The position numbers were made by a program, and so were the translations under genes. A DNA stretch of 64,000 nucleotides, from positions 64,001 to 128,000 of the forward strand of contig JAHQJS010000005.1 in NCBI GenBank assembly GCA_019057385.1, read 5' to 3'. Shown piece by piece: positions 1-64,000 of the stretch. The stretch's first letter is position 1. Every line of letters begins with the position of its first letter. This DNA comes from Candidatus Borrarchaeum weybense (lineage in GTDB: Archaea; Asgardarchaeota; Sifarchaeia; Borrarchaeales; Borrarchaeaceae). The notes under the pieces are model-generated. The model searched no databases and was not told the origin of the DNA. It saw only the letters and a list, made by a program, of their open reading frames with translations.

Positions 1-135
1 GGTTTCTATCATAAACCAAAACATATTGAAGATCTTGTGAATTTTGTTGTTGGTCGGATATTAGATCTATTACATATTCCACATAACTTGTTTTCGCGGT
101 GGCCATCTAAAAAGACTAAACGAAATGATTCTTAA
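1..135 (+). CDS. ubiX: C-terminal fragment of UbiX/Pad1 flavin prenyltransferase (truncated by window start)
   Basis: Frame 1 translates [34 protein letters not shown]..., the typical UbiX C-terminus; stop TAA at 133-135. Confidence 0.8.
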
Positions 136-358
136 CAAGCATTTAGTTGACTTCTGGGAATAATTACACCAAATAAACTCTCTATGCGTTTTAGGGATGT
201 AGTTCACAAAAACTAGTTGATTTTATCAAAACTTGTGGTCTTTATATACTATTTTTCATTTTTGTCTACGCTCTAATAGAGCCCCACATTTCTAGAAGAG
301 ATGTACAGTTAATCACTAATACATCATTTCTAAACCAGATTTCCTTAGGTGAGAGACC

Positions 359-640
359 ATGACTGAGGCAATTACAACCACGAGTACTGAAGTAACGCAA
401 GAAGATCTACAAAAACTCTATAAGAAACAGACTGATTTAATTGCGGAAAAAATCAAATATGAACTAGTAATTGGAGATATCCTTCATGCTTTTGATACTA
501 GAGATGCCCTGAAATGGAACAAAGCAAAAAAAATAGCAAAGATGGAACTTTTGAACAAATATATTCTTCAGTACAACCAGGTAAGAAAACAACTCATTGA
601 AATAAATAAGACAATTAGGGCATTAGAAGAGCAAACATAG
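359..640 (+). CDS. hypothetical coiled-coil protein
   Basis: 93-aa ORF preceded by AGGTGA RBS. Confidence 0.6.
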   Translation: MTEAITTTSTEVTQEDLQKLYKKQTDLIAEKIKYELVIGDILHAFDTRDALKWNKAKKIAKMELLNKYILQYNQVRKQLIEINKTIRALEEQT

Positions 641-712
641 ACTTAATTCTATTCTACTATTAATTCTGCACTGCACTAGCTTATTTTCATGGTTTAATCA
701 CAGTAAGAGATA

Positions 713-967
713 TTATATCATGCTATGAAGTCTTAGGCGTTTTTTTTCCCATGAGATGGTACCTTTATCGACCATATGATCGATAAGTTCACTTATTCGG
801 TGTTTAAGATCCTCAACCGATGATGAAGTTGTATACTGTATTAATTCAATCAATTCATCAAATTTTGGAAATTTACCAGTTTGGTTATGAAATTGGTCAA
901 TGAAGAATTTCAAATCCTCTTCACTGATGCTACTAAAATCGCCACTCATAACTAAAATCGCCGCCAC
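713..967 (-). CDS. hypothetical protein, possible winged-helix
   Basis: 84-aa ORF with a wHTH-like C-terminus (LIDHMVDKGTISWE). Confidence 0.5.
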   Translation of the reverse strand: MAAILVMSGDFSSISEEDLKFFIDQFHNQTGKFPKFDELIELIQYTTSSSVEDLKHRISELIDHMVDKGTISWEKKRLRLHSMI

Positions 968-1169
968 AAATTCAATTAGAAGAGTTGGTGAAATTATTTC
1001 TCATATCATGAGAATTTCTTATCTATAAAATAATTAATTTTTCTCGTTTAACTAAGGAAAAAATCTATGATTGAAATCAGTAGTATAGCATCAAAGTCTT
1101 TTGTCAAACTGGATTTGCAGTTTTTTCCAATATGTTTCTTTTCTTCCACTTTTTCCACTTCCTTCTTAA

Positions 1170-1342
1170 TTTAAAGATTACACATCGGATAGTGGTTCCA
1201 AATAAAAAATCATAATTTAAGAACTATAGTTAAAAAGTCGGCTTCACGTATAAAAAGAAATTGTCTTTGAAGTAATCTTGCAATATAGGTGACCTATGGT
1301 CTGGGGTAAATCCATTTTTTCAATATGTTTCTTTTCTTCCAC
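1170..1342 (-). pseudogene. frameshifted paralog remnant of the 1357-1809 gene
   Basis: Translates in shifting frames as VEEKKHIEK / DLPQTIGHL / IARLLQRQF, matching MEEK...YDLPQSLGYLIARLVHQKF of the upstream ORF; left end approximate. Confidence 0.55.
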
Positions 1343-1356
1343 CTTTCTACTCCCTT

Positions 1357-1809
1357 TTAGCTATAAAATAACAGTTTCTGTTGCAATTCAGTCTGCGCTA
1401 TTTGTTGTTTTATTGCAGAAATGCCGACTTTAGCTTCCGTCATATCTCCGCCTATTTTGTAACGTTCGGTCAAATCATATTGCCCTTTCTTGACTTCCTT
1501 CAGTTCATAACTAACATAATAGACGGTTTTTATGTAATTACTTTTGCAGTGCAGACATTTTGCTTCTCCAGAAACCGCTTTAGTTTCAACTGCTTCATAG
1601 ACGAATTGCATTTTACCAAAGTCTAGCTTAATGATATTGTAACGTTCCATTTTTTCTTTATCATCGAAGACTATTGTCATTGTTCCATCTCGATTTATGG
1701 CGGCAACTTCTCTAGGAAACTTTTGGTGAACGAGCCTCGCAATGAGATAGCCTAGGGACTGGGGTAGATCATATTTTGCTTCAGAGGTCTTTTCCTCCAT
1801 TTTTTCCAC
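1357..1809 (-). CDS. hypothetical protein (single CxxC)
   Basis: 150-aa ORF, GTG start. Confidence 0.6.
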   Translation of the reverse strand: MEKMEEKTSEAKYDLPQSLGYLIARLVHQKFPREVAAINRDGTMTIVFDDKEKMERYNIIKLDFGKMQFVYEAVETKAVSGEAKCLHCKSNYIKTVYYVSYELKEVKKGQYDLTERYKIGGDMTEAKVGISAIKQQIAQTELQQKLLFYS

Positions 1810-2269
1810 CTCTTTTTTAATTTATGATGCAAATAAATTTGATTTACTAATAGATAAAGATACAAATGGTTTGGAAATCGAGGGGATTGTTAACGATATC
1901 TTCAATTAACTTTTCGGATCCATCTCTTAAATTACTTGTGGGAAATCTCTACGCTGTTCTCAACTCTTATGCTCCAAGAACCGCTAAAGTGAGGTATAAT
2001 GTAATTTACTTGTATCAATAAATTAATCGAAATATCGCCATATATAGATACACAACAATAAGTTAAAAATACATCGATAGCGGAAATTTAAGATTAACAC
2101 GAACTGTCATGTTTCTTGTAAAGTTCGCAGGATCATGTTTCATTATCATTTACATCAACAGATCCTTTGATGTTTCTTTCAGTAACCACAATACTAAGAA
2201 ATATATAATGTCCACGAACGAAAGAATGATACATACTATTAATTGAATAAATTGAAAGGAAAGAAAAAA

Positions 2270-2455
2270 ATGGCTAATAAGGAACAGATGATAATAGATG
2301 CGATGAAGAAAGCAAACAAACCCGTAAGACCTGGAGACATCGCAAAAATGACAGACTTAGAATCGAAGGAAATTTCTAAAATTATAAAGGAGTTAAAGAA
2401 GAGCGGAAAGGTTGTCGTTCCTAAAAGGTGCTATTACATACTAGTTGATGAATAA
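2270..2455 (+). CDS. small winged-helix (MarR-like) DNA-binding protein
   Basis: MANKEQMIIDAMKKANKPVRPGDIAKMTDLESKEISKIIKELKKSGKVVVPKRCYY, HTH pattern. Confidence 0.75.
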   Translation: MANKEQMIIDAMKKANKPVRPGDIAKMTDLESKEISKIIKELKKSGKVVVPKRCYYILVDE

Positions 2456-2489
2456 AAAAACAAGTTTCATTTCTAAAAAGCTAGCGAGT

Positions 2490-3923
2490 CTATAATTTCT
2501 TTGAAATGTCGAGAATTCGTTCCATCTTAGTAATACGTTCTTCGAGATTTTTAATTGCTTTATCCTTTTCTCTAATTTCTTTTTCTATCTGATTGAGTCT
2601 TCCGACACCCTCTCTGCTAAAAGGTGCTTTCATGTATTCAGAAGCGATCCAACCAAGATCATGTCTATCAAAATAGTTCTCTTTTGATCCTTCGAGTTTA
2701 TGACCCATTAATGCTTCTGCAAGGTCGTTATCAATGGGTGCTTTGTAGAACATTTTTCTAAAACTCTTTCGAAGTAGGTGCGCCCATATTCGGTCAGGGT
2801 CTAAACCGATTTTCTTAGCACTACGTTTCACAATACGATTTACTGAATCGTGATAGAGAGGTCTACCATTTTCACGATAACTTTCAGAAGCAAATACAAT
2901 GTCGTCATCTTTTGGTTTCCATCCTTCTGTTTCTTTTCTCCACTCGATATAAGTTTTCAATGCTTCAGCAGCTTCGTCTTGTAGGAAGGTATAATAGTAG
3001 GTGAGTTGATAATTAATGAGTTTGGTGTCTATGTCTGATGTAATTTTGAGATGAATAGGAACGGTTAATTTTGGTTCGACAAATGCTTTAATCATTCCAT
3101 ATGTCCAGCGGCGAATACAATTACTTCTAACTCCGCTTTGAAACAAACACAGAATCAATGCTCTATTCCTTAACGATCCTGCACTATCAGCCATACGGTA
3201 GATTTCTTCCTTTTGTGGTATTTGTTGAATACGAGTTCTTTTAGCAGTTCTTTTTACCTTATCCCTTTTGGTAAACGGTATTCTTCGTCGATGATAATCA
3301 AAAAACGATCTTAATACTATATAGATTTTTCGAGCGGTCTCGTTCTTTCCTTCTTTAATATATTTTTGTTTAACTAGCGTATATTTCTTAATTATCTCTT
3401 CTGGTGATAGAGATAAAAGGTCTGGTGGTTTTAGTTTTGAGTGGTCAAGAAAATAATTCATACAACTCAGATAACCGTCGCGAGTACCAGTAGATTTATA
3501 GTCATTTATCCAAAGATTGATTTCGTCGTAATCCAATAGCCAACCATAGACTTTTTCTGTCATGGGAATTTTTACAAAACGACCATACTCGTCTTGACGT
3601 TCTCCTAAAGGTTTTTCTATTTTTTTATTGTGATAACGCAAAAAATTATTTACTGCTGCTCTCATTTTCCAAAAACTACGATCTCTTAATGTTTCTTTTA
3701 GTTCTTTGAAAGTACGGTCAAAAAGAACGCTGATTTCTTCAGGTGTTTGATCTAAAAGTGTTTGTGGTGTGGTGTTTGTCTTTTTGCAGAAATGAGATAA
3801 ATTAGTTATACGCTCTCGCTGAGTGCTTTCTTTATTTGTATCAACAATCCATTCAGTTACAGACTTGAAATTTAAAAGCCAATCATAAGATTTCCGTTTG
3901 CTTCGAGTCAAGATTTTTGACAA
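2490..3923 (-). CDS. tyrosine recombinase/integrase with duplicated N-terminal core-binding domain
   Basis: Catalytic motifs SGVR, HLLRK, MGH, NYF; two similar N-terminal segments (YDWLLNFKSVTEWI / YGWLLDYDEINLWI); C-terminal coiled coil. Confidence 0.9.
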   Translation of the reverse strand: MSKILTRSKRKSYDWLLNFKSVTEWIVDTNKESTQRERITNLSHFCKKTNTTPQTLLDQTPEEISVLFDRTFKELKETLRDRSFWKMRAAVNNFLRYHNKKIEKPLGERQDEYGRFVKIPMTEKVYGWLLDYDEINLWINDYKSTGTRDGYLSCMNYFLDHSKLKPPDLLSLSPEEIIKKYTLVKQKYIKEGKNETARKIYIVLRSFFDYHRRRIPFTKRDKVKRTAKRTRIQQIPQKEEIYRMADSAGSLRNRALILCLFQSGVRSNCIRRWTYGMIKAFVEPKLTVPIHLKITSDIDTKLINYQLTYYYTFLQDEAAEALKTYIEWRKETEGWKPKDDDIVFASESYRENGRPLYHDSVNRIVKRSAKKIGLDPDRIWAHLLRKSFRKMFYKAPIDNDLAEALMGHKLEGSKENYFDRHDLGWIASEYMKAPFSREGVGRLNQIEKEIREKDKAIKNLEERITKMERILDISKKL

Positions 3924-4070
3924 TATATCATCCTCCTCTTTGTTGAAGAAAGATCGCTGACTTCATATTAAAAAGAGATATATAAGGGTACCGCAGTAAG
4001 TCACCAAAACGATGTTATTACGCTCTGGCTGAGCAGTAAACTAATAGTCTAAACTCTGACAAGTTTTCAT

Positions 4071-4706
4071 TTATTCATCTTTTTTTGCGCTTTTTAAAAA
4101 AATTGTAAGCTGTGCAAGTCTCTTAACCATCTTATGGATTGATTTGAGACCCACTTCGTCCTCTTTGGTTCCCTCGGCTTTTTGGTCCTTTGACCAAATA
4201 GTTCCCCCTAGGTTCGCGCCAAAACTTCCTCCCCCGACCGGAAGCATGAAATTTATTATGTAGAAATCGATGATCGTCTTAATTGTTGGTTCTTGACCTC
4301 CTATTCTATCGCCCCCAGAAGCGATCGCTCCACCTACTTTGTTCTTAAAAATATGAATATCTTTTGCAACTAAGGCACGGCATCGATCAAGTATTGCTTT
4401 TGTCTGAGCGGATACATTTCCCTGATAAACAGGTGAACCGATAATCCACGCATCTGCCCATACTAATTTCTGAAAAAGTTCCTGTGACACGTCATCGTCC
4501 TTATGTACACATTTGCCCTCTTTTTTTCGTACGCATAAATCACAATGAATACAGAACTTGATATTCTTTTTATGTGCGGAAAAGTAATCAGTCTTAACGT
4601 TATATTTCTCACGAGCGTATCTTAATGCTTCGTTCACTGCGAAATCAGTTGATCCTAGCCTAGGACTGCCAGAGATCCCAAGTATTTTAATTTGATCATT
4701 GGTCAT
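4071..4706 (-). CDS. iron-sulfur flavoprotein (NADPH-dependent FMN reductase/flavodoxin family)
   Basis: GISGSPR, CxxCxxCx6C cluster, GSPVY, GGQE motifs. Confidence 0.9.
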   Translation of the reverse strand: MTNDQIKILGISGSPRLGSTDFAVNEALRYAREKYNVKTDYFSAHKKNIKFCIHCDLCVRKKEGKCVHKDDDVSQELFQKLVWADAWIIGSPVYQGNVSAQTKAILDRCRALVAKDIHIFKNKVGGAIASGGDRIGGQEPTIKTIIDFYIINFMLPVGGGSFGANLGGTIWSKDQKAEGTKEDEVGLKSIHKMVKRLAQLTIFLKSAKKDE

Positions 4707-4786
4707 TAATATCCCTCACTTGATGTAATTAAAGCGATTTATTGTCTAAAAAAAGGTTGTAAAAAAGTCTTTTGGAGAATTAAAAC

Positions 4787-5221
4787 TCAATACAGTGTGA
4801 GATAGACGAAGATTCCGCTAATCACCAGAAAATACCACAATAATAGTAGTATTATTCCTAATGTCTGATGTATACGTCGCTGCCTAGGTGGTAGAACCAT
4901 GACCGGGCTGTCTTTTGCCCTCCAAATAAACCCAAGAATGATATTAATTGCAGCTAATATCACAACCAAAGACGCAATTGTAGCATGTGCGATTGTTGAC
5001 GCCGCTTCAGCTATGGAAAGCAAAATAGAGAAACTAATGACCATTAACGCAACACCAAATACAATGTGAGCCACAAAAGAACTTAGCATTATCCAGTGGT
5101 GCCGAGTACCTCTATGCTTTCGTGCAAAATAGAAACCAAGCGTCAAGAGAATCGCTAAAATTATTTCTACAATCAAGATTGCATCGGAAATTAATGGTGC
5201 TTGTGCTCTAAAAATTACCAT
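4787..5221 (-). CDS. DUF420/cytochrome b-like 4-TM membrane protein
   Basis: Four hydrophobic helices with His residues (HHWIM, HATI, RIHQTLG). Confidence 0.6.
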   Translation of the reverse strand: MVIFRAQAPLISDAILIVEIILAILLTLGFYFARKHRGTRHHWIMLSSFVAHIVFGVALMVISFSILLSIAEAASTIAHATIASLVVILAAINIILGFIWRAKDSPVMVLPPRQRRIHQTLGIILLLLWYFLVISGIFVYLTLY

Positions 5222-5266
5222 CTTTTCCCTCCATTAATTATTAAAGTCCGTTTTATGAAAGTTCGG

Positions 5267-5836
5267 TTATAAAAAGCGATCTAATGTGGCACTTTTGCTA
5301 ACGATACTACGTATGTCTTCTGGTTTCTTCAGTACGGTGATACTTTGCATTTGACGAAGTTTCGCTACGTTTTCAACATCAATAGGTCGCATTGTTAATG
5401 TCAATTCCTTTCCACTAGGCAATATCGTTGTAACACTACCAAACTCTTGATCTACTGGTAAAATAAAAACAGGACATCCTCCCTTAATTCCCTGACTCAA
5501 AGAATTCGTGATTAAAGTATCTGCAATCCCGTGAACTATTTTGGCAGTTGTATTTGCTGATGACGGCGCAATGAGGAAGAAATCATATTTTCGTAGTTGT
5601 AATGAAGCAGCTAAGAATGGAGTATTTGCGTCCTTCTCAACCATTACTTTTCCAATCGTTTCTAAAGTATCCCAAAATTTATACATATCAGCAACAGTCT
5701 TGCCTGCTTTGCTCAAAAAAATTTTAACTTGAACTTTTTCTTCTTCTATAAGTTCTTTCATTATTTCTACTAACTCAGGAAGCATATCTCCTGCGCCCGT
5801 TATTCCCCATGCGATTCTTAAGTTCTTTTGCGACAT
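5267..5836 (-). CDS. afpA: archaeoflavoprotein (AfpA/DmrX-like, HFCD flavoprotein family)
   Basis: IAWGITGAG, APSSANTTAKIVHGIADTLITN, ILPVDQ motifs. Confidence 0.85.
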   Translation of the reverse strand: MSQKNLRIAWGITGAGDMLPELVEIMKELIEEEKVQVKIFLSKAGKTVADMYKFWDTLETIGKVMVEKDANTPFLAASLQLRKYDFFLIAPSSANTTAKIVHGIADTLITNSLSQGIKGGCPVFILPVDQEFGSVTTILPSGKELTLTMRPIDVENVAKLRQMQSITVLKKPEDIRSIVSKSATLDRFL

Positions 5837-6061
5837 AGGTCTACCTCACTTAGCTCAAACTTAAAGTAACATTATGGCACTATCTCTATAAGAATCTATT
5901 TGTTGACAAATACCTCTTGTAAAAATTTAGATCGCGCAAAATTATCTTCACAGGTCATCTATTTTCTCTTATTTCGAACACTATAAGTTTAAATTTAATT
6001 TACCTATGCCTATATCGATTAAATTATAATGATACATAATGAAAGAACAAATACGGAGACT

Positions 6062-6313
6062 ATGACAATGTCAAATGATAAAAAAGCAGACAAAGTTTTG
6101 GATTGCCGTGGAATGCTATGCCCAGAACCAGTTTTAGAAACGAAAAAAAATATTAAAAATTTAGAAATTGGGCAAGTCCTAGAAGTTTTAGCCGATGACA
6201 GGGGCTCTGTAGAAGATATTCCACGATGGGCCAAAAGAACTAAACAAGAGTTTCTAGGTTATGAAGAAACAGATGAGGGCCACTATAGTTTCCTTATAAA
6301 ACGAATTAAGTAG
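6062..6313 (+). CDS. tusA: TusA/SirA sulfur carrier protein
   Basis: LDCRGMLCPEP and LEVLADD...DIPRWA motifs. Confidence 0.9.
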   Translation: MTMSNDKKADKVLDCRGMLCPEPVLETKKNIKNLEIGQVLEVLADDRGSVEDIPRWAKRTKQEFLGYEETDEGHYSFLIKRIK

Positions 6314-6324
6314 GAGGAATTAAT

Positions 6325-6681
6325 ATGGCTAAGAAAATCGCAATCATTGTATCAGGAGATACACCAGATAAGGCGTATCCCCCGTTCATTTTAGCAACGA
6401 CGGCAGCGGCGAGTGACATGGAGGTGCACTTGTACTTCACCATGAATGGCTTGCGTTTGCTGACGAAAGGATTTGCTGACAATATATCTATGCCTGGTGC
6501 TCCACCGCTGATTGGTCTGATCAATCGTGCAAGAGAAATGGGCGTGTATATGTACGGGTGCACAGTAAGTATGCCAATGCTACAAATCACAGAAGATGAC
6601 TTCATAGAAGGCGTTACCTGTGTAGGCGCAGCTACTTATCTTGATATAGCTGCTGATTGTGACGTCAGCCTCTATGTTTAA
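6325..6681 (+). CDS. DsrE/F-like (DsrE2-type) protein
   Basis: AYPPFILATTAAA..MEVHLYFT..G, YGC, GAATYL. Confidence 0.85.
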   Translation: MAKKIAIIVSGDTPDKAYPPFILATTAAASDMEVHLYFTMNGLRLLTKGFADNISMPGAPPLIGLINRAREMGVYMYGCTVSMPMLQITEDDFIEGVTCVGAATYLDIAADCDVSLYV

Positions 6682-6726
6682 AAATAAAACTCTCCTTTCT
6701 TTTTTTTGAATTTGAAGGTGATTATT

Positions 6727-7095
6727 ATGGGTACCTTATCTATTTTGCTCACAACAGGTCCTTACACTTCGCAGAACACAGATACAGTAATAGAGGTAAC
6801 TAAGGCTGCAGTAAAAAGGGGACACGAAGTCATGGGAATATATTTATTTATGGACGGTGTTTTAAATACCAATAAGGATATAGATAGTCTATCAGATGAG
6901 GAAAGAAATATTGCAAGGCTTCTGGAGGAGTTAACTGCAACGGGCGTAAAGATCTTTTCATGCCCAGTATGTTGTAGTTACCGGGGGATCAAGGATGAAA
7001 AATTACTGATCGAGGGTGCGACGTTCGATGGACTGGGCGGACTTAGTGAATTAGTGCTAGACTCTGACAGATTTTTGGTTTTTAGCGGTTATTAA
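6727..7095 (+). CDS. DsrE/TusD-like sulfur relay protein
   Basis: TTGPY, IYLFMDGV, CPVCCSYRG. Confidence 0.85.
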   Translation: MGTLSILLTTGPYTSQNTDTVIEVTKAAVKRGHEVMGIYLFMDGVLNTNKDIDSLSDEERNIARLLEELTATGVKIFSCPVCCSYRGIKDEKLLIEGATFDGLGGLSELVLDSDRFLVFSGY

Positions 7096-7478
7096 TGTTT
7101 GATGAGGAGAATGAATTGCCAGAAAGTGTCGTAATATTATTCCGAAATGCCCCTTATGGCACTGTTTTCAATGCCGAAGGTTTAAGAGTTTGTACTGGAC
7201 TGACGGCTTTAGATGTGGAGACGCATGCAGTATTTATGGACGATGCTGTTTTCACGTTGTTACAAGGACAAACGCCTAAAGGCATTCATATGGGGGATTT
7301 AAGCAAAGGAATCATTCCAATGATTGAGTTCGAAGTGAGTGTCTATGTAATGAAGGAGTCACTTGATTCACGTGGCTTAGCTGAAGATGACATCATAAAA
7401 AACGATGAAATTCAAATCATCTCTAAAAAAGAATTAAGCAAACTCATCGTAGAAGCAGATGTCACATTTTCGATATAG
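7095..7478 (+). CDS. DsrF/TusC-like protein
   Basis: APYGT..AEGLR, VFMDDAV, SLDSRGL. Confidence 0.85.
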   Translation: MFDEENELPESVVILFRNAPYGTVFNAEGLRVCTGLTALDVETHAVFMDDAVFTLLQGQTPKGIHMGDLSKGIIPMIEFEVSVYVMKESLDSRGLAEDDIIKNDEIQIISKKELSKLIVEADVTFSI

Positions 7479-7502
7479 GATAAAAGGATAGGTGGAAGTA
7501 AG

Positions 7503-7829
7503 ATGCCAAGTTTGTTATATATCGTAAGAAGATCTCCTTTCATGTATTCAGATCTTGAACGCGCTTCTGAATTAGCGTCTATGCAAAAAGAGGAAGGGAA
7601 TGATGTAGGGATGGTCTTGATGCAAGATGCTGTTCTTATCACTAAAAAATCCGAGAAGTCGAAAATGTTGGAAGAGATAATGGTAAATGGAATAAACATT
7701 TACGTTATAGAGGCAGACTGCAACGCAAGAGGCATCAATGAGATGATTATTGAAGGGGTCAAAAAAGTAGGCTACGAAGAGTTCATAGATTTAGTCATGG
7801 AAAACTATGAAAAAACTGTTTCTTTCTAA
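7503..7829 (+). CDS. DsrH/TusB-like protein
   Basis: RSPF, LMQDAV, DCNARGI, YEEFIDL. Confidence 0.85.
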   Translation: MPSLLYIVRRSPFMYSDLERASELASMQKEEGNDVGMVLMQDAVLITKKSEKSKMLEEIMVNGINIYVIEADCNARGINEMIIEGVKKVGYEEFIDLVMENYEKTVSF

Positions 7830-7876
7830 ACACTTATTTTTGTGACAGAAGAAGTTTCAATTGGATCGGAGTTTCA

Positions 7877-8539
7877 ATGAGTAAAGAAAATTTATTGCTA
7901 ACACTTGATAATAGGTTCGTGGACAATTTTCAACTTAAAATAAAGGACCTATCTGAAGGACGTTTCGTTGAAGAAACTAATTTCAAAATCTATTTGAAGA
8001 ACGAGAAAGAGAATTTATCTCGAAACCCGGCGATGTTTGGGAAGCACTTCAGTGGAAGAGGCAAATTCTATTTGCCCTGGGTCGAGGTGTATTTTGTAGA
8101 TACTGTAAAATTTGAATCTCGTGAAGAGACACTCTCCTATAAAACCCTTGGACTGCTCTTTAAAGAGATTTCCAGTATTATTCCTGCAGGCGGAAAGTTG
8201 ATGATACCTTATATCGGTCATGAAACTACTGATGCGGCTCTTCGTCATGGAGCACCACCAGTGACCACCGAAATAGGTTATCTCATGTGGCGAGCTGGCG
8301 CGACTTGGTTTAAAGACTGGTATTTCTCGGAGGGGGCGTGGGAAGGAGATGTGAAGATGCAAGGTAACAAGCCTTTTGATGAGAAACATCGGAAAAAAAA
8401 TTTATTATCGATTTACGAGGAAGTAAGCGACTTTTTGAAGAAGGATAACTCTAATTCTAAACTCTTTAATGGTTGCAGACAACGTGCCAAATTGATTTTG
8501 GACGAGATAATAACGCGATTTCCAGATATTTCTCTATAA
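7877..8539 (+). CDS. DUF1122 family protein
   Basis: FSGRG..YLPWVE and G.TWFKDWYF.EG..EG..K.Q..KP motifs. Confidence 0.8.
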   Translation: MSKENLLLTLDNRFVDNFQLKIKDLSEGRFVEETNFKIYLKNEKENLSRNPAMFGKHFSGRGKFYLPWVEVYFVDTVKFESREETLSYKTLGLLFKEISSIIPAGGKLMIPYIGHETTDAALRHGAPPVTTEIGYLMWRAGATWFKDWYFSEGAWEGDVKMQGNKPFDEKHRKKNLLSIYEEVSDFLKKDNSNSKLFNGCRQRAKLILDEIITRFPDISL

Positions 8540-8679
8540 GCACGCCTTTTGTTTATTTTTCTCTTGTATTTATTTTTTTATTTATTTCAAAACAATTGTT
8601 CTAAAATCCGCAAGGTTTATATGTAGAGTTAACAATATAAACATTGATGACTCTACATATTTTATGGAGGTAAAATAAT

Positions 8680-8883
8680 ATGAGTATGAAAGACTGGGAA
8701 AAGGACATTAAAGAGTTAACCGTTCTTGGTAAAGAATTTTTTGGAAAGACTCAAGTGCTTCTCACAAAAATTACCAAAGAATTAGAAAAAGAGGCAGCAA
8801 ACAGGGTAAATGAACTGAAGGTTAACTTCGATAAATTTATGAAGGTTCTACTTAAGGCTGAGGTCACAAAAACTGCTGCCTAA
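8680..8883 (+). CDS. hypothetical helical protein
   Basis: 67-aa ORF with GGAGGT RBS and upstream TTTATA box. Confidence 0.6.
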   Translation: MSMKDWEKDIKELTVLGKEFFGKTQVLLTKITKELEKEAANRVNELKVNFDKFMKVLLKAEVTKTAA

Positions 8884-8915
8884 ACCTTATTTTTTATATT
8901 CTAAGAGGATTGAAA

Positions 8916-9083
8916 ATGTCGGACGAATATCTAAGAAATAAAGTCAAAGAACTTTCAAATGAATGGAAAAAAACGAAAGAGCCTTATTACATTCAAGAAG
9001 CATTAAGTACAGCCAAAAAAATTAAAGACGGGCAGGCTCAATCATTCTTAGAAATTTTACTTGCACTTGCCAGTGCTAAATGA
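8916..9083 (+). CDS. small hypothetical protein (55 aa, below the ORF track cutoff)
   Basis: MSDEYLRNKVKELSNEWKKTKEPYYIQEALSTAKKIKDGQAQSFLEILLALASAK*, GAGGA RBS. Confidence 0.5.
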   Translation: MSDEYLRNKVKELSNEWKKTKEPYYIQEALSTAKKIKDGQAQSFLEILLALASAK

Positions 9084-9175
9084 AACAATTGAAGAAATCA
9101 TTTTTTAAAATACTTTCACTCTTTTTTCGAAGCATGGGGCATTCATCTACGATTTGGTAGTTTTCTTGCAAGATA

Positions 9176-9219
9176 GTCAACTACCTACCCCACAAGTTGG
9201 GATCTTCTTGGGAGAAATA
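9176..9219 (-). mobile_element. degenerate IS200/IS605 end-fusion miniature element (PATE/MITE-like)
   Basis: Minus strand reads TTTAT|tatttctcccaagaagatcccaacttgtggggtaggtagttgac, i.e. the left end plus right end of the neighbouring TnpB element. Confidence 0.65.
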
Positions 9220-9290
9220 ATAAAAAAATAAGTAAGTTCACGAAAAACATGTAAAGTTAAGATTGTGGGAGAGTACACTAATACAGCTAA

Positions 9291-9575
9291 TTACTCAATG
9301 AGTTTGAGGATTTCTCCTTTTTTTTCTTCATTAATTGTGTATTTGACAGGAGAACCGTGTCGAATGGCGTTACGTGTAGGATCTATATGATGCTCGACCA
9401 CTAGACCATTTTCCATGAGCCATACTAATCGATGACTTATGATATCACTAGTTATTTTATCGCTTTGCGACTTTGTCTTCATTACTAAATGACTTGCTGT
9501 AAGTTCACCTTCAGATAGCAACGTTTTTAGTACTATTGAATCTAATTCTTTGTCAAAACCAGGCATTTCGCTCAT
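9291..9575 (-). CDS. winged-helix DNA-binding protein
   Basis: ISHRLVWLMENGLV...KYTIN wHTH pattern; GGTGA RBS. Confidence 0.65.
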   Translation of the reverse strand: MSEMPGFDKELDSIVLKTLLSEGELTASHLVMKTKSQSDKITSDIISHRLVWLMENGLVVEHHIDPTRNAIRHGSPVKYTINEEKKGEILKLIE

Positions 9576-9768
9576 TAATATCACCACGTTATCTTCAATG
9601 TTTCAAATTTGGCACTTATATTATTATTTTCAGCGGCAACTAGGAGTGTTTCACGTATGGGCTTCTGGTGAACAATAGAGTTGTAGAAATTGTATGATGG
9701 GGAACTAAACTAAAGAAAAAACGAAAAAAATTGCTAAATTACTAACCTTGTTTTTAAGCAGTTTATAT

Positions 9769-11149
9769 CATTTCTTCGCAAGAAGACCCCCCCAACTTGT
9801 TGGGGGGATGAATTGCGTGTGTTACTTGTTTCACTTTCACCGTAGCGTCCCTCACTTTAAATAGCTTTTTGCGGATAGTAACTCTACTAGTGACATGAAT
9901 CTTCAGGGGAACATAGGGAGGGGTGTGATGAAACGCACGTACAAATTTCGCCTGTATCCAACCACACCACAACAGGCTACGTTCACGCAATGGCTGACTA
10001 CCTGTCGTTGTGTGTATAATAACGCTTTGGCCGAGCGAAAAGACGCCTGGCACACCCATCAACAAGCAGTCAGCTATTATGAGCAAGCCAACCACTTGAA
10101 AGACGCAAAAAAAACTAATCTGTTTTTGCAGGCGGTGCATTCGCAGGTACTGCAAGATACCCTAAGACGACTGGATAAGACCTTTAAGAACTTTTTTCGG
10201 CGTCTTAAGAAGGGTGAAAAGCCAGGTTACCCACGCTTTAAAGGAAAATACCGGTATGATTCCTTCACGTACCCGCAAAGTGGGTTCGCCCTCGATTACC
10301 ACAACAAGAAACTTCGGCTCTCGAAAATTGGAAGTATCACGATTACACTCCACCGCCCGATACCAACTGAGTGTGTGATCAAGACTTGCACCATTAAGCG
10401 TGATGTCGACCACTGGTATGCCTGTGTTGCAGTAGCACTGCCTGATCCTGCTCCTGACACTCAGCAAAGAGCCATAAAGAGCGCGATAGGTTTGGATGTG
10501 GGGCTGAAGAGTTTGCTGACCTTACATACTGGGGAAACCATAGATAATCCCCGCTGGTTGAGACACTCGGAGAAGAAAGTAGCCAAAGAACAACGAAGAA
10601 AAGATAGGAAGGTTAAGGGCTCAAATAACCGTCATAAGCAGAACAGGAAGGTGGCACAGGTACACCGGAAGATACGCCATCAGCGAAAGGACTTTCATCA
10701 CAAACTCAGCCGGAAATTGGTCGATAGTTATGACCTCATCGTGTATGAGAACCTTAGGATCACCAACATGGTGAAGAACCATCATCTCGCCAAGTCGATT
10801 AGTGATGCAGGCTGGAGGCAACTCATGCGTTTTACCGAGTACAAAGCGGAGGAAGCTGGTACTCTCGTAGAATATGTGAATGCCTATAACACCACACAAT
10901 TGTGTAGTCGGTGTGGGCAGCTGGTGCCGAAAACACTAGCAACCCGTATCCACCGCTGTCCGTACTGTGGATTGGTGTTAGCGAGAGATCATAATTCAGC
11001 CATCACTGTTTTACACCGATCAATTCACTATGTAGAAGCACGATCATCATCATCATCAGGGCAGGGACTGTCCGTTGAGCCTGTTTGACATATCCCGTTG
11101 GGGAATGGATGATTCAGGAAGCCAGCCTACTTGTAGGGTGGTAGTTCAC
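9769..11149 (+). mobile_element. IS200/IS605-family (IS1341-like, tnpB-only) element
   Basis: Left-end hairpin CCCCCCAAC-TT-GTTGGGGGG near 9788-9807, preceded by TATAT; right end ...CCTACTTGTAGGGTGGTAGTTCAC; no tnpA. Confidence 0.85.
9928..11088 (+). CDS. tnpB: RNA-guided endonuclease TnpB
   Basis: N-terminal YKFRLYPT HTH; RuvC motifs GLDVG, VYENL, RDHNSA; Zn finger CSRCG...CPYCG; catalytic D/E/D intact. Confidence 0.95.
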   Translation: MKRTYKFRLYPTTPQQATFTQWLTTCRCVYNNALAERKDAWHTHQQAVSYYEQANHLKDAKKTNLFLQAVHSQVLQDTLRRLDKTFKNFFRRLKKGEKPGYPRFKGKYRYDSFTYPQSGFALDYHNKKLRLSKIGSITITLHRPIPTECVIKTCTIKRDVDHWYACVAVALPDPAPDTQQRAIKSAIGLDVGLKSLLTLHTGETIDNPRWLRHSEKKVAKEQRRKDRKVKGSNNRHKQNRKVAQVHRKIRHQRKDFHHKLSRKLVDSYDLIVYENLRITNMVKNHHLAKSISDAGWRQLMRFTEYKAEEAGTLVEYVNAYNTTQLCSRCGQLVPKTLATRIHRCPYCGLVLARDHNSAITVLHRSIHYVEARSSSSSGQGLSVEPV

Positions 11150-11169
11150 CGATATGTAGAGAACACATT
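11000..11169 (+). ncRNA. putative TnpB omega/reRNA (scaffold to TTCAC at 11149 plus ~20-nt flank-derived guide)
   Basis: Established TnpB architecture; structured right end overlapping the tnpB 3' end; 5' boundary approximate. Confidence 0.6.
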
Positions 11170-11224
11170 TCTTAAAAAAGTAAAGAAGTATGCCATATTG
11201 AAACACTGCACAGGTTGGAAACAG

Positions 11225-12022
11225 ATGAATAACGAAAAGAACACGTCAAAAGATATCGGAGACAGGTTTCAACAAAAAACGAAATACCAAAGAAACAAAT
11301 TACCAAGACACTTTATGGACTGGGATAACAAACCTACGCTCTATAAAGCTTATGAGGATCCTATTGAGGAGCTCTCACTACCTGAACCTGAATTTAGGAA
11401 TGAAGCTAAACTCATGGAGGTTTTAGCTAGTAGAAGGTCGAGAAGAAACTATGATCCGCAAGAATCAATTGATCTTAAAACACTCTCAACCCTTCTATGG
11501 GCGACACAAGGAGCAACTTCAAAGCATGACACCCCGTTTGGACCTCTTTTTTTAAGAACAGCACCATCAGCAGGCGCATTATATCCTATTGAGACTTATT
11601 TGAATGTTCGACTCGTAACTGGCCTTGAACCTGGCATTTATCATTTTAGACCGCATTACTTTGATCTTGAGTTATTAAAGAAAGGTGATCATTCAGAAGA
11701 GTGTGCAGCAGCTGCACTCAACCAGAAGATGGTTAAATCCGCACAAGTTACGTTTGTATGGACAGCTGTTGTTGAGAGGTCAAAATGGAAATACCTCCAA
11801 AGAGCGTATAGATACATATATCTTGATGCAGGTCATATTGGACAAAATCTTTATCTAGCAGCGGAAGCGCTTCAGTTAGGTTGCTGTACAATTGGTGCTA
11901 TTTTTGACGAAGAAGCGAATAAATTACTAGATGTGGATGGTGTCAACGAAACCGTTGTCTATATGGCAACTGTTGGTGTACTTCGAAAGTCAATACAAGA
12001 CTTTCCTTCTATGCCGCCATAA
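11225..12022 (+). CDS. SagB/ThcOx-family nitroreductase-like dehydrogenase
   Basis: RRSRR, LLWATQG, RTAPSAGALYPIETY, LDAGHIGQNLYL. Confidence 0.9.
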   Translation: MNNEKNTSKDIGDRFQQKTKYQRNKLPRHFMDWDNKPTLYKAYEDPIEELSLPEPEFRNEAKLMEVLASRRSRRNYDPQESIDLKTLSTLLWATQGATSKHDTPFGPLFLRTAPSAGALYPIETYLNVRLVTGLEPGIYHFRPHYFDLELLKKGDHSEECAAAALNQKMVKSAQVTFVWTAVVERSKWKYLQRAYRYIYLDAGHIGQNLYLAAEALQLGCCTIGAIFDEEANKLLDVDGVNETVVYMATVGVLRKSIQDFPSMPP

Positions 12023-12131
12023 ACATCATTATATTTTGAAATCTCAAAAAGTTAGTCTCAATGTTCTAGATCACAAAAGGAAAAAGATTTACGAAAGAAA
12101 CCACCAATAGATAGGATGGGGGTTTTGAATT

Positions 12132-13343
12132 ATGCCAAAATATGTAATTAAACCAAATGTATATTGCATCTCTATCAATGACAGGACAACTGACCTATTC
12201 GAAGGACTTTGGCCAGTAACGGAAGAAGGCGTCTCATACAACTCGTATATGATCGTTGACGAGAAAAAGGTGTTGATCGATTTATCTAAAGCATTTAAAG
12301 GGGACGAATTCTTTGACGCGGTAGAAGAAATTATTCCAATTTCAGAACTTGACTATGTAATTATGAACCATTTGGAACCTGACCATGGCGGACTCGTAAC
12401 CACTATGCGAAGAATCAACCCTAATTTAACCATCTTGTGTACCGACAAGGCAAAAGAAATGCTTGCAACATTTTATAATATAACTGACAACGTGCAAGCT
12501 GTAAGTGACGGAGAAACCCTTGATCTTGGCACTAAAACTTTACAGTTCTTCCATGCACCCTTTGTACACTGGCCAGAAACAATGGTAACCTATGATACTG
12601 CTGATAATATTCTCTTCGCGTGCGACGCATTTGGCGGGTACGGAGCTATTCGTGGTGCCATCTTTGACGATGAAATCAAAGAAGAAGAGTGGGAGTTCTA
12701 CATAAGAGAATCACTTCGCTACTATGTGAACATCGTTGCGAAATTTAGCGGGCAAGTAAATAAAGCAATAAAAAAATTAGTTGACGCAGGCCTCAAAATT
12801 GATGTAATCGCTCCTTCTCATGGAATTATCTGGCGTAAAAACCCAGGGCAGATTATCGAGTTATATCAGAAATGGGCAGGATATATGCTTGGGGAAACTG
12901 AGCCAGGTATAACTGTACTTTATGCAAGCATGTATGGCAATACAGAAGCAATGATGAATGCCGTAGTTCAGGGAATTTCTGAAGTTGGTGTACCAGTTGA
13001 AGTCTTTGACGTCGCAAGAATTAACGTGAGTTATATTCTTCCGGCGCTATGGTCCAATAAAGGCATTATGATCGGTGCTCCTACCTACGAAGCAGGTCTC
13101 TTTCCTCTAATGGTTTATGTCTTAGATATGGCGAAACGTAAACGCATCCTTAATAAAAAAGTTGCCCGATTTGGCAGTAAGGGATGGAGTGGTGGTGCAC
13201 AGAAAGAAGTTGAGGAACTGGTAGAGCGCAATAGATGGGAACTCACTGATTATTTTGAGTTCACCGGTCATGCTACAAAAGAGGAATTAACAAAAGGTGA
13301 AGAATTCGGTAAGAAGTTTGCGCAACTCATAAAGAGTTCATAA
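12132..13343 (+). CDS. fprA: FprA-type flavodiiron protein
   Basis: NHLEPDH, HWPETM, CDAFG, PSHG, YASMYGNTE. Confidence 0.95.
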   Translation: MPKYVIKPNVYCISINDRTTDLFEGLWPVTEEGVSYNSYMIVDEKKVLIDLSKAFKGDEFFDAVEEIIPISELDYVIMNHLEPDHGGLVTTMRRINPNLTILCTDKAKEMLATFYNITDNVQAVSDGETLDLGTKTLQFFHAPFVHWPETMVTYDTADNILFACDAFGGYGAIRGAIFDDEIKEEEWEFYIRESLRYYVNIVAKFSGQVNKAIKKLVDAGLKIDVIAPSHGIIWRKNPGQIIELYQKWAGYMLGETEPGITVLYASMYGNTEAMMNAVVQGISEVGVPVEVFDVARINVSYILPALWSNKGIMIGAPTYEAGLFPLMVYVLDMAKRKRILNKKVARFGSKGWSGGAQKEVEELVERNRWELTDYFEFTGHATKEELTKGEEFGKKFAQLIKSS

Positions 13344-13400
13344 CGAGCCGATAAAGGTACTGCCTTCATTCTTTTTTTTCATATTTAATCGCAGATGCAT

Positions 13401-14360
13401 TCATTTTTTTTGCTTTCGGACATACTTAATTGCATTCATGCCCGCTACAGCACCTTCCCCGGCTGCAGTGACTATTTGCATCCCACCACAAGTGACATCC
13501 CCAGCAGCGAACACGCCGGATAAATTGGTTTGTTGCATTCTATCAACTTGTATGCAATTACGCCCTCCTATTTTCACTCCTGCCTTTTTGAATAACGGCG
13601 TCATTGGGATCGCTTTAAAAACAAACACGGCATCAATTTTTAGTTCCTTTTCTCCCTCATCATTTTCAATTACAATACTTTCTACTTTCTCTTGTCCCTT
13701 AATTTCTTTTACAACAGCAGTTTCAATTATTGGAATATTCAATTCTTTGATTTCTTCAACTAGTTCTGGTGAAACCTTGAGCCCATCGGGGTCATCGAGG
13801 ATCCAGGTAACTTTGCAGCCCATCTGATGAAGAGTTAAAAGGTCTTCTGCGGCCTCATTGCTATTTCCGATTGCCACTACCTCACGTCCTCTGTAAAGAG
13901 GTCCATCACATGTGGCACAATAACTCACACCCATTCCTACAAAGGATGCTTCTCCAGGGATCAGTTTTTTCCTTGCTGTGCCTTTACCAGTAGCAATAAC
14001 CACGGCAACAGCGGATATCGCATTTTTTTTGGTGGTGATAAGTTTAGGATCACCCAAGACGAAATCGGTTACTTCCGTTTCTATAATTCTTGCTCCAAAT
14101 TTTTGAGTATGTTCTATGAACTTTTCGAGAAGATCTGCGCCTTTTATAGAAGGGATTCCTGGATAATTTTCGATTAAATGCCCCTTACCTAAATAAGATT
14201 CTGACTTTTTCCCAACGATAATCGTATCTAATCCCGCGCGTGCAGTATAAATTGCTGCTGCTAGACCAGCAGGTCCAGTACCGATGCAGAGGACGTCAGT
14301 GGATATACTTTCTAATGTAGGACCAATATCTACACTAATTCCAAAATCCAGCTCCATCAA
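13401..14360 (-). CDS. trxB: thioredoxin reductase
   Basis: GTGPAG, GVSYCATCDG, FAAGD. Confidence 0.9.
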   Translation of the reverse strand: MMELDFGISVDIGPTLESISTDVLCIGTGPAGLAAAIYTARAGLDTIIVGKKSESYLGKGHLIENYPGIPSIKGADLLEKFIEHTQKFGARIIETEVTDFVLGDPKLITTKKNAISAVAVVIATGKGTARKKLIPGEASFVGMGVSYCATCDGPLYRGREVVAIGNSNEAAEDLLTLHQMGCKVTWILDDPDGLKVSPELVEEIKELNIPIIETAVVKEIKGQEKVESIVIENDEGEKELKIDAVFVFKAIPMTPLFKKAGVKIGGRNCIQVDRMQQTNLSGVFAAGDVTCGGMQIVTAAGEGAVAGMNAIKYVRKQKK

Positions 14361-14478
14361 AAAACCTCCACTGAAGGAATGTTTCTAGAAAAATATATTC
14401 TTTTTAGTATTTTAAAAATTGAAAACCTAAAAATGAATTCACTATAAAAAAGGGATAAGTGTGGTTTTTCGGGTTAAT

Positions 14479-15705
14479 CTATGTGCCTAGCACTGCAGAA
14501 GATAATGCTAGGTTGCAATGCATTATTTCCTTTTGTTGAGTCGTTGCTTGTTCGCCGAAAACATTGTATCCGATGAACGGTGTGTCACCAAGAGCCATTT
14601 TTGCCTGTTCGACTACTTCACCGACTCTATCCCCAATTGCCAGTCTACATCCAGCACAGTGGACGAGAAAACCGAAACTTGGTTGTGATATCTTGCCCAT
14701 GTCAATCGCTCTCTTAAAGACTGCATTAGTCTCCGCAACTAATTCATCTTGTGTAGCAGACAAAACAGCAATATCAGCCCCTTGAGGAAATACCACATAA
14801 CCATCTATTGATAGATCCTCATTGACATTGCCAGGATGCACCGTCTGCCAATAGCCCTCGTGTGCAATTCCGATCGGATTAAAGAAGGATTCGCTTAATA
14901 TCGCTCCACCTTTAATTGAGTCTAAAGTTTTGCCCGCCCATTCCGCATAGACTTCTGCTGCGGGGCGCCCATCTATTTCGTAGAGTGTCCTTCCTTTGGC
15001 CTTCGTTGCTTTACCACGTTTCAAAGGTTCATATTCCTGACTATAACTATAGCCAACCTTAAGATCCTTTGAATACAAGCAAGCTACCGATAAATAGTCG
15101 CTGTATACGTCCAAATCAGCAAACTGCTTCCATTTACCCTCAAGTGTATTATCCGCTGAGGTGCCTCCAACTATTGGAAACATTGTAGGGACGGCACTTC
15201 TAATCCCACGGATGTGCCCCTCTTCAACTCCCGGTGCAGCGCACATCAACACCAAATCCGGTGGATGGCGTTCAGTTTGCCCTACCGCAGTAGTCGTACG
15301 TGAGTCCACAGCGGTCTGAACGTGTTCACCAACATCGGCTAAGGCTCGTTTCATTGCGAGTTCGCCTTCACCGAAACCATCACTTCTGATTTTTGTCGCC
15401 CCTACGCCAACAGTCAAAGTCGGTGAAGATAAAATTGCTACCCCTACAGAGCCATTTTCACTTTCAATAAAACCGTCAGGGGTCCACACACCACCTAATG
15501 ATGTCCCGCCCCATAGTGGCGCTCTTTTTGTGGCTTTATTGATTCCATTTATTATTTTTTGTTCATTATATTGAACTGTGCAAAATGCTATTGTAAAGGT
15601 TGGTTCGGCACCGCCAAGTTGTGCTAGAGCTTTATTAGCGGCTTCTGTTCCTGCCTCTTTCGGATCTTCCAAAGTAGAATATCCTATTCCTACCTTCAAG
15701 GACAT
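14479..15705 (-). CDS. FIST N/C domain protein
   Basis: GGTSADN, LYEIDGRPA, HCAGCR, GYNVFGEQ, HCN. Confidence 0.85.
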   Translation of the reverse strand: MSLKVGIGYSTLEDPKEAGTEAANKALAQLGGAEPTFTIAFCTVQYNEQKIINGINKATKRAPLWGGTSLGGVWTPDGFIESENGSVGVAILSSPTLTVGVGATKIRSDGFGEGELAMKRALADVGEHVQTAVDSRTTTAVGQTERHPPDLVLMCAAPGVEEGHIRGIRSAVPTMFPIVGGTSADNTLEGKWKQFADLDVYSDYLSVACLYSKDLKVGYSYSQEYEPLKRGKATKAKGRTLYEIDGRPAAEVYAEWAGKTLDSIKGGAILSESFFNPIGIAHEGYWQTVHPGNVNEDLSIDGYVVFPQGADIAVLSATQDELVAETNAVFKRAIDMGKISQPSFGFLVHCAGCRLAIGDRVGEVVEQAKMALGDTPFIGYNVFGEQATTQQKEIMHCNLALSSAVLGT

Positions 15706-15807
15706 TTTTCATTACCTAACAAAGCGTTACTATTAGAATTTAAAATATAATATTGATGTCTAACGCTTTTAGGGTTTCGATTGAGGCGAATATTTCAATT
15801 AAAATTA

Positions 15808-16113
15808 TTAATGTGCGGGAATACTACGTACTGATCCTTGATGAAATGAATAAGAATTCACATAATAATTCAATATTAATTCTTCTAGTAGTACTTGGTC
15901 ACACACACCACCTATTTTCATGAAGTCAGGGAAAACAAGTGTAGGACATACAACTACATCATACTTTTTAGAAGTCTCTGGAATTTTGGTTATATCTACT
16001 TTTTTGATTTTGATTGGTAGTTTATTTTTTTCAATAACTCCTAAAAGACGTTGTTCTACCAGAGGACAAAGACCACATGTGGGCGATATAAAAAGATAGA
16101 CTTCTAATTTCAT
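15808..16113 (-). CDS. thioredoxin/glutaredoxin-like protein
   Basis: SPTCGLCP and VVCPTLV. Confidence 0.8.
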   Translation of the reverse strand: MKLEVYLFISPTCGLCPLVEQRLLGVIEKNKLPIKIKKVDITKIPETSKKYDVVVCPTLVFPDFMKIGGVCDQVLLEELILNYYVNSYSFHQGSVRSIPAH

Positions 16114-16261
16114 TCGTTTCCCCTGCCTACTTCCTTTAACTTTATATAAAGACCACATTTTTTGTGAGAGTCCAAAAATTAGCTGAGTTTATCGAATGTA
16201 TTTAAGTTACAAATTTAAACCACATAATCCATTTTAGAGTGCATAACAAAAGGTGGAGTCT

Positions 16262-16411
16262 TTAACCTCTATTCTTCTCCTTAAGCCATAACTTGATCGC
16301 TTCTTCTATCGCTTTACTTTGATCGCCTTTTTTCCCACCTAGTCTCTTTGCTACTTCCACTCTGAATTCCTTTTCTAGCTCATCATCTATTACGAAGGAG
16401 ACTTTGCCCAT
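16262..16411 (-). CDS. ribbon-helix-helix (CopG-like) regulator, 49 aa, not in the ORF track
   Basis: MGKVSFVIDDELEKEFRVEVAKRLGGKKGDQSKAIEEAIKLWLKEKNRG*; GGTGA RBS; divergent from the cas7-like gene. Confidence 0.8.
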   Translation of the reverse strand: MGKVSFVIDDELEKEFRVEVAKRLGGKKGDQSKAIEEAIKLWLKEKNRG

Positions 16412-16431
16412 CTAATATCACCCGCACAATT

Positions 16432-16506
16432 TATAGGAATATCTACTTATATGATTAACGGTTATTATTGATATTCCTATATTCAGAAAAGTTTATATAG
16501 GAATAT
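16432..16506. promoter_or_regulatory. divergent promoter with three TATAGGAATAT boxes (putative RHH operators)
   Basis: Perfect 11-mers at 16432-16442 (+), 16471-16481 (inverted) and 16496-16506 (+); the last overlaps TTTATATA at 16492-16499. Confidence 0.7.
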
Positions 16507-16629
16507 GACCTTATAAATAATGCCGACGAAAAAACTTGTCGCATAGAAAACGAATGCGGGTACAAAAATAGCGATTTTTTCCAAATATGATACATAAAAA
16601 ATCATCTCAAGTTAGGGGAGTCGTGTGGC

Positions 16630-17472
16630 ATGTCCAAAAAAATGTCTGACCGAGTTAAGAGGATACAAAATCCTCAGAGAATTCTAAAAGTGGTTGCTTA
16701 TACCGCAATCGCCAAACCGTTAAACGGTTCTCTTCCTAGAAGTAATAATTCGCATTTTTTGAGATTATATCCTATAAAGTATTCTTACAGGAATGGTAAA
16801 GAGGAAAAGGAAGCTTTCTCTATATCGTATTTACTTAAAGGGATTAGAGGAGCTATTAGGCATCAAGTGATGAAGACTTGTTATGATGCTGGTGTGGAGG
16901 TGTGCCACACTAGCGATAAAGCGACCGATAAAGCGGGCAACAGTCTTCTTCCTAAAGGTTTTCATCTTTCGGGTTCTTGTAAGGGCAATGGTGAATGCAT
17001 AGTTCATCAAGTTTTTGGATCTATGGGTACTGAAGGTTTAATTTCTGTCTACGCAGAGCCAATTACAGCAATTTCTCATAAATCGGCTAAAACTGAAGTT
17101 AAAGTTCAAAAAGTCCATATTGCCACTGAAAATCGTGTTTGCATGACTTTTGATAACAAACCTGTCCAAGACTTTGGCGAGCGGTATTTTTCCGGTGAAT
17201 TTACCTTTGAAATTGATGTTACGCGTTGTACAAGTGAACAAATTGGTTTATTGATTGAATCAGTTATTAACATGCAAAGACTAGGCAGAGGATACAATGC
17301 GGGATATGGTAGGGTTCAAATTAAGCGATTTCAATTATTAGAGCGCATAATAAAGAGGATTCCGGAGTGGCAAGAAGATAACTTCATTGTCAAAGAAGAA
17401 CTTAACGAAATTTCGTTAAAAAACGAGGTTGTAGAGGCGATGGAGGCTTGGAATGCTTACGTTAATACTTGA
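16630..17472 (+). CDS. cas7: Cas7-family RAMP (Csm3-like), copy 1
   Basis: KGIRGAIRH helix, Cys/His-rich insert ending CIVHQVFG, thumb HIATENRV, G-rich loop LGRGYNAGYGRV. Confidence 0.8.
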   Translation: MSKKMSDRVKRIQNPQRILKVVAYTAIAKPLNGSLPRSNNSHFLRLYPIKYSYRNGKEEKEAFSISYLLKGIRGAIRHQVMKTCYDAGVEVCHTSDKATDKAGNSLLPKGFHLSGSCKGNGECIVHQVFGSMGTEGLISVYAEPITAISHKSAKTEVKVQKVHIATENRVCMTFDNKPVQDFGERYFSGEFTFEIDVTRCTSEQIGLLIESVINMQRLGRGYNAGYGRVQIKRFQLLERIIKRIPEWQEDNFIVKEELNEISLKNEVVEAMEAWNAYVNT

Positions 17473-18274
17473 AGGTCAAATTGTAACTCCAATTGTCACT
17501 AGGAAAACTGAATTTTATATGGAAGGATGTAAAGCTATAATTAAGCATCCAAGAAGACGTTATTACAATAAAATTAATGCATCTAAGCCGATGTATCCCT
17601 ATTCATTTCAGTGCTATTTAGGAGCTATTGAATTACACTTTAGATGTTCAAATACTGCAAAACTAAAACAGAAATTAAAAGATTTGTTGCAGATTAAAGC
17701 GATAGGGCGCTTTCATAGTGAAGGGATGGGATTGGTCCAATGGATCAAGGGCACCATACATTCGAATTATGAGCCAACTCACACAAAAAATACACGAACA
17801 CTCCGAATTCGCAAAGGTCTTCCTCATAATTTAACAAAAGATACCAAGAAACTGTTATTGTATGCTTTGCTTCATGATTTTGTTAATACGCCTAAACATA
17901 AATCTAAAATTTACATAGAACCGAATCTAGACGGCATAGCGTATTTATGCAACCATCATGATAAAACAGAAGACAGTTTCATTCAGTTATTTCAGAAATA
18001 TGACCATCTAGCGGCCATGATTACAAGAAAGATAAGGTCACCCAGAACTAATAGGTATAACTGGTCTTCCAATAGCAATATTAATTTTGAAAAATTAGCA
18101 ACAGAGATAAAGGAGGTGGCATCCAACATTTGGAAGTTGTATGATTACATCTATCAGAGTAAAGAACTAGAGCAATTAAACGAAAGTTTACAACATGGCC
18201 ACACGTCATTAAGAAATCATTTACTGGTGATAGTCAATTTAATAGTGCATGATTTTCAAAGAAATGAACTTTGA
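17453..18274 (+). CDS. Cas5-like RAMP fused to Cas10-type permuted HD domain, copy 1
   Basis: G-rich loop IGRFHSEGMGLV; LLHDF, H, NHHD, YDHLAA and C-terminal TSLRNHLL. Confidence 0.7.
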   Translation: MLTLILEGQIVTPIVTRKTEFYMEGCKAIIKHPRRRYYNKINASKPMYPYSFQCYLGAIELHFRCSNTAKLKQKLKDLLQIKAIGRFHSEGMGLVQWIKGTIHSNYEPTHTKNTRTLRIRKGLPHNLTKDTKKLLLYALLHDFVNTPKHKSKIYIEPNLDGIAYLCNHHDKTEDSFIQLFQKYDHLAAMITRKIRSPRTNRYNWSSNSNINFEKLATEIKEVASNIWKLYDYIYQSKELEQLNESLQHGHTSLRNHLLVIVNLIVHDFQRNEL

Positions 18275-18413
18275 AGGGTTTTGCACACCAAGGGACAGAT
18301 TGCCGTTGCCCTGCTAAATGTGAGCAGAAGGGCTTGATAGTAGGGCGTTAAAGGTTTCTGCTCTTTACCCCGCACCCAAAATATTATATTGGATTGGGGA
18401 TCCTTAAGGCACT

Positions 18414-18902
18414 ATGACTGAAACAACTGAAAAGCCCTATTTAGACTATATTGATTTTGGACATGCAAGCCTCAAAAATTTCTTCGTTTTCCGAATTAGC
18501 AAAGGTGGTGACTTGTTCCGCTGTCTTGAAGCGAAATTAAAAGACGAAGGAATTAGATCAGGTTTAGTACTGTTCATGCTCGGGACGTTGAGAAACGCAC
18601 GTCTTGCTTATTTCAACACAAATATTGGCGAGTTTCACGTGAATGAATTCAATCCTCCTGGAGGTATTGAATGTGTTGCAGGGAGCGGTACTGTAAGCAT
18701 TCAAGAAGACGAAATGCTAGCACATATCCATGTGGTTGTTGCTGGTCCAACAGGAAATGCCTATGGCGGTCATATTTACCCCGGGAGTATTGTAAAAGAG
18801 TATATAGAAGGCGGCATAGTGATTTTAGAAGATATACGTATGGAACGAATTTATGATGAAAATGTTAAAGCTTTTCCTCTGAAGTTTTTCGATCCTGAAT
18901 GA
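18414..18902 (+). CDS. PPC/DUF296 domain protein
   Basis: LGTLRNARL, HIHVVVA, AYGGHI. Confidence 0.85.
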   Translation: MTETTEKPYLDYIDFGHASLKNFFVFRISKGGDLFRCLEAKLKDEGIRSGLVLFMLGTLRNARLAYFNTNIGEFHVNEFNPPGGIECVAGSGTVSIQEDEMLAHIHVVVAGPTGNAYGGHIYPGSIVKEYIEGGIVILEDIRMERIYDENVKAFPLKFFDPE

Positions 18903-18938
18903 AAGGGAAAAATTAGCGAGAAATATATCGTAAAAAGG

Positions 18939-19469
18939 TTACATTCTGACGAGTTTTTCGCCTTTTTCTATCACAACTTTACAAGACGTCGGAAATTTCA
19001 TAGCGGCACGTCGTAATGCATCCTTTGAAAACTTGAAGTTTTCAGCAGTCGTTCTGACGGTAACTAATGGTTGGCCACGACGTACTCGGGCAGCTGTACC
19101 GATTGGTTTTCCAAATGCCCGTCGCATACCGTCTTGAAGCCTGTCTGCACCTGCAAAAGCCATCATCTTGTTTTCTCTAAGAACGTGAAACGGGTGCGGG
19201 CGAATTCTTAAATGATATCCTTGTCTTCCGATTGTCTTTGTGAGATATCTATTTACAGTTTGTCTTGCTGCTTCTAAAGCGCTGTGGCGAATTTGACATG
19301 ATTCTTCTGCAATCAATGAAACTTTTAAAGGAAACTGTTCAATGCCACCTGTCCTCAATCCCATGTCATAAATTGTAATTTTTGGACCAGGGATGCCGCG
19401 CATGTACTTTTTTCTTGTGTACGCTTTTTTCTTGAGGTTACGATAACATTTCGCTGGTCTTTCTGGAAT
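18939..19469 (-). CDS. rpl10e: 50S ribosomal protein uL16 (L10e)
   Basis: [17 protein letters not shown]...[15 protein letters not shown]; the conserved N-terminus PERPAKCYR extends to an ATT codon at 19469. Confidence 0.95.
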
Positions 19470-19677
19470 AGTAATACACCTTCTTTGAATTCTAGTAGCG
19501 TGAAGTACAGTAAAATGGTTGTTTTTTAACTTTATCGGAAGAGTGGTGAGAGGTATAACACGTCATCGAATTGCACTAAACGGTTGTTTTAAAGATTGAA
19601 TTCACAATATATTAGTACAATTATTTCTAGAATTGATATTTTTTGTATTTAAACTAAAATTTGTTGTGGTGAAAGAA

Positions 19678-20187
19678 ATGACACTTAGTGACACCATGAG
19701 AGACTCCCTAAATGATCAAGTAAAATGGGAATTATGGAGCGGGTATTATTACCTCTCAATGGCAACATACTTCTACGAGAAAAACCTACCTGGATTTGCG
19801 AAATACTGGACCGTACATGCAGCGGAAGAACAAGAACATGCAATGAAGATCTTCAAGCATATCGTCGAACGAGGAGGAAGAGTTACTCTCCAAACAATAG
19901 AGCAGCCTCAAACTGATTGGAATTCACCTTTACACGTTGCGGAAGAAGTTGTAGAACATGAACGAAAAGTAACTGGTATGATAAACAACTTAGTTACTAT
20001 GGCAAAATCAGAGAATGATTATGCTACAGAAGTTTTTCTACAATGGTTTATTGATGAACAGGTAGAAGAAGAAGAGGGTGCTGAGAAGGTTTATAATCAA
20101 GTGAAACTTGCGGGTGATTCTGGCACTGCTTTACTGATGTTAGACATTGAATTCGCTAAAAAAGCGGCAGCAAAGGAAGAGGATTAA
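19678..20187 (+). CDS. ftnA: ferritin
   Basis: LNDQVKWE, YLSMA, EEQEHAMK, LQWFIDEQVEEE. Confidence 0.95.
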   Translation: MTLSDTMRDSLNDQVKWELWSGYYYLSMATYFYEKNLPGFAKYWTVHAAEEQEHAMKIFKHIVERGGRVTLQTIEQPQTDWNSPLHVAEEVVEHERKVTGMINNLVTMAKSENDYATEVFLQWFIDEQVEEEEGAEKVYNQVKLAGDSGTALLMLDIEFAKKAAAKEED

Positions 20188-20376
20188 ATTAATTCCTTTG
20201 GTCTAATCATACTTAAGGAAACCTATCGCAAGTCTCCTAATAATTTTTTTCTTTTTTTTATGATTTACAGTTCACTCAGATTTTTTTGTTCATCATATTA
20301 GAAAATTAGAAAAGAAAAAAGCAGAATATAAGGCTAAAAAAATTATAGGCCGGTGGATGCGTATTCATCAGCGGTA

Positions 20377-21237
20377 TCAATAGAGTGAGTAATCTAACAC
20401 GGTGTTACAAGAGCATTCTTTATCCGTAGGGATTCTTGGAATAACCTCAAATAGGAGTTTATTTACATTTTTGACGTTTTCTTTCATAGATTGAGCGACT
20501 CGTTCTGCAGTGACCGGAAGCACACCATAGACATCTGTATCTGTTATCAGGGCAATACTTGCAAAACATATTTCTGCTTCTCGACACAAGCAAGCCTCAG
20601 AAAATGCAGTCATGCCGACACAAGACCATCCTTGTGACTTGTAAAACAACGATTCTGCACGAGTGGAGAAACGTGGCCCTTCCATACAGACATATGTGAA
20701 CATTTTTTTCTCTTTTTCCTCTTCTGGAGTAGGATGGACAACAACTTCATTATTTGGCCAAAGTTCACGTGCAGTATCGAGAATTACACGTCTCAATTCA
20801 TCACAAGTTGGATCTGAAAATGGTACATGTCCTGTTAGTCCTCCTTCATAGAATGACAAAGGTCGACGTATTGTAGTTCGATCAAAAAACTGGTCACTAA
20901 CTACGAATTCATAAGGTTTGATAAAATCGGGCTGTAATGATCCCACCGCTGCAGGAGAAATAATCCTTTTCACGCCCAGTTCTTTCATTGCCCAAACGTT
21001 TGCACGATAGTTTACACGGAATGGGGGGATTGTATGATGTCTTCCATGGCGCGGTATAAACGCAACTTTTTTGCCTTTAATCCAACCTACAAGAACAAGG
21101 TCACTGGGAGCACCGTAAGGGGTGTAAATCTTTATCTCTTTCGCGTCTTCAAAGATATCAGGATCATAATTGCCTGTTCCGGCAAAATAACCAATTTCCA
21201 CATCTTTTTCTTCTGGTTCAATTCGTGTGCTTGCCAA
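20377..21237 (-). CDS. mtnP: 5'-methylthioadenosine phosphorylase (MTAP/PNP family)
   Basis: TPYGAPS, PRHG..HTIPP..VNYRAN, EGPRFSTRAES, VGMT. Confidence 0.9.
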   Translation of the reverse strand: MASTRIEPEEKDVEIGYFAGTGNYDPDIFEDAKEIKIYTPYGAPSDLVLVGWIKGKKVAFIPRHGRHHTIPPFRVNYRANVWAMKELGVKRIISPAAVGSLQPDFIKPYEFVVSDQFFDRTTIRRPLSFYEGGLTGHVPFSDPTCDELRRVILDTARELWPNNEVVVHPTPEEEKEKKMFTYVCMEGPRFSTRAESLFYKSQGWSCVGMTAFSEACLCREAEICFASIALITDTDVYGVLPVTAERVAQSMKENVKNVNKLLFEVIPRIPTDKECSCNTVLDYSLY

Positions 21238-21489
21238 ATTCGAAACCTCCGAAGATTGTTTCTAAAGACTGTAAGAATATAGAAAAGAAGTGAAACATTC
21301 GCAGTTATAAATGTTAATTTTGGATCACGAAATCAAATAAAAACAGATTTTTTAATTTGTTACCCTAATTCACAATTAAAAAACGTAATACATCTAACGT
21401 TACAACAAAAAAGAGTTTCTTCATTAACTATAAAAAAGGAAAGTGGGAGGGTTATATACTGACCGCAGCACCTATTAATTGCTTCAGAC

Positions 21490-22074
21490 TTAGAACTTTT
21501 CGCATAAGACTGCGTAATAATTTCTCTCATGACCGCAAGATGGACATTCTTCTGGTGGCTCAGTTCCATTATGGACGTAACCACATTCTAAACAGACCCA
21601 ATCTACTGGAGTAGCTTTTTTAAAGACTGTACCTGCCTCGACGTTTTTTAGAAGCGCTGTATATCTGTCACGATGATGCTTTTCTGCGAGTCCAATTGAT
21701 CTTAACTGTTCAGCGAGATCTGGATATCCCTCGCTCTCTGCGATTTTTGCAAATTCAGGATACATCTCTGTGTATTCATAATTTTCTCCAGCGATTGCAC
21801 CTTTTAGGTTGTCAGCGGTTGTGCCAAAAGCAGTTGGTGCTGCTGCTGGAACATTGATTTCTCCCCAATCCTCAGAGCTCATTCCTTTTAATTTTTGGAT
21901 CCATTCCCACAATTGTTCTGCGTGTTCTTTTTCGTTCTCCGCAGTAACTATGAAAAGCTGAGATATCTGGATAAAACCTTCTTTTCTTGCAACCTTACTG
22001 TACATGGTGTATCGGTTTCTTGCTTGGCTCTCTCCAATAAATGCTTTTGTTAGACTCTCAATAGTATTTTTCAT
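21490..22074 (-). CDS. rbr: rubrerythrin
   Basis: [24 protein letters not shown]-terminal CLECG...CPSC. Confidence 0.95.
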
Positions 22075-22146
22075 GGTTTTTCCTCCACGTAAAAGAAGAA
22101 AGTTGCTTCTATTATGTAGTGAATTGGTATTAGGAGTAATTACTAT

Positions 22147-22184
22147 TATAAACGCAACTTTAGCGGTATAAACGCAACTTTAGC
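22147..22184. repeat. tandem 18-bp repeat TATAAACGCAACTTTAGC (20-bp period)
   Basis: Copies at 22147-22164 and 22167-22184; a near copy at 22665-22680. Confidence 0.85.
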
Positions 22185-22211
22185 TGTGTATTTTTACTAT
22201 TTGAAAAAAAA

Positions 22212-22619
22212 TCAGGCAGATACAAGCACACGTTCTTTTAACACGGATCTCAGTTCATCCATTAAATCACTGTGGTTGTATCCATAATTCATGCCGGGTG
22301 GTGATCCGACAGTTGGACTATCCATCGAGGAACTCAATTCCATAGGGATGGACTCAGAAAGTGGTTCCCATTTCACATGATTATCATATTTCATTTGTCG
22401 AAGTAATTGGCCTAAATCGATAATCAACTGACGTAGTGAATGAAGTTCTGCTACAATATCTTCTTGAGTAACTAAATTGATGTCTATTAAATTTTGAGGA
22501 GACTCTTTTTTAAGCAGACCATTGTTTTCTCTTTTATGCATATGACCTTTATGAATGCTAAGACCCCTTTCATTTTTGCAGGTCTTTCCACAGATGTCGC
22601 AAATAACTGATGTTTCCAT
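22212..22619 (-). CDS. C2H2 zinc-finger protein
   Basis: CDICGKTCKNERGLSIHKGHMH. Confidence 0.75.
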   Translation of the reverse strand: METSVICDICGKTCKNERGLSIHKGHMHKRENNGLLKKESPQNLIDINLVTQEDIVAELHSLRQLIIDLGQLLRQMKYDNHVKWEPLSESIPMELSSSMDSPTVGSPPGMNYGYNHSDLMDELRSVLKERVLVSA

Positions 22620-22910
22620 TGTTAACACATCATAGCTTCGTATTACCAATTTTTCATTTTTGCTTATATACGCAACTTTATTTAAGAATACATGCGCGCA
22701 TTTTTATCGTTTTTATAATAAAATGCCGATCGACCATATAAATATTATGGTAAATAAAACATCATTGTAATTACGATGGAGTTTAATACACTACTAATGT
22801 ACTTCAAATGTAGATTATATACCATTTTAAGGCAATAAGTTTTATCATATTACTGAAATTCATTTTTTCGTTTTCGCATAAATACGCCGCTAAATGCTCC
22901 TAATCTCTTG

Positions 22911-23483
22911 TTATTTTTCCTTCCTAAGTGCTTTTTCAATGCCTTCCTTCATAGCATTAATATAAACGAACATAAGCCTTGAAGAATAATAATAGAGGTG
23001 AAAGGCAAGCTCTTTATCAACTTGTGATGTTATTTTTTCTTTAAGATCAACTAAAATATCGAAAAAATGACGTGTGTATATGAATAATTCTTCATGTTCT
23101 ACTAAGTCTTCGAAAAGAGGCAATAGTTCCGAAAAATGAACCGCATCAATTTTTTCCTTATTTTCTAAAAGATAATTCTGGAAATGAAACATATGATCTA
23201 AATCAGTTCTGTTTAATTCTTCTAACCTTTGGCTGATTAAACTTCGCCCCCAACACTCCTCTCCAGATTCTGTATATGTGTAAAAGGCACCGACCTTCTC
23301 TACTCTCTGTTCCTTAATTAATTCTTTTAAATATTTGCTCAATGTTTTTTTAGTCACTTTAAAACGTCCTTTGCTAAAGGAACGATTTAATTCAGAGAAT
23401 AACTGTTTTTTGTGATCCATCAAGCGCGAAACAATTTCTTGTTTATATTTTTCTTTTGAATCGGCGTCACGTCTCACCATCAA
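22911..23483 (-). CDS. winged-helix transcriptional regulator
   Basis: FSEL...KKTLSKYLKELIKEQRVEK...YT. Confidence 0.7.
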   Translation of the reverse strand: MMVRRDADSKEKYKQEIVSRLMDHKKQLFSELNRSFSKGRFKVTKKTLSKYLKELIKEQRVEKVGAFYTYTESGEECWGRSLISQRLEELNRTDLDHMFHFQNYLLENKEKIDAVHFSELLPLFEDLVEHEELFIYTRHFFDILVDLKEKITSQVDKELAFHLYYYSSRLMFVYINAMKEGIEKALRKEK

Positions 23484-23597
23484 AGTGCACCTATGGTATA
23501 CTTTCGTATACCTTTATAAAAACCTATGTTTACTTCGCGCGCGACATAGAAATAGTATAAAGGCACAAAAATGCAATGATTTGGTTGGTGAAATATA

Positions 23598-25109
23598 ATG
23601 GCCAAAAGTAGCTATAGACCCGATGGCGTATACCCTGCCATAGTGACACCCTTTACTAAAGAAGGAGAAATTGATGAAGAAGCATTTAGAAATGTAATCC
23701 GGTATGTGTTTGATGATCTAGGTGTAACTGGTATTGTACCAGCAGGATCCACAGGTGAATTCAGCTCACTGACGTGGGAACAACACCTTCAAGTTTTAAG
23801 AATTGCTGTTGAAGAAGCCAGTGGACCTGTGCTAGCGGGAACTGGTACTTCTGGAACAAGTAGAACAATAAAATTGTCAAAAGCTGCTGCAGATATAGGC
23901 GCCGACGGAGTTATTGTAGTTTCCCCGTTTTATATGAAACCAACGAACCGTGGAATGTATATGCATTTCGCAGCATTAGCAGAAGCCGTTGACATTCCAA
24001 TTGTCATGTACCAAATTCCAGTACTAACAGGAAGTTGGATACCACGAACGGTTGTCGAAGATCTTATAGTAGAATACAAGAATATTGTAGGGCTTAAAGA
24101 TTCAAGCGGTGATATAAAATACCAGCAGGAGTTACTTGAACGAGTGAAGGGACCTGTAGATCCCGATTTTAGGATCATGAACGGGTGGGATGAAATTGCG
24201 TTTCCAGCATTCTGTTGTGGAATCGATGGAACGATTTTAGCATCTGCCAACTTTTTGGGAGATTATTGGGTTCAGATAAGAGATCTAGTGCTAGAGGGTA
24301 AAATTGAAGATGCCCGTAAGAAAGAGATGGAAATCCATAAGATCACTAGGATTATCACGGCTACAGGTGCCGCAGGAACAAAAGCCGCCCTTAACATGAT
24401 TGGAGTGAAAGTAGGAAAACCAGCATTGCCTTTAGAGATCGGAGGCTCAATCAGTTACGAATTACGGGAAGAATTGAGATTTGAACTTGAAAAAATCGGA
24501 AAGGCAACACGCCCAACCTATGAAAAACTCGAACCAACACCAGAAAAACCGCTTGAGGAACGCTTCGAGATAATTGGAATCGCTGGGAAACAAATTACCG
24601 ACTTCAAGATGCTCGTCGGCGAGGCATTATTTGGAGGCGGGGCAGAGGTAGCACATATAGATCTATTGATAGGATTAAAGGATGGTCCTGTCGGAGAAGC
24701 CTTTGCAAAGGTATTTAGTGGTCTTGAAAAGAAAGAAGGTATCGAAGGTTTGCTAGCTGTAACTCAACCCAATGAAAAAGTTCGACCAGAGACCCTAATC
24801 ATACCCACGGTAACGGTCACCGATTTAAGAAAAGCACAAATGATTTATGGTCCTGCACAATCGGCAGTAGCGAGAGCTGTAACTGAATCAGTCAAAGAGG
24901 GTCTTATTCCGGAGGAGTTAGTTGATAAACTCTGCATTATAACGAATATATTCGTTCACCCGACAGCTGTGGCAAGACATCGCGTGTATATCAACAATTA
25001 CAAAGCTGCAAAACAGGCAATAAGGCGGGCCCTTGAAAAATATCCTACTCTTGATGAACTAATGGAAAGCGCAGAAATGTCGCGGCATCCATTTAGGCAT
25101 GAGCCCTAA
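23598..25109 (+). CDS. DapA-family aldolase fused to formaldehyde-activating enzyme (Fae) domain
   Basis: N-terminal AIVTPF, GSTGE, GLKDSSGD; C-terminal VGEALFGGGAEVAHIDLLIG, GPAQSAVARAV, FVHP. Confidence 0.85.
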   Translation: MAKSSYRPDGVYPAIVTPFTKEGEIDEEAFRNVIRYVFDDLGVTGIVPAGSTGEFSSLTWEQHLQVLRIAVEEASGPVLAGTGTSGTSRTIKLSKAAADIGADGVIVVSPFYMKPTNRGMYMHFAALAEAVDIPIVMYQIPVLTGSWIPRTVVEDLIVEYKNIVGLKDSSGDIKYQQELLERVKGPVDPDFRIMNGWDEIAFPAFCCGIDGTILASANFLGDYWVQIRDLVLEGKIEDARKKEMEIHKITRIITATGAAGTKAALNMIGVKVGKPALPLEIGGSISYELREELRFELEKIGKATRPTYEKLEPTPEKPLEERFEIIGIAGKQITDFKMLVGEALFGGGAEVAHIDLLIGLKDGPVGEAFAKVFSGLEKKEGIEGLLAVTQPNEKVRPETLIIPTVTVTDLRKAQMIYGPAQSAVARAVTESVKEGLIPEELVDKLCIITNIFVHPTAVARHRVYINNYKAAKQAIRRALEKYPTLDELMESAEMSRHPFRHEP

Positions 25110-25182
25110 AGAATGAAAAATCAAGAAACACTTCATAGCAGTCTTGGTTCAATCACTCTTCTTTTATTTTTGTCCACTAGTT

Positions 25183-25689
25183 TTAGGACATGATGCCTTT
25201 CAGGAATTTCAGTATATCCACAATATCAGTTATTTTTGAGCCTAAGAATTTAGTAGCTTCTTTCATCAGATAATCTGCACTTTCAGCCTTATTGATCATC
25301 CCTATAAAATTTTGCACATCTGGAATCTCCAAATTTTTTTCTTTATCCTCATAGCGGATTGTAAATAAAACAGCATTATCTTTAGGGTCCTCAGTATCAT
25401 ATGCTAATCTTGTATCCTTCGGTGTGAAGCCTGGGGCCATCGGGAGGTATTTCGTGAATTCGCTTATGACCGATCCCAGAGCATTACTAAATTTAAACCA
25501 GCGAATTGATTTTTCAAAAATTTGATCAACTTCTTTTTTGGTTATTTCTGAAGAACCTCTCTTCTTGAAAACTCCAGAGACAGAGTTATCTTTTCCTTTA
25601 TTAAGATTAATCTCATAATCTACATCTTTGTAAGAAACAGTTATCTTTTCAGAAGCCAATGCCTTTTTTAGATATTGTGCCAAGATCAC
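25183..25689 (-). CDS. hypothetical protein
   Basis: 168-aa ORF, GAGGTG RBS. Confidence 0.6.
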   Translation of the reverse strand: MILAQYLKKALASEKITVSYKDVDYEINLNKGKDNSVSGVFKKRGSSEITKKEVDQIFEKSIRWFKFSNALGSVISEFTKYLPMAPGFTPKDTRLAYDTEDPKDNAVLFTIRYEDKEKNLEIPDVQNFIGMINKAESADYLMKEATKFLGSKITDIVDILKFLKGIMS

Positions 25690-25967
25690 TACACCTCATA
25701 ATACCGGATTTGTTGACAGCTTTTTTTGATATTGTCGAAGTAGTTTAAAAGCATTTATTTTTGCGTTTATCAGCAAATTTATCGATTGCTTCAATTTGTG
25801 TGGTATTTCTTTGCTTTTGTCTTCTCAAGACAGCAAAATTCAAAATCAACTATAATTTTAGGGTCTAAAGATTTAACCAAACACTGCGGTGCCTTAATAA
25901 AAATTCTTTTTAAAAACAAATTCTATTTCAGTTATGCGAATGCAATTGTGGAAAGGAGCTACTAATC

Positions 25968-27017
25968 ATGCCAATTAAAAGCGTACGCGTCGATTTAAAG
26001 AAGGTCATTCTTGAGAAAATAAAAAATAAGGAAGATTCTCTCAAAAAAATCATAGGACAAGATGAGGCCAAGGAAGGAATTCTTGCATCACTTATTGCAG
26101 GTCATCATGTGTTGATTGAAGGTCCTCCAGGAATTGGAAAAACAACCTTAGCAAAAGAAATTGCAAAACTATTACCTCCGTTAGAAGTTATAGAAGATTG
26201 CCCATATCACTGTGATCCTGCGGAACCTGTATGCCCTTCATGTAAGGAAAAAGCGATCACAGGAGAGGAACTCGAAACTGTTATGACGGAAGGGAGCGAA
26301 CGGTTTATAAGAATTCAGGGAAGTCCAGATCTAACAGCTGCCGATTTATTGGGAGATATTGATATCTCAAAAGCATTTAAGTTCTCGCCCTCGGACTATC
26401 GAGCATTTACTCCAGGAAAACTCCTCAAAGGAAATCACGGCGTCGTCTTTTTTGATGAACTTAACAGGATTCCAGAAAAACTTCAAAACGCTTTATTACA
26501 AGTATTAGAGGAAGGTATCGCCACTATCGGCCCCTATGATTTAGCTTATCCTAGTAATTTTATTATGATTGCAACGATGAACCCGGCAGAACATGCTGGT
26601 GTGGAAGAACTTTCAGATGTTTTACTTGATAGATTTGACATGGTTAAAATGGATTATCCTGCCAGTACTGAGGAAGAAAGAGAAATTATACTAAAAAACG
26701 CAAAGAAATTTGATGAAGTACAAGTACCATCAAAGATGCTGGATACACTGATTGAAATAGTTCGAAGTACTAGAGATCACAAAGATTTAATTCAAGGGGG
26801 AAGTGTAAGAGCCAGTATTGGATTATATGAAAAGGCTCAGGCGTCGGCTTTGCTCAAAGGAAGAAAAGTCGTCTCACTTGAAGATATTGAAAGAATGGCT
26901 GCTTCAGTGATGGCAAAGAGAATCAGACCATCTCCGGAATCTGCATATTATGATGATCCAACCCTTCTTATTACGACCATAGTCAGAGAAATTACTAAAA
27001 GAGATGTTAATCAATAG
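25968..27017 (+). CDS. MoxR/ChlI-like AAA+ ATPase
   Basis: GPPGIGKT, RIQGSPDL, FFDELNR, ATMNP, LLDRF. Confidence 0.9.
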   Translation: MPIKSVRVDLKKVILEKIKNKEDSLKKIIGQDEAKEGILASLIAGHHVLIEGPPGIGKTTLAKEIAKLLPPLEVIEDCPYHCDPAEPVCPSCKEKAITGEELETVMTEGSERFIRIQGSPDLTAADLLGDIDISKAFKFSPSDYRAFTPGKLLKGNHGVVFFDELNRIPEKLQNALLQVLEEGIATIGPYDLAYPSNFIMIATMNPAEHAGVEELSDVLLDRFDMVKMDYPASTEEEREIILKNAKKFDEVQVPSKMLDTLIEIVRSTRDHKDLIQGGSVRASIGLYEKAQASALLKGRKVVSLEDIERMAASVMAKRIRPSPESAYYDDPTLLITTIVREITKRDVNQ

Positions 27018-27026
27018 GCGATAATT

Positions 27027-29447
27027 TTGGCAGTTTCATCAGTTCAGTCAGAATTGAAAGATATCATAATGAATGATCCTGAGGCTATCGATAGACTATT
27101 TGAGGGAGTCGTCCTTGAAGAACCAATCAAACACAGTTTCTTGAGCAGTTTGATCTCAGGACACCATATTCTTATTTTAGGACCCCCAGGCAGTGGTAAG
27201 ACGAAACTAGCCCTAAGTGTCGCAAAGATTCTGCCTCCTCTTAGAATTCTAAAAGAATGTATAATACGCAACACACCAGAGTCACAATGCCCTTGGTGTG
27301 AAAAAGAATGCCAAGAAACGATAGAGATTTCTGGCGAAGAAAGGATAACACGAATACAGGGCAGCCCTGAATTAGTTCCCGAAGATATTATAGGCGATAT
27401 TGACCCAGAAATGGCGTTGAAGTGGGGCACACACGACATCAGATCCTTCAGTCCAGGAAAGGTACTAAGGGCGAATAATGGGGTCCTCATACTTGACTTC
27501 ATTGATAGAATGCAAGAGCGTGTGATCAATACATTATTGGTAGCTATGGAAGGTGGAGATCAAATCGAAATTGGCCATTTTGACGAGAAAATCCCTGCAC
27601 TGGATCTAATAATAATTGCAACAGGAGCTTATCATGCAGTAGATGTACTACCCCAAGATCTTCTTGATCGATTTGATGTTATTCGGTTGGAATATATCAA
27701 AGATGATGATAAGGAAAAAGAAATCGTTGCAAAAGAAGTGAACATTCCACGAGAAAAGATGTTTTCCAAAGAATATCTGCTGGCTATGGCGCTTCTAAGA
27801 AACACCCGAGCACATGAAGACATCTTAAGGGGCGTAAGCACGAGAGGAGGAATCAGATTTTTTGAGTTATTAGAGGCCTTTTCCTTGATGAATGAAGAGA
27901 ATTCTGTTACACCTCAAGACATTTTAAAATCGGCTATGATCACATTACCGCATAGAATAAGGTTAAAGCCAACAGTCGAGAGATCACTGACGCCAAATGA
28001 TGTTATTTTGGATATTTTTGAAAGAACAGCAACAGCAACATTGGAAGAACAACTCATCAAAGAAGATGAGATTCGAAAGATCATAAGAGAACTGATGACT
28101 GAAAAAGAGATACAGAAACTCTTACGCTATGGTCATTACGACATAATCTTAGCGCGAATAGAAAACAGGCCAGATCTAACTCTTTCAAAAACTCATGAAA
28201 AGTTATTAGAGCAGATATTTAAGACTGAAAGAACAGAGTTTGGATTCAAAGTAATGCCAGATGAATTGAGACGAGATATAGAGAGAGAAACCGGAAAACA
28301 ACTCATTAAGAAACTCAAACTTAAAGCGCTCGAACAATTATTTGAAAAACTTGGAGAAATGAAAGTTCTAGAAACTACATTTCCAGGCTGGGTTTTAAGC
28401 ACAAAAGCAGCACAAGTATTTTTGGAAGAATTATTTCCAAGGGTATGGGGCTACGCACCATCTTTGAGTGAAGGGGCTCACCCTGTTGGCAAGAAGGCAT
28501 TTTCAGGATCCGGAAAAATTGTAGGTACTAGAAAATTTCGAACCGGCGACAGATACAGAGATGTTTCTATCAAAGAAACTATTAAGAATACCATTAGAGC
28601 AGGGCGCTCGACAGTCGAACGAGAAGATATAATGGCCTTTCAGAGAGAACCTCGCACGCGCGTTGAAATAATTTTACTTTTGGATATAAGTGGTACAATG
28701 CTTGAAGGAAATAAACTCTTACATGCTAAAAAAGCAGCGTCAGCCTTAGCATTAATGAGTTCAAAATACGGGGATCGCATGGGAATTGTTTCATTCAGTA
28801 ATAAAGGTAAGAAAGAACTTCGTTTAACAGACGATCCGAACATTCTCACAAAAAAGATCCTAGATCTGTTCGTCTTGAACAGGGGGGATGAAACGAATAT
28901 TGGTGAGGCATTGAGGATTGCACGTTTTATGATGATGAGAGAAGGGTCTACGTCTGCAACGAAGCATTTGATTTTGATATCAGATGGGGTACCTACGGCA
29001 CCTCAACCAAATCCGGAAGAATTCGCACTAAAAGAAGCTGTAGAGATCATTAGAAAAAAGATAACAATCTCAGCAATTTGTATTTGCACTGAAGAGGCTT
29101 CAGCAGAACCTGAATTCCTACGAAAAATCACAAAGATAGGACATGGTCGTCTCTTTCGTGTTGGAGAAGAGGAATTGCCACAAACACTATTGACTGAACA
29201 TGAATTTGTAAGAAAGATCTCGAAAAAATTGCCAAAGGGGATTGGTACTGCTGCTGAGAAACCGCTTAGAGCGATGATCTTATCTATTTTGGCGAAAGAA
29301 GGAGTAGCCGCAGTAAGTAGTCTTAGTAAGATCTTTGGAGTCAAAACGGAATGCATTGCAAAAGAACTGAGAGAGTTAGAAAACGAAAAAATCGTAGAAA
29401 AGGTTACAGTCGAGAGTGTGTACTTTTACTATATCGTCCCAACATAA
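27027..29447 (+). CDS. ChlD-like AAA + vWA protein with C-terminal HTH
   Basis: GPPGSGKT; vWA LLDISGTM, TNIGEAL, ISDG; C-terminal wHTH-like segment. Confidence 0.85.
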   Translation: MAVSSVQSELKDIIMNDPEAIDRLFEGVVLEEPIKHSFLSSLISGHHILILGPPGSGKTKLALSVAKILPPLRILKECIIRNTPESQCPWCEKECQETIEISGEERITRIQGSPELVPEDIIGDIDPEMALKWGTHDIRSFSPGKVLRANNGVLILDFIDRMQERVINTLLVAMEGGDQIEIGHFDEKIPALDLIIIATGAYHAVDVLPQDLLDRFDVIRLEYIKDDDKEKEIVAKEVNIPREKMFSKEYLLAMALLRNTRAHEDILRGVSTRGGIRFFELLEAFSLMNEENSVTPQDILKSAMITLPHRIRLKPTVERSLTPNDVILDIFERTATATLEEQLIKEDEIRKIIRELMTEKEIQKLLRYGHYDIILARIENRPDLTLSKTHEKLLEQIFKTERTEFGFKVMPDELRRDIERETGKQLIKKLKLKALEQLFEKLGEMKVLETTFPGWVLSTKAAQVFLEELFPRVWGYAPSLSEGAHPVGKKAFSGSGKIVGTRKFRTGDRYRDVSIKETIKNTIRAGRSTVEREDIMAFQREPRTRVEIILLLDISGTMLEGNKLLHAKKAASALALMSSKYGDRMGIVSFSNKGKKELRLTDDPNILTKKILDLFVLNRGDETNIGEALRIARFMMMREGSTSATKHLILISDGVPTAPQPNPEEFALKEAVEIIRKKITISAICICTEEASAEPEFLRKITKIGHGRLFRVGEEELPQTLLTEHEFVRKISKKLPKGIGTAAEKPLRAMILSILAKEGVAAVSSLSKIFGVKTECIAKELRELENEKIVEKVTVESVYFYYIVPT

Positions 29448-29604
29448 GTTATAGATGGTCTTTCATAACAAGAGAAGTTAACAAAGGTTTAGAGAACCAA
29501 GTATATCTTTAAATTTCGATTGAAAAAGTATAGAAATTCTTGACATTATTCTAAAAAATAATTAAATTAAAAAAAAGGATTAGGCAGTGTAAGAGACTGA
29601 TTCT

Positions 29605-29817
29605 CTAACAAGAACTGTGTTCGATAGCTTCGTTTGGACATGCTGTGACGCAAGCACAACACTCTGTACATTCATCGATTTTTTCTACCACTGCTTTTCC
29701 ATCCACTACTTTGAACATTTCCACAGGACACATATCGACACAGTCTCCAACGCCTGTGCATTTATCATAGTCTACAGTGATGTCAATATCTAATTCGTCT
29801 GAGTGCCAAGTTGGCAT
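29605..29817 (-). CDS. 4Fe-4S dicluster ferredoxin
   Basis: CTGVGDCVDMCP and [12 protein letters not shown]. Confidence 0.9.
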   Translation of the reverse strand: MPTWHSDELDIDITVDYDKCTGVGDCVDMCPVEMFKVVDGKAVVEKIDECTECCACVTACPNEAIEHSSC

Positions 29818-29920
29818 TAATATCACCTAAATCATTTTTTATGGATTTAATTGGGCAAGTGATATCATTTGCTTTAAATAATTTTCGAATTTGGACTCAT
29901 ATACTTTATTTTGATTAGCA

Positions 29921-30139
29921 TCAGCAGCTACTGTGTGTGATTGCGTCCTCAGGACAAACTAAAACACATGCACAACATTCTGTACAGTCATCAAGGCGTA
30001 TTGGTACTGCTTTTTCTATTTCTTCGTCTATCTCTAAAACGTTTGTAGGGCAATTTTCAACACATGGTAAACACGCGTGGCATTTCTCGTAATCGATTGT
30101 AATCGTAAAATCAAGTTCATAATTTTTCCATTCAGGCAT
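29921..30139 (-). CDS. 4Fe-4S dicluster ferredoxin (tandem paralog)
   Basis: [12 protein letters not shown] and [12 protein letters not shown]. Confidence 0.9.
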
Positions 30140-30685
30140 AATTGTCACCCACATTTTTAAACTGCGATCAAATATAAAATCTCATAATTTAAATAAATAT
30201 CTAAATATGCACACTTGCTAATCAAACTAATTTGTTCTTGTTTGCAATATGATTTACGTCACGTAGGTAGTTTTTTAGGGTTGGATATTACGGAAAATCT
30301 CAAATCGGTTAATAAAGTTCGTAAAAAGGAATTATGAAAAATCTAATTGCGATGAAAACTGAGAAATCTTACTTAGCTGCAACTAAATATAAACCTGATA
30401 GCAGATTTTTTATTAGCGCGCGTTGTTTTAGTTGATTATAATCAATTATTTCATAAAAAGAAAATATTATAAATAAGAATAATAATGGTTGTTTGAGCAA
30501 TTTTTCGGAGGAAATACATTGCGAATCACCACATTATTCATTGATATACTAATGAGATTATTTGAGAGATTAGATGTATTTTTACTGAAACATAGAACAG
30601 TCTTACGTGTTCTGAAATAATTTCCTCATTTATTTTTTGAACTAATTCATGTTTAAATTATAATTGTTAAAGATAACATCTTTTA

Positions 30686-31912
30686 TTATAACATAGACTC
30701 TCTACTAGCAGCTATAACCTTGTCTAACTCTGATTGTAACTCTGACGGAAGTCCTTCGATTTTTACGTCCAAAAAACCGCTGACAATTGAAGTTGTGGCC
30801 TCTTCTTCGGTAAGACCTCGCGCTTGTAAGTACATAATCGATTCTTTTGCAATTTTTCCAACTGCAGCTTCATGAGATAACTCTACATCTGGGTTGACTC
30901 CCTCTAGCTCAGGTACCGCGCGAATGAATCCCCCTTCTTTTAATATGAGCCCTTCACATTCCAAATGACCTTTAACTCCAGGTGCATTACCTATTATGTG
31001 CCCACGAGCCCATATGTTTCCACCGGTAGTAATAGCGCGTGATATTATTTCAGCTCGGGATCCTTGGCCTAACAGATAGACACGAGCACCTGTATCGAGT
31101 TCGGAATGTGGTGGAGCCAGTAATATACTATGAAAACGCGCTGTTGCATTACGACCACATAGTTTAGTTGTAGGATATGCCTGAAGTGATCGAACAGGTT
31201 GCATAGACACATAATTGTTAAGAAAAATGCCACCATCTTCAACATTAATCCCAGTTCTAGGTCGGACTGCGATTTCAGGTGCCCAATTATGAATCATAGT
31301 AAAACTCAGTTTTGCATTTCGTTTTACATAGAATTCACTTACACCGATATGCGCTCCTCGTTGAACACGATGACTGACCGAGCAACCTGTAATTATGTCT
31401 AACTGTGCTCCCTCTTCAACGATGATAATGTTATGAACATTCTGAGCAATGTTATCCTGTGACATATACAGGCATGATTGAAGTGGTTGAATCGTTTTTA
31501 CTCCAGGCAACACACGTATGAAATAGCCTAGATGTTTTCCTTCTAATTCTGTATATGCAGTATATTTATCAGTATCTACGGCTACCGCCTTCCACCAGTA
31601 ATCTTTTAACCAAGAATGTTTTTTTAATGCGTTACCCGTGTTTAGAATCTCGATTCCATCCTGGGAAACCGAACTATGAACGACTGAGTTATCCATCATA
31701 ACAAAAGTGCCTGCACGATTATGTGCATCAGGTTCGACACCTGACATGCGCAAAGTCTTTTGTTCTTCCTTAGAAAACACAGTGAGATCGTCATAATAGG
31801 AATGCGGTGAGGGGTTCATAGAATATTTATCTAAATCAAGATCTTTACCTAATGAAGCTTTTTTACTCTTTGAAGAAATAGCTTTCTTCTTTATTTCATC
31901 AAAATCTGTCAT
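30686..31912 (-). CDS. sufB: SufB/SufD-family Fe-S scaffold (SmsB type)
   Basis: QNVHNIIIVEEGA, GHLECEGL, VPELE, LSHEAAVGKI. Confidence 0.9.
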   Translation of the reverse strand: MTDFDEIKKKAISSKSKKASLGKDLDLDKYSMNPSPHSYYDDLTVFSKEEQKTLRMSGVEPDAHNRAGTFVMMDNSVVHSSVSQDGIEILNTGNALKKHSWLKDYWWKAVAVDTDKYTAYTELEGKHLGYFIRVLPGVKTIQPLQSCLYMSQDNIAQNVHNIIIVEEGAQLDIITGCSVSHRVQRGAHIGVSEFYVKRNAKLSFTMIHNWAPEIAVRPRTGINVEDGGIFLNNYVSMQPVRSLQAYPTTKLCGRNATARFHSILLAPPHSELDTGARVYLLGQGSRAEIISRAITTGGNIWARGHIIGNAPGVKGHLECEGLILKEGGFIRAVPELEGVNPDVELSHEAAVGKIAKESIMYLQARGLTEEEATTSIVSGFLDVKIEGLPSELQSELDKVIAASRESML

Positions 31913-31924
31913 GCGTTATCACTT

Positions 31925-32677
31925 TTAAGAACTTTTCATTAAGCAAGCAACGCACTCTTCGTAACCCATCTTCCTAACATTCGCAAGAATGACTGATGGA
32001 GTACCACTGCATCCTAAATTCCCATTACACATAACATGTCCAATATCCGCTTTAACATAATCTAAAATATACCCCGTATGTGTGATGATTAAGCCAGCTT
32101 TTGGAGATGGTTGGGTTCTTCTGTTTTCACAATTTAAATCTGCGCAGAATAAATCATTTATAATACTGCCAATAAGTGCAATATTTTCAAGATCGACTCC
32201 AGAAGTAGGCTCATCTAGAAGCAAAAGATTTGGATTTTGTGCTAATAACTGTAAAAGTTCAGCACGTTTAATTTCTCCTCCTGAAAATCCTTGATTTATA
32301 TCTCGCTCTAAAAAAGTTTCTAGATTTAGTTTTTCTGCACACCCTTTCACATTAAAAGGTTTATTCTTTGCACATAATTCCACAAGTTGTTTCATTTTCA
32401 GTCCTTTAATAGTTGGAGGGCGCTGAAACATATATCCAATCCCTCGTTTTGCTCTTTCGTCTATAGTTAGATGAGTGATATTTTCCCCTCGAAATACAAT
32501 CCGGCCAGTAGTCACATTATAATCGGGAAAGCCCATTATTGTCATAAGTAATGAGGTCTTTCCAGAGCCATTTGGACCAAATAGTGCATGAATTTCGCCC
32601 TCTTTTATCTCCAAGTTGATTGAGTGTAAGACTTCTTTGTCATCTATTGAAACAGTTAAGTTCTCAATTTGAAGCAT
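31925..32677 (-). CDS. sufC: SufC ABC ATPase
   Basis: GPNGSGKT, GFSGGE, LLDEP, ITH; adjacent to sufB. Confidence 0.9.
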   Translation of the reverse strand: MLQIENLTVSIDDKEVLHSINLEIKEGEIHALFGPNGSGKTSLLMTIMGFPDYNVTTGRIVFRGENITHLTIDERAKRGIGYMFQRPPTIKGLKMKQLVELCAKNKPFNVKGCAEKLNLETFLERDINQGFSGGEIKRAELLQLLAQNPNLLLLDEPTSGVDLENIALIGSIINDLFCADLNCENRRTQPSPKAGLIITHTGYILDYVKADIGHVMCNGNLGCSGTPSVILANVRKMGYEECVACLMKSS

Positions 32678-32905
32678 ATCTCAAAGTCACCTTTGAAAAC
32701 TTATGGACTTTGAAAATGACAATCAATGGATAGATATTTGAATGTTTTCACATGCTAGGTAATCGGTAGTTTGTGGCGTTGAAAAAATAGAGACTTTCAC
32801 TAAGAAGAAAATTTATATTCTTAGATTTTAATAATTAGAAAGCTTCAAGATATAATCGCAAATCAATTGAACAAAAGAATTTAACTTGTAAAAGGTTGTG
32901 AACTA

Positions 32906-33208
32906 ATGAGATCTTCAAAGGGCTATAGAGCAAGGACGAGAAAGTGCCTAAAGAAACACCCGAGAAATCGAGGAATGCCTCCTTTATCAAAGATGACAAC
33001 AAACTATGAAATCGGAGACTATGTAGACGTAGATCCAGAACCAGCCATACATAAAGGTTTACCTCATCGAAGGTTTATTGGGAAGACAGGAGTTGTAATT
33101 GGTAAAAGAGGACGCGCATACTTGATCCGGATTAAAGACAAAAAGAGGGAGAAGACGCTTATCACTCTTCCAGAGCATATATCTCCTAGTAAATCAATTA
33201 TGAGATAA
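32906..33208 (+). CDS. rpl21e: 50S ribosomal protein L21e
   Basis: SKGYRARTR, HKGLPHRRFIGKTG. Confidence 0.95.
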   Translation: MRSSKGYRARTRKCLKKHPRNRGMPPLSKMTTNYEIGDYVDVDPEPAIHKGLPHRRFIGKTGVVIGKRGRAYLIRIKDKKREKTLITLPEHISPSKSIMR

Positions 33209-33227
33209 TAATCGAGAGGTAAATTAG

Positions 33228-33563
33228 ATGCCGAAAAAAATTATGGAAGAAAAACTTCTTACACTTCCAGAAGTTAAAGAAATTCTCACAAAACGTGGAG
33301 AGGATGACGAACTTGGCTATATACAAAGAGTTACTCTCGATTATACTATGAAATTTGCTGCGGCTGATAAAGACAATGCACGTAAGCTTGTGAGTGATTT
33401 AGTATCCAAATTTGATTTTGTAGATGAAAATATGGCCGTTCAGATAGTCAATGCTATGCCTACATCAATTCCTGAATTAAAAGTGTTTGTAACTGAAAAA
33501 CACAAAGTTGTTTTATCGAGTGATATGGAAAAAATGCTTGGAATTATTGATAAATACAGATAA
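33228..33563 (+). CDS. rpo4: RNA polymerase subunit F (Rpo4)
   Basis: Sequence pattern and conserved position after rpl21e. Confidence 0.9.
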   Translation: MPKKIMEEKLLTLPEVKEILTKRGEDDELGYIQRVTLDYTMKFAAADKDNARKLVSDLVSKFDFVDENMAVQIVNAMPTSIPELKVFVTEKHKVVLSSDMEKMLGIIDKYR

Positions 33564-33632
33564 ATGGAACATTTATGTTTTCTAATTAGCTTTTTTCTAT
33601 TTTGAACTTTTAATTTTTCCAGGGGTAAGTAT

Positions 33633-34235
33633 ATGCGAGATCAAATCACAAGTCGCAATAAAAAGGAATATGAAGAATATGTGGTGGTACTCGATTTTTT
33701 GCCTCTTGGTCGACTGGGTAAGAAACCTGCATATTTACAAGAACCCCTGGTTCAAGTGGTTGGTGAGAAGCGTTTCACTTTATTAGAACTCACAACCACA
33801 AAAGATGCCCTTATCAACTTACATGATCGTTTAAACATCAATCCACGTGTAAAACGGAAAGGCGACAAAATTTTACATGTCAAGCGGCGTATAAATGACG
33901 AAGAATTAACCACAACTGCAAAAAGAGAACTACCGTTTGCAATTGAAAAAATTGTGACAATGCAAGAAACTCGTTTCGTTAAGTTTTTCAACAATGCACG
34001 CCCTATAACTACTCGAAGGCACCAACTCGAACTTTTACCTGGCGTAGGGAAAAAACTTGTTATTGATACCTTAAATGAGCGAAAAAAAGGGCCGTTTAAA
34101 TCATTTACAGATATTGAGGAACGGACACGCATCCATCCAAAAAAAGTAATCGAGAAACGCATCTTGTTAGAACTTGAGAGAAATGAAAAACACTATCTTT
34201 TCGCACGACCTCCCATCAGGGAGGATAATAGATGA
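33633..34235 (+). CDS. DUF655 putative RNA-binding protein
   Basis: VLDFLP.G, FTLLEL, HQLELLPGVGKK; conserved synteny. Confidence 0.9.
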   Translation: MRDQITSRNKKEYEEYVVVLDFLPLGRLGKKPAYLQEPLVQVVGEKRFTLLELTTTKDALINLHDRLNINPRVKRKGDKILHVKRRINDEELTTTAKRELPFAIEKIVTMQETRFVKFFNNARPITTRRHQLELLPGVGKKLVIDTLNERKKGPFKSFTDIEERTRIHPKKVIEKRILLELERNEKHYLFARPPIREDNR

Positions 34236-35077
34236 CAAATCTCTTGACTGAGACTCAGAAAACTTTGAATAAATATAATATCAAGCTAAGAAAACGAATG
34301 GGCCAAAATTTTCTTGTAAATTCAAATGTGCTTGATAAACAAATTGCTTACGCCAGTTTAAAAAGATCGGACACCGTCTTAGAGATCGGTGCAGGCATTG
34401 GGACATTAACAAGACGCTTAGCAGACTATGCAAAAGAAATAATAGCCGTTGAAAAAGATTCACGCCTTTTAGAAATTTTAACGGAACAATGTGCGAAATA
34501 TGATAACATTACGATTATTCACGCTGACATCCTACAGATAGATATACCTCCCTTCACAAAAGTTGTTTCAAATATCCCTTACTCAATTTCTTCACCTTTG
34601 ACATTCAAATTACTTACTTATGATTTTGAATATGGGATAATAACCTACCAAATTGACTTTGCTGAAAGACTAGTCGCAAAACCTGGTTCTCGTGAATACA
34701 GTCGGCTTTCCGTAACAGCCTATTATCGAGCACATACCAAAATCCTTGAAAACATTTCGCGAACTGCGTTTTATCCGTCACCTAAAGTAGATTCTGCACT
34801 TGTAAAAATCACACCACATCCCCCCCATTTTCGTGTAGACAATGAAAATCTTTTTTATGACGTTGTTCGTGCCCTTTTCGGTCGAAAAAACAGAAAAATA
34901 AAAACAATGCTTGCGATATATTTGGATAAACAAGAGACATCTACATCAAGAAAGCAAATTCTTCAAGAATTGACCCAAGAACTTCCATTTCTTGAAAAGA
35001 GGGTCAGGCAGATGTCACCAGAAGAAATCGGTCTTTTAACCAACCACCTCCAGGGAACGATAAAAACAGCAGCGTAA
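34232..35077 (+). CDS. ksgA: 16S rRNA dimethyladenosine transferase KsgA/Dim1
   Basis: GQNFL, LEIGAGIG, VSNIPYSISS, FYPSPKVDS. Confidence 0.95.
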   Translation: MTNLLTETQKTLNKYNIKLRKRMGQNFLVNSNVLDKQIAYASLKRSDTVLEIGAGIGTLTRRLADYAKEIIAVEKDSRLLEILTEQCAKYDNITIIHADILQIDIPPFTKVVSNIPYSISSPLTFKLLTYDFEYGIITYQIDFAERLVAKPGSREYSRLSVTAYYRAHTKILENISRTAFYPSPKVDSALVKITPHPPHFRVDNENLFYDVVRALFGRKNRKIKTMLAIYLDKQETSTSRKQILQELTQELPFLEKRVRQMSPEEIGLLTNHLQGTIKTAA

Positions 35078-35093
35078 AGGAGGAACATCCAAG

Positions 35094-35705
35094 ATAAAGA
35101 CATTTAAATTCAATAACCTTGTCTTTCAAATTTTTAATGAAGTATATGAGCCTGCAGATGATTCATTGTTATTGGCAGACTATTTAAAGCACGAAATTCG
35201 CTCAAAAGATATAATCCTTGACTTAGGAACTGGCTGTGGAATCCAAGCTATCACAGCAACTACTTTAAAGGACGATGTGCGGGTTATTGCGACAGATATT
35301 AACCCTATTGCAGTAAAAAACGCAGTGAAAAACGCAAAACTAAACAACGTAAATGAAAGAATAGAATTTATTCATGGTGATTTATTTCAGCCATTTCTTA
35401 AAAAAGAGTATTTCAATCTAATAATTTTTAATCCACCTTACCTTCCTCTCCCACTACCCGATCAAAAAAAACAAGATTGGATTTCACTTGCTTGGGCTCA
35501 AGGAATAGGTTCTGATATAATTCAGAGATTTCTTCTAGAATCGAATTCATATCTTAAGGAAAATGGGCGCATCCTACTGATTATTTCTACATTATCAAAT
35601 ATTGATTTTAAAAGATGGGAGGGTACATATTCCTTTGAAAGACTATCAGAGCGTGCCTTTTTCTTTGAAAAGTTAATTCTATTAAAGATAACGAAAGTTC
35701 GTTAA
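35094..35705 (+). CDS. hemK: HemK2/PrmC-like methyltransferase
   Basis: VYEPADDSLLL upstream of the track start, LDLGTGCG, FNPPY; probable ATA start at 35094. Confidence 0.9.
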   Translation: MKTFKFNNLVFQIFNEVYEPADDSLLLADYLKHEIRSKDIILDLGTGCGIQAITATTLKDDVRVIATDINPIAVKNAVKNAKLNNVNERIEFIHGDLFQPFLKKEYFNLIIFNPPYLPLPLPDQKKQDWISLAWAQGIGSDIIQRFLLESNSYLKENGRILLIISTLSNIDFKRWEGTYSFERLSERAFFFEKLILLKITKVR

Positions 35706-35828
35706 TAACATCAATTAAAATGTGGTCTTTAAATTATTTTGTGTAGATAGGTAAAATGGACGTGCATCGCAAAAGAGAGTCATGTCTGAAATCTTTTATA
35801 TCTGAAAGACAAGTAAATACAACATTAG

Positions 35829-36107
35829 GTGGAGCAGATGGCAAAACTCTATAAAGTGGTAGATGAAGATTTGGAAATCGCACCTTATCAAAATACAACT
35901 TTAATGAACGCTTCTAATGAGGTTTTCGTGCTAGACGATAGTGAAAACAAGAAAATTTGGATTTGGATTGGTAGGAAAGCCAGTACTCGCCAAAGATTCA
36001 ATGCTGCACGGTTATCTGAGAAATTAGATAAAGAGGCTGGAGGCTTACCTGTCATTAAGACGATAGATGAAGCGGAAGAACCTCAGGAATTCCTTGATAT
36101 GTTCTAA
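35829..36107 (+). CDS. single-domain gelsolin/villin-repeat protein
   Basis: EVFVLD...IWIWIGRKAS...A.....I..IDEAEEPQEF gelsolin-repeat signature. Confidence 0.8.
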   Translation: MEQMAKLYKVVDEDLEIAPYQNTTLMNASNEVFVLDDSENKKIWIWIGRKASTRQRFNAARLSEKLDKEAGGLPVIKTIDEAEEPQEFLDMF

Positions 36108-36563
36108 AAGTTATCTACTTCAAAATTAAACCAAGAAAACAGTTCTTAATCCCATAATGTTTCTTTTAATAAAGGGTAATTAAGAAACTAAGTTTATACT
36201 TTTTCTAATTTTTGCTAATTTAGTTAAGAGGAATCTATTCTTCTTTTTTAGTATTAAATGATCAGTGAGATATAGAACTCTATATGTGAAGAGATTAATT
36301 TTAATTGGAAAAACGGTGATAAAATCGTTATTTTTGAAAATTACAACGATAATATTGACAATGAGTTTTAAGAGATAAGTCTTATACATATCATTAGTTA
36401 GTCATGAGCACGAATTAGTTCTATATCTCCGAGTAATGAAACTGATTTGAGCATTAAAGGAGAGAAGGATTTATATAGACGTAATGACGTTAAATGTTTA
36501 GTACAGAGATTATATAATATCTTGATTTTACAGAATTGGGGGTACCTATAGGAGGTCAAATAT

Positions 36564-36809
36564 TTGGCAAAAAAGAAAAAAGCTGCACCGAAAAGAGCAG
36601 CTAGCAAGACACGATTAGCCCTTGCCCCAGTAAGAGAACTTATGAAAGATGCTGGAGCGGACCTTGTAGCTAAAGATGCTATTATGGCAGTTGTGGAGCA
36701 TTTGGAGACCACAATTAAAAAGGTCAGCAAAAATGCCCTTGAGCTTGTAAAACTTTCTAAACGGAAGAAGGTCACTGGCGCTGATGTTGCCAAGGCTTTC
36801 ACGATGTAA
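36564..36809 (+). CDS. archaeal histone with basic N-terminal tail
   Basis: Histone fold LALAPVRELMK..GA..VAKDA...KRKKVTGADV; GGAGGT RBS, upstream TATA. Confidence 0.9.
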   Translation: MAKKKKAAPKRAASKTRLALAPVRELMKDAGADLVAKDAIMAVVEHLETTIKKVSKNALELVKLSKRKKVTGADVAKAFTM

Positions 36810-36921
36810 TAACTTTGTTACTTCAATCCAGACCTTATTCCTTTTTTTTTATTATTTTTAAAAAATTTACTTTAAAGTTATGTCCTTGTTTTATATTGAT
36901 TTTCTCCTAAGAGGATAAAAC

Positions 36922-37737
36922 ATGAAAAAATTAAGTATAAATCGCTGGTGGCTTTTTGAAGGTAAAGAAATATCTGATACAATTGAAGAAATTTCCACTT
37001 TTGGATTTAATGGAATAGAATTGGATTTAGCAGACCCCACTAACTACAACATAAATGAACTCAAAAAGATATTAAACAAATACAAAATGAAGCCTTCTGG
37101 CATCGCAGCGGTAAATACTCTGTACTCTGAATATGATCTCTGTAGTTTAGAGGAAGATATCAGAAAAAGAGCGATAAATGACGTAAAAAGTTGTTTATCT
37201 TTTGCTAAGAAAGTAGGTGCACCAGTTGTCGTTATTCTTCCTGGGCTTAAACAGGAAGGAAAAGATGACGAATTGCTATTCAATAATTTCATAGGAAACC
37301 TAAAGGAACTTGGAGAGGTGTGTGAGGAACTAAATCTTAGAATTTGCATAGAGAACGCACATGGACGTATTTGTGAGAATTCAGATGATCTATTGAAAGT
37401 ATTTGAGACCATTGGAAGCCTATCACGATATATAGGCGCTGTATTTGATACAGGACATTTTTTACTCAGCAAAGAGAATTTAAACGATGTTGCAACAAAA
37501 TTAAGGCGCTACATATACCATCTTCATATAGATAACAATGGAGGCAAATTAGACGATCATGCACTGCCCACAGTGGGACTTTTAACGGAACATGATTTCG
37601 TCAAGTTTTTTGAGACACTAAAAGCAAATAACTATCAAGGTTGGTACAGTTTCGAAATACGACCTAAAAATGAAACGGTTTCTTTTATTCTTAAGTCTTG
37701 TAAAAAGTTTTTTGATAACGTTGTGGCGCAAGATTAA
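36922..37737 (+). CDS. sugar phosphate isomerase/epimerase (AP endonuclease 2 TIM barrel)
   Basis: GFNGIEL, CIEN, FDTGH, HLHIDNN, SFE. Confidence 0.85.
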   Translation: MKKLSINRWWLFEGKEISDTIEEISTFGFNGIELDLADPTNYNINELKKILNKYKMKPSGIAAVNTLYSEYDLCSLEEDIRKRAINDVKSCLSFAKKVGAPVVVILPGLKQEGKDDELLFNNFIGNLKELGEVCEELNLRICIENAHGRICENSDDLLKVFETIGSLSRYIGAVFDTGHFLLSKENLNDVATKLRRYIYHLHIDNNGGKLDDHALPTVGLLTEHDFVKFFETLKANNYQGWYSFEIRPKNETVSFILKSCKKFFDNVVAQD

Positions 37738-37856
37738 ACATTTTTTGAAAATATGTGACATGCCACGAACAGAATTAAATTATATCCCTAAATCCCATTT
37801 TTACTAGGATTGAAGACCACAAGCGTGAATCTTTTCCAGCTGAATAAGGTGATAAA

Positions 37857-38684
37857 GTGTCACTTCACAAAGAAAATATCTCCTTTTTTAATAAGAAAAG
37901 CATTCGAGAGGATAGGATCAATGAAGCTATACGGATAATTGATGTTGCTAGAAAAAAGGATGCTATCTTAAGGCTTATAGGCGGTCTGGCAGTACGAAAT
38001 CATTGTGAAATAATTGATTTTTGTGAGAGAGACTACGGAGATATAGACCTCGTAGGCTTAAAGAAGCATTTTAAGAAAATTAACGAGACTTTTAAGGAAC
38101 TTGGATACACAGAAAACAGAAACGTGGCTATTGCAACTTCAGGCCAACAGATGCAGTTCTATAAAAAAGATTTAGAAGACCACGTGGATGTCTTCTTAGA
38201 TACTTTTCGTATGGAGCATGATGTCGTTTTAAAAGACAGGCTTACTCTTGAAGATTACACCATATCTATAAGCGATATCCTGATCACCAAACTGCAAATA
38301 TACACGATGAACGAGAAAGATCTTCGGGACATTCTCACTATTGTTAAAGATGTATCTCTAGATGAAGAAGACAAATCTGGTGTCATCAATGTGAAATACA
38401 TTGCTCAACTGTGTGCGAAGGACTGGGGACTTTATACTGATATTATTTCTAATATTAACAAATGTCTTAATCTAATGCATCATTACAACCTTTCGCCTGA
38501 GGAAGTTAAGCAAATCCAAATTAAACTAAAAACTATCAAAGAGATGATAGAAAATGAACCGAAGACACGTAGATGGAAATTGAGGGCAAAAATTGGAAAG
38601 AAAAAGTCATGGTATAGGGTAGTAGAAGAAGAAGGAGCAATACCAATTTCCTTAGAAGAGGAACTTGAAAAAAGAAAGAATTAA
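37857..38684 (+). CDS. nucleotidyltransferase-fold protein
   Basis: LIGGLAV, RDYGDIDLV, VDVF, LITKLQI, EKDLRD. Confidence 0.75.
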   Translation: MSLHKENISFFNKKSIREDRINEAIRIIDVARKKDAILRLIGGLAVRNHCEIIDFCERDYGDIDLVGLKKHFKKINETFKELGYTENRNVAIATSGQQMQFYKKDLEDHVDVFLDTFRMEHDVVLKDRLTLEDYTISISDILITKLQIYTMNEKDLRDILTIVKDVSLDEEDKSGVINVKYIAQLCAKDWGLYTDIISNINKCLNLMHHYNLSPEEVKQIQIKLKTIKEMIENEPKTRRWKLRAKIGKKKSWYRVVEEEGAIPISLEEELEKRKN

Positions 38685-38751
38685 ATAATAGCAACGTTTT
38701 GCAGATAAAAAAGAAAGGAGAATAACTTCTCCAACAAGAGGAACTCGGGTT

Positions 38752-39375
38752 TTAGGCTAAGTCTTTGTTTAGAGTATAGGTTCCTGTGATTTTTACTTCA
38801 GCTAGAATATGCCCTTTTATAGCTTCTAAAACCTCAGGTCTGCCGAATTTTTCTGGGACATGAATATGGTCGATATCTAAAGCGTAGAGTGTGAAATGAT
38901 AGTGGTGGATGATGGAATCATTCCAAGGAGGGCAGGGACCATCGTAACCATAATAATCGCCTTCCATGTTTTCGTCGCCCTTGAACCAATCCGTATAATT
39001 ATTGAGACCTTGTCTTGTTCCCTGTGAAACTCTTCCACTTGGCTTACCGCGAGCCGTAATGCCACTAGAAAATTCTCCCTCCTTGATGCCTGCTGAATCA
39101 GCCGGAATCTCGATAAGAACCCAATGCGCAAAATCAACACGAGGTAGATCTTTTGGCACCGTCATGCCTTCTTTATTGACTTGATCTGGTTTTGAAGGTA
39201 CATCTGAGTCGTGACAGATGAATACAAAGGACTGTGTTCTTGCGGGAACATCCGACCACGAAAAGTCTGGGTTAATGTTTTCTCCCATCTGCACGCCTTC
39301 AGGAGTGAGCACACAGAAGCCATATTTTCCTGGAATTCGCTCGCCATCTTTAAATGCAGTTGTTGTCAATTTCAT
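38752..39375 (-). CDS. YbhB/YbcL (PEBP) family protein
   Basis: DSDVP, FAHWVL, YDGPCPPWND..HHYHFTLYALD. Confidence 0.9.
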   Translation of the reverse strand: MKLTTTAFKDGERIPGKYGFCVLTPEGVQMGENINPDFSWSDVPARTQSFVFICHDSDVPSKPDQVNKEGMTVPKDLPRVDFAHWVLIEIPADSAGIKEGEFSSGITARGKPSGRVSQGTRQGLNNYTDWFKGDENMEGDYYGYDGPCPPWNDSIIHHYHFTLYALDIDHIHVPEKFGRPEVLEAIKGHILAEVKITGTYTLNKDLA

Positions 39376-39673
39376 GGGAATCTCTCCTGCTAAGCCTATA
39401 TGTATGCAAGAATTATATAATAGTTGTAGATTGTTACAAAAAAGATACAAAAATGTCTACTGCTTTAGCGATGGGAAAATGTCAAAAATTTTCAAATAAT
39501 GAGTACCTAGAATTTTCCAAAAATTTAATTGATGCACCAGCGATAATATGTTGTCAGAACTACACAGTCCTGTTCTATGCTTCGTATCTTTTTCTTTACA
39601 AAGTCTAATTATAAAACTTAATATATTCATGTTTACATATAGTTTGAGTACTATTTTTCTTGGAGGTGGAGTT

Positions 39674-40327
39674 GTGTGTAAAGTAGGTGTAGTTTTGTCT
39701 GGGTGCGGTGTATACGACGGCGCAGAAATCCATGAAGCAGTAATTACCCTTTTAGCACTTGATCGTGCTGGCTGCAAAATCGTTATGATGGCACCAAATA
39801 TTCCTCAAATGCATGTTGTCAATCATTTGACAGGGGAAGAAGCTAAGGGCGAAACAAGAAACGTGTTAGTAGAGTCTGCACGCATTGCACGTGGAAACAT
39901 TAAAGATATGAAAGACGTAAAGAGCGCAGATTTGGATGCACTTGTTTTCCCAGGTGGATTTGGAGCAGCTAAAAATCTATCAAACTTTGCGACCAAAGGA
40001 ACTGGAATGGAAGTTAATCCTGAAGTTGATCGGTTATTTAAGGAAATGTTTGGTAAAAAACCAATCGGGTTAATTTGCATTGCTCCAGCAATTGGCGCGA
40101 AGTCTGGAGAAGGCGTGACACTGACGATTGGCACTGATAAAGATACAGCAGCCGCATTAGAGACGATAGGTGCTAAACATGTAGACAAACCTGTGAACGA
40201 TATTGTCGTGGATGAAAAAAATAAGGTTGTCTCAACACCTGCCTATATGTTAGGACCACGCATATCCGATGTTGCTACCGGCATTGAAAAATTGGTTGAC
40301 CAAGTTCTGAAAATGGCACAAGCGTAA
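39674..40327 (+). CDS. elbB: ElbB/ES1 (DJ-1/PfpI) glyoxalase
   Basis: VLSGCGVYDGAEIHE, ESARIARG, PGGFGAAKNL, STPAYM. Confidence 0.95.
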   Translation: MCKVGVVLSGCGVYDGAEIHEAVITLLALDRAGCKIVMMAPNIPQMHVVNHLTGEEAKGETRNVLVESARIARGNIKDMKDVKSADLDALVFPGGFGAAKNLSNFATKGTGMEVNPEVDRLFKEMFGKKPIGLICIAPAIGAKSGEGVTLTIGTDKDTAAALETIGAKHVDKPVNDIVVDEKNKVVSTPAYMLGPRISDVATGIEKLVDQVLKMAQA

Positions 40328-40479
40328 ATTAAAGGACTGCTTAATTTAACAGCAGTTCTCTCTTTTTTTAAGGTTCATCGGCGTTCCTTTCAGCTTTAGA
40401 GACGTGTGATGAGTGATCGATGAAAAAATAATCCACATTAGATTTGTTTAACGATAAAGCCAAAAAAAAGGAAAGGATA

Positions 40480-40761
40480 TCAGACATACATTTCAGGCAT
40501 GTTTTTGTTATAATAATGAACGGATTCGCGTTTTTCTTTCAGGAAAACTAATTTTTCTGTCAATTCAGCTAATTCTGCAAAATGATCTTGAATGTCATTT
40601 ATGACATCTGCAACACGTTTTATAGACTCAAACAAGGCTTTTTGATTCTCAATAAGTATTTTTTGACCTTTATAGAGTTTTTCAAGTTTTTTATCGGTAT
40701 ATTTATTTGATTCATTCATTTTAAATACACGTTGATTCATGTTTTTTGGTATACTAATCAT
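40480..40761 (-). CDS. hypothetical coiled-coil protein
   Basis: 93-aa ORF. Confidence 0.5.
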   Translation of the reverse strand: MISIPKNMNQRVFKMNESNKYTDKKLEKLYKGQKILIENQKALFESIKRVADVINDIQDHFAELAELTEKLVFLKEKRESVHYYNKNMPEMYV

Positions 40762-41035
40762 GATATGATAATACTTTAAGAACCTTTTGATTAAACAAGC
40801 ATTTGGTTAAAAGGATTTATGTTCTTTTGGGGAAAGGGTGGATTATAGTGAATGCTTTCTTTTCAGTAATTGTCTTTGAAACTATGAGGCAGTGAGAAAA
40901 AATGTAAGGCGATCTCTTAGTAACTAAAATATAATAGCCTCAAAAAGGCATAGATTCTCTCAATTATTTTATTTATTGATTAAAACCACAATAAAAGGAA
41001 AATATTAACGGGTGTGACCTTATGTGAATAATTCG

Positions 41036-41746
41036 TTAAGTTTCTGTTTTAATTGCCACAAGACCCTTTTCTCTAAGAAATTCAATTGCATCAATAGTTG
41101 CTGTCATAGATAAGGCTGTCCTTTTTGAGATTTCTCGAATAGTCAATTCCCCCTCAGTAAGAAGTGGAAGAATTTTTTGAACAATATTTGAAGGAAGATA
41201 CGGTATATAACTAGTAAGAAGGTCAAGGCGCGTGCTGATAATAATAGGTTTTAAAGAGGCCAGTTCGTATATAAGCATCTTTTCTTTTTGATCCAATGGT
41301 GGACTGGTTTGCTGGGCATCAAGTTCTGATACAAGGAAGTTGTATAAACCATCAATAAGTCCTTGAAATGGCTGCCCCTTCCTTATGGCTTTCACGATAG
41401 GTACAATTCGATGCGTAAACATCCATGCTTTTTCATACAGAAGTGATAAATAGTTTCTTTCAACAAGAATTGAAACAGTAGCAGGAACTACACCGCCTCT
41501 TTTCTCAGGATTTTCAATATAGAAATAATAAGCGAATGAAATAAACTGTTCCATAGGGAATGGAATAATAGACTTACCCTCCACACTAGATGTTTTTCCT
41601 TTTTCTTCTACACCTATAAAACAAATCGTCATGATTTTAATGACCTTATCGTTAATAAAGTCTTCATCTAAAGCATCAGGATGCCAATAAATAGGTTGAG
41701 GTCCAATGTTTTCGTCAATAACTGAATAAATGACACCACGAACCAC
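41036..41746 (-). CDS. longin/uDENN-like domain protein with C-terminal wHTH
   Basis: GVIYSVIDENIGPQPIYWHP, YYFYIENPEKRGG..ATVSILV; C-terminal HTH ending LREKGLV. Confidence 0.6.
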   Translation of the reverse strand: MVRGVIYSVIDENIGPQPIYWHPDALDEDFINDKVIKIMTICFIGVEEKGKTSSVEGKSIIPFPMEQFISFAYYFYIENPEKRGGVVPATVSILVERNYLSLLYEKAWMFTHRIVPIVKAIRKGQPFQGLIDGLYNFLVSELDAQQTSPPLDQKEKMLIYELASLKPIIISTRLDLLTSYIPYLPSNIVQKILPLLTEGELTIREISKRTALSMTATIDAIEFLREKGLVAIKTET

Positions 41747-41772
41747 TTTAAGTGCCTCAAAGAGATCGATTT

Positions 41773-42969
41773 TTATTTTTTATGTCCATGTGAAACATCT
41801 AATTGTACTGACTTCCACAGATCATCCAGTTGTCTTTCTACCCATCCTAACTCATAGAGAATCTTTTCACAATCTTGGTAAAATACATCTCGTGTGTGAG
41901 CATTTGAGTATTTTTTGTGAAAAAGCCCAATATCTAACAAACGACGATAAATCAGCCATCTGTATTTATCTATTTGATTAAGTTTTATAGCGATGAGTTG
42001 CTGAAACAAGGAATCAGCATTATAAATTGGTTTTTTGTGCTTAATGAAGTTTTCTAACTTAAAATAGAGCAGTTCAACACATTGATATCTCATCAATACT
42101 GCATTTCTGCGAATCCACATTTTGTGAAAAAAGCTGTCATCAAAGAAAATACTCAGGTCTTCAGCCCATGTTGTGATACCATCAAAGGAATATGATCCTA
42201 CAACTGGAGATTTATTCAGAAGTTCATTTGCATGCCAAATAGAGATATCTGTTCTTTGTGATTCTTTCTCAAATATATACCATAATAATGAAAAATAGAC
42301 ATCCGAACGATAATATCCAAAGGTTTCTGCATCAAGTGCAATAAGTAAAGGAGAAAGATGATTCTTGTGTGTTACCTTATCAAGGATTTGTTCGGCACGA
42401 GGCCATCCATGACTTAAAGCATAACTAAGGTCACGATTTCTTGGGAAAAGCTTCATTTCTGTTCCATAGAACTCACAATTATAAATACCCCCAAGATCTT
42501 GCTTGTCAAAAGCGATGGGATCTCCATCCACAATAATATAGCTAAGTCCTAACTCTGACAATGTGGGCACAATATCTTTTGCAAAAATCAATTCTGGGGG
42601 AAAAAATCCTGTTGGCGTAATCCCAAAAGAGTCACGTATCATTTTTAGATGATGAAAAGTCTGTTCTTTTAACAGACCATCTGGTGTAAAGATAGAGGGG
42701 GCCTGGTGAAAGGGGGAAGTCATCAGTTCAAGAACCTGGGAATCAACTAATTCCCCTATTAGACTGAAAAGATCATCTCTTTTCCTCTCAAACCATTTTA
42801 ATAACGCACCAGTAATATTTGCGGTGATTCTGACAGGGCTAAAGTTGTGTTCTAAATCTCGAATTAAATATAGTAGTCTTTCATAGCACTTTTTACAAAT
42901 TTCGAAAAAGATTTCGTCAGGACCGTAATAAGGATAATGAAAATGAAGTAATAGTGCGATATCTGTCAT
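41773..42969 (-). CDS. glycoside hydrolase family 57-like protein
   Basis: LHFHYP, NITG, GFFPPEL, ALDAETFG. Confidence 0.8.
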   Translation of the reverse strand: MTDIALLLHFHYPYYGPDEIFFEICKKCYERLLYLIRDLEHNFSPVRITANITGALLKWFERKRDDLFSLIGELVDSQVLELMTSPFHQAPSIFTPDGLLKEQTFHHLKMIRDSFGITPTGFFPPELIFAKDIVPTLSELGLSYIIVDGDPIAFDKQDLGGIYNCEFYGTEMKLFPRNRDLSYALSHGWPRAEQILDKVTHKNHLSPLLIALDAETFGYYRSDVYFSLLWYIFEKESQRTDISIWHANELLNKSPVVGSYSFDGITTWAEDLSIFFDDSFFHKMWIRRNAVLMRYQCVELLYFKLENFIKHKKPIYNADSLFQQLIAIKLNQIDKYRWLIYRRLLDIGLFHKKYSNAHTRDVFYQDCEKILYELGWVERQLDDLWKSVQLDVSHGHKK

Positions 42970-43166
42970 TTAAACTCCACAATGTTTTTTTTAATACTTA
43001 ATATTTTATTTTGGTCAAATAGATTCTAGGTGAAATAATTGCAATCATTTCTTTTCTAGATTGTGGATGATCTTCTAAATATAGAGTTAGATTTTTGTAA
43101 AGAAGCATTTTTAACCTGACCTACTTAAATTGCATAAACATTAGCCTCAGTCAGGAGGAGGCCATC

Positions 43167-43412
43167 ATAAAAGAAATCCTTTATAAGCTTTCAAAAATCG
43201 ATAATGCAAGAATAATTGGTGTAAATACCACCGAAAAAGAAGTACATATAGAATTGTTTGTTCCAAAGGTTATGGAAGAAACTCAAGAAAATGGACAAAT
43301 AAACAAGATAGTTAAAGAGATATCTAAGATCATAGATGAAGGATCATCCCAAAGACATTCAATAAAGGTCAAAGGTGCGGTTATTTCTATAAAAATTCCA
43401 GTTTTTAAATAG
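43167..43412 (+). CDS. hypothetical protein (~81 aa) with probable ATA/ATC start, not in the ORF track
   Basis: Open frame IKEILYKLSKIDNARIIGVN...VISIKIPVFK* directly after AGGAGGAGG. Confidence 0.55.
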   Translation: MKEILYKLSKIDNARIIGVNTTEKEVHIELFVPKVMEETQENGQINKIVKEISKIIDEGSSQRHSIKVKGAVISIKIPVFK

Positions 43413-43468
43413 AAAGAAGAAAAAGTTTGTGTAAGATTATCTTGTGCTTTTTTGTTTTGTTTTAAACA

Positions 43469-44404
43469 TCAGGGGTCTCCAATGCCATCTTCCTTGATCA
43501 CAAATACGGCTTCAGATTCAGGAAGGCAGGGGCTATCTACTACTCTTGCAACGCGTCGATCACCCTTGGATTTGCGCAGGTACACACGCGTGGTACAGGC
43601 ATGAGCAACAATATGTCCACCGACTGGGGCTGTAGGATCGCCAAAGAACATATCTGGTCGAGCCATCACCTGGTTGGCCACCACTACCGCTAAATGATGA
43701 ACTTCTGCAAGACGAAGCAGTTGATGCAAGTGCTTATTAAGTTTCTGCTGTCTTTCTGCTAGTGTACCGCGCCCAATGTATTCGCTTCTGAAGTAACTGG
43801 TCAGAGCATCCACTATAACCAGTTTAATGTTTTTTTCCTGAATGATATTAGGGGCTTCTTCTATAAGTAAAATCTGATGATCACTATTATACGCTCTTGC
43901 ATAGACAACATTTTGTAATGCAGAATCAATCTCAAGATCTTCTTTTTCCATCATTTGAACAAGGCGCTCTGGACGGAATGTACCCTCTGTATCGACATAT
44001 AAGGCTCCGCCGCCTAATCCTCCTTTTTCAGGAGGAAGTTGGGTCTTTATACATAGTTCGTGGCAAATCTGTGTCTTGCCCGATCGAAAAGGTCCGTAAA
44101 ATTCAGTAATACCATTAGTTTCTATGCCGCCGCCTAGAACTGCGTCTAATTGTTCACTACCTGTGGTTATACGCCCTACAACTTTTCGAATTTCATAAAA
44201 TTCCAAGGCGGTGGAATAACCAATCTCTAATTGTTCTCGCGCCGATTGTATTATCTTCTGGGCGGTGCTTTCGCCAATATCGACAGTTGTAGACAGTTCT
44301 TTGGGTGCAGCGACAGCTAATGTTTCGAGAGAAGTGTATCCTGCTTCTTTCAATTTTGCTGCTGTAGCGGGGCCTACACCGGGCAGTTCCTCTAATTCAA
44401 CCAT
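43469..44404 (-). CDS. radA: DNA repair and recombination protein RadA
   Basis: LPGVGPATA HhH, GPFRSGKTQ, DTEGTFRPER, LAERQQKL. Confidence 0.97.
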   Translation of the reverse strand: MVELEELPGVGPATAAKLKEAGYTSLETLAVAAPKELSTTVDIGESTAQKIIQSAREQLEIGYSTALEFYEIRKVVGRITTGSEQLDAVLGGGIETNGITEFYGPFRSGKTQICHELCIKTQLPPEKGGLGGGALYVDTEGTFRPERLVQMMEKEDLEIDSALQNVVYARAYNSDHQILLIEEAPNIIQEKNIKLVIVDALTSYFRSEYIGRGTLAERQQKLNKHLHQLLRLAEVHHLAVVVANQVMARPDMFFGDPTAPVGGHIVAHACTTRVYLRKSKGDRRVARVVDSPCLPESEAVFVIKEDGIGDP

Positions 44405-44769
44405 ACTATCACCTTATCACACTTTATGTTGGCTTCATGGTCTTTAAACAAAACTGAGGGGTAAGTGAAAGTAAAACTATTTTACATATGAATAGGCATC
44501 CCTGAAACAAGAAATTCGCCTTATACTACAAATCCTATGTTTTTAAAATAACCCTCATCATATATTTTCTCTTTATGGTTAATTTTAATCTCATGAAAAT
44601 GTTGTTAAACTGCCTCCTTAAATTTTCAATTCTCAAATAACTATCCAATGCTTGTTCCGCACTCCAAAAGTATTTAACTAAAATAGAAAAACCTTAATTA
44701 GTTTTGTGTTCTATAAGGAAGGCAAAATCTCACTAAGCAACGCTGCAAAAATTTTACCATCTTTACGCA

Positions 44770-45765
44770 TTGGAAAAGGAGTTTAATAGTGAAATGCAAC
44801 TGCTAATGCCAACAAGTTGTGCATTCGCAATCACCTATAAATGTAACTCTAGGTGCACAATGTGCAACATTTGGCAGAAATATGAAAAAGATCCTCAGGC
44901 ATATCAAAAGGAAATTCGAAGTGACCAATTCTTCGCGTTTGTAAAGAAATGGCAAACCATTACATCATATAATATTGTTGGAGGAGAACCTTTTTTAAGC
45001 CCATATATCGAAGATGCAGCTTTGTTTTTACTTTCAAACGGAAAAAACTTTACCGTTACAACTAATGGTGTCCTATCATCCAAAATCACTGATTTTGTTA
45101 CAAAATTGTCTACATTTCCTCAACAGTATGGTATCTCGATCTCTCTTGATGCAATTGGCGAAATTCATGATAAAATGCGAGGCAGAAGAAAATCATATGA
45201 AAGGGCAATGCAGACGCTAAAAAACTTAATACAAACAAAAGAAAACGGTTCGAATATTCGACTTTCAATACATTTTACTTTATCGCCCCTCAACTACAGC
45301 CAATTGTGGCAAGTATATGAATTGACCAAAGAATTAAAGCTTGGTTTTCGTTTCAATTTTATGGCATACAGCGATTTTTACTTTGAAAACAAAGATACAC
45401 GCATGAAATTTACTGAAACTCAATTTAATATTATAGAAAACCAGATAAACAAGATTATTTCTGATGAAAGAAATGGAAAGAATACAAACGATAAATTAGA
45501 AAAACGTCATGCTCATTTTCGAGCAATGCTAGCCTATGAAAAAAACCAGGTGAAAAATATGTTATGCACGGCGTATACAACACACATGTATCTTGATCCC
45601 TATGGGGCGATTTACCCGTGCTGTTTTTTAAATAAAAAAGTTGGAACTATAGATGATCCTCCAGAAGTCGTATGGGCAAATGAAGAACTTAAAGAGTTTA
45701 TTAAATGTGATTGCAAATGTAATATCTGCCCACATTGGTTTGAAAGTGTTTGTCTTATGAGTTGA
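44770..45765 (+). CDS. radical SAM/SPASM protein
   Basis: CNSRCTMC, GGEPFL, TTNG, C-terminal YPCC...C.C..C. Confidence 0.9.
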   Translation: MEKEFNSEMQLLMPTSCAFAITYKCNSRCTMCNIWQKYEKDPQAYQKEIRSDQFFAFVKKWQTITSYNIVGGEPFLSPYIEDAALFLLSNGKNFTVTTNGVLSSKITDFVTKLSTFPQQYGISISLDAIGEIHDKMRGRRKSYERAMQTLKNLIQTKENGSNIRLSIHFTLSPLNYSQLWQVYELTKELKLGFRFNFMAYSDFYFENKDTRMKFTETQFNIIENQINKIISDERNGKNTNDKLEKRHAHFRAMLAYEKNQVKNMLCTAYTTHMYLDPYGAIYPCCFLNKKVGTIDDPPEVVWANEELKEFIKCDCKCNICPHWFESVCLMS

Positions 45766-45769
45766 TACC

Positions 45770-47059
45770 ATGAAAAAGGATAATCTGACCTCTGTTTGTT
45801 TCTATTTTGAAGTACATCAGCCTTTTCGATTGCGAAAAGATTTTCATGTCAAAAGATTTTCACTGCTTGGTCGTTCTTTATTTGATCAATATTTTGACGA
45901 TGATGTTAATAAGGCCTTATTCAATAGAATTGCAGAAAAATGCTATTTACCCACAAATGAAATTCTGTTGAAAAAAATTGACCAGTTCAAAAAGGAACGC
46001 CGCCAATTCAAGGTATCATTTGGATTAACAGGGCTTTTTATTGAACAATGCGAGCGCTACAATACAGACCTACTAGACTCATTTAAGCAACTTGTTGATA
46101 CGGGATGTGTTGAGCTACTAAACGAAACGTATTATCACTCAATATGTAGTCTATATGATGTAGAGCGAGAAGAATTCATAGACCAAGTGGCTTTACATCA
46201 ACAATTGATTCAAGATGTTTTCAGTTACAAACCTACAGCCTTCATCAATACTGAATGCTTATATAATAACAGTATTGCGCGGGTAGTAGAAGAAATGGGC
46301 TATAAAGTCATCCTGACTGAAGGAGTCGATTGGGTTTTAAGTAACTGGAAATCACCAAATTTTGTATATAAACCACCTTCTAATTTCTGTAAGCGCTTAC
46401 GAGTTTTGTTGAGGAATTATCGATTAACGGATGATATTGGTTTTAGATTTTCTTCGCGGGACTGGGCAGAGTGGCCTCTTACTGCAGGTAAATACGCCTC
46501 ATGGTTATCCGCAACTTCAGGACAATGTATTAATCTATTCATGGACTATGAGACCTTTGGAGAACATCATTGGACAGATTCAGGGATCCATTGGTTTTTA
46601 CAGGCGCTCCCTGATGAAATTTTCAAACATAAATCCCTTGATTTCGCCACACCAAGCGAAATTGTTGAAGAAAATGCTTCAATTGGTGGTGAAATTAGTA
46701 TAGGAGACTATGAAACAATTTCATGGGCCGATGAGGAACGAAGTACCGAGAGTTGGATTGGGAATTGGATGCAACAAGAAATTTATCGAGAGTTATTGGC
46801 TTTGGAAAAACCAGTGAAAGCAATTGCTGATAAATCTTTAATTCAAATATGGCGAAATTTACAGGCGAGTGATCATCTTTATTACCTAGCAACCTTTGGT
46901 GGAGGACCTGGAGAAGTTCATAGTTATTTTAGTCCCTATCATACTCCTTTTGAAGCGTATTCAGTTTATGTCAGAATACTTGCAGATTTCGCACGAGTTG
47001 TGAACGAACGAAAAAAAAAGCAAACTGACGAACAAAATGAGTTAGAAAAGATTTCTTAG
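45770..47059 (+). CDS. GH57 alpha-amylase
   Basis: FEVHQP, ETYYHS, NTECLY, MDYETFGEH, ISWAD. Confidence 0.9.
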   Translation: MKKDNLTSVCFYFEVHQPFRLRKDFHVKRFSLLGRSLFDQYFDDDVNKALFNRIAEKCYLPTNEILLKKIDQFKKERRQFKVSFGLTGLFIEQCERYNTDLLDSFKQLVDTGCVELLNETYYHSICSLYDVEREEFIDQVALHQQLIQDVFSYKPTAFINTECLYNNSIARVVEEMGYKVILTEGVDWVLSNWKSPNFVYKPPSNFCKRLRVLLRNYRLTDDIGFRFSSRDWAEWPLTAGKYASWLSATSGQCINLFMDYETFGEHHWTDSGIHWFLQALPDEIFKHKSLDFATPSEIVEENASIGGEISIGDYETISWADEERSTESWIGNWMQQEIYRELLALEKPVKAIADKSLIQIWRNLQASDHLYYLATFGGGPGEVHSYFSPYHTPFEAYSVYVRILADFARVVNERKKKQTDEQNELEKIS

Positions 47060-47350
47060 AAGAGCTTTTTCAATTTTTTTTTAAATAGTCTTCCAGAAGC
47101 CACAAGAACAGCGTAAAAGACGGTTTAATTTATAAAGTAAAGCTCCACATCTAGGACAGTGACCATATAAAGAAATATTCAACTCTGAATGAGTCTTAGT
47201 AGAATGAAAATTGCTGCTCACGGTTTATCAAGCATAATAATATATTTCTACCTTATAAGGATAAGAGAGGCTTTCATGTAAGTGAAAAAAGCAAAAGAAG
47301 AACTCTTAGAAACGTAAACGTGTTACAAATTTGTTTAAGGGTAATCCTAA

Positions 47351-48253
47351 TTGGTGAGAATGATGGATAGAAAGACACTTTCTTTGATCTTAATTCTAAC
47401 AGCGATATGGGGTACCGGCCCAGTTACTGCACGATTTCTTGTGGGAGTTTCAGGGGAGATCACCCCAACTGACCTTACTCTCTTGAGGTGGGTGATTGCG
47501 TTCATTTTCCTATTTGTACTACTTTGTAGAACTCAAAGTTTTAACGAATCAAAACTTTCATTTAGGGCAGATTGGTTGAATTTTCTGGCTATTGGCGCCG
47601 CAAATGCAGCATTTGGTTTATTGTTTTTGTTTGGAGTCAGTTTGAGTTTTGCTGTAAATGCTGCACTTTTAACAAATCTTCATCCTATTTTTATAGCTAT
47701 TTTAGCACATGTTTTATTAAACGAAAAAACTGGAATCAAGCAATCTCTTGGAATTTTTTCAGCAATAATTGGAATGCTGGTAGTTGTAACGCAAGGTGAT
47801 TTTTCATCATTAGTTCTTTCAGGACAGTTTATTGGAGATTTTCTATTAATACTTTCAGCTTTGGCGTGGTCTATTCAATCTCTTCTCGCCAGGAAACATG
47901 TTAAGACGTACGGAGGATTACAAACTCTTGCTTTAAGTGCTCCATTCACCATTATAATCTTGATTCCATTTGCAGTTATTTTAGGAAATATGCAGACGAT
48001 ATTCACCGTATCTCTGATTGGATGGCTTTTGATATTGCACTTCAGTTTGGGTATTTCTGGAATAGGTTATGTTTTATGGTTCTTAATTCTTCGTAGAATC
48101 GAAACCGCAAAGGCCAGCGTATCAATATTAATAGTCCCTTTATATACGATAATCTTCGCAAATATATTCTTAAACGAACCAATTACATTGATGGTAGTTA
48201 TTGGAACGGTGTTTGTATTGACAGGTATTTATTTGGTTCAAAAAGCTAAGTAG
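47351..48253 (+). CDS. DMT/EamA transporter
   Basis: About 10 TM helices in two EamA repeats. Confidence 0.9.
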   Translation: MVRMMDRKTLSLILILTAIWGTGPVTARFLVGVSGEITPTDLTLLRWVIAFIFLFVLLCRTQSFNESKLSFRADWLNFLAIGAANAAFGLLFLFGVSLSFAVNAALLTNLHPIFIAILAHVLLNEKTGIKQSLGIFSAIIGMLVVVTQGDFSSLVLSGQFIGDFLLILSALAWSIQSLLARKHVKTYGGLQTLALSAPFTIIILIPFAVILGNMQTIFTVSLIGWLLILHFSLGISGIGYVLWFLILRRIETAKASVSILIVPLYTIIFANIFLNEPITLMVVIGTVFVLTGIYLVQKAK

Positions 48254-48333
48254 TTGATGCGTCGAACCATTTTATACGAATTGGATCAGGTTCATATGGT
48301 CCAAATGGGGATTTGATGCAGAAAAATTTGCAA

Positions 48334-48813
48334 TTACGTCCCATTCTTAAGAGCTATTATTTCTTTAACATCTATAAGTTTCCATACGTAATTTCTTTCT
48401 TCTTTGACTATAGATTCAAGAGGTTCTTCAGGCGAATGACCAAGGGCTTTCAGGATATTCTTTGAAAGATTCTTATCTTTAATTAGTTGTACAAATCTTT
48501 CCCGTATGGTCTTCTTCTTGTTATCACCCTTCACTTCTACCAAGCGTCCTAAGAGGGTTACAAAGGAATAATCAGAGAGGTCTCGACTATATCTGTCCAC
48601 TTCAACGGAAACATTAGGATTTTGCTGGAAAAATTCGATTTTTTTACCATATTTGGTTGACAGAAAAAACATGTGCTTTCCATCAAAAATGTAAAGAAAC
48701 GGCGCAATATAGGGATGTTCTTTGCCTTTAAAAGCAATCCGACACACATATTCATCAATAATTAATTGATCATATTCCTTTCTGTCCATTTGTGGGATTT
48801 TTTGAATATCCAT
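48334..48813 (-). CDS. pyridoxamine 5'-phosphate oxidase-like FMN-binding protein
   Basis: CRIAF..PYIAP, G.K....NPNVSVEVD. Confidence 0.85.
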   Translation of the reverse strand: MDIQKIPQMDRKEYDQLIIDEYVCRIAFKGKEHPYIAPFLYIFDGKHMFFLSTKYGKKIEFFQQNPNVSVEVDRYSRDLSDYSFVTLLGRLVEVKGDNKKKTIRERFVQLIKDKNLSKNILKALGHSPEEPLESIVKEERNYVWKLIDVKEIIALKNGT

Positions 48814-49007
48814 AGATATCCCTGCATTCCATTAAATTTTCAACAGTTACCTCAATAAATCTTAGACTATAAAACTTATCAGGATTCATTCTCTTTTTCA
48901 ACCAATGTTTTGACAGATTCGATGAAGCAAAACACAAAAATGATGATTTCAATAGATATTACAATCAAGATTTTTAGTAAATATTGGTAAAAAAGAGTTG
49001 AGATTTT

Positions 49008-49910
49008 ATGACGTTCTCAATTATTGGTTATGATCCTAACACAGGTGATTTAGGAGTTGCCGTACAGAGCAAGTTCATGTGTATTGGAATTGTAACTCCA
49101 TTTGCGAAAGCAAATGTTGGAGCTCTTGCAACCCAATCTTGGATAAACACAACTTACGGCCCACGAGGGATTGAGATGCTAGAAACAGGTATGGGCGCGA
49201 AACAAGTCTTAAAAAAACTCATATCAACTGATGAAATGCGAGAATATCGTCAAGCAGCGATTATAGATTCCACAGGTGCAGTTGACGCATTTACAGGAAA
49301 GGATTGCTTCTATTGGGCGGGACACATCATTGGAGACAACTTCAGTTGTCAAGGTAATATTTGTTACGAAGGAACAGTTGAAAGTATGGCTAAGGCATTT
49401 GAAACTCAAAAAGGAGATTTAATTGACAAATTGCTTGCAGCAATGAAAGCGGGGGATGAAGAAAGAAGAGGGGACGTTAGAGGGAAACAAGCTGCTGCGC
49501 TTTTGGTTGTGCGTGAAAAAGGTGGTTATGAAGGCCTAAATGATCGTTACGTTGATATTCGAGTTGATGAGCATACAGAACCTATTAAAGAACTCTGTAG
49601 AATATTTGAACTCTATGATCTGACTTTCCTTGCCAGAGAAGCTACATCAAATTTGTTGACGATTGAAGGAGAAATTTCAATAAAAATAAAGCAAATTCTT
49701 ATAGAACTTGGTTATCTCAATGAGGCTGAAGCAGCGAAAGGGGATGGCTGGGAAAAAGTAGAGAGGGATGCCTTAGAGGCATGGATTGGAATTAACAATT
49801 TCGAAAGCAAATGGCGTGATGACGGTACGATATGGAAGTCAATCTACGGCTATATGATGAAAGAAAAAGGAACGTCTTTCGTTTCGCTCAGAAAAATGTC
49901 AGAATGGTGA
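49008..49910 (+). CDS. DUF1028 (Ntn-hydrolase-like) protein with C-terminal PG-binding-like domain
   Basis: MTFSIIG.D..TG.LGVAVQSK, GDVRGKQAAAL, DIRVDEH. Confidence 0.9.
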   Translation: MTFSIIGYDPNTGDLGVAVQSKFMCIGIVTPFAKANVGALATQSWINTTYGPRGIEMLETGMGAKQVLKKLISTDEMREYRQAAIIDSTGAVDAFTGKDCFYWAGHIIGDNFSCQGNICYEGTVESMAKAFETQKGDLIDKLLAAMKAGDEERRGDVRGKQAAALLVVREKGGYEGLNDRYVDIRVDEHTEPIKELCRIFELYDLTFLAREATSNLLTIEGEISIKIKQILIELGYLNEAEAAKGDGWEKVERDALEAWIGINNFESKWRDDGTIWKSIYGYMMKEKGTSFVSLRKMSEW

Positions 49911-49953
49911 ACTACCACCCTACAAGTTGGGGGGGTCTTCTTGCGGAGAAGGG
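49907..49953 (-). mobile_element. 47-bp IS200/IS605 left-end/right-end fusion element (PATE/MITE-like)
   Basis: Minus strand TTTAT|cccttctccgcaagaagacccccccaacttgtagggtggtagttcac; both halves are near-identical to the ends of the 9769-11149 element. Confidence 0.85.
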
Positions 49954-50025
49954 ATAAAGGGGAGACAAAATAACAATACTTTGAAAAACTAATGGTGTTT
50001 TGTCACAACAAATTATTATTTTGAT

Positions 50026-50340
50026 GGTTAGACTTCTTTAACCATATAAATGGTTGGTTAGATATATATTACCTATAGGTGAACCTACTATGAGCATTAT
50101 CATCAACACCAAATACACAAACAACAAACCCTATTATTACGTGTATGTAGTCTATGGTGAAGGCAATAAAGAAACCCATTACATTGGTAGTGCAAAAAAC
50201 CCAATATCATATGAAAAAGCATTGTATAAAGTCAAAGAGATCCTTAAACAAGAAATGCAGAAGAAACTTCACCATGCGGAAACACGAGCCGAGAACTTAA
50301 AGAATGAATACCTTTCTAAATAGGTTAAATATATCTAACC
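50026..50340. repeat. three GGTTA-N8-TAACC palindromic sites
   Basis: 50026-50043, 50056-50073 (TTACC variant), 50323-50340. Confidence 0.7.
50090..50323 (+). CDS. small basic putative DNA-binding protein
   Basis: KYTNNKPYYYVY...KETHYIGS, a beta-sheet motif seen in archaeal mobile-element proteins; AGGTGA RBS. Confidence 0.6.
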   Translation: MSIIINTKYTNNKPYYYVYVVYGEGNKETHYIGSAKNPISYEKALYKVKEILKQEMQKKLHHAETRAENLKNEYLSK

Positions 50341-50384
50341 TATATATGCTGCGTTTTTCTATTGTTATGTTTTCTATAATAGAT

Positions 50385-50969
50385 TCATACTATTTTGACT
50401 GTTCTAAATGCTTTTCTCATTGACTTAATGCTTTTCCGCGCGATTGATTCAGGATAGAATCCTAGAACCGCCTGATTTAGTGCTTCTAGGGATACTTCTC
50501 CGCTTATTCTGCAGAAAGCACCTAAAATTCCTATGTAATTATTACCGCCATAATTTTGATTTGTTAGGCTTTCATCTATTTCATTCATTGAAACTTTGTC
50601 AACATCTACTGTTGCTGTGGAGAATCCTATGCCGAAGAGTTCTATTAACTCGTATGGGGAATATGATGAATTGACAAGGAGAATGCCTGACCTTTTTAAT
50701 CCCTCTGTAACGTCCAATATTTTCAAAAACGAATCATCCAGTACTATGGTGTAATTTGGGCAGCAGATCTGTGGATAAGTAGATAAAAGTTTCTTGCTAA
50801 TTCGAATGGCAACTTTTAGAATCACTTCTGGTGTTGTGGTTTTAGGTTGAAACACTTGGGAACACTTATTCCTATAAGCTATTGCCTCAGCAAGGATCTC
50901 TGCTAATGTAACTACATTCATGTCTCCTCGACCGATTAAGAGAATTTCTTTGATTTTATAAAATGACAT
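50385..50969 (-). CDS. divergent 2-oxoacid:ferredoxin oxidoreductase gamma-subunit-like protein
   Basis: EILLIGRG, IRIS, PNYTIVLD, GLKRSGILLVNS; orphan with no alpha/beta genes adjacent. Confidence 0.7.
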   Translation of the reverse strand: MSFYKIKEILLIGRGDMNVVTLAEILAEAIAYRNKCSQVFQPKTTTPEVILKVAIRISKKLLSTYPQICCPNYTIVLDDSFLKILDVTEGLKRSGILLVNSSYSPYELIELFGIGFSTATVDVDKVSMNEIDESLTNQNYGGNNYIGILGAFCRISGEVSLEALNQAVLGFYPESIARKSIKSMRKAFRTVKIV

Positions 50970-51188
50970 GAGGGTACAACCTTTCTTAGAATAAATTGAA
51001 TCCTGTGTTTTGCTCCTTTTTATCGCATACTTATACTTTGAAATTAAAATTTAGACACTTTTTAATGGATATTTTTGTCTTAAGAACGCAGATTCTAGTA
51101 AAAACATTTGAATAGCGATTTAAAATTAGATCAAATCTTAAAACTTTTTAAGTAATAATAATTGACTTTGTAAATAGCAAATTTTTTC

Positions 51189-51608
51189 ATGGAGGAAAAA
51201 TTTATGCAATTCTCTCAGTTCTCTATAGCATTCCTGATTGACTTTATTGTGTTTGTAGCTATTGTGGCAGTTTCTGTAGCCATAACGTGCTGGCTTTGGG
51301 GCTATTCGAGATACAAATTTGCTTGGGGGTCAAGTATCGTTACTGGAATTGTAGCCGCTGTCGTATGGATTATATTTAGAATGTTACCGCTCGGTCGTTA
51401 TACCTTGGCTATTGCATTTGTTGCAGTCTTTGTAGTGATTCTTCTTGCACTTCGTCACTTTTGGCCTAAATTTTCTGAATGGCCAACAGCGTTTCTCGGT
51501 ACGCTGGTTTGTATCGTTATAGTCATTGTCATTTGGCTGGTAATTTCATTTATCATTGCGGGGCTGGGTTTGATAGCAGGATATCTGCCCCCACTGAGTA
51601 TATTCTAA
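51189..51608 (+). CDS. membrane protein
   Basis: Four hydrophobic segments. Confidence 0.65.
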   Translation: MEEKFMQFSQFSIAFLIDFIVFVAIVAVSVAITCWLWGYSRYKFAWGSSIVTGIVAAVVWIIFRMLPLGRYTLAIAFVAVFVVILLALRHFWPKFSEWPTAFLGTLVCIVIVIVIWLVISFIIAGLGLIAGYLPPLSIF

Positions 51609-51774
51609 CACCAGAATCTAAAAAATTCTTTTCTTTTTTTTTAAGACGGTCATATGAGTTTTTTGAGAAGCTAAAATGAACTAAGAGATAATAAAATTCA
51701 AGACAACGAATGAAGAGCTGAAATAGATTATTATAAAAAAAAGGCGAAAAAGAGAAAAAATGGATCGGGATAGA

Positions 51775-52098
51775 CTATGTAACTTGTGCAATTATTGCAA
51801 GAATAGCGCCTATTATAACGAGTAATCCCCCGAGACCAAGCACAATTATACCAAAGATTAGGGCAAGTATTATGTATACCCACTCATCTAACTGATCTGC
51901 AACGCGGAGAACAATAATTATTATTCCGATAATTATTGATATAGCCGCTGCAATTAAGCCACCAAGAGCACCTAGCGAACTTGGAACACCAAGTCCGATT
52001 CCCACGAAACTCAACGCTCCTTGGACAATCATAAGGATTGCACCGACAATCACTAGTATCCATGCCGCTAATAAAATACCACCAGACGGTCTAGCCAT
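51775..52098 (-). CDS. small membrane protein
   Basis: Highly hydrophobic Gly/Ile-rich ORF; GGTGA RBS. Confidence 0.65.
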   Translation of the reverse strand: MARPSGGILLAAWILVIVGAILMIVQGALSFVGIGLGVPSSLGALGGLIAAAISIIIGIIIIVLRVADQLDEWVYIILALIFGIIVLGLGGLLVIIGAILAIIAQVT

Positions 52099-52340
52099 AC
52101 AATCACCATTTCAATATCTTATTTCAGGTTAGGATGAACCCGATTTCCTAGTATATAACTTGTTCGCATTCAAGCTTGTAGAGAACCATGGACTTAAACA
52201 AATATCATAGAAGAAATCAACTTCAAGAGAATCAAATAATAACTATTTGAACACTATCGTTTTCTAGATCGAATAAGTGCCAATAACAAAGAATAAGGAT
52301 TCTCTAAAATTATATAGAAAAAAAGGAAAAAATAATAGGA

Positions 52341-53699
52341 TTATACTTTTGGCAAGATTTCGAGCGATTTATCGATTTGTTCCTGTGGCATTTCATAGTC
52401 AACAAGGTTTCCAGCGAGATATTCTTCATATCCTTTTAAATCAAAATGACCGTGTCCGCTGTAATTAAAAGCAATCACTTTTTCTTCACCAGTTTTTTTA
52501 CATTTTTGTGCTTCTTTGATCACTGCAACGATAGCATGATTGGTTTCTGGCGCTGGAACGATCCCTTCTGTCTTTGCAAAGATCACTCCTGCTTCAAAGG
52601 TTTCTATTTGATGGTATGCAACGGACTCCAAGATACCTTCTTTTTGCAGTAGACATAAACTGGGGGCGTCTCCGTGGTATCTTAATCCTCCAGAATGAAT
52701 TGGTGGTGGGACAAACTCGTGCCCAAGAGTGTACATTTTCACTATAGGAGCTAACTTACCAGTATCTCCGTAATCGTAGGCATAAGGTGCTCTTGTCAAT
52801 GTAGGAACCGCCTTCGGCTCAACAGCAATAAATCGGATATCTTTTCCTTTCAATTTGTCTGGAACAAACGGATAAAAGAACCCTGCAAAATTACTGCCGC
52901 CTCCAACGCAGCCAAGCATCATATCAGGATATTCCCCAATCTCTTCAAACTGTTTTTTAACCTCCTGACCTACAATTGTTTGATGTAGCAGGACGTGATT
53001 GAGCACGCTTCCTAGACTGTACTTAATTTTATCGTCGTTTAGAGCATCCTCCACAGCTTCAGATATTGCTAAACCAAGGCTTCCAGGATGGTCAGGATTT
53101 TCCTTTAAAACACTTCGTCCGACCTCTGTATTATTAGACGGACTTCGGAAAACTTCGCTGCCATAAGTCTGCATTAATACGCGTCTATACGGTTTCTGGT
53201 CGTAACTGACACCAACCATATATACACGGCATTTTATGTCAAAAAGGGCACATGCGAGGGAGAGCGCACTTCCCCATTGACCTGCACCTGTTTCAGTTGT
53301 AATTTGTTCTACACCTTCTTTCATTGCAAAATACGCTTGGGCGATAGCTGTGTTGGGCTTATGACTTCCCGTAGGGCTGAGATCCTCTCGCTTATAGTAG
53401 ATCTTAGCTGGCGTATCCAAATACTCCTCAAGCCGTTTTGCCCGATATAGTGGGCTTGGTCTACCTAATCGCCTGTAAGCCTCTTGTAACTCTTCAGGAA
53501 TAGGAATGTATCTTTCTGGGGACATCTCCTGTTGTAGAAGTGCAACAGGGAACAAAGGCATTAAATCAGGAGGACCACAAGGTTCTTTCGTTACAGGGTG
53601 TAACGGAGGAGGGAGAGGGGCTGGTAGGTCGGCTAATACATTATACCATTGAGTTGGTAACTCATCAAGGTTTAAGACAACTTTTACACCATCATACAT
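52341..53699 (-). CDS. trpB2: tryptophan synthase beta, TrpB2 type
   Basis: [41 protein letters not shown]. Confidence 0.95.
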
Positions 53700-54035
53700 T
53701 TTCAATCACCTCAAATTTTTTAGATTTCTATTTTTATTTTTCAAAAAAGTTGGAAACGAGGGGGTATCAATAGCTGTTGAAATAGTGGGCTACTGCCACC
53801 GCCAAGAATGCCAGGGATGCCAAGAAAAGTTTGAAAAGCTCAAAGCTAAGTCAATTAAAAATTCAGGAGTAAAATCTGTTGGAGTTTTATAAAAACCTTT
53901 TTCCGGGCAGGGTGGTTTAGCTTCAAGACTGAGAGAAAAGAAAAGACATTTTGTTAAAGCAAATCCCATTGGCGCAATCAAACCACCTAATCTGCCTATT
54001 TCTTTAGGCTTGTTATTTAAATCTTTCTCTGTTTT

Positions 54036-54183
54036 ATTACATTTTTCGTCCCCTGCGAGTCATCCATTCCCAACAATTGAGGCGTCGGACCTCTGAATTG
54101 GTTCAGTCTCATGCACAAGAACGTGTCCCACGTGATATACGAGGAACATACCGCCTTGTAACTCATGTATTCTCTTTCAAAGA
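54036..54183 (-). repeat. long structured repeat R3 (148 bp), putative guide-RNA scaffold
   Basis: 9 mismatches versus 55447-55594; TTTATATA box just upstream on the minus strand (54194-54187). Confidence 0.9.
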
Positions 54184-54351
54184 TTCTATATAAACACCGC
54201 GATTCTGCTAAACCAACTTTTTCTTACCACTTTTCGATCCTGAAAGCAAAGCAGAGCTGAGTTTTCTACAGCTTATTTTTATCCCTCATTAAGTTGCTTC
54301 CTGAAAAAACGAATTTTTACTGCCACTCCTCTCGAAAACAATTTAACGTTG

Positions 54352-54534
54352 TCACTTCTGTCGATTTTGCATCGCTCCCCACCTTGAAGATTTCTTCCTG
54401 TTCGTCAAATTTAACTCATGATGTTCCGCTAGGAGCCGATACAAGTTGTAACGTGGCAATAAAAAGTTGCATTCGAGGCAACAAAATGTTGTTTTAACAG
54501 ATTCAATACAATGATCCATTCTTGTCATGTTCAC
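54352..54534 (-). CDS. possible small ORF coupled to the Cas5-HD gene
   Basis: GTGA overlap with the upstream stop; no recognisable motif. Confidence 0.25.
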   Translation of the reverse strand: MNMTRMDHCIESVKTTFCCLECNFLLPRYNLYRLLAEHHELNLTNRKKSSRWGAMQNRQK

Positions 54535-55343
54535 AAACCACTATTCAAGTCGTCAAGATAGAGATTTACCATTAATAAGAGATGATTTTTCAAAGACGAA
54601 AACCCAAATTTTAACGCTTCGTTGATCTTATCAAGTGCTTGACATTTTCGAATAAAAGTATAAAGGGCATACGGGGAATATTGGCACTTTTCTATCTCTC
54701 TTTTTAATGCATCGAAATTTATCTTTTCTAGTTCAGTCACACGATAACGCGTGAACGCAGACCATCTAAATTTTCGAGAAATCATTGCAGAAAGTCTATC
54801 ATAATACTGAAGAAGAGGGAGAAGAGGCAATTCAGCCTCATCTGTATCATAGTTGTGGTGATTTTCCACAAACTTACGGACTTCTTCATCAAGTATATTA
54901 ACTTCAGAGTAGATTTTGCTCTGATGTCGATTAGTGTGTACGAAATCATGTAGTAACATAGCTATAACTAATGTTTCTTGCACGTTGGAGAGTTTAGGGA
55001 GTTTTTTACGGATCTTAATTGTTCTTGAAATATAGAGCGGATTTTTTTTGAGTTTACTAACAGAAGTCCATAAGATTTGCCCCATCCCTTCACATGTATA
55101 ACTCCCAACACTGTCAATGGCGAGCGCTTCTTCAAGTTTATATTCTGGAACGATGAACTCAACATTTCCATACCATGCCCTAAAGGTCATAGGCGCACGT
55201 CTTTGCCCTACAGTCAATTTTCCGAATACCCTAGGACGACCATTTATGGTCATCGCTCCAATATCGGCAATTCCAAAATGCCTGCGCCTTGAAACGATAG
55301 GAGTTTTTGTATAACCCATTAATTTAAAGTATTTTTGTGACAT
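54531..55343 (-). CDS. Cas5-like RAMP fused to Cas10-type permuted HD domain, copy 2
   Basis: TPIVSR, VGSYTCEGMGQI G-loop, IRKKLP, LLHDFVHT..HQSKIY, NHH, YDRLSA, SSLKNHLL; collinear with 17453-18274. Confidence 0.7.
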   Translation of the reverse strand: MSQKYFKLMGYTKTPIVSRRRHFGIADIGAMTINGRPRVFGKLTVGQRRAPMTFRAWYGNVEFIVPEYKLEEALAIDSVGSYTCEGMGQILWTSVSKLKKNPLYISRTIKIRKKLPKLSNVQETLVIAMLLHDFVHTNRHQSKIYSEVNILDEEVRKFVENHHNYDTDEAELPLLPLLQYYDRLSAMISRKFRWSAFTRYRVTELEKINFDALKREIEKCQYSPYALYTFIRKCQALDKINEALKFGFSSLKNHLLLMVNLYLDDLNSGL

Positions 55344-55446
55344 TTAATCCCCTCTTTTTAGGTCTTATCTCCTCTTGAAACAAAAGAGAGGAGATACAAA
55401 CCTTGCCAAAGTAAACGCTTTTGCAACTTTTATTAGTAAAGTGGGT

Positions 55447-55594
55447 ATGACATTTATCGTTCCTTGCGAGTCATCCTTCCCCAACAATTGAGGCGTCGGA
55501 CCTCTAAATTGGTTCAGTCTCATGCACAAGAACGTGTCCCACGTGATATACGAGGAACATACCGCCTTGTAACTCATGCATTCTCTTCCAAAGA
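55447..55594 (-). repeat. long structured repeat R2 (148 bp), putative guide-RNA scaffold
   Basis: Direct repeat of 54036-54183; internal hairpins GAGG-N7-CCTC and ACGTG-GGA-CACGT. Confidence 0.9.
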
Positions 55595-55717
55595 GATACT
55601 ATTATTAATATAGTACACGTACAGGCGTCAAGAAGGAAGGAGAGGATTAACCTCTCCCTAAAGTAGGACGGTGTTAAAGCAACATCCGTTGGCGCAATCA
55701 AAACCGCCTGTATTTTG

Positions 55718-55806
55718 ATGACATTTTTCGTCCCCTGCGAGTCATCCTTCCCCAACAATTGAGGCGTCGGACCTCTAAATTGGTTCAGTCTCATGCACAT
55801 GAACGT
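55718..55806 (-). repeat. repeat R1 (89-bp core of the long repeat)
   Basis: Near-identical to the minus-strand 3' 89 nt of R2 and R3. Confidence 0.9.
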
Positions 55807-55868
55807 ATCACTCACAAAAGTAAGTGATAGTCCGTTATGAGATGAGAAAAAAGAATGAGATGGAGTTA

Positions 55869-56687
55869 TCATGCAGTCACCGTTTCTTCGTTTTGTTCGT
55901 TTTGTTCGCTAAAATTCAAAGAATCCCTCCAATCCTCGATATTACTGAGAGAGATAGGTTTTTCAGTTGCTTTTTCGACAATTTTATAATTTCCTTTGTT
56001 ATCTTCCGCGACATTGCGAGTAGTTTCGATCTTCTGGAGGTCGAAATTGAAAATCGTGACGCGACCATAACCACTCGCTCGTCCTGCGCCCAGAATCTCA
56101 ACATATAATAGCGATTCCATGAGAAACTTGATTTCTGTATTCGTTAATTTGGTCACATCAATGTAAAAACTGAAATAGCCGCTGAAATAACTCTCCCTAA
56201 AATCTTGGATAGCTATACCATCATAGGTGAGCGCAATTCTGTTTTCACTAGCGATATGGACTTTTTGGACTGGAACTTCAGTTAAGTATTCTTTATGTTT
56301 GATTGAGGCAATAGGATCTGCTAACACATTAATAGAAGATTTCTCGCCAAATGCACCAAAGATTTTTCGCAGAATGCAGGGAGGATCACATGTACCAAGT
56401 GCATGAAAACCAGAAGGGATGAGTCCAGTGCCATCTTTGAATGTCTCCTTTTCACTGGTATGACATACCTCGATACCGCACTCCTGAGCGAGCGCCATAC
56501 AGGCATGTCTTAGCATCCCTCGAATACCTTTGATATAATAGAATTTAGTGTTGAAGGTTTTGTCTCCATTCACATACGGAAGTTCTCCTAACAAAAGCAT
56601 GGTCGAATTTTTTTGAATCGAGGCATTAAGAGGCTTAGCAATAGGGGTAAAAGCATGAACCACTAACTGTTTTTTGATTTTTCTCAT
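55869..56687 (-). CDS. cas7: Cas7-family RAMP (Csm3-like), copy 2
   Basis: IAKPLN, KGIRGMLRH, EVCH...C...CILRKIFG, HIASENRI, LGAGRASGYGRV; collinear with 16630-17472. Confidence 0.8.
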   Translation of the reverse strand: MRKIKKQLVVHAFTPIAKPLNASIQKNSTMLLLGELPYVNGDKTFNTKFYYIKGIRGMLRHACMALAQECGIEVCHTSEKETFKDGTGLIPSGFHALGTCDPPCILRKIFGAFGEKSSINVLADPIASIKHKEYLTEVPVQKVHIASENRIALTYDGIAIQDFRESYFSGYFSFYIDVTKLTNTEIKFLMESLLYVEILGAGRASGYGRVTIFNFDLQKIETTRNVAEDNKGNYKIVEKATEKPISLSNIEDWRDSLNFSEQNEQNEETVTA

Positions 56688-56721
56688 GTTTCTAACCTCA
56701 ATTATAGTTAGTACAAGTACC

Positions 56722-56776
56722 TATATAAACCTTGCTCAAAATAAACACTTTTCCAACTTTTATTAGTAAATTGGGG
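56722..56776 (-). promoter_or_regulatory. cas7 promoter region (TTTATATA box), matched by the guide after R2
   Basis: TATA at 56729-56722, 35 bp upstream of the ATG; GAGGT RBS. Confidence 0.7.
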
Positions 56777-56780
56777 AATT

Positions 56781-56866
56781 AATTGACTTCCTTCTGAGAA
56801 AATAAGTATTTTAAACGGCTTTTAGCAAAAAAATCATTAAAAAAGTAGAACCCCCTTTATAAATAA
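56781..56866. repeat. 86-bp direct repeat, copy A
   Basis: 66/86 ungapped identity to 62135-62220. Confidence 0.7.
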
Positions 56867-57033
56867 CAACGTATTGAGACGATTTGTATTATTGTCTTTT
56901 TAAAAGAATAGTTGAACAATTTAACAAAATGAAACATTCTTGAAGATTCAAAAGGAATAAATTTATGGTCTCAACTGAACTAACACACGTTTTTAAAAGA
57001 ATATGTATACTATAACTGATTCTTAATTAAGTA

Positions 57034-60000
57034 TTAGGGTAAAAGATCCTTTACAGCAACTGGAGGACCTTTTTTCGGTGGTTTATAGATGCCTTCCAGA
57101 TGTTGAAACCGCTCATACATCAAGTGGAGAGTTTCCTTATCTGGAGCGTAGATAAAGGGGACAAAGCGCTTTTTTTCCAACAAAAAACCCTTGAGTTGTA
57201 GTGCGCACCGCCTTATAGCTTCCTTTACTGTCATATATTCTTCTAGATAGTATACCTTTTGAGCGAGTATGTTGTTAACCAATCTCTCAACTTTGTAGTG
57301 TCCATTCCAGTTAAGATGATAGAATCGTTCACGCTCTAGTGTTTTACGTCGAATGAAATCAGTTTTCGCAAATTTATCATGTATACATGCAAAGATGAAG
57401 GCGAACCTGAACAGGGGAAGAAACACCTCTCGGAAGTCAACAACAGTGCCAAGAAAAGATCTTTGTTTTTTCTTATAATGCAATATCAGTTCGTTGGGTA
57501 CCCAGGAGAACCCTGCCTCAGCGAGTGCTTTTCGACAGTAAAAGTTAAGGTGTCGATAGACAGCATTGAGTGCAGCACTAAAGGGAGTTCGCGCCTTTGC
57601 TTCCCCCAGAAGCACCACTGTGGCAATATAGCGGTCGAGGGTACGACTGATGATTTCAAAATAACTGCCCTGAAGCAAATGCTTGGGAACCTCCCAGGCA
57701 ATGCTTTCCACTACGCCTTCAAGACCGCGAAGGTTGTCAATATTGCCCCGCCAATAGAGAAACGTATACGCCACGCGATCCAGTAGTTGGGATAAGAATT
57801 CCTGTGCCTCTGCAGGAGATAATAATCCCTCTTTTTCAAAATGGAGAATTGCATTGGCGAGTCCCATATTTTTACTCATCACCAGCAACCTCGCTAATAA
57901 CTTGCCTCGTTCCGTCTCTCTGAGTTGCTGGGCGGCGTGTTTCAGTTCATCGGCTAATTGTTGTTTCTCGGGTGTCAGTGTATGCTCTACAAAGAATCTG
58001 CCTTCGGGCGAATTAATATCAATGAGTTTTTTACCATAGTTCTTACGAACCTGTTGCGTAACTTCTCCACCCTCGATGATGATGTGACGGATAGCACCGA
58101 TTAAATATCGCTGTGTTGTTTTCCCGTCCTTTAAGGAATGAGTAAATCGTTTTTTCTTAATATCAAGCTGTTCACCGCACTTGACACGGATGATTCGTTT
58201 TGGTCGTCGAATGTAAACCCTTGTTTTTTTAACCCGCGGGACATAATTTCCAGCCTTGCCTAAAAGCAATTCCAACCCTTTTAACATCAAACCTCGGCGG
58301 CCTGGTTTCACCACTAGGTCACCTTTCATGGTTAAATAATAGCGGGAATTGCATTCAGGACAGACGGTGTATTCGTTATAGCGTGACGGCAGTTCCACTG
58401 TACCGTCGGAGTTGCAGAAGTAGCATGGAGTATCATCAAGTGTTTCTTGTAAGACACGAATTGTGCGCTTTTTTAACTTCCGCGCTTTCGTATGATATTC
58501 GCAGGCACCCATCTTTGGTGCGACATAAGACTTTCTTGCTCGCCTTCCAACTTTTGTGTTATACTTACGATTCAACACGCAAATATGTGCACGTTTCGAT
58601 CTGCGACGGTCCTTCATGGAGTTTATCCGAAAGAAGCCACATGAGCCACAGGTGAGGCGCAGATGTTCAGGAAGACTCACATTCACATCTGCCACATAGA
58701 TTTTGGGGCGACCTCGTAACTGCCCTTGAGAGATAAACTGGATTTTTCCCTGGATTCCTAACCGCTTGACATGTTTAACTACCGTGGTGTAGTGAACTGG
58801 TCTTTTATATTGCTTACGAACTTTTGTCGTAATTTGTTTATAAGAAATAAGTTTATACTGTTTAATAAAGGTGTAGATTGCTTCCTGAAGTCCTGGATAT
58901 GGTTTCGGTCTATGTTTTGGATACCAGCGTCTCCTTCTGCCTTTGTTCCCTCTTTCAACTTCAGGCTCTTTGTATTCAGGATTTAGTTTTGAGGTAAGTT
59001 CTTTAGCAACCCTTGCCGCCCTCGGGTCGCTGCGCCCCAGATAGTCATAACTTGCTTCTGCGATCCATGACGCCGTCTTTCTATGTGCTTCTGCATCACC
59101 CGGTCTTATGTTTACCCGAGTTGCCGCTTCTGTGACTGAAGAACCCTGACTGAGTAACCATACGAAAGAGGTATATTGTTGGGTGGTGTATCGTGTGGTG
59201 CTGCTCACTTCATGCATGCTTCGCCCGATTAGTGTAATCACGTGCCGGGAGAATTCCCGTTCTGAGGAGCAGTGATGTGTGGCAAAAAAATTCTTGATCC
59301 TGATGGCGGTTTTAGTCGGCAGTAAAAATTGGCTGGCCCAGCGTCCTTTGGCTGTTGCACTAAACTTTCCACCATTTCTTTTGATAAAACCTTCCTTGAT
59401 AAGTGTGTGAAGGATTCCCTCTCTTTTTTTCTTCGGTTCATCCTGCTTAGGTCGAGCTAACAGTTTCTCTCTTAGTTGTTGTGTAAAGTCTTTCAACTGG
59501 TCGTGGGTGAATGGTGTCAACAGTAAGCGAAGCTCTCCATTTTTGATTCCGCGTGTAGTGGTGTTCTTCTTGACCCACATGAAGAATTTTCTCGTTACGC
59601 GTTTCAAGTCGAATGGGAGAGAGCCTTCGTGCGTTTCGCGCAATAAGGAGAGTAAATGAAGTTCGTTATTGAGCCAGCAAAGCTCCTCCTCATGAGTCAA
59701 GAGTGCGGTATTCATTAGTTCGGACCAATTCTGTAGCAACGCTTTGTGTTGATGCCAGAAGTAATGTCTTTCAAGTTTGAGGAGCAATTGTTTCGTGGAT
59801 ACCGAGCCTCTAGCTATCAGGGTGAGTACAATATCTGCCAAAGAAGAACGAGCTTGGCTTACTATACGATGTTCTTTGACTATCAATTGTCCTTCAACGA
59901 TTTGAATATCCTTTTGCTTCAAAATCTCTTGGTCGTCCCCCACGAAGATCAGATCGGCATAGCCCACCCGATGATGGCGCGGTCGTGCCGCCCTGCCGCT

Positions 60001-61125
60001 CAATTGTATCAACAGTTGAGAGCTGAACATTCCTGCATCGGCAATTATCACCCTTTTGATCGGAAAGTCCACCCCCTCTCCGTATTGAGTCGTTGATAAA
60101 AAGACCTGAAATTCACCCTTCTTAAGTTTTCTCATAGCTTTTTGTTGTTTCTCTTTACTGAGCCCAGCATGGCTGTAGCCAACGGTTAGATTGAGCCCAA
60201 AACTCTTTAGAAAGGTCTGCAATTCTTCAGCGCGTTGTTCAACCTGATTTCGTGTGTAGCAAAAGATATGCACGATTTTAGTCCGCTGATCATCGCCATA
60301 TGAGTGTAGTTCAAAGGTCTTTTTGATCAAGCGAGCGAACAGAAAGCGCTTTTTTCGTTCGATCTGCTCTATTGTGCTGCCTGAAACTCCAAAAGACGAT
60401 ACAATAAGTTTCGACCGCCGTTCTTTGGTATGGATAAGTTGAGCATCGAGCCAGCTTGCCAGTTCCTCAGCATTCCCCAAAGTAGCCGAGAGATAGATGA
60501 TGTGAGGACGAGGTCGCAACCACGCTTTCGCATTGACAATCGCGGTTTCTAGACACGTACCCCGCCCTTTGTTACCCAGATTATGCAGTTCATCGACTAC
60601 AATTAATCCTATCCTGTCTAAAAACGGATACTCGAAATGTTTGGCTAGCAGCCCATTGAAGGATTCGTAGGTGATGATGAGGATATCCGCAGTTTCAAGC
60701 TCTTCAGGAGACGGTCGGTTATCTCCGCTGACCCGGAGGATGGTGCAGATGTCGTGATACCACTCTTTGAACCTGTCATACATCTGATCGATCAGCCGTT
60801 TGGTCGGCTCAAGGATCACACAGCGCATCCCTTTTCCAAGGATGCGGGTGGACACTATTTGGGCGATCAAGGTTTTTCCAGAAGCGGTGGGAGTGTATAA
60901 CACTTTGTCATGTCTTTGCTTACCAGAAAAGCATGCCTCCCATTGAAAGTCATAGAGAAGTTTAATGTCAGCCTGTTCCAATTGTTGACGTATAAATTCG
61001 TAGTTTAACCCTCTTTTCGTCATTGTAAGGAACTGTCCCCTCAATCCCTGTGTCTCACTTATGATGGTTGAAAAGTTCTTTATAAAGAGGGCAAACCTTT
61101 GGATCACTGGCTTGATAACTGTCAC
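57034..61125 (-). CDS. Ski2/Hel308-like SF2 helicase - wHTH - Zn fingers - Cas1-like integrase fusion
   Basis: Helicase motifs PTASGKT, VVDELH, LSAT, HAGL, GEGVDFP, QLSGRAAR; Cas1-like LRGLEG, PFSAALNAVY, ILH, VVDFREVF. Confidence 0.8.
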   Translation of the reverse strand: MTVIKPVIQRFALFIKNFSTIISETQGLRGQFLTMTKRGLNYEFIRQQLEQADIKLLYDFQWEACFSGKQRHDKVLYTPTASGKTLIAQIVSTRILGKGMRCVILEPTKRLIDQMYDRFKEWYHDICTILRVSGDNRPSPEELETADILIITYESFNGLLAKHFEYPFLDRIGLIVVDELHNLGNKGRGTCLETAIVNAKAWLRPRPHIIYLSATLGNAEELASWLDAQLIHTKERRSKLIVSSFGVSGSTIEQIERKKRFLFARLIKKTFELHSYGDDQRTKIVHIFCYTRNQVEQRAEELQTFLKSFGLNLTVGYSHAGLSKEKQQKAMRKLKKGEFQVFLSTTQYGEGVDFPIKRVIIADAGMFSSQLLIQLSGRAARPRHHRVGYADLIFVGDDQEILKQKDIQIVEGQLIVKEHRIVSQARSSLADIVLTLIARGSVSTKQLLLKLERHYFWHQHKALLQNWSELMNTALLTHEEELCWLNNELHLLSLLRETHEGSLPFDLKRVTRKFFMWVKKNTTTRGIKNGELRLLLTPFTHDQLKDFTQQLREKLLARPKQDEPKKKREGILHTLIKEGFIKRNGGKFSATAKGRWASQFLLPTKTAIRIKNFFATHHCSSEREFSRHVITLIGRSMHEVSSTTRYTTQQYTSFVWLLSQGSSVTEAATRVNIRPGDAEAHRKTASWIAEASYDYLGRSDPRAARVAKELTSKLNPEYKEPEVERGNKGRRRRWYPKHRPKPYPGLQEAIYTFIKQYKLISYKQITTKVRKQYKRPVHYTTVVKHVKRLGIQGKIQFISQGQLRGRPKIYVADVNVSLPEHLRLTCGSCGFFRINSMKDRRRSKRAHICVLNRKYNTKVGRRARKSYVAPKMGACEYHTKARKLKKRTIRVLQETLDDTPCYFCNSDGTVELPSRYNEYTVCPECNSRYYLTMKGDLVVKPGRRGLMLKGLELLLGKAGNYVPRVKKTRVYIRRPKRIIRVKCGEQLDIKKKRFTHSLKDGKTTQRYLIGAIRHIIIEGGEVTQQVRKNYGKKLIDINSPEGRFFVEHTLTPEKQQLADELKHAAQQLRETERGKLLARLLVMSKNMGLANAILHFEKEGLLSPAEAQEFLSQLLDRVAYTFLYWRGNIDNLRGLEGVVESIAWEVPKHLLQGSYFEIISRTLDRYIATVVLLGEAKARTPFSAALNAVYRHLNFYCRKALAEAGFSWVPNELILHYKKKQRSFLGTVVDFREVFLPLFRFAFIFACIHDKFAKTDFIRRKTLERERFYHLNWNGHYKVERLVNNILAQKVYYLEEYMTVKEAIRRCALQLKGFLLEKKRFVPFIYAPDKETLHLMYERFQHLEGIYKPPKKGPPVAVKDLLP

Positions 61126-61176
61126 AAAATCCCCTCTTTATAAATTAATTATAACCTATTGACAGTAGTGGCAACA

Positions 61177-62124
61177 ATGTCTTTCGAAGAACACCTTAAG
61201 CAAGGAAATGAGTTTTATGAACAGAAACAATACCGAAGGGCGTTAAAACATCTCACAAAGGCTGCAAAATTAAAACCAAAAGACTATCAACCTTGGCAGA
61301 AATGTGGAGATATTTATTTTACTTTGCACATCTATCAGAAGGCAATCAAATGTTGGAAAAAGGCGTTTGCGAAAAAACCTGACGAAATGTCACCCTTGGT
61401 CGGCATAGCTAATTCATACGGATTCTTGGGCGAATACGAAAAAGCCATCAAATACTGTCAAAAGATATTGAATACACAACCAAACTTTCCTTTAATTAAA
61501 CTCTTGATGAGCAATATAAAAGATGTACAAGAACATTCACCTCTTACCGATGAAGAGGTAGCAAAAATAAAAGAAGCAGATTCAAAAAAGGTCATCACAA
61601 GTGTCGTAATCCGTGGTATAGACTATTATGTTATTAATAACACATTAAAACTTCGCGATCTAAATATCAAAGATATTAAACACATCAAAGGATTGGAAAA
61701 TCTTACCAATCTCCAAGAACTTGATCTAAGCGGGAATAAAATATCAGTAATTGAGGGATTAGACACACTTTGCAATCTTCAAGAACTTAATTTAAGTGCG
61801 AATAAAATTACTATGATACAAGGTTTAGATACCCTTACCAAGTTACAAGTTTTAGAACTTTACGACAACCAGATCAATAGGATAACTGGACTGGATAACC
61901 TTACGCAATTGAAAAAGTTATATCTTAATGGGAACTCGATAGAAACAATTGACGGAGTGGAACAACTCACGAATTTGGAAGTTTTAAGCCTTGCAGATAA
62001 CCCTCTATGTGAGGAAGATCGACGCGTGTACGAACGAAGTGTGACAGCTATGGATGCCCAGTATTGTGTAAAATATTGCCAGAAAAAGATGTCGATATTT
62101 TCTACCAAGAGTCCTAATAACTAA
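61177..62124 (+). CDS. TPR + leucine-rich repeat (SDS22-like) protein
   Basis: Three TPRs followed by LxxLxxLxLxxNxIxxIxGL repeats. Confidence 0.9.
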   Translation: MSFEEHLKQGNEFYEQKQYRRALKHLTKAAKLKPKDYQPWQKCGDIYFTLHIYQKAIKCWKKAFAKKPDEMSPLVGIANSYGFLGEYEKAIKYCQKILNTQPNFPLIKLLMSNIKDVQEHSPLTDEEVAKIKEADSKKVITSVVIRGIDYYVINNTLKLRDLNIKDIKHIKGLENLTNLQELDLSGNKISVIEGLDTLCNLQELNLSANKITMIQGLDTLTKLQVLELYDNQINRITGLDNLTQLKKLYLNGNSIETIDGVEQLTNLEVLSLADNPLCEEDRRVYERSVTAMDAQYCVKYCQKKMSIFSTKSPNN

Positions 62125-62134
62125 ATAGAGAATC

Positions 62135-62220
62135 AATAGACTTCCTTTTATGATATAAAGTGATTAAAAAGGCTTTTAGTTGAAAAATCAAAGAAAGAGT
62201 AGAACCCTCTTTGTAAATAA
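62135..62220. repeat. 86-bp direct repeat, copy B
   Basis: 66/86 ungapped identity to 56781-56866. Confidence 0.7.
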
Positions 62221-62612
62221 TATGAAGACTAAGAATGTAAGTTGATGAGATCTGAAAATATTTATTTTGTTGATTTACAGATCTCTTCAAATTAATTAGT
62301 CATAATTAACTTTTCAGAAAATTTATGTAGGAGAATCCATATTACATTTTAGTTAATCATAAGAAGCGATATTAAGAAGTTACTATATGAAAGATTATTC
62401 TGATTTAAATTTTACTTTCACCCATCACACTCTAACTCTTATTTGGGTTACATTAAATGTATTAATTATGAAGTTTAGTTGTGCATTTTTGTCAAAATAA
62501 AAATGATAATAATGCAAGTATGTGCTATCAAATAAGATGAGGGGCAGAGTTTACTCTTTTTAATGGGGAAATTCAATCTTCATCTTAACAATGATTTTAG
62601 AGAGTGATAAAC

Positions 62613-63308
62613 ATGGGAGCGATCGAAGGGTTTGTAGTAGGTATTGCCTCTAATGTAGCTTATGATTTAATCAAAAAGCTTTCAAGAATTGAAATATTCA
62701 AGCAGATACCAATAAGAACTAGTTTCAGTCTTGTAATTAATTTTAGAGAAGGTATCGAGGTTATTGAAATTGATAATAATTTGACTAAGACATTTCGAGA
62801 AGAGTTTGGAATCAAAAAAGATCAGAAGAAAGTACCATTTATTGAAATTGATAATCTAAAATTATATGTACTTATAGACTACCATTATCTTGAAGATAGC
62901 GAAAAAATCATTGATGCTTTGAATGATATCTTTGAAATAAGAGAGGAAGATGCAGTTCAACCAGAATTCATAGATGCATTAACCATACAAATTTTTCCCG
63001 ATGATACGAAAGAATTAGATGACATATTAATGGTTATGGATGTTTTGAAAGATATAAAGAGACTTATTCAACGTGATTACAATATTGAAAAAGATTTGAT
63101 CTGGCTACGCTTGGATGTTGATGATGAAAAATCAGCGATCTTAATACAAAAGAAACTTGTTGAAAGTTTTCCCGAATTAATTATTATTAAAAATAAAGAT
63201 ATGCAGAATAATGTTTTTTTGAAAATAAAAGATACTAGTGACTTAGAATTAAAACAAATAATAGATGTTCTAAAATCTAACAGAATCAGAAAAATACTAC
63301 ACATTTGA
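62613..63308 (+). CDS. hypothetical protein
   Basis: Long AT-rich ORF, no recognised motif. Confidence 0.6.
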   Translation: MGAIEGFVVGIASNVAYDLIKKLSRIEIFKQIPIRTSFSLVINFREGIEVIEIDNNLTKTFREEFGIKKDQKKVPFIEIDNLKLYVLIDYHYLEDSEKIIDALNDIFEIREEDAVQPEFIDALTIQIFPDDTKELDDILMVMDVLKDIKRLIQRDYNIEKDLIWLRLDVDDEKSAILIQKKLVESFPELIIIKNKDMQNNVFLKIKDTSDLELKQIIDVLKSNRIRKILHI

Positions 63309-63317
63309 GATGATTTA

Positions 63318-64000
63318 ATGGTTTTTGTCTGCCGAGTTTTGAAAATTATGCCAAGATATGATGATCAAGTCAAGCAATTATTGAAAAAACCATCTGAAAT
63401 AGTATTTGATACAATAAGACAAAGTGAACTCATTGAATTAAAGCTATACATAGATGAACCTGCTGAAGAGAACGATTTTGGCTTTTTAATAACAGCCTAT
63501 GTTGATATACCTCAAACATTATGGAGTAAAGATACAGGTACTTATTCTACGAAAATCACAAAAAAACTAGAAGTTCAAATATTTACTACTCCTGAAGTTG
63601 GAAACTATTTAGTCGTATTTGCATCAAATATTCTTGTAAAGGAATTTGTAAATTCTGTAACTAAGATATTAAATACAGTTGAATGGTTTAAGCCAGTATT
63701 AATAGATACTGACCGAAAAGAGGAAGAGATAAGAAATGAGTTAGGCGATTTTAGGCGTGTTTACGTGAAAGATATGGATGATGATCTTGTAAAAACAGCA
63801 ACAATGGGTGGTCTAAGACTAGAATTGTCGTCAGATTATGCTAGATATATTAGAGATTATGGGGGTAGGCTAAGTGCAGTTTCGCTTATTTATGAAGGTA
63901 ATTGGATGATGATAACGTTTAGAGGAATTTTTTATTCACCTAGTAAAGATGCCGAAAGTAGGAAAGTTGAAATAATTCACAACTTACTGAAACTTCTAAA
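63318..64000 (+). CDS. hypothetical protein, truncated by window end
   Basis: Open frame MVFVCRVLKIMPRYDDQVKQLL... running off the window. Confidence 0.6.
   Translation, partial: MVFVCRVLKIMPRYDDQVKQLLKKPSEIVFDTIRQSELIELKLYIDEPAEENDFGFLITAYVDIPQTLWSKDTGTYSTKITKKLEVQIFTTPEVGNYLVVFASNILVKEFVNSVTKILNTVEWFKPVLIDTDRKEEEIRNELGDFRRVYVKDMDDDLVKTATMGGLRLELSSDYARYIRDYGGRLSAVSLIYEGNWMMITFRGIFYSPSKDAESRKVEIIHNLLKLL

What the first reader, a model, noticed from the sequence alone, without database searches (positions are those of the whole stretch)
57034..61125. Hel308/Ski2-like helicase fused to a C-terminal Cas1 domain
Seen: intact SF2 motifs I-VI and Hel308-like segments (ATAKGRWASQF, PGDAEAHRKTASWI), then a wHTH and two Cys clusters (CGSC..C..C..H; CYFC..CPEC). 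The last ~390 aa follow Cas1 motif order, with candidate catalytic E (LRGLEG), H (ILH) and D/E (VDFREVF). The gene is visibly more GC-rich than its flanks. Known: Cas1 fusions are usually with Cas4, RT or Cas6. Inference: ATP-driven unwinding coupled to integration, possibly filling the targeting-ATPase role.
Basis: partly seen in the sequence, partly recalled or inferred. Interest (0 to 1): 0.85.

Follow-up and report, generated by a model that had tools for sequence, protein, structure and literature searches.

The report
Helicase-Cas1 fusion in mobile ARAMP island
An Asgard archaeon encodes one large protein that joins a Hel308-type DNA helicase to an apparently active Cas1 integrase; the kind is already catalogued (array-less "ARAMP" CRISPR derivatives) but untested, and here it sits in a 10.5-kb island that a sister genome lacks and that carries, next to a conserved folded RNA, a copy of the DNA at its own insertion site.

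Summary
ORF 57034-61125 (-) is intact, though the likely start is the conserved Met35 at 61023. It encodes a Hel308/Ski2-like helicase, a linker with two invariant Cys clusters, and a two-domain Cas1 whose E/H/D/[DE] residues are conserved in 37 of 37 relatives. The fusion is not an artefact: five other full-length homologues exist, and this genome holds five such fusions.

It is not new as a kind. The gene heads an array-less cassette of helicase-Cas1, a Cas7-like RAMP and an HD protein. That matches ARAMP (Makarova et al. 2020), which I could read only through later reviews. This scan has met ARAMP before on other DNA, and a later check on a paralogue says "in print".

New here:
- The genome has 11 Cas7/HD pairs, 6 of them with this Cas1.
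- Each gene of a pair is followed by a ~125-nt element with covarying helices (R).
- A sister genome has clean empty sites for four islands.
- In three islands, a 32-38-nt segment starting 6-10 nt after an R, and followed by a hairpin, copies the chromosomal DNA that begins at the island junction.

This points to Cas1-driven, R-linked integration. It could be RNA-guided, or it could reflect target duplication next to R. Neither is proven.

The parts
57034..61125 (-). Helicase-Cas1 fusion ORF (1363 aa from GTG; the conserved start is Met35, the ATG at 61023, giving about 1329 aa)
59980..60951 (-). SF2 helicase core (DEAD residues 59-221, Helicase_C residues 279-382), with motifs I, II (DELH) and VI invariant
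58966..59928 (-). Hel308-like C-terminal domains (winged helix / ratchet / helical, about residues 400-720). The model aligns over the whole length of Hel308, Hjm and Pol theta helicase, but the segment at residues 453-544 has low confidence.
58291..58908 (-). Linker (about residues 740-945) with a weak wHTH lead and two invariant Cys clusters (C826/C829/C849/C875; C901/C904/C922/C925)
   Evidence: no family found
57091..58203 (-). Cas1 domain (about residues 975-1345), with an N-terminal beta domain and an alpha-helical catalytic domain. Catalytic codons: E1136 at 57718-57720, H1216 at 57478-57480, D1230 at 57436-57438, E1233 at 57427-57429.
55869..56687 (-). Cas7-like RAMP gene (272 aa; Pfam RAMPs 32.5 bits; weak Csm3 match)
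54531..55343 (-). 270-aa protein with a conserved HD-type motif set (LLHDFVH, NHHNY, YDR) and a Gly-rich N-terminal part. This is the ARAMP 'Cas5-HD' position. No family match was found.
55719..55843 (-). R1: copy of the conserved ~125-nt structured element (R), immediately after cas7
55448..55574 (-). R2: second R copy, upstream of the HD gene. A related locus (L012) has a single R here.
54037..54163 (-). R3: terminal R copy after the HD gene, about 47 nt from the island junction
55672..55709 (-). 38-nt segment starting 10 nt after R1 and followed by a 9-bp hairpin. It copies the chromosomal DNA at the island junction (34 of 39 positions).
   Evidence: (D5)
53952..53988 (-). Chromosomal flank copied by the post-R1 segment. 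Homology to the sister genome's empty site begins at 53987.
53988..64000 (.). Island absent from sister genome G308, about 10.5 kb. It runs past the window end to about contig C5:128530 (window-equivalent about 64530).
55394..55447 (-). Segment after R2 (upstream of the HD gene) that resembles the region upstream of cas7 (56727-56775). The same pairing is seen in 7 of this genome's loci and 4 loci from other genomes. It ends in a TATA-like box.
   Evidence: (D3)
56769..56866 (.). 98-nt direct repeat, copy A, between the helicase-Cas1 stop and cas7
   Evidence: (D2)
62123..62220 (.). 98-nt direct repeat, copy B (76% identical to A), just past the TPR-LRR gene. Homology to locus L012 ends at 62106.
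61159..62124 (+). Divergent TPR + LRR protein gene. A distant helicase-Cas1 relative (P0017) carries a C-terminal LRR domain.

Best explanation
The gene is an intact member of the diverged Cas1 family linked to ARAMP (Asgard RAMP) cassettes, fused to a Hel308-like SF2 helicase.

It heads a cassette with no CRISPR array and no cas2. The order is helicase-Cas1, then a Cas7-like RAMP, then R, then an HD protein, then R. R is a conserved, strand-specific ~125-nt element with covarying helices, probably an RNA. The cassette is part of a discrete island that is present in this genome and cleanly absent in a sister genome.

Most likely working model (inferred):
- The Cas1 domain is an active DNA integrase that acts on these islands next to R.
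- The helicase supplies ATP-driven unwinding or translocation at the target or donor.
- The Cas7-like and HD proteins bind R-derived RNA.
- The 32-38-nt segment after R copies the DNA at the island junction, which suggests the insertion site is specified by, or recorded in, that segment.

Shown: domain identity, conserved catalytic residues, cassette conservation, R covariation, empty sites, and the junction copies.

Inferred: any enzymatic activity, that R is transcribed, RNA binding, and the direction of causality between the post-R segment and the insertion.
For: Identity: (Pfam, NCBIfam, PDB sequence). Cas1 fold, top 50 hits all Cas1 or casposase; full-length Hel308, Hjm and Pol theta helicase matches at E about 1e-23 and TM 0.59-0.62. 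E/H/D/[DE] conserved in 37 of 37.

Not an artefact: one search finds five other full-length fusions at 36-87% identity. One search finds six family members in this genome, five of them in open frames of 1325-1367 aa.

Cassette: searches show the same gene order in loci from other assemblies. One search finds relatives in Ca. Borrarchaeum and a Promethearchaeota MAG. Searches give the ARAMP descriptions in reviews.

R element: one search shows R conserved at 75-90% nt identity in all loci, often better than the neighbouring coding sequence. Searches cover 36 copies and 27 predicted pairs. Of pair cells, 96% are paired against 45-56% for shifted controls. Thirteen pairs show compensatory changes, and many G-U pairs fix the strand.

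Mobility: searches show empty sites in G308 (same genus; flanks 92-94% identical) for four islands.

Junction copies.
- Island 1: 34/39 to its own flank.
- Island 2: 31/32 to the G308 empty site.
- Island 3: 36/38 to the G308 empty site.
- Each copy starts 6-10 nt after R, and the chromosomal copy starts 0-7 nt from the junction.

Similar post-R matches to downstream DNA of 48 and 52 nt occur in loci from two other genomes. Shuffled controls reached at most 30 bits; the matches above score 56-66, except island 1 at 30 bits (ungapped BLAST) or 47 (gapped score).

Hairpins: 20 of 36 R copies have a hairpin of at least 8 bp, most starting 45-63 nt after R, against 22% of random 110-mers.
Against: There is no expression or biochemical data, and no RNA run was listed.

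The family profile does not reach any solved Cas1 by sequence, so the domain is very diverged.

No cas2, PolB, terminal inverted repeats or clear short target duplication were found at the ends of the whole island.

Five of the 11 Cas7/HD pairs lack an adjacent Cas1, so the effector pair does not need the fusion in cis.

The paralogous cassettes are 65-80% identical, not near-identical, so there is no sign of a recent burst.

Most terminal post-R segments have no detectable match in the genome.

The junction copies can also be read as target duplications from nested insertions.

The primary ARAMP paper could not be read.
Confidence: 0.6

Rival explanations
1. R-anchored integration with target duplication (adaptation-like). 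The island originally ended at R and abutted the chromosome. The Cas1 then inserted further DNA (152 nt, 288 nt, or a 1.68-kb HD-gene cassette) at a fixed distance from R. It made staggered cuts 32-38 bp apart, so the stretch next to R was duplicated, as a CRISPR repeat is duplicated on spacer acquisition. The post-R segment is then a duplication scar, not a guide.
For: The two copies are direct repeats on the same strand, with the first always 6-10 nt from R. Compared with locus L012, which has one R between cas7 and the HD gene, the window has R1, a 144-nt insert and R2, like a repeat-spacer-repeat unit. Two islands end in a short sequence that resembles the 3' end of R (seen by eye in the output). 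Cassettes made of a gene plus R occur singly: L013 lacks cas7 and island 3 lacks the HD gene.
Against: The inserted pieces are unrelated to each other, yet each begins with a strong hairpin right after the copy. A scar model does not explain this. The duplication length varies (32-38 nt here, 48-52 nt in other genomes). In each island both events must have occurred after the split from G308.
Confidence: 0.2
2. A defence system that is not mobile by itself. The Cas7-like and HD proteins with R RNA recognise invaders. The helicase-Cas1 acts as a nuclease-helicase effector or DNA-damage sensor, comparable to Cas3 or Hachiman HamAB. The presence/absence pattern reflects ordinary turnover of defence islands.
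For: The best PADLOC matches of the helicase part are defence helicases: SngC (80.9 bits), BrxHI and HamB. Reviews treat ARAMP as a probable defence system. Eleven diverged copies per genome resemble a diversified immune gene family.
Against: It does not explain why post-R segments copy the host DNA at the island's own junction in three islands. The full integrase-type catalytic set is kept across the family.
Confidence: 0.15
3. A DNA-repair or recombination enzyme. It would combine a Hel308-type fork or branch helicase with Cas1 acting as a branched-DNA nuclease, unrelated to the neighbouring RAMP genes.
For: Hel308 family enzymes act at stalled forks (established knowledge). One paper's title and abstract link Cas1 to archaeal DNA repair (PMC9051519, listed; not read in full).
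Against: Gene order with the Cas7-like and HD genes is conserved from 36% to 87% identity. The family is rare, found in 13 of 400 sampled genomes of the phylum. It is multi-copy and present or absent between sister genomes. None of this is expected of a housekeeping repair gene.
Confidence: 0.04
4. An assembly artefact, or a decayed gene in which a helicase gene and a cas1 gene are merged by error.
For: None found.
Against: The frame is open. The linker and both ends are conserved in six proteins from independent contigs. There are five intact fusions in one 8-contig genome, and more distant fusions of 1100-2600 aa elsewhere.
Confidence: 0.01

Closest known systems
ARAMP (Asgard RAMP) array-less CRISPR derivatives with a distinct Cas1 (Makarova, Wolf, Shmakov, Liu, Li, Koonin 2020, CRISPR J 3:156). 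Read here only through PMC8730458 and PMC12669027.
   Same: Asgard host. Cas7-like plus Cas5-like/HD genes with a very diverged Cas1. No CRISPR array. Weak affinity to type III (Csm3).
   Different: From the texts I could read, I cannot confirm that the helicase fusion itself is described. A later check of this scan on a paralogue says it is in print. Those texts do not mention any of the following: the R structured element, the 11-fold expansion in one genome, the empty sites, or the junction copies next to R. They call the systems array-less and of enigmatic mechanism.
CRISPR adaptation integrase Cas1 (PF01867; e.g. Archaeoglobus fulgidus Cas1, PDB 4n06)
   Same: Two-domain fold, and the catalytic Glu, His and DxxE-type acidic pair.
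   Different: No cas2 and no array next to it. It is fused to a 950-residue N-terminal helicase and linker. It is too diverged for its profile to find solved Cas1 by sequence. The genome has a separate canonical Cas1 with a 37-nt-repeat array.
Casposase (casposon Cas1; PDB 6opm)
   Same: Best Foldseek E-value (7.8e-10). A Cas1 used outside CRISPR adaptation. Association with inserted DNA.
   Different: No PolB. No terminal inverted repeats and no clear short target duplication at the island ends. The fold score does not separate casposase from CRISPR Cas1.
Hel308/Hjm and the Pol theta helicase domain (Ski2-like SF2 helicases; PDB 2va8, 2zj8, 9bh7)
   Same: DExH core plus matching C-terminal domains over the whole length (TM 0.59-0.62).
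   Different: Far below the NCBIfam Hel308 equivalog cut-off (109 bits against 1200), so it is a relative and not an orthologue. It carries a Zn-cluster linker and Cas1 at its C-terminus.
CRISPR-associated transposons (CAST I-F, I-B, V-K) with homing guides
   Same: A nuclease-poor CRISPR effector travels with an integrase. A guide-like segment in the element matches DNA beside the element's own insertion site.
   Different: No Tn7 genes. The integrase would be Cas1. The effector is type III-derived with an HD protein. The 'repeat' is a 125-nt structured element. The target abuts the junction (0-7 nt) instead of lying about 50 bp away. RNA guidance is not shown.

Membership tests
Cas1 (PF01867) | Profile match above the curated cut-off | tested here: met
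   36.5 bits against 22.3. The NCBIfam cas1 equivalog gives 30 bits against 71.7, which is not met.
Cas1 (PF01867) | Two-domain Cas1 fold (N-terminal beta domain plus alpha-helical catalytic domain) | tested here: met
   AF2 pLDDT 73.5. The top 50 Foldseek PDB hits are all Cas1 or casposase, with 360-400 aligned columns.
Cas1 (PF01867) | Catalytic Glu, His and acidic pair | tested here: met
   E1136, H1216, D1230 and E1233 align to GIEG, GFLH and DxxE. The DxxE register was set by eye against the A. fulgidus alignment. They are conserved in 37 of 37 members.
CRISPR adaptation module | Adjacent cas2 and a CRISPR array | tested here: not met
   The window has no array, and the ORFs I scanned around the gene (50385-63998) gave no Cas2 family match. 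The only array found is at the canonical locus on contig C4.
Hel308 / Ski2-like helicases | SF2 motifs I, II (DExH) and VI | tested here: met
   GKT, DELH and QxxGRAAR are invariant.
Hel308 / Ski2-like helicases | Winged-helix and ratchet domains after the RecA core | tested here: inconclusive
   Full-length Foldseek alignments to 2va8, 2zj8 and 9bh7 give TM about 0.6. However, model residues 419-510 have pLDDT below 50.
Hel308 orthologue (NF040935) | Equivalog score | tested here: not met
   109 bits against a cut-off of 1200.
ARAMP | Cas7-like RAMP next to the Cas1 | tested here: met
   Pfam RAMPs 32.5 bits against 22.1. Csm3 at E 2e-6. The position is conserved in L001, L002 and L012.
ARAMP | Cas5-like protein with a nuclease (HD) domain | tested here: inconclusive
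   HD-type motifs are invariant in four homologues. There is no Pfam, PADLOC or PDB match, and the Atlas gives only an HD lead at 0.75. A Cas5 fold was not tested.
ARAMP | Asgard host and no CRISPR array | tested here: met
   Relatives lie in Ca. Borrarchaeum yapensis and a Promethearchaeota MAG. No array is present in the window.
Casposon | Family B polymerase, terminal inverted repeats, 14-15-bp target duplication | tested here: not met
   The scanned ORFs inside the window part of the island gave no PolB family match. No inverted or direct repeat longer than 9 nt was found between the island ends.
CAST-like RNA-guided transposon | Guide in the element matching DNA beside its insertion site | tested here: inconclusive
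   Sequence copies exist in three islands, but transcription and guidance are untested. Tn7 genes were not seen.

The most novel reading that the evidence does not exclude
ARAMP islands are RNA-guided mobile or homing elements that use Cas1 rather than a Tn7-type or DDE transposase. Each R plus the ~32-50-nt segment after it would be a crRNA-like guide, closed by a hairpin. The Cas7-like/HD complex would read it to find the chromosomal site, and the helicase-Cas1 would then insert or copy the island right at the edge of that site. The same enzyme might also write new segments next to R. In two of three islands the guide matches the sister genome's empty site better than the occupied site. This fits a homing element whose occupied target drifts.
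Probability: 0.3. Interest if true: 0.95.

Novelty: new member of a known kind. Interest (0 to 1): 0.6.

Why it matters
ARAMP systems and their odd Cas1 have been catalogued since 2020. The reviews I could read call their mechanism enigmatic, and I found no experimental test. Cas1 is the only integrase known to have been turned from a transposase (casposons) into an immune-memory enzyme.

A helicase-coupled Cas1 that travels with a type III-derived effector and a structured RNA could be a third use of the same enzyme. If the junction copies next to R reflect guidance, this would be RNA-guided DNA insertion by a Cas1, with possible use as a compact programmable integrase. If they are duplication scars, they record a Cas1 integration reaction with a very long stagger, positioned by an RNA-like element.

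Either way, this genome gives concrete substrates for a bench test. It has five intact fusions, eleven cassettes, and four islands with empty sites in a sister genome (exact junctions resolved for three).

Tried and rejected
- Reading the primary ARAMP and HRAMP papers (PMC7307682, its DOI, PMC6702361): not held.
- Literature searches for a helicase-Cas1 or Hel308-Cas1 fusion: nothing beyond the ARAMP reviews.
- Profile of the Cas1 domain against PDB sequences: no Cas1 hit. Profiles of the Cas7-like and HD proteins against PDB: nothing useful.
- The search for related loci with the full-length alignment in genome contigs: no confirmed relative.
- Exact-sequence look-up of P0005: not on record.
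- Rfam scan of 53500-62500 at E up to 1: no match.
- RNA runs: no RNA holder was listed.
- tRNA scan of the window: none.
- Right flank of the island (62250-64000) in sister genomes: no match. This is because it lies inside the island.
- Repeats between the two island ends: nothing longer than 9 nt.
- Genome-wide search for matches to other post-R segments: only chance-level hits.
- Locus C4:741001-761000 against G308: a complex rearrangement with a 46-48-nt repeat and a half R. I could not resolve it.
- Atlas look-ups of the HD protein and of the linker: scores of 0.75, leads only.
- A Cas1 phylogeny against casposases was considered and dropped. The domain is too diverged for a reliable tree, and Foldseek scores do not separate the groups.
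Both segments lie just upstream of TATA-like boxes in 7 of this genome's loci, so a shared promoter or operator is simpler. They do co-vary within loci.

Full report
**1. The observation**

The minus-strand ORF 57034-61125 is open and gives 1363 residues from a GTG. Six full-length homologues align from Met35, so the real start is probably the ATG at 61023.

Pfam finds three domains:
- DEAD at residues 59-221.
- Helicase_C at residues 279-382.
- Cas_Cas1 at residues 984-1261, at 36.5 bits against a gathering score of 22.3.

The best NCBIfam and PDB sequence matches of the N-terminal half are Hel308/Hjm. Two Cys clusters in the linker are invariant. The gene has 0.43-0.48 GC against 0.28-0.37 in its immediate flanks, but other genes in the window reach 0.43-0.45.

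**2. Domain tests**

*Cas1.* An AF2 model of residues 960-1363 (pLDDT 73.5) returns only Cas1 or casposase chains in the top 50 Foldseek hits. Both Cas1 domains align. A profile-profile alignment to the genome's own canonical Cas1 places three features:
- E1136 on the GIEG glutamate.
- H1216 on the GFLH histidine.
- The DFRE motif on the acidic pair.

I fixed the register of that last motif by eye against the A. fulgidus Cas1 alignment. In 37 family members E1136, N1187 and H1216 are invariant. Position 1230 is D in 36 and E in one. Position 1233 is always D or E.

*Helicase.* A model of residues 35-760 (pLDDT 67.5) aligns over its full length with the Pol theta helicase domain, Hel308 and Hjm, at E about 1e-23 and TM 0.59-0.62. 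One internal segment has low confidence. The protein is a Hel308-like relative, not an orthologue, since it scores 109 bits against the equivalog cut-off of 1200.

**3. The fusion is real and recurrent**

A search restricted to proteins of similar length found five other fusions of 1327-1356 aa, at 36-87% identity in the Cas1 part.

A profile of the Cas1 domain finds only 42 cluster representatives among 1.84 billion. Most are 1100-2600 aa. Of the six I scanned, five carry DEAD and Helicase_C ahead of Cas_Cas1, one of them with a C-terminal LRR domain; P0013 gave no Pfam match.

The window's own genome has 4.18 Mb in 8 contigs. It holds one canonical Cas1 beside a 37-nt-repeat CRISPR array. 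It also holds six members of this diverged family. Five lie in open frames of 1325-1367 aa, and one is a 782-aa form without the helicase.

In 400 sampled genomes of the phylum, 13 genomes in 8 of 85 genera have a match. Close relatives occur only in the same genus.

**4. Context**

In loci from other assemblies the fusion is followed by a ~270-aa RAMP protein and then by a ~270-aa protein.

The first is Cas7-like. It scores 32.5 bits on Pfam RAMPs and gives a weak Csm3 match.

The second has invariant HD-type motifs but matches no family. One locus lacks the Cas7-like gene.

Cas7-like relatives occur in Ca. Borrarchaeum yapensis and a Promethearchaeota MAG, so the host is an Asgard archaeon. 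There the gene pair often stands without the fusion.

This matches ARAMP as reviews describe it: array-less, type III-derived, mostly with a distinct Cas1, and of enigmatic mechanism. I could not read the 2020 primary paper.

Notes of this scan report ARAMP cassettes with a conserved folded RNA in other genomes. For a paralogue in this genome, a later check reads "it is in print". I therefore rate the protein as a new member of a known kind.

**5. The cassette is multi-copy and carries a structured element**

The genome has 11 Cas7-like genes (one degenerate, with an in-frame TGA) and about as many HD genes, mostly in pairs, two of the HD genes broken or partial. Six pairs lie next to the diverged Cas1.

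A ~125-nt element, R, follows the Cas7-like gene and the HD gene in every locus examined, including the distant ones. Its nucleotide identity is often higher than that of the adjacent coding DNA.

I analysed 36 copies:
- A consensus fold has 27 pairs.
- 96% of pair cells are paired, against 45-56% for shifted controls.
- 13 pairs show changes on both sides.
- Many G-U pairs fix the strand as the gene strand.

Rfam has no match.

**6. The islands are present or absent between sister genomes**

Genome G308 belongs to the same genus, and its flanks are 92-94% identical. On single contigs it joins the two sides of four islands:
- The window island, about 10.5 kb, from 53988 to about C5:128530.
- C3:91587-98503, which is exactly R, the HD gene, R, cas7 and the helicase-Cas1.
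- C4:904159-910272, where G308 keeps a solo R.
- C3:60790-66041, which holds cas7 and R only.

I found no inverted repeats and no clear short duplication at the ends of the window island.

**7. A copy of the junction DNA sits next to R**

In the three islands with a resolved R-side junction, a 32-38-nt segment starting 6-10 nt after an R is a same-strand copy of chromosomal DNA. That chromosomal DNA begins 0-7 nt from the junction.

| Island | Match to own flank | Match to G308 empty site |
|---|---|---|
| Window (island 1) | 34/39 | 27/32 |
| C3:91587 (island 2) | 25/30 | 31/32 |
| C3:60790 (island 3) | 35/41 | 36/38 |

The DNA between the copy and the junction is unique to each island, at about 1.7 kb, 288 nt and 152 nt. 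Each copy is followed by a perfect hairpin. Twenty of 36 R copies have a hairpin of at least 8 bp, most starting 45-63 nt after R, against 22% of random 110-mers.

Loci from two other genomes show 48-nt and 52-nt post-R matches a few hundred nt downstream. Shuffled controls reached at most 30 bits. The window match alone is borderline by score. Its position at the junction is what makes it notable.

**8. Reading**

Two models fit the data, and both need an integrase acting beside R.

In model A, R plus the segment is a guide RNA, and the island is inserted or homed at the edge of its target. The following fit this model:
- the spacer-like length of the segment;
- its fixed position after R;
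- the hairpin that follows it;
- the better match to the empty allele in two of the three islands.

In model B, the island first ended at R. Later insertions at a fixed distance from R then duplicated 32-38 bp, as in spacer acquisition. This is favoured by the R1-insert-R2 layout compared with locus L012, which has a single R. It is also favoured by R-like sequences at two island ends (seen by eye).

A pure defence role and a repair role are less able to explain the junction copies. Nothing here shows what the helicase does.

**9. A second pairing**

The segment after the intergenic R resembles the region upstream of cas7 in 7 of this genome's loci and 4 loci from other genomes. Both lie just upstream of TATA-like boxes.

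Identity within a locus is 0.73-0.86. That exceeds the identity of the same segment between clades of loci, which is 0.57-0.68. The two sites therefore evolve in concert. A shared promoter or operator is the simpler reading, and an autoregulatory guide is possible.

**10. Verdict**

The mechanism is unproven. The kind is already catalogued.

The added value lies in this genome's eleven cassettes, the empty sites and the junction copies. Together these make the function of the ARAMP Cas1 testable.

Noticed in passing
window 16681-18262 (+): A second, more diverged Cas7-like / HD-protein pair lies in the same window. The Cas7-like match has one in-frame TGA, so this may be a decaying ARAMP pair. 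No Cas1 is adjacent.
   Followed up: partly
window 61159-62124 (+); L006 13230-15470; protein P0017: A TPR/LRR protein gene is divergent from the helicase-Cas1 here, and a TPR protein sits at the paralogous locus. One distant relative has an LRR domain fused to the C-terminus of the helicase-Cas1. This may indicate a functional partner.
   Followed up: partly
window 56769-56866 and 62123-62220: 98-nt direct repeats (76% identical) bracket the helicase-Cas1 and TPR-LRR genes. In locus L013 the copy-B-like sequence lies between the helicase-Cas1 and the next gene. Copy B may therefore be a relic of another cassette junction, or a cassette boundary.
   Followed up: partly
window 55394-55447 vs 56727-56775, and 6 other loci of this genome plus 4 loci from other genomes: The region upstream of the HD gene (right after R) and the region upstream of cas7 are alike within each locus, and more alike than the same region is between clades of loci. 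This indicates concerted evolution of two promoter-proximal sites.
   Followed up: yes
L020 15118-15436 (genome contig C3:99118-99436): A ~320-nt element is present here but absent at the matching site of sister genome G308. G308 holds more than 25 copies of it elsewhere, some only ~117 nt long. It looks like a miniature mobile element.
   Followed up: no
L007 (genome contig C4:143000-162999): A canonical CRISPR-Cas locus with a 37-nt repeat array of several dozen spacers and an ordinary Cas1 (269.6 bits). The organism therefore has a normal adaptation module as well as the ARAMP Cas1 genes.
   Followed up: partly
L013 14071-15440: One related locus has helicase-Cas1, then the HD protein, then R, with no Cas7-like gene. 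Island C3:60790-66041 has cas7 and R with no HD gene. Units of a gene plus R seem to shuffle independently.
   Followed up: partly
genome contig C4:903455-903579, C4:562853-562972, C4:1262875-1262998: R copies at these three places have no Cas7-like or HD gene match next to them.
   Followed up: no
L021 2016-2058 and 6517-6564; L030 746-791 and 3274-3321: At the C4:750609 locus a 46-48-nt sequence occurs twice in both this genome and G308. In G308 one copy is directly followed by half an R. This is an unresolved rearrangement at another helicase-Cas1 island.
   Followed up: partly
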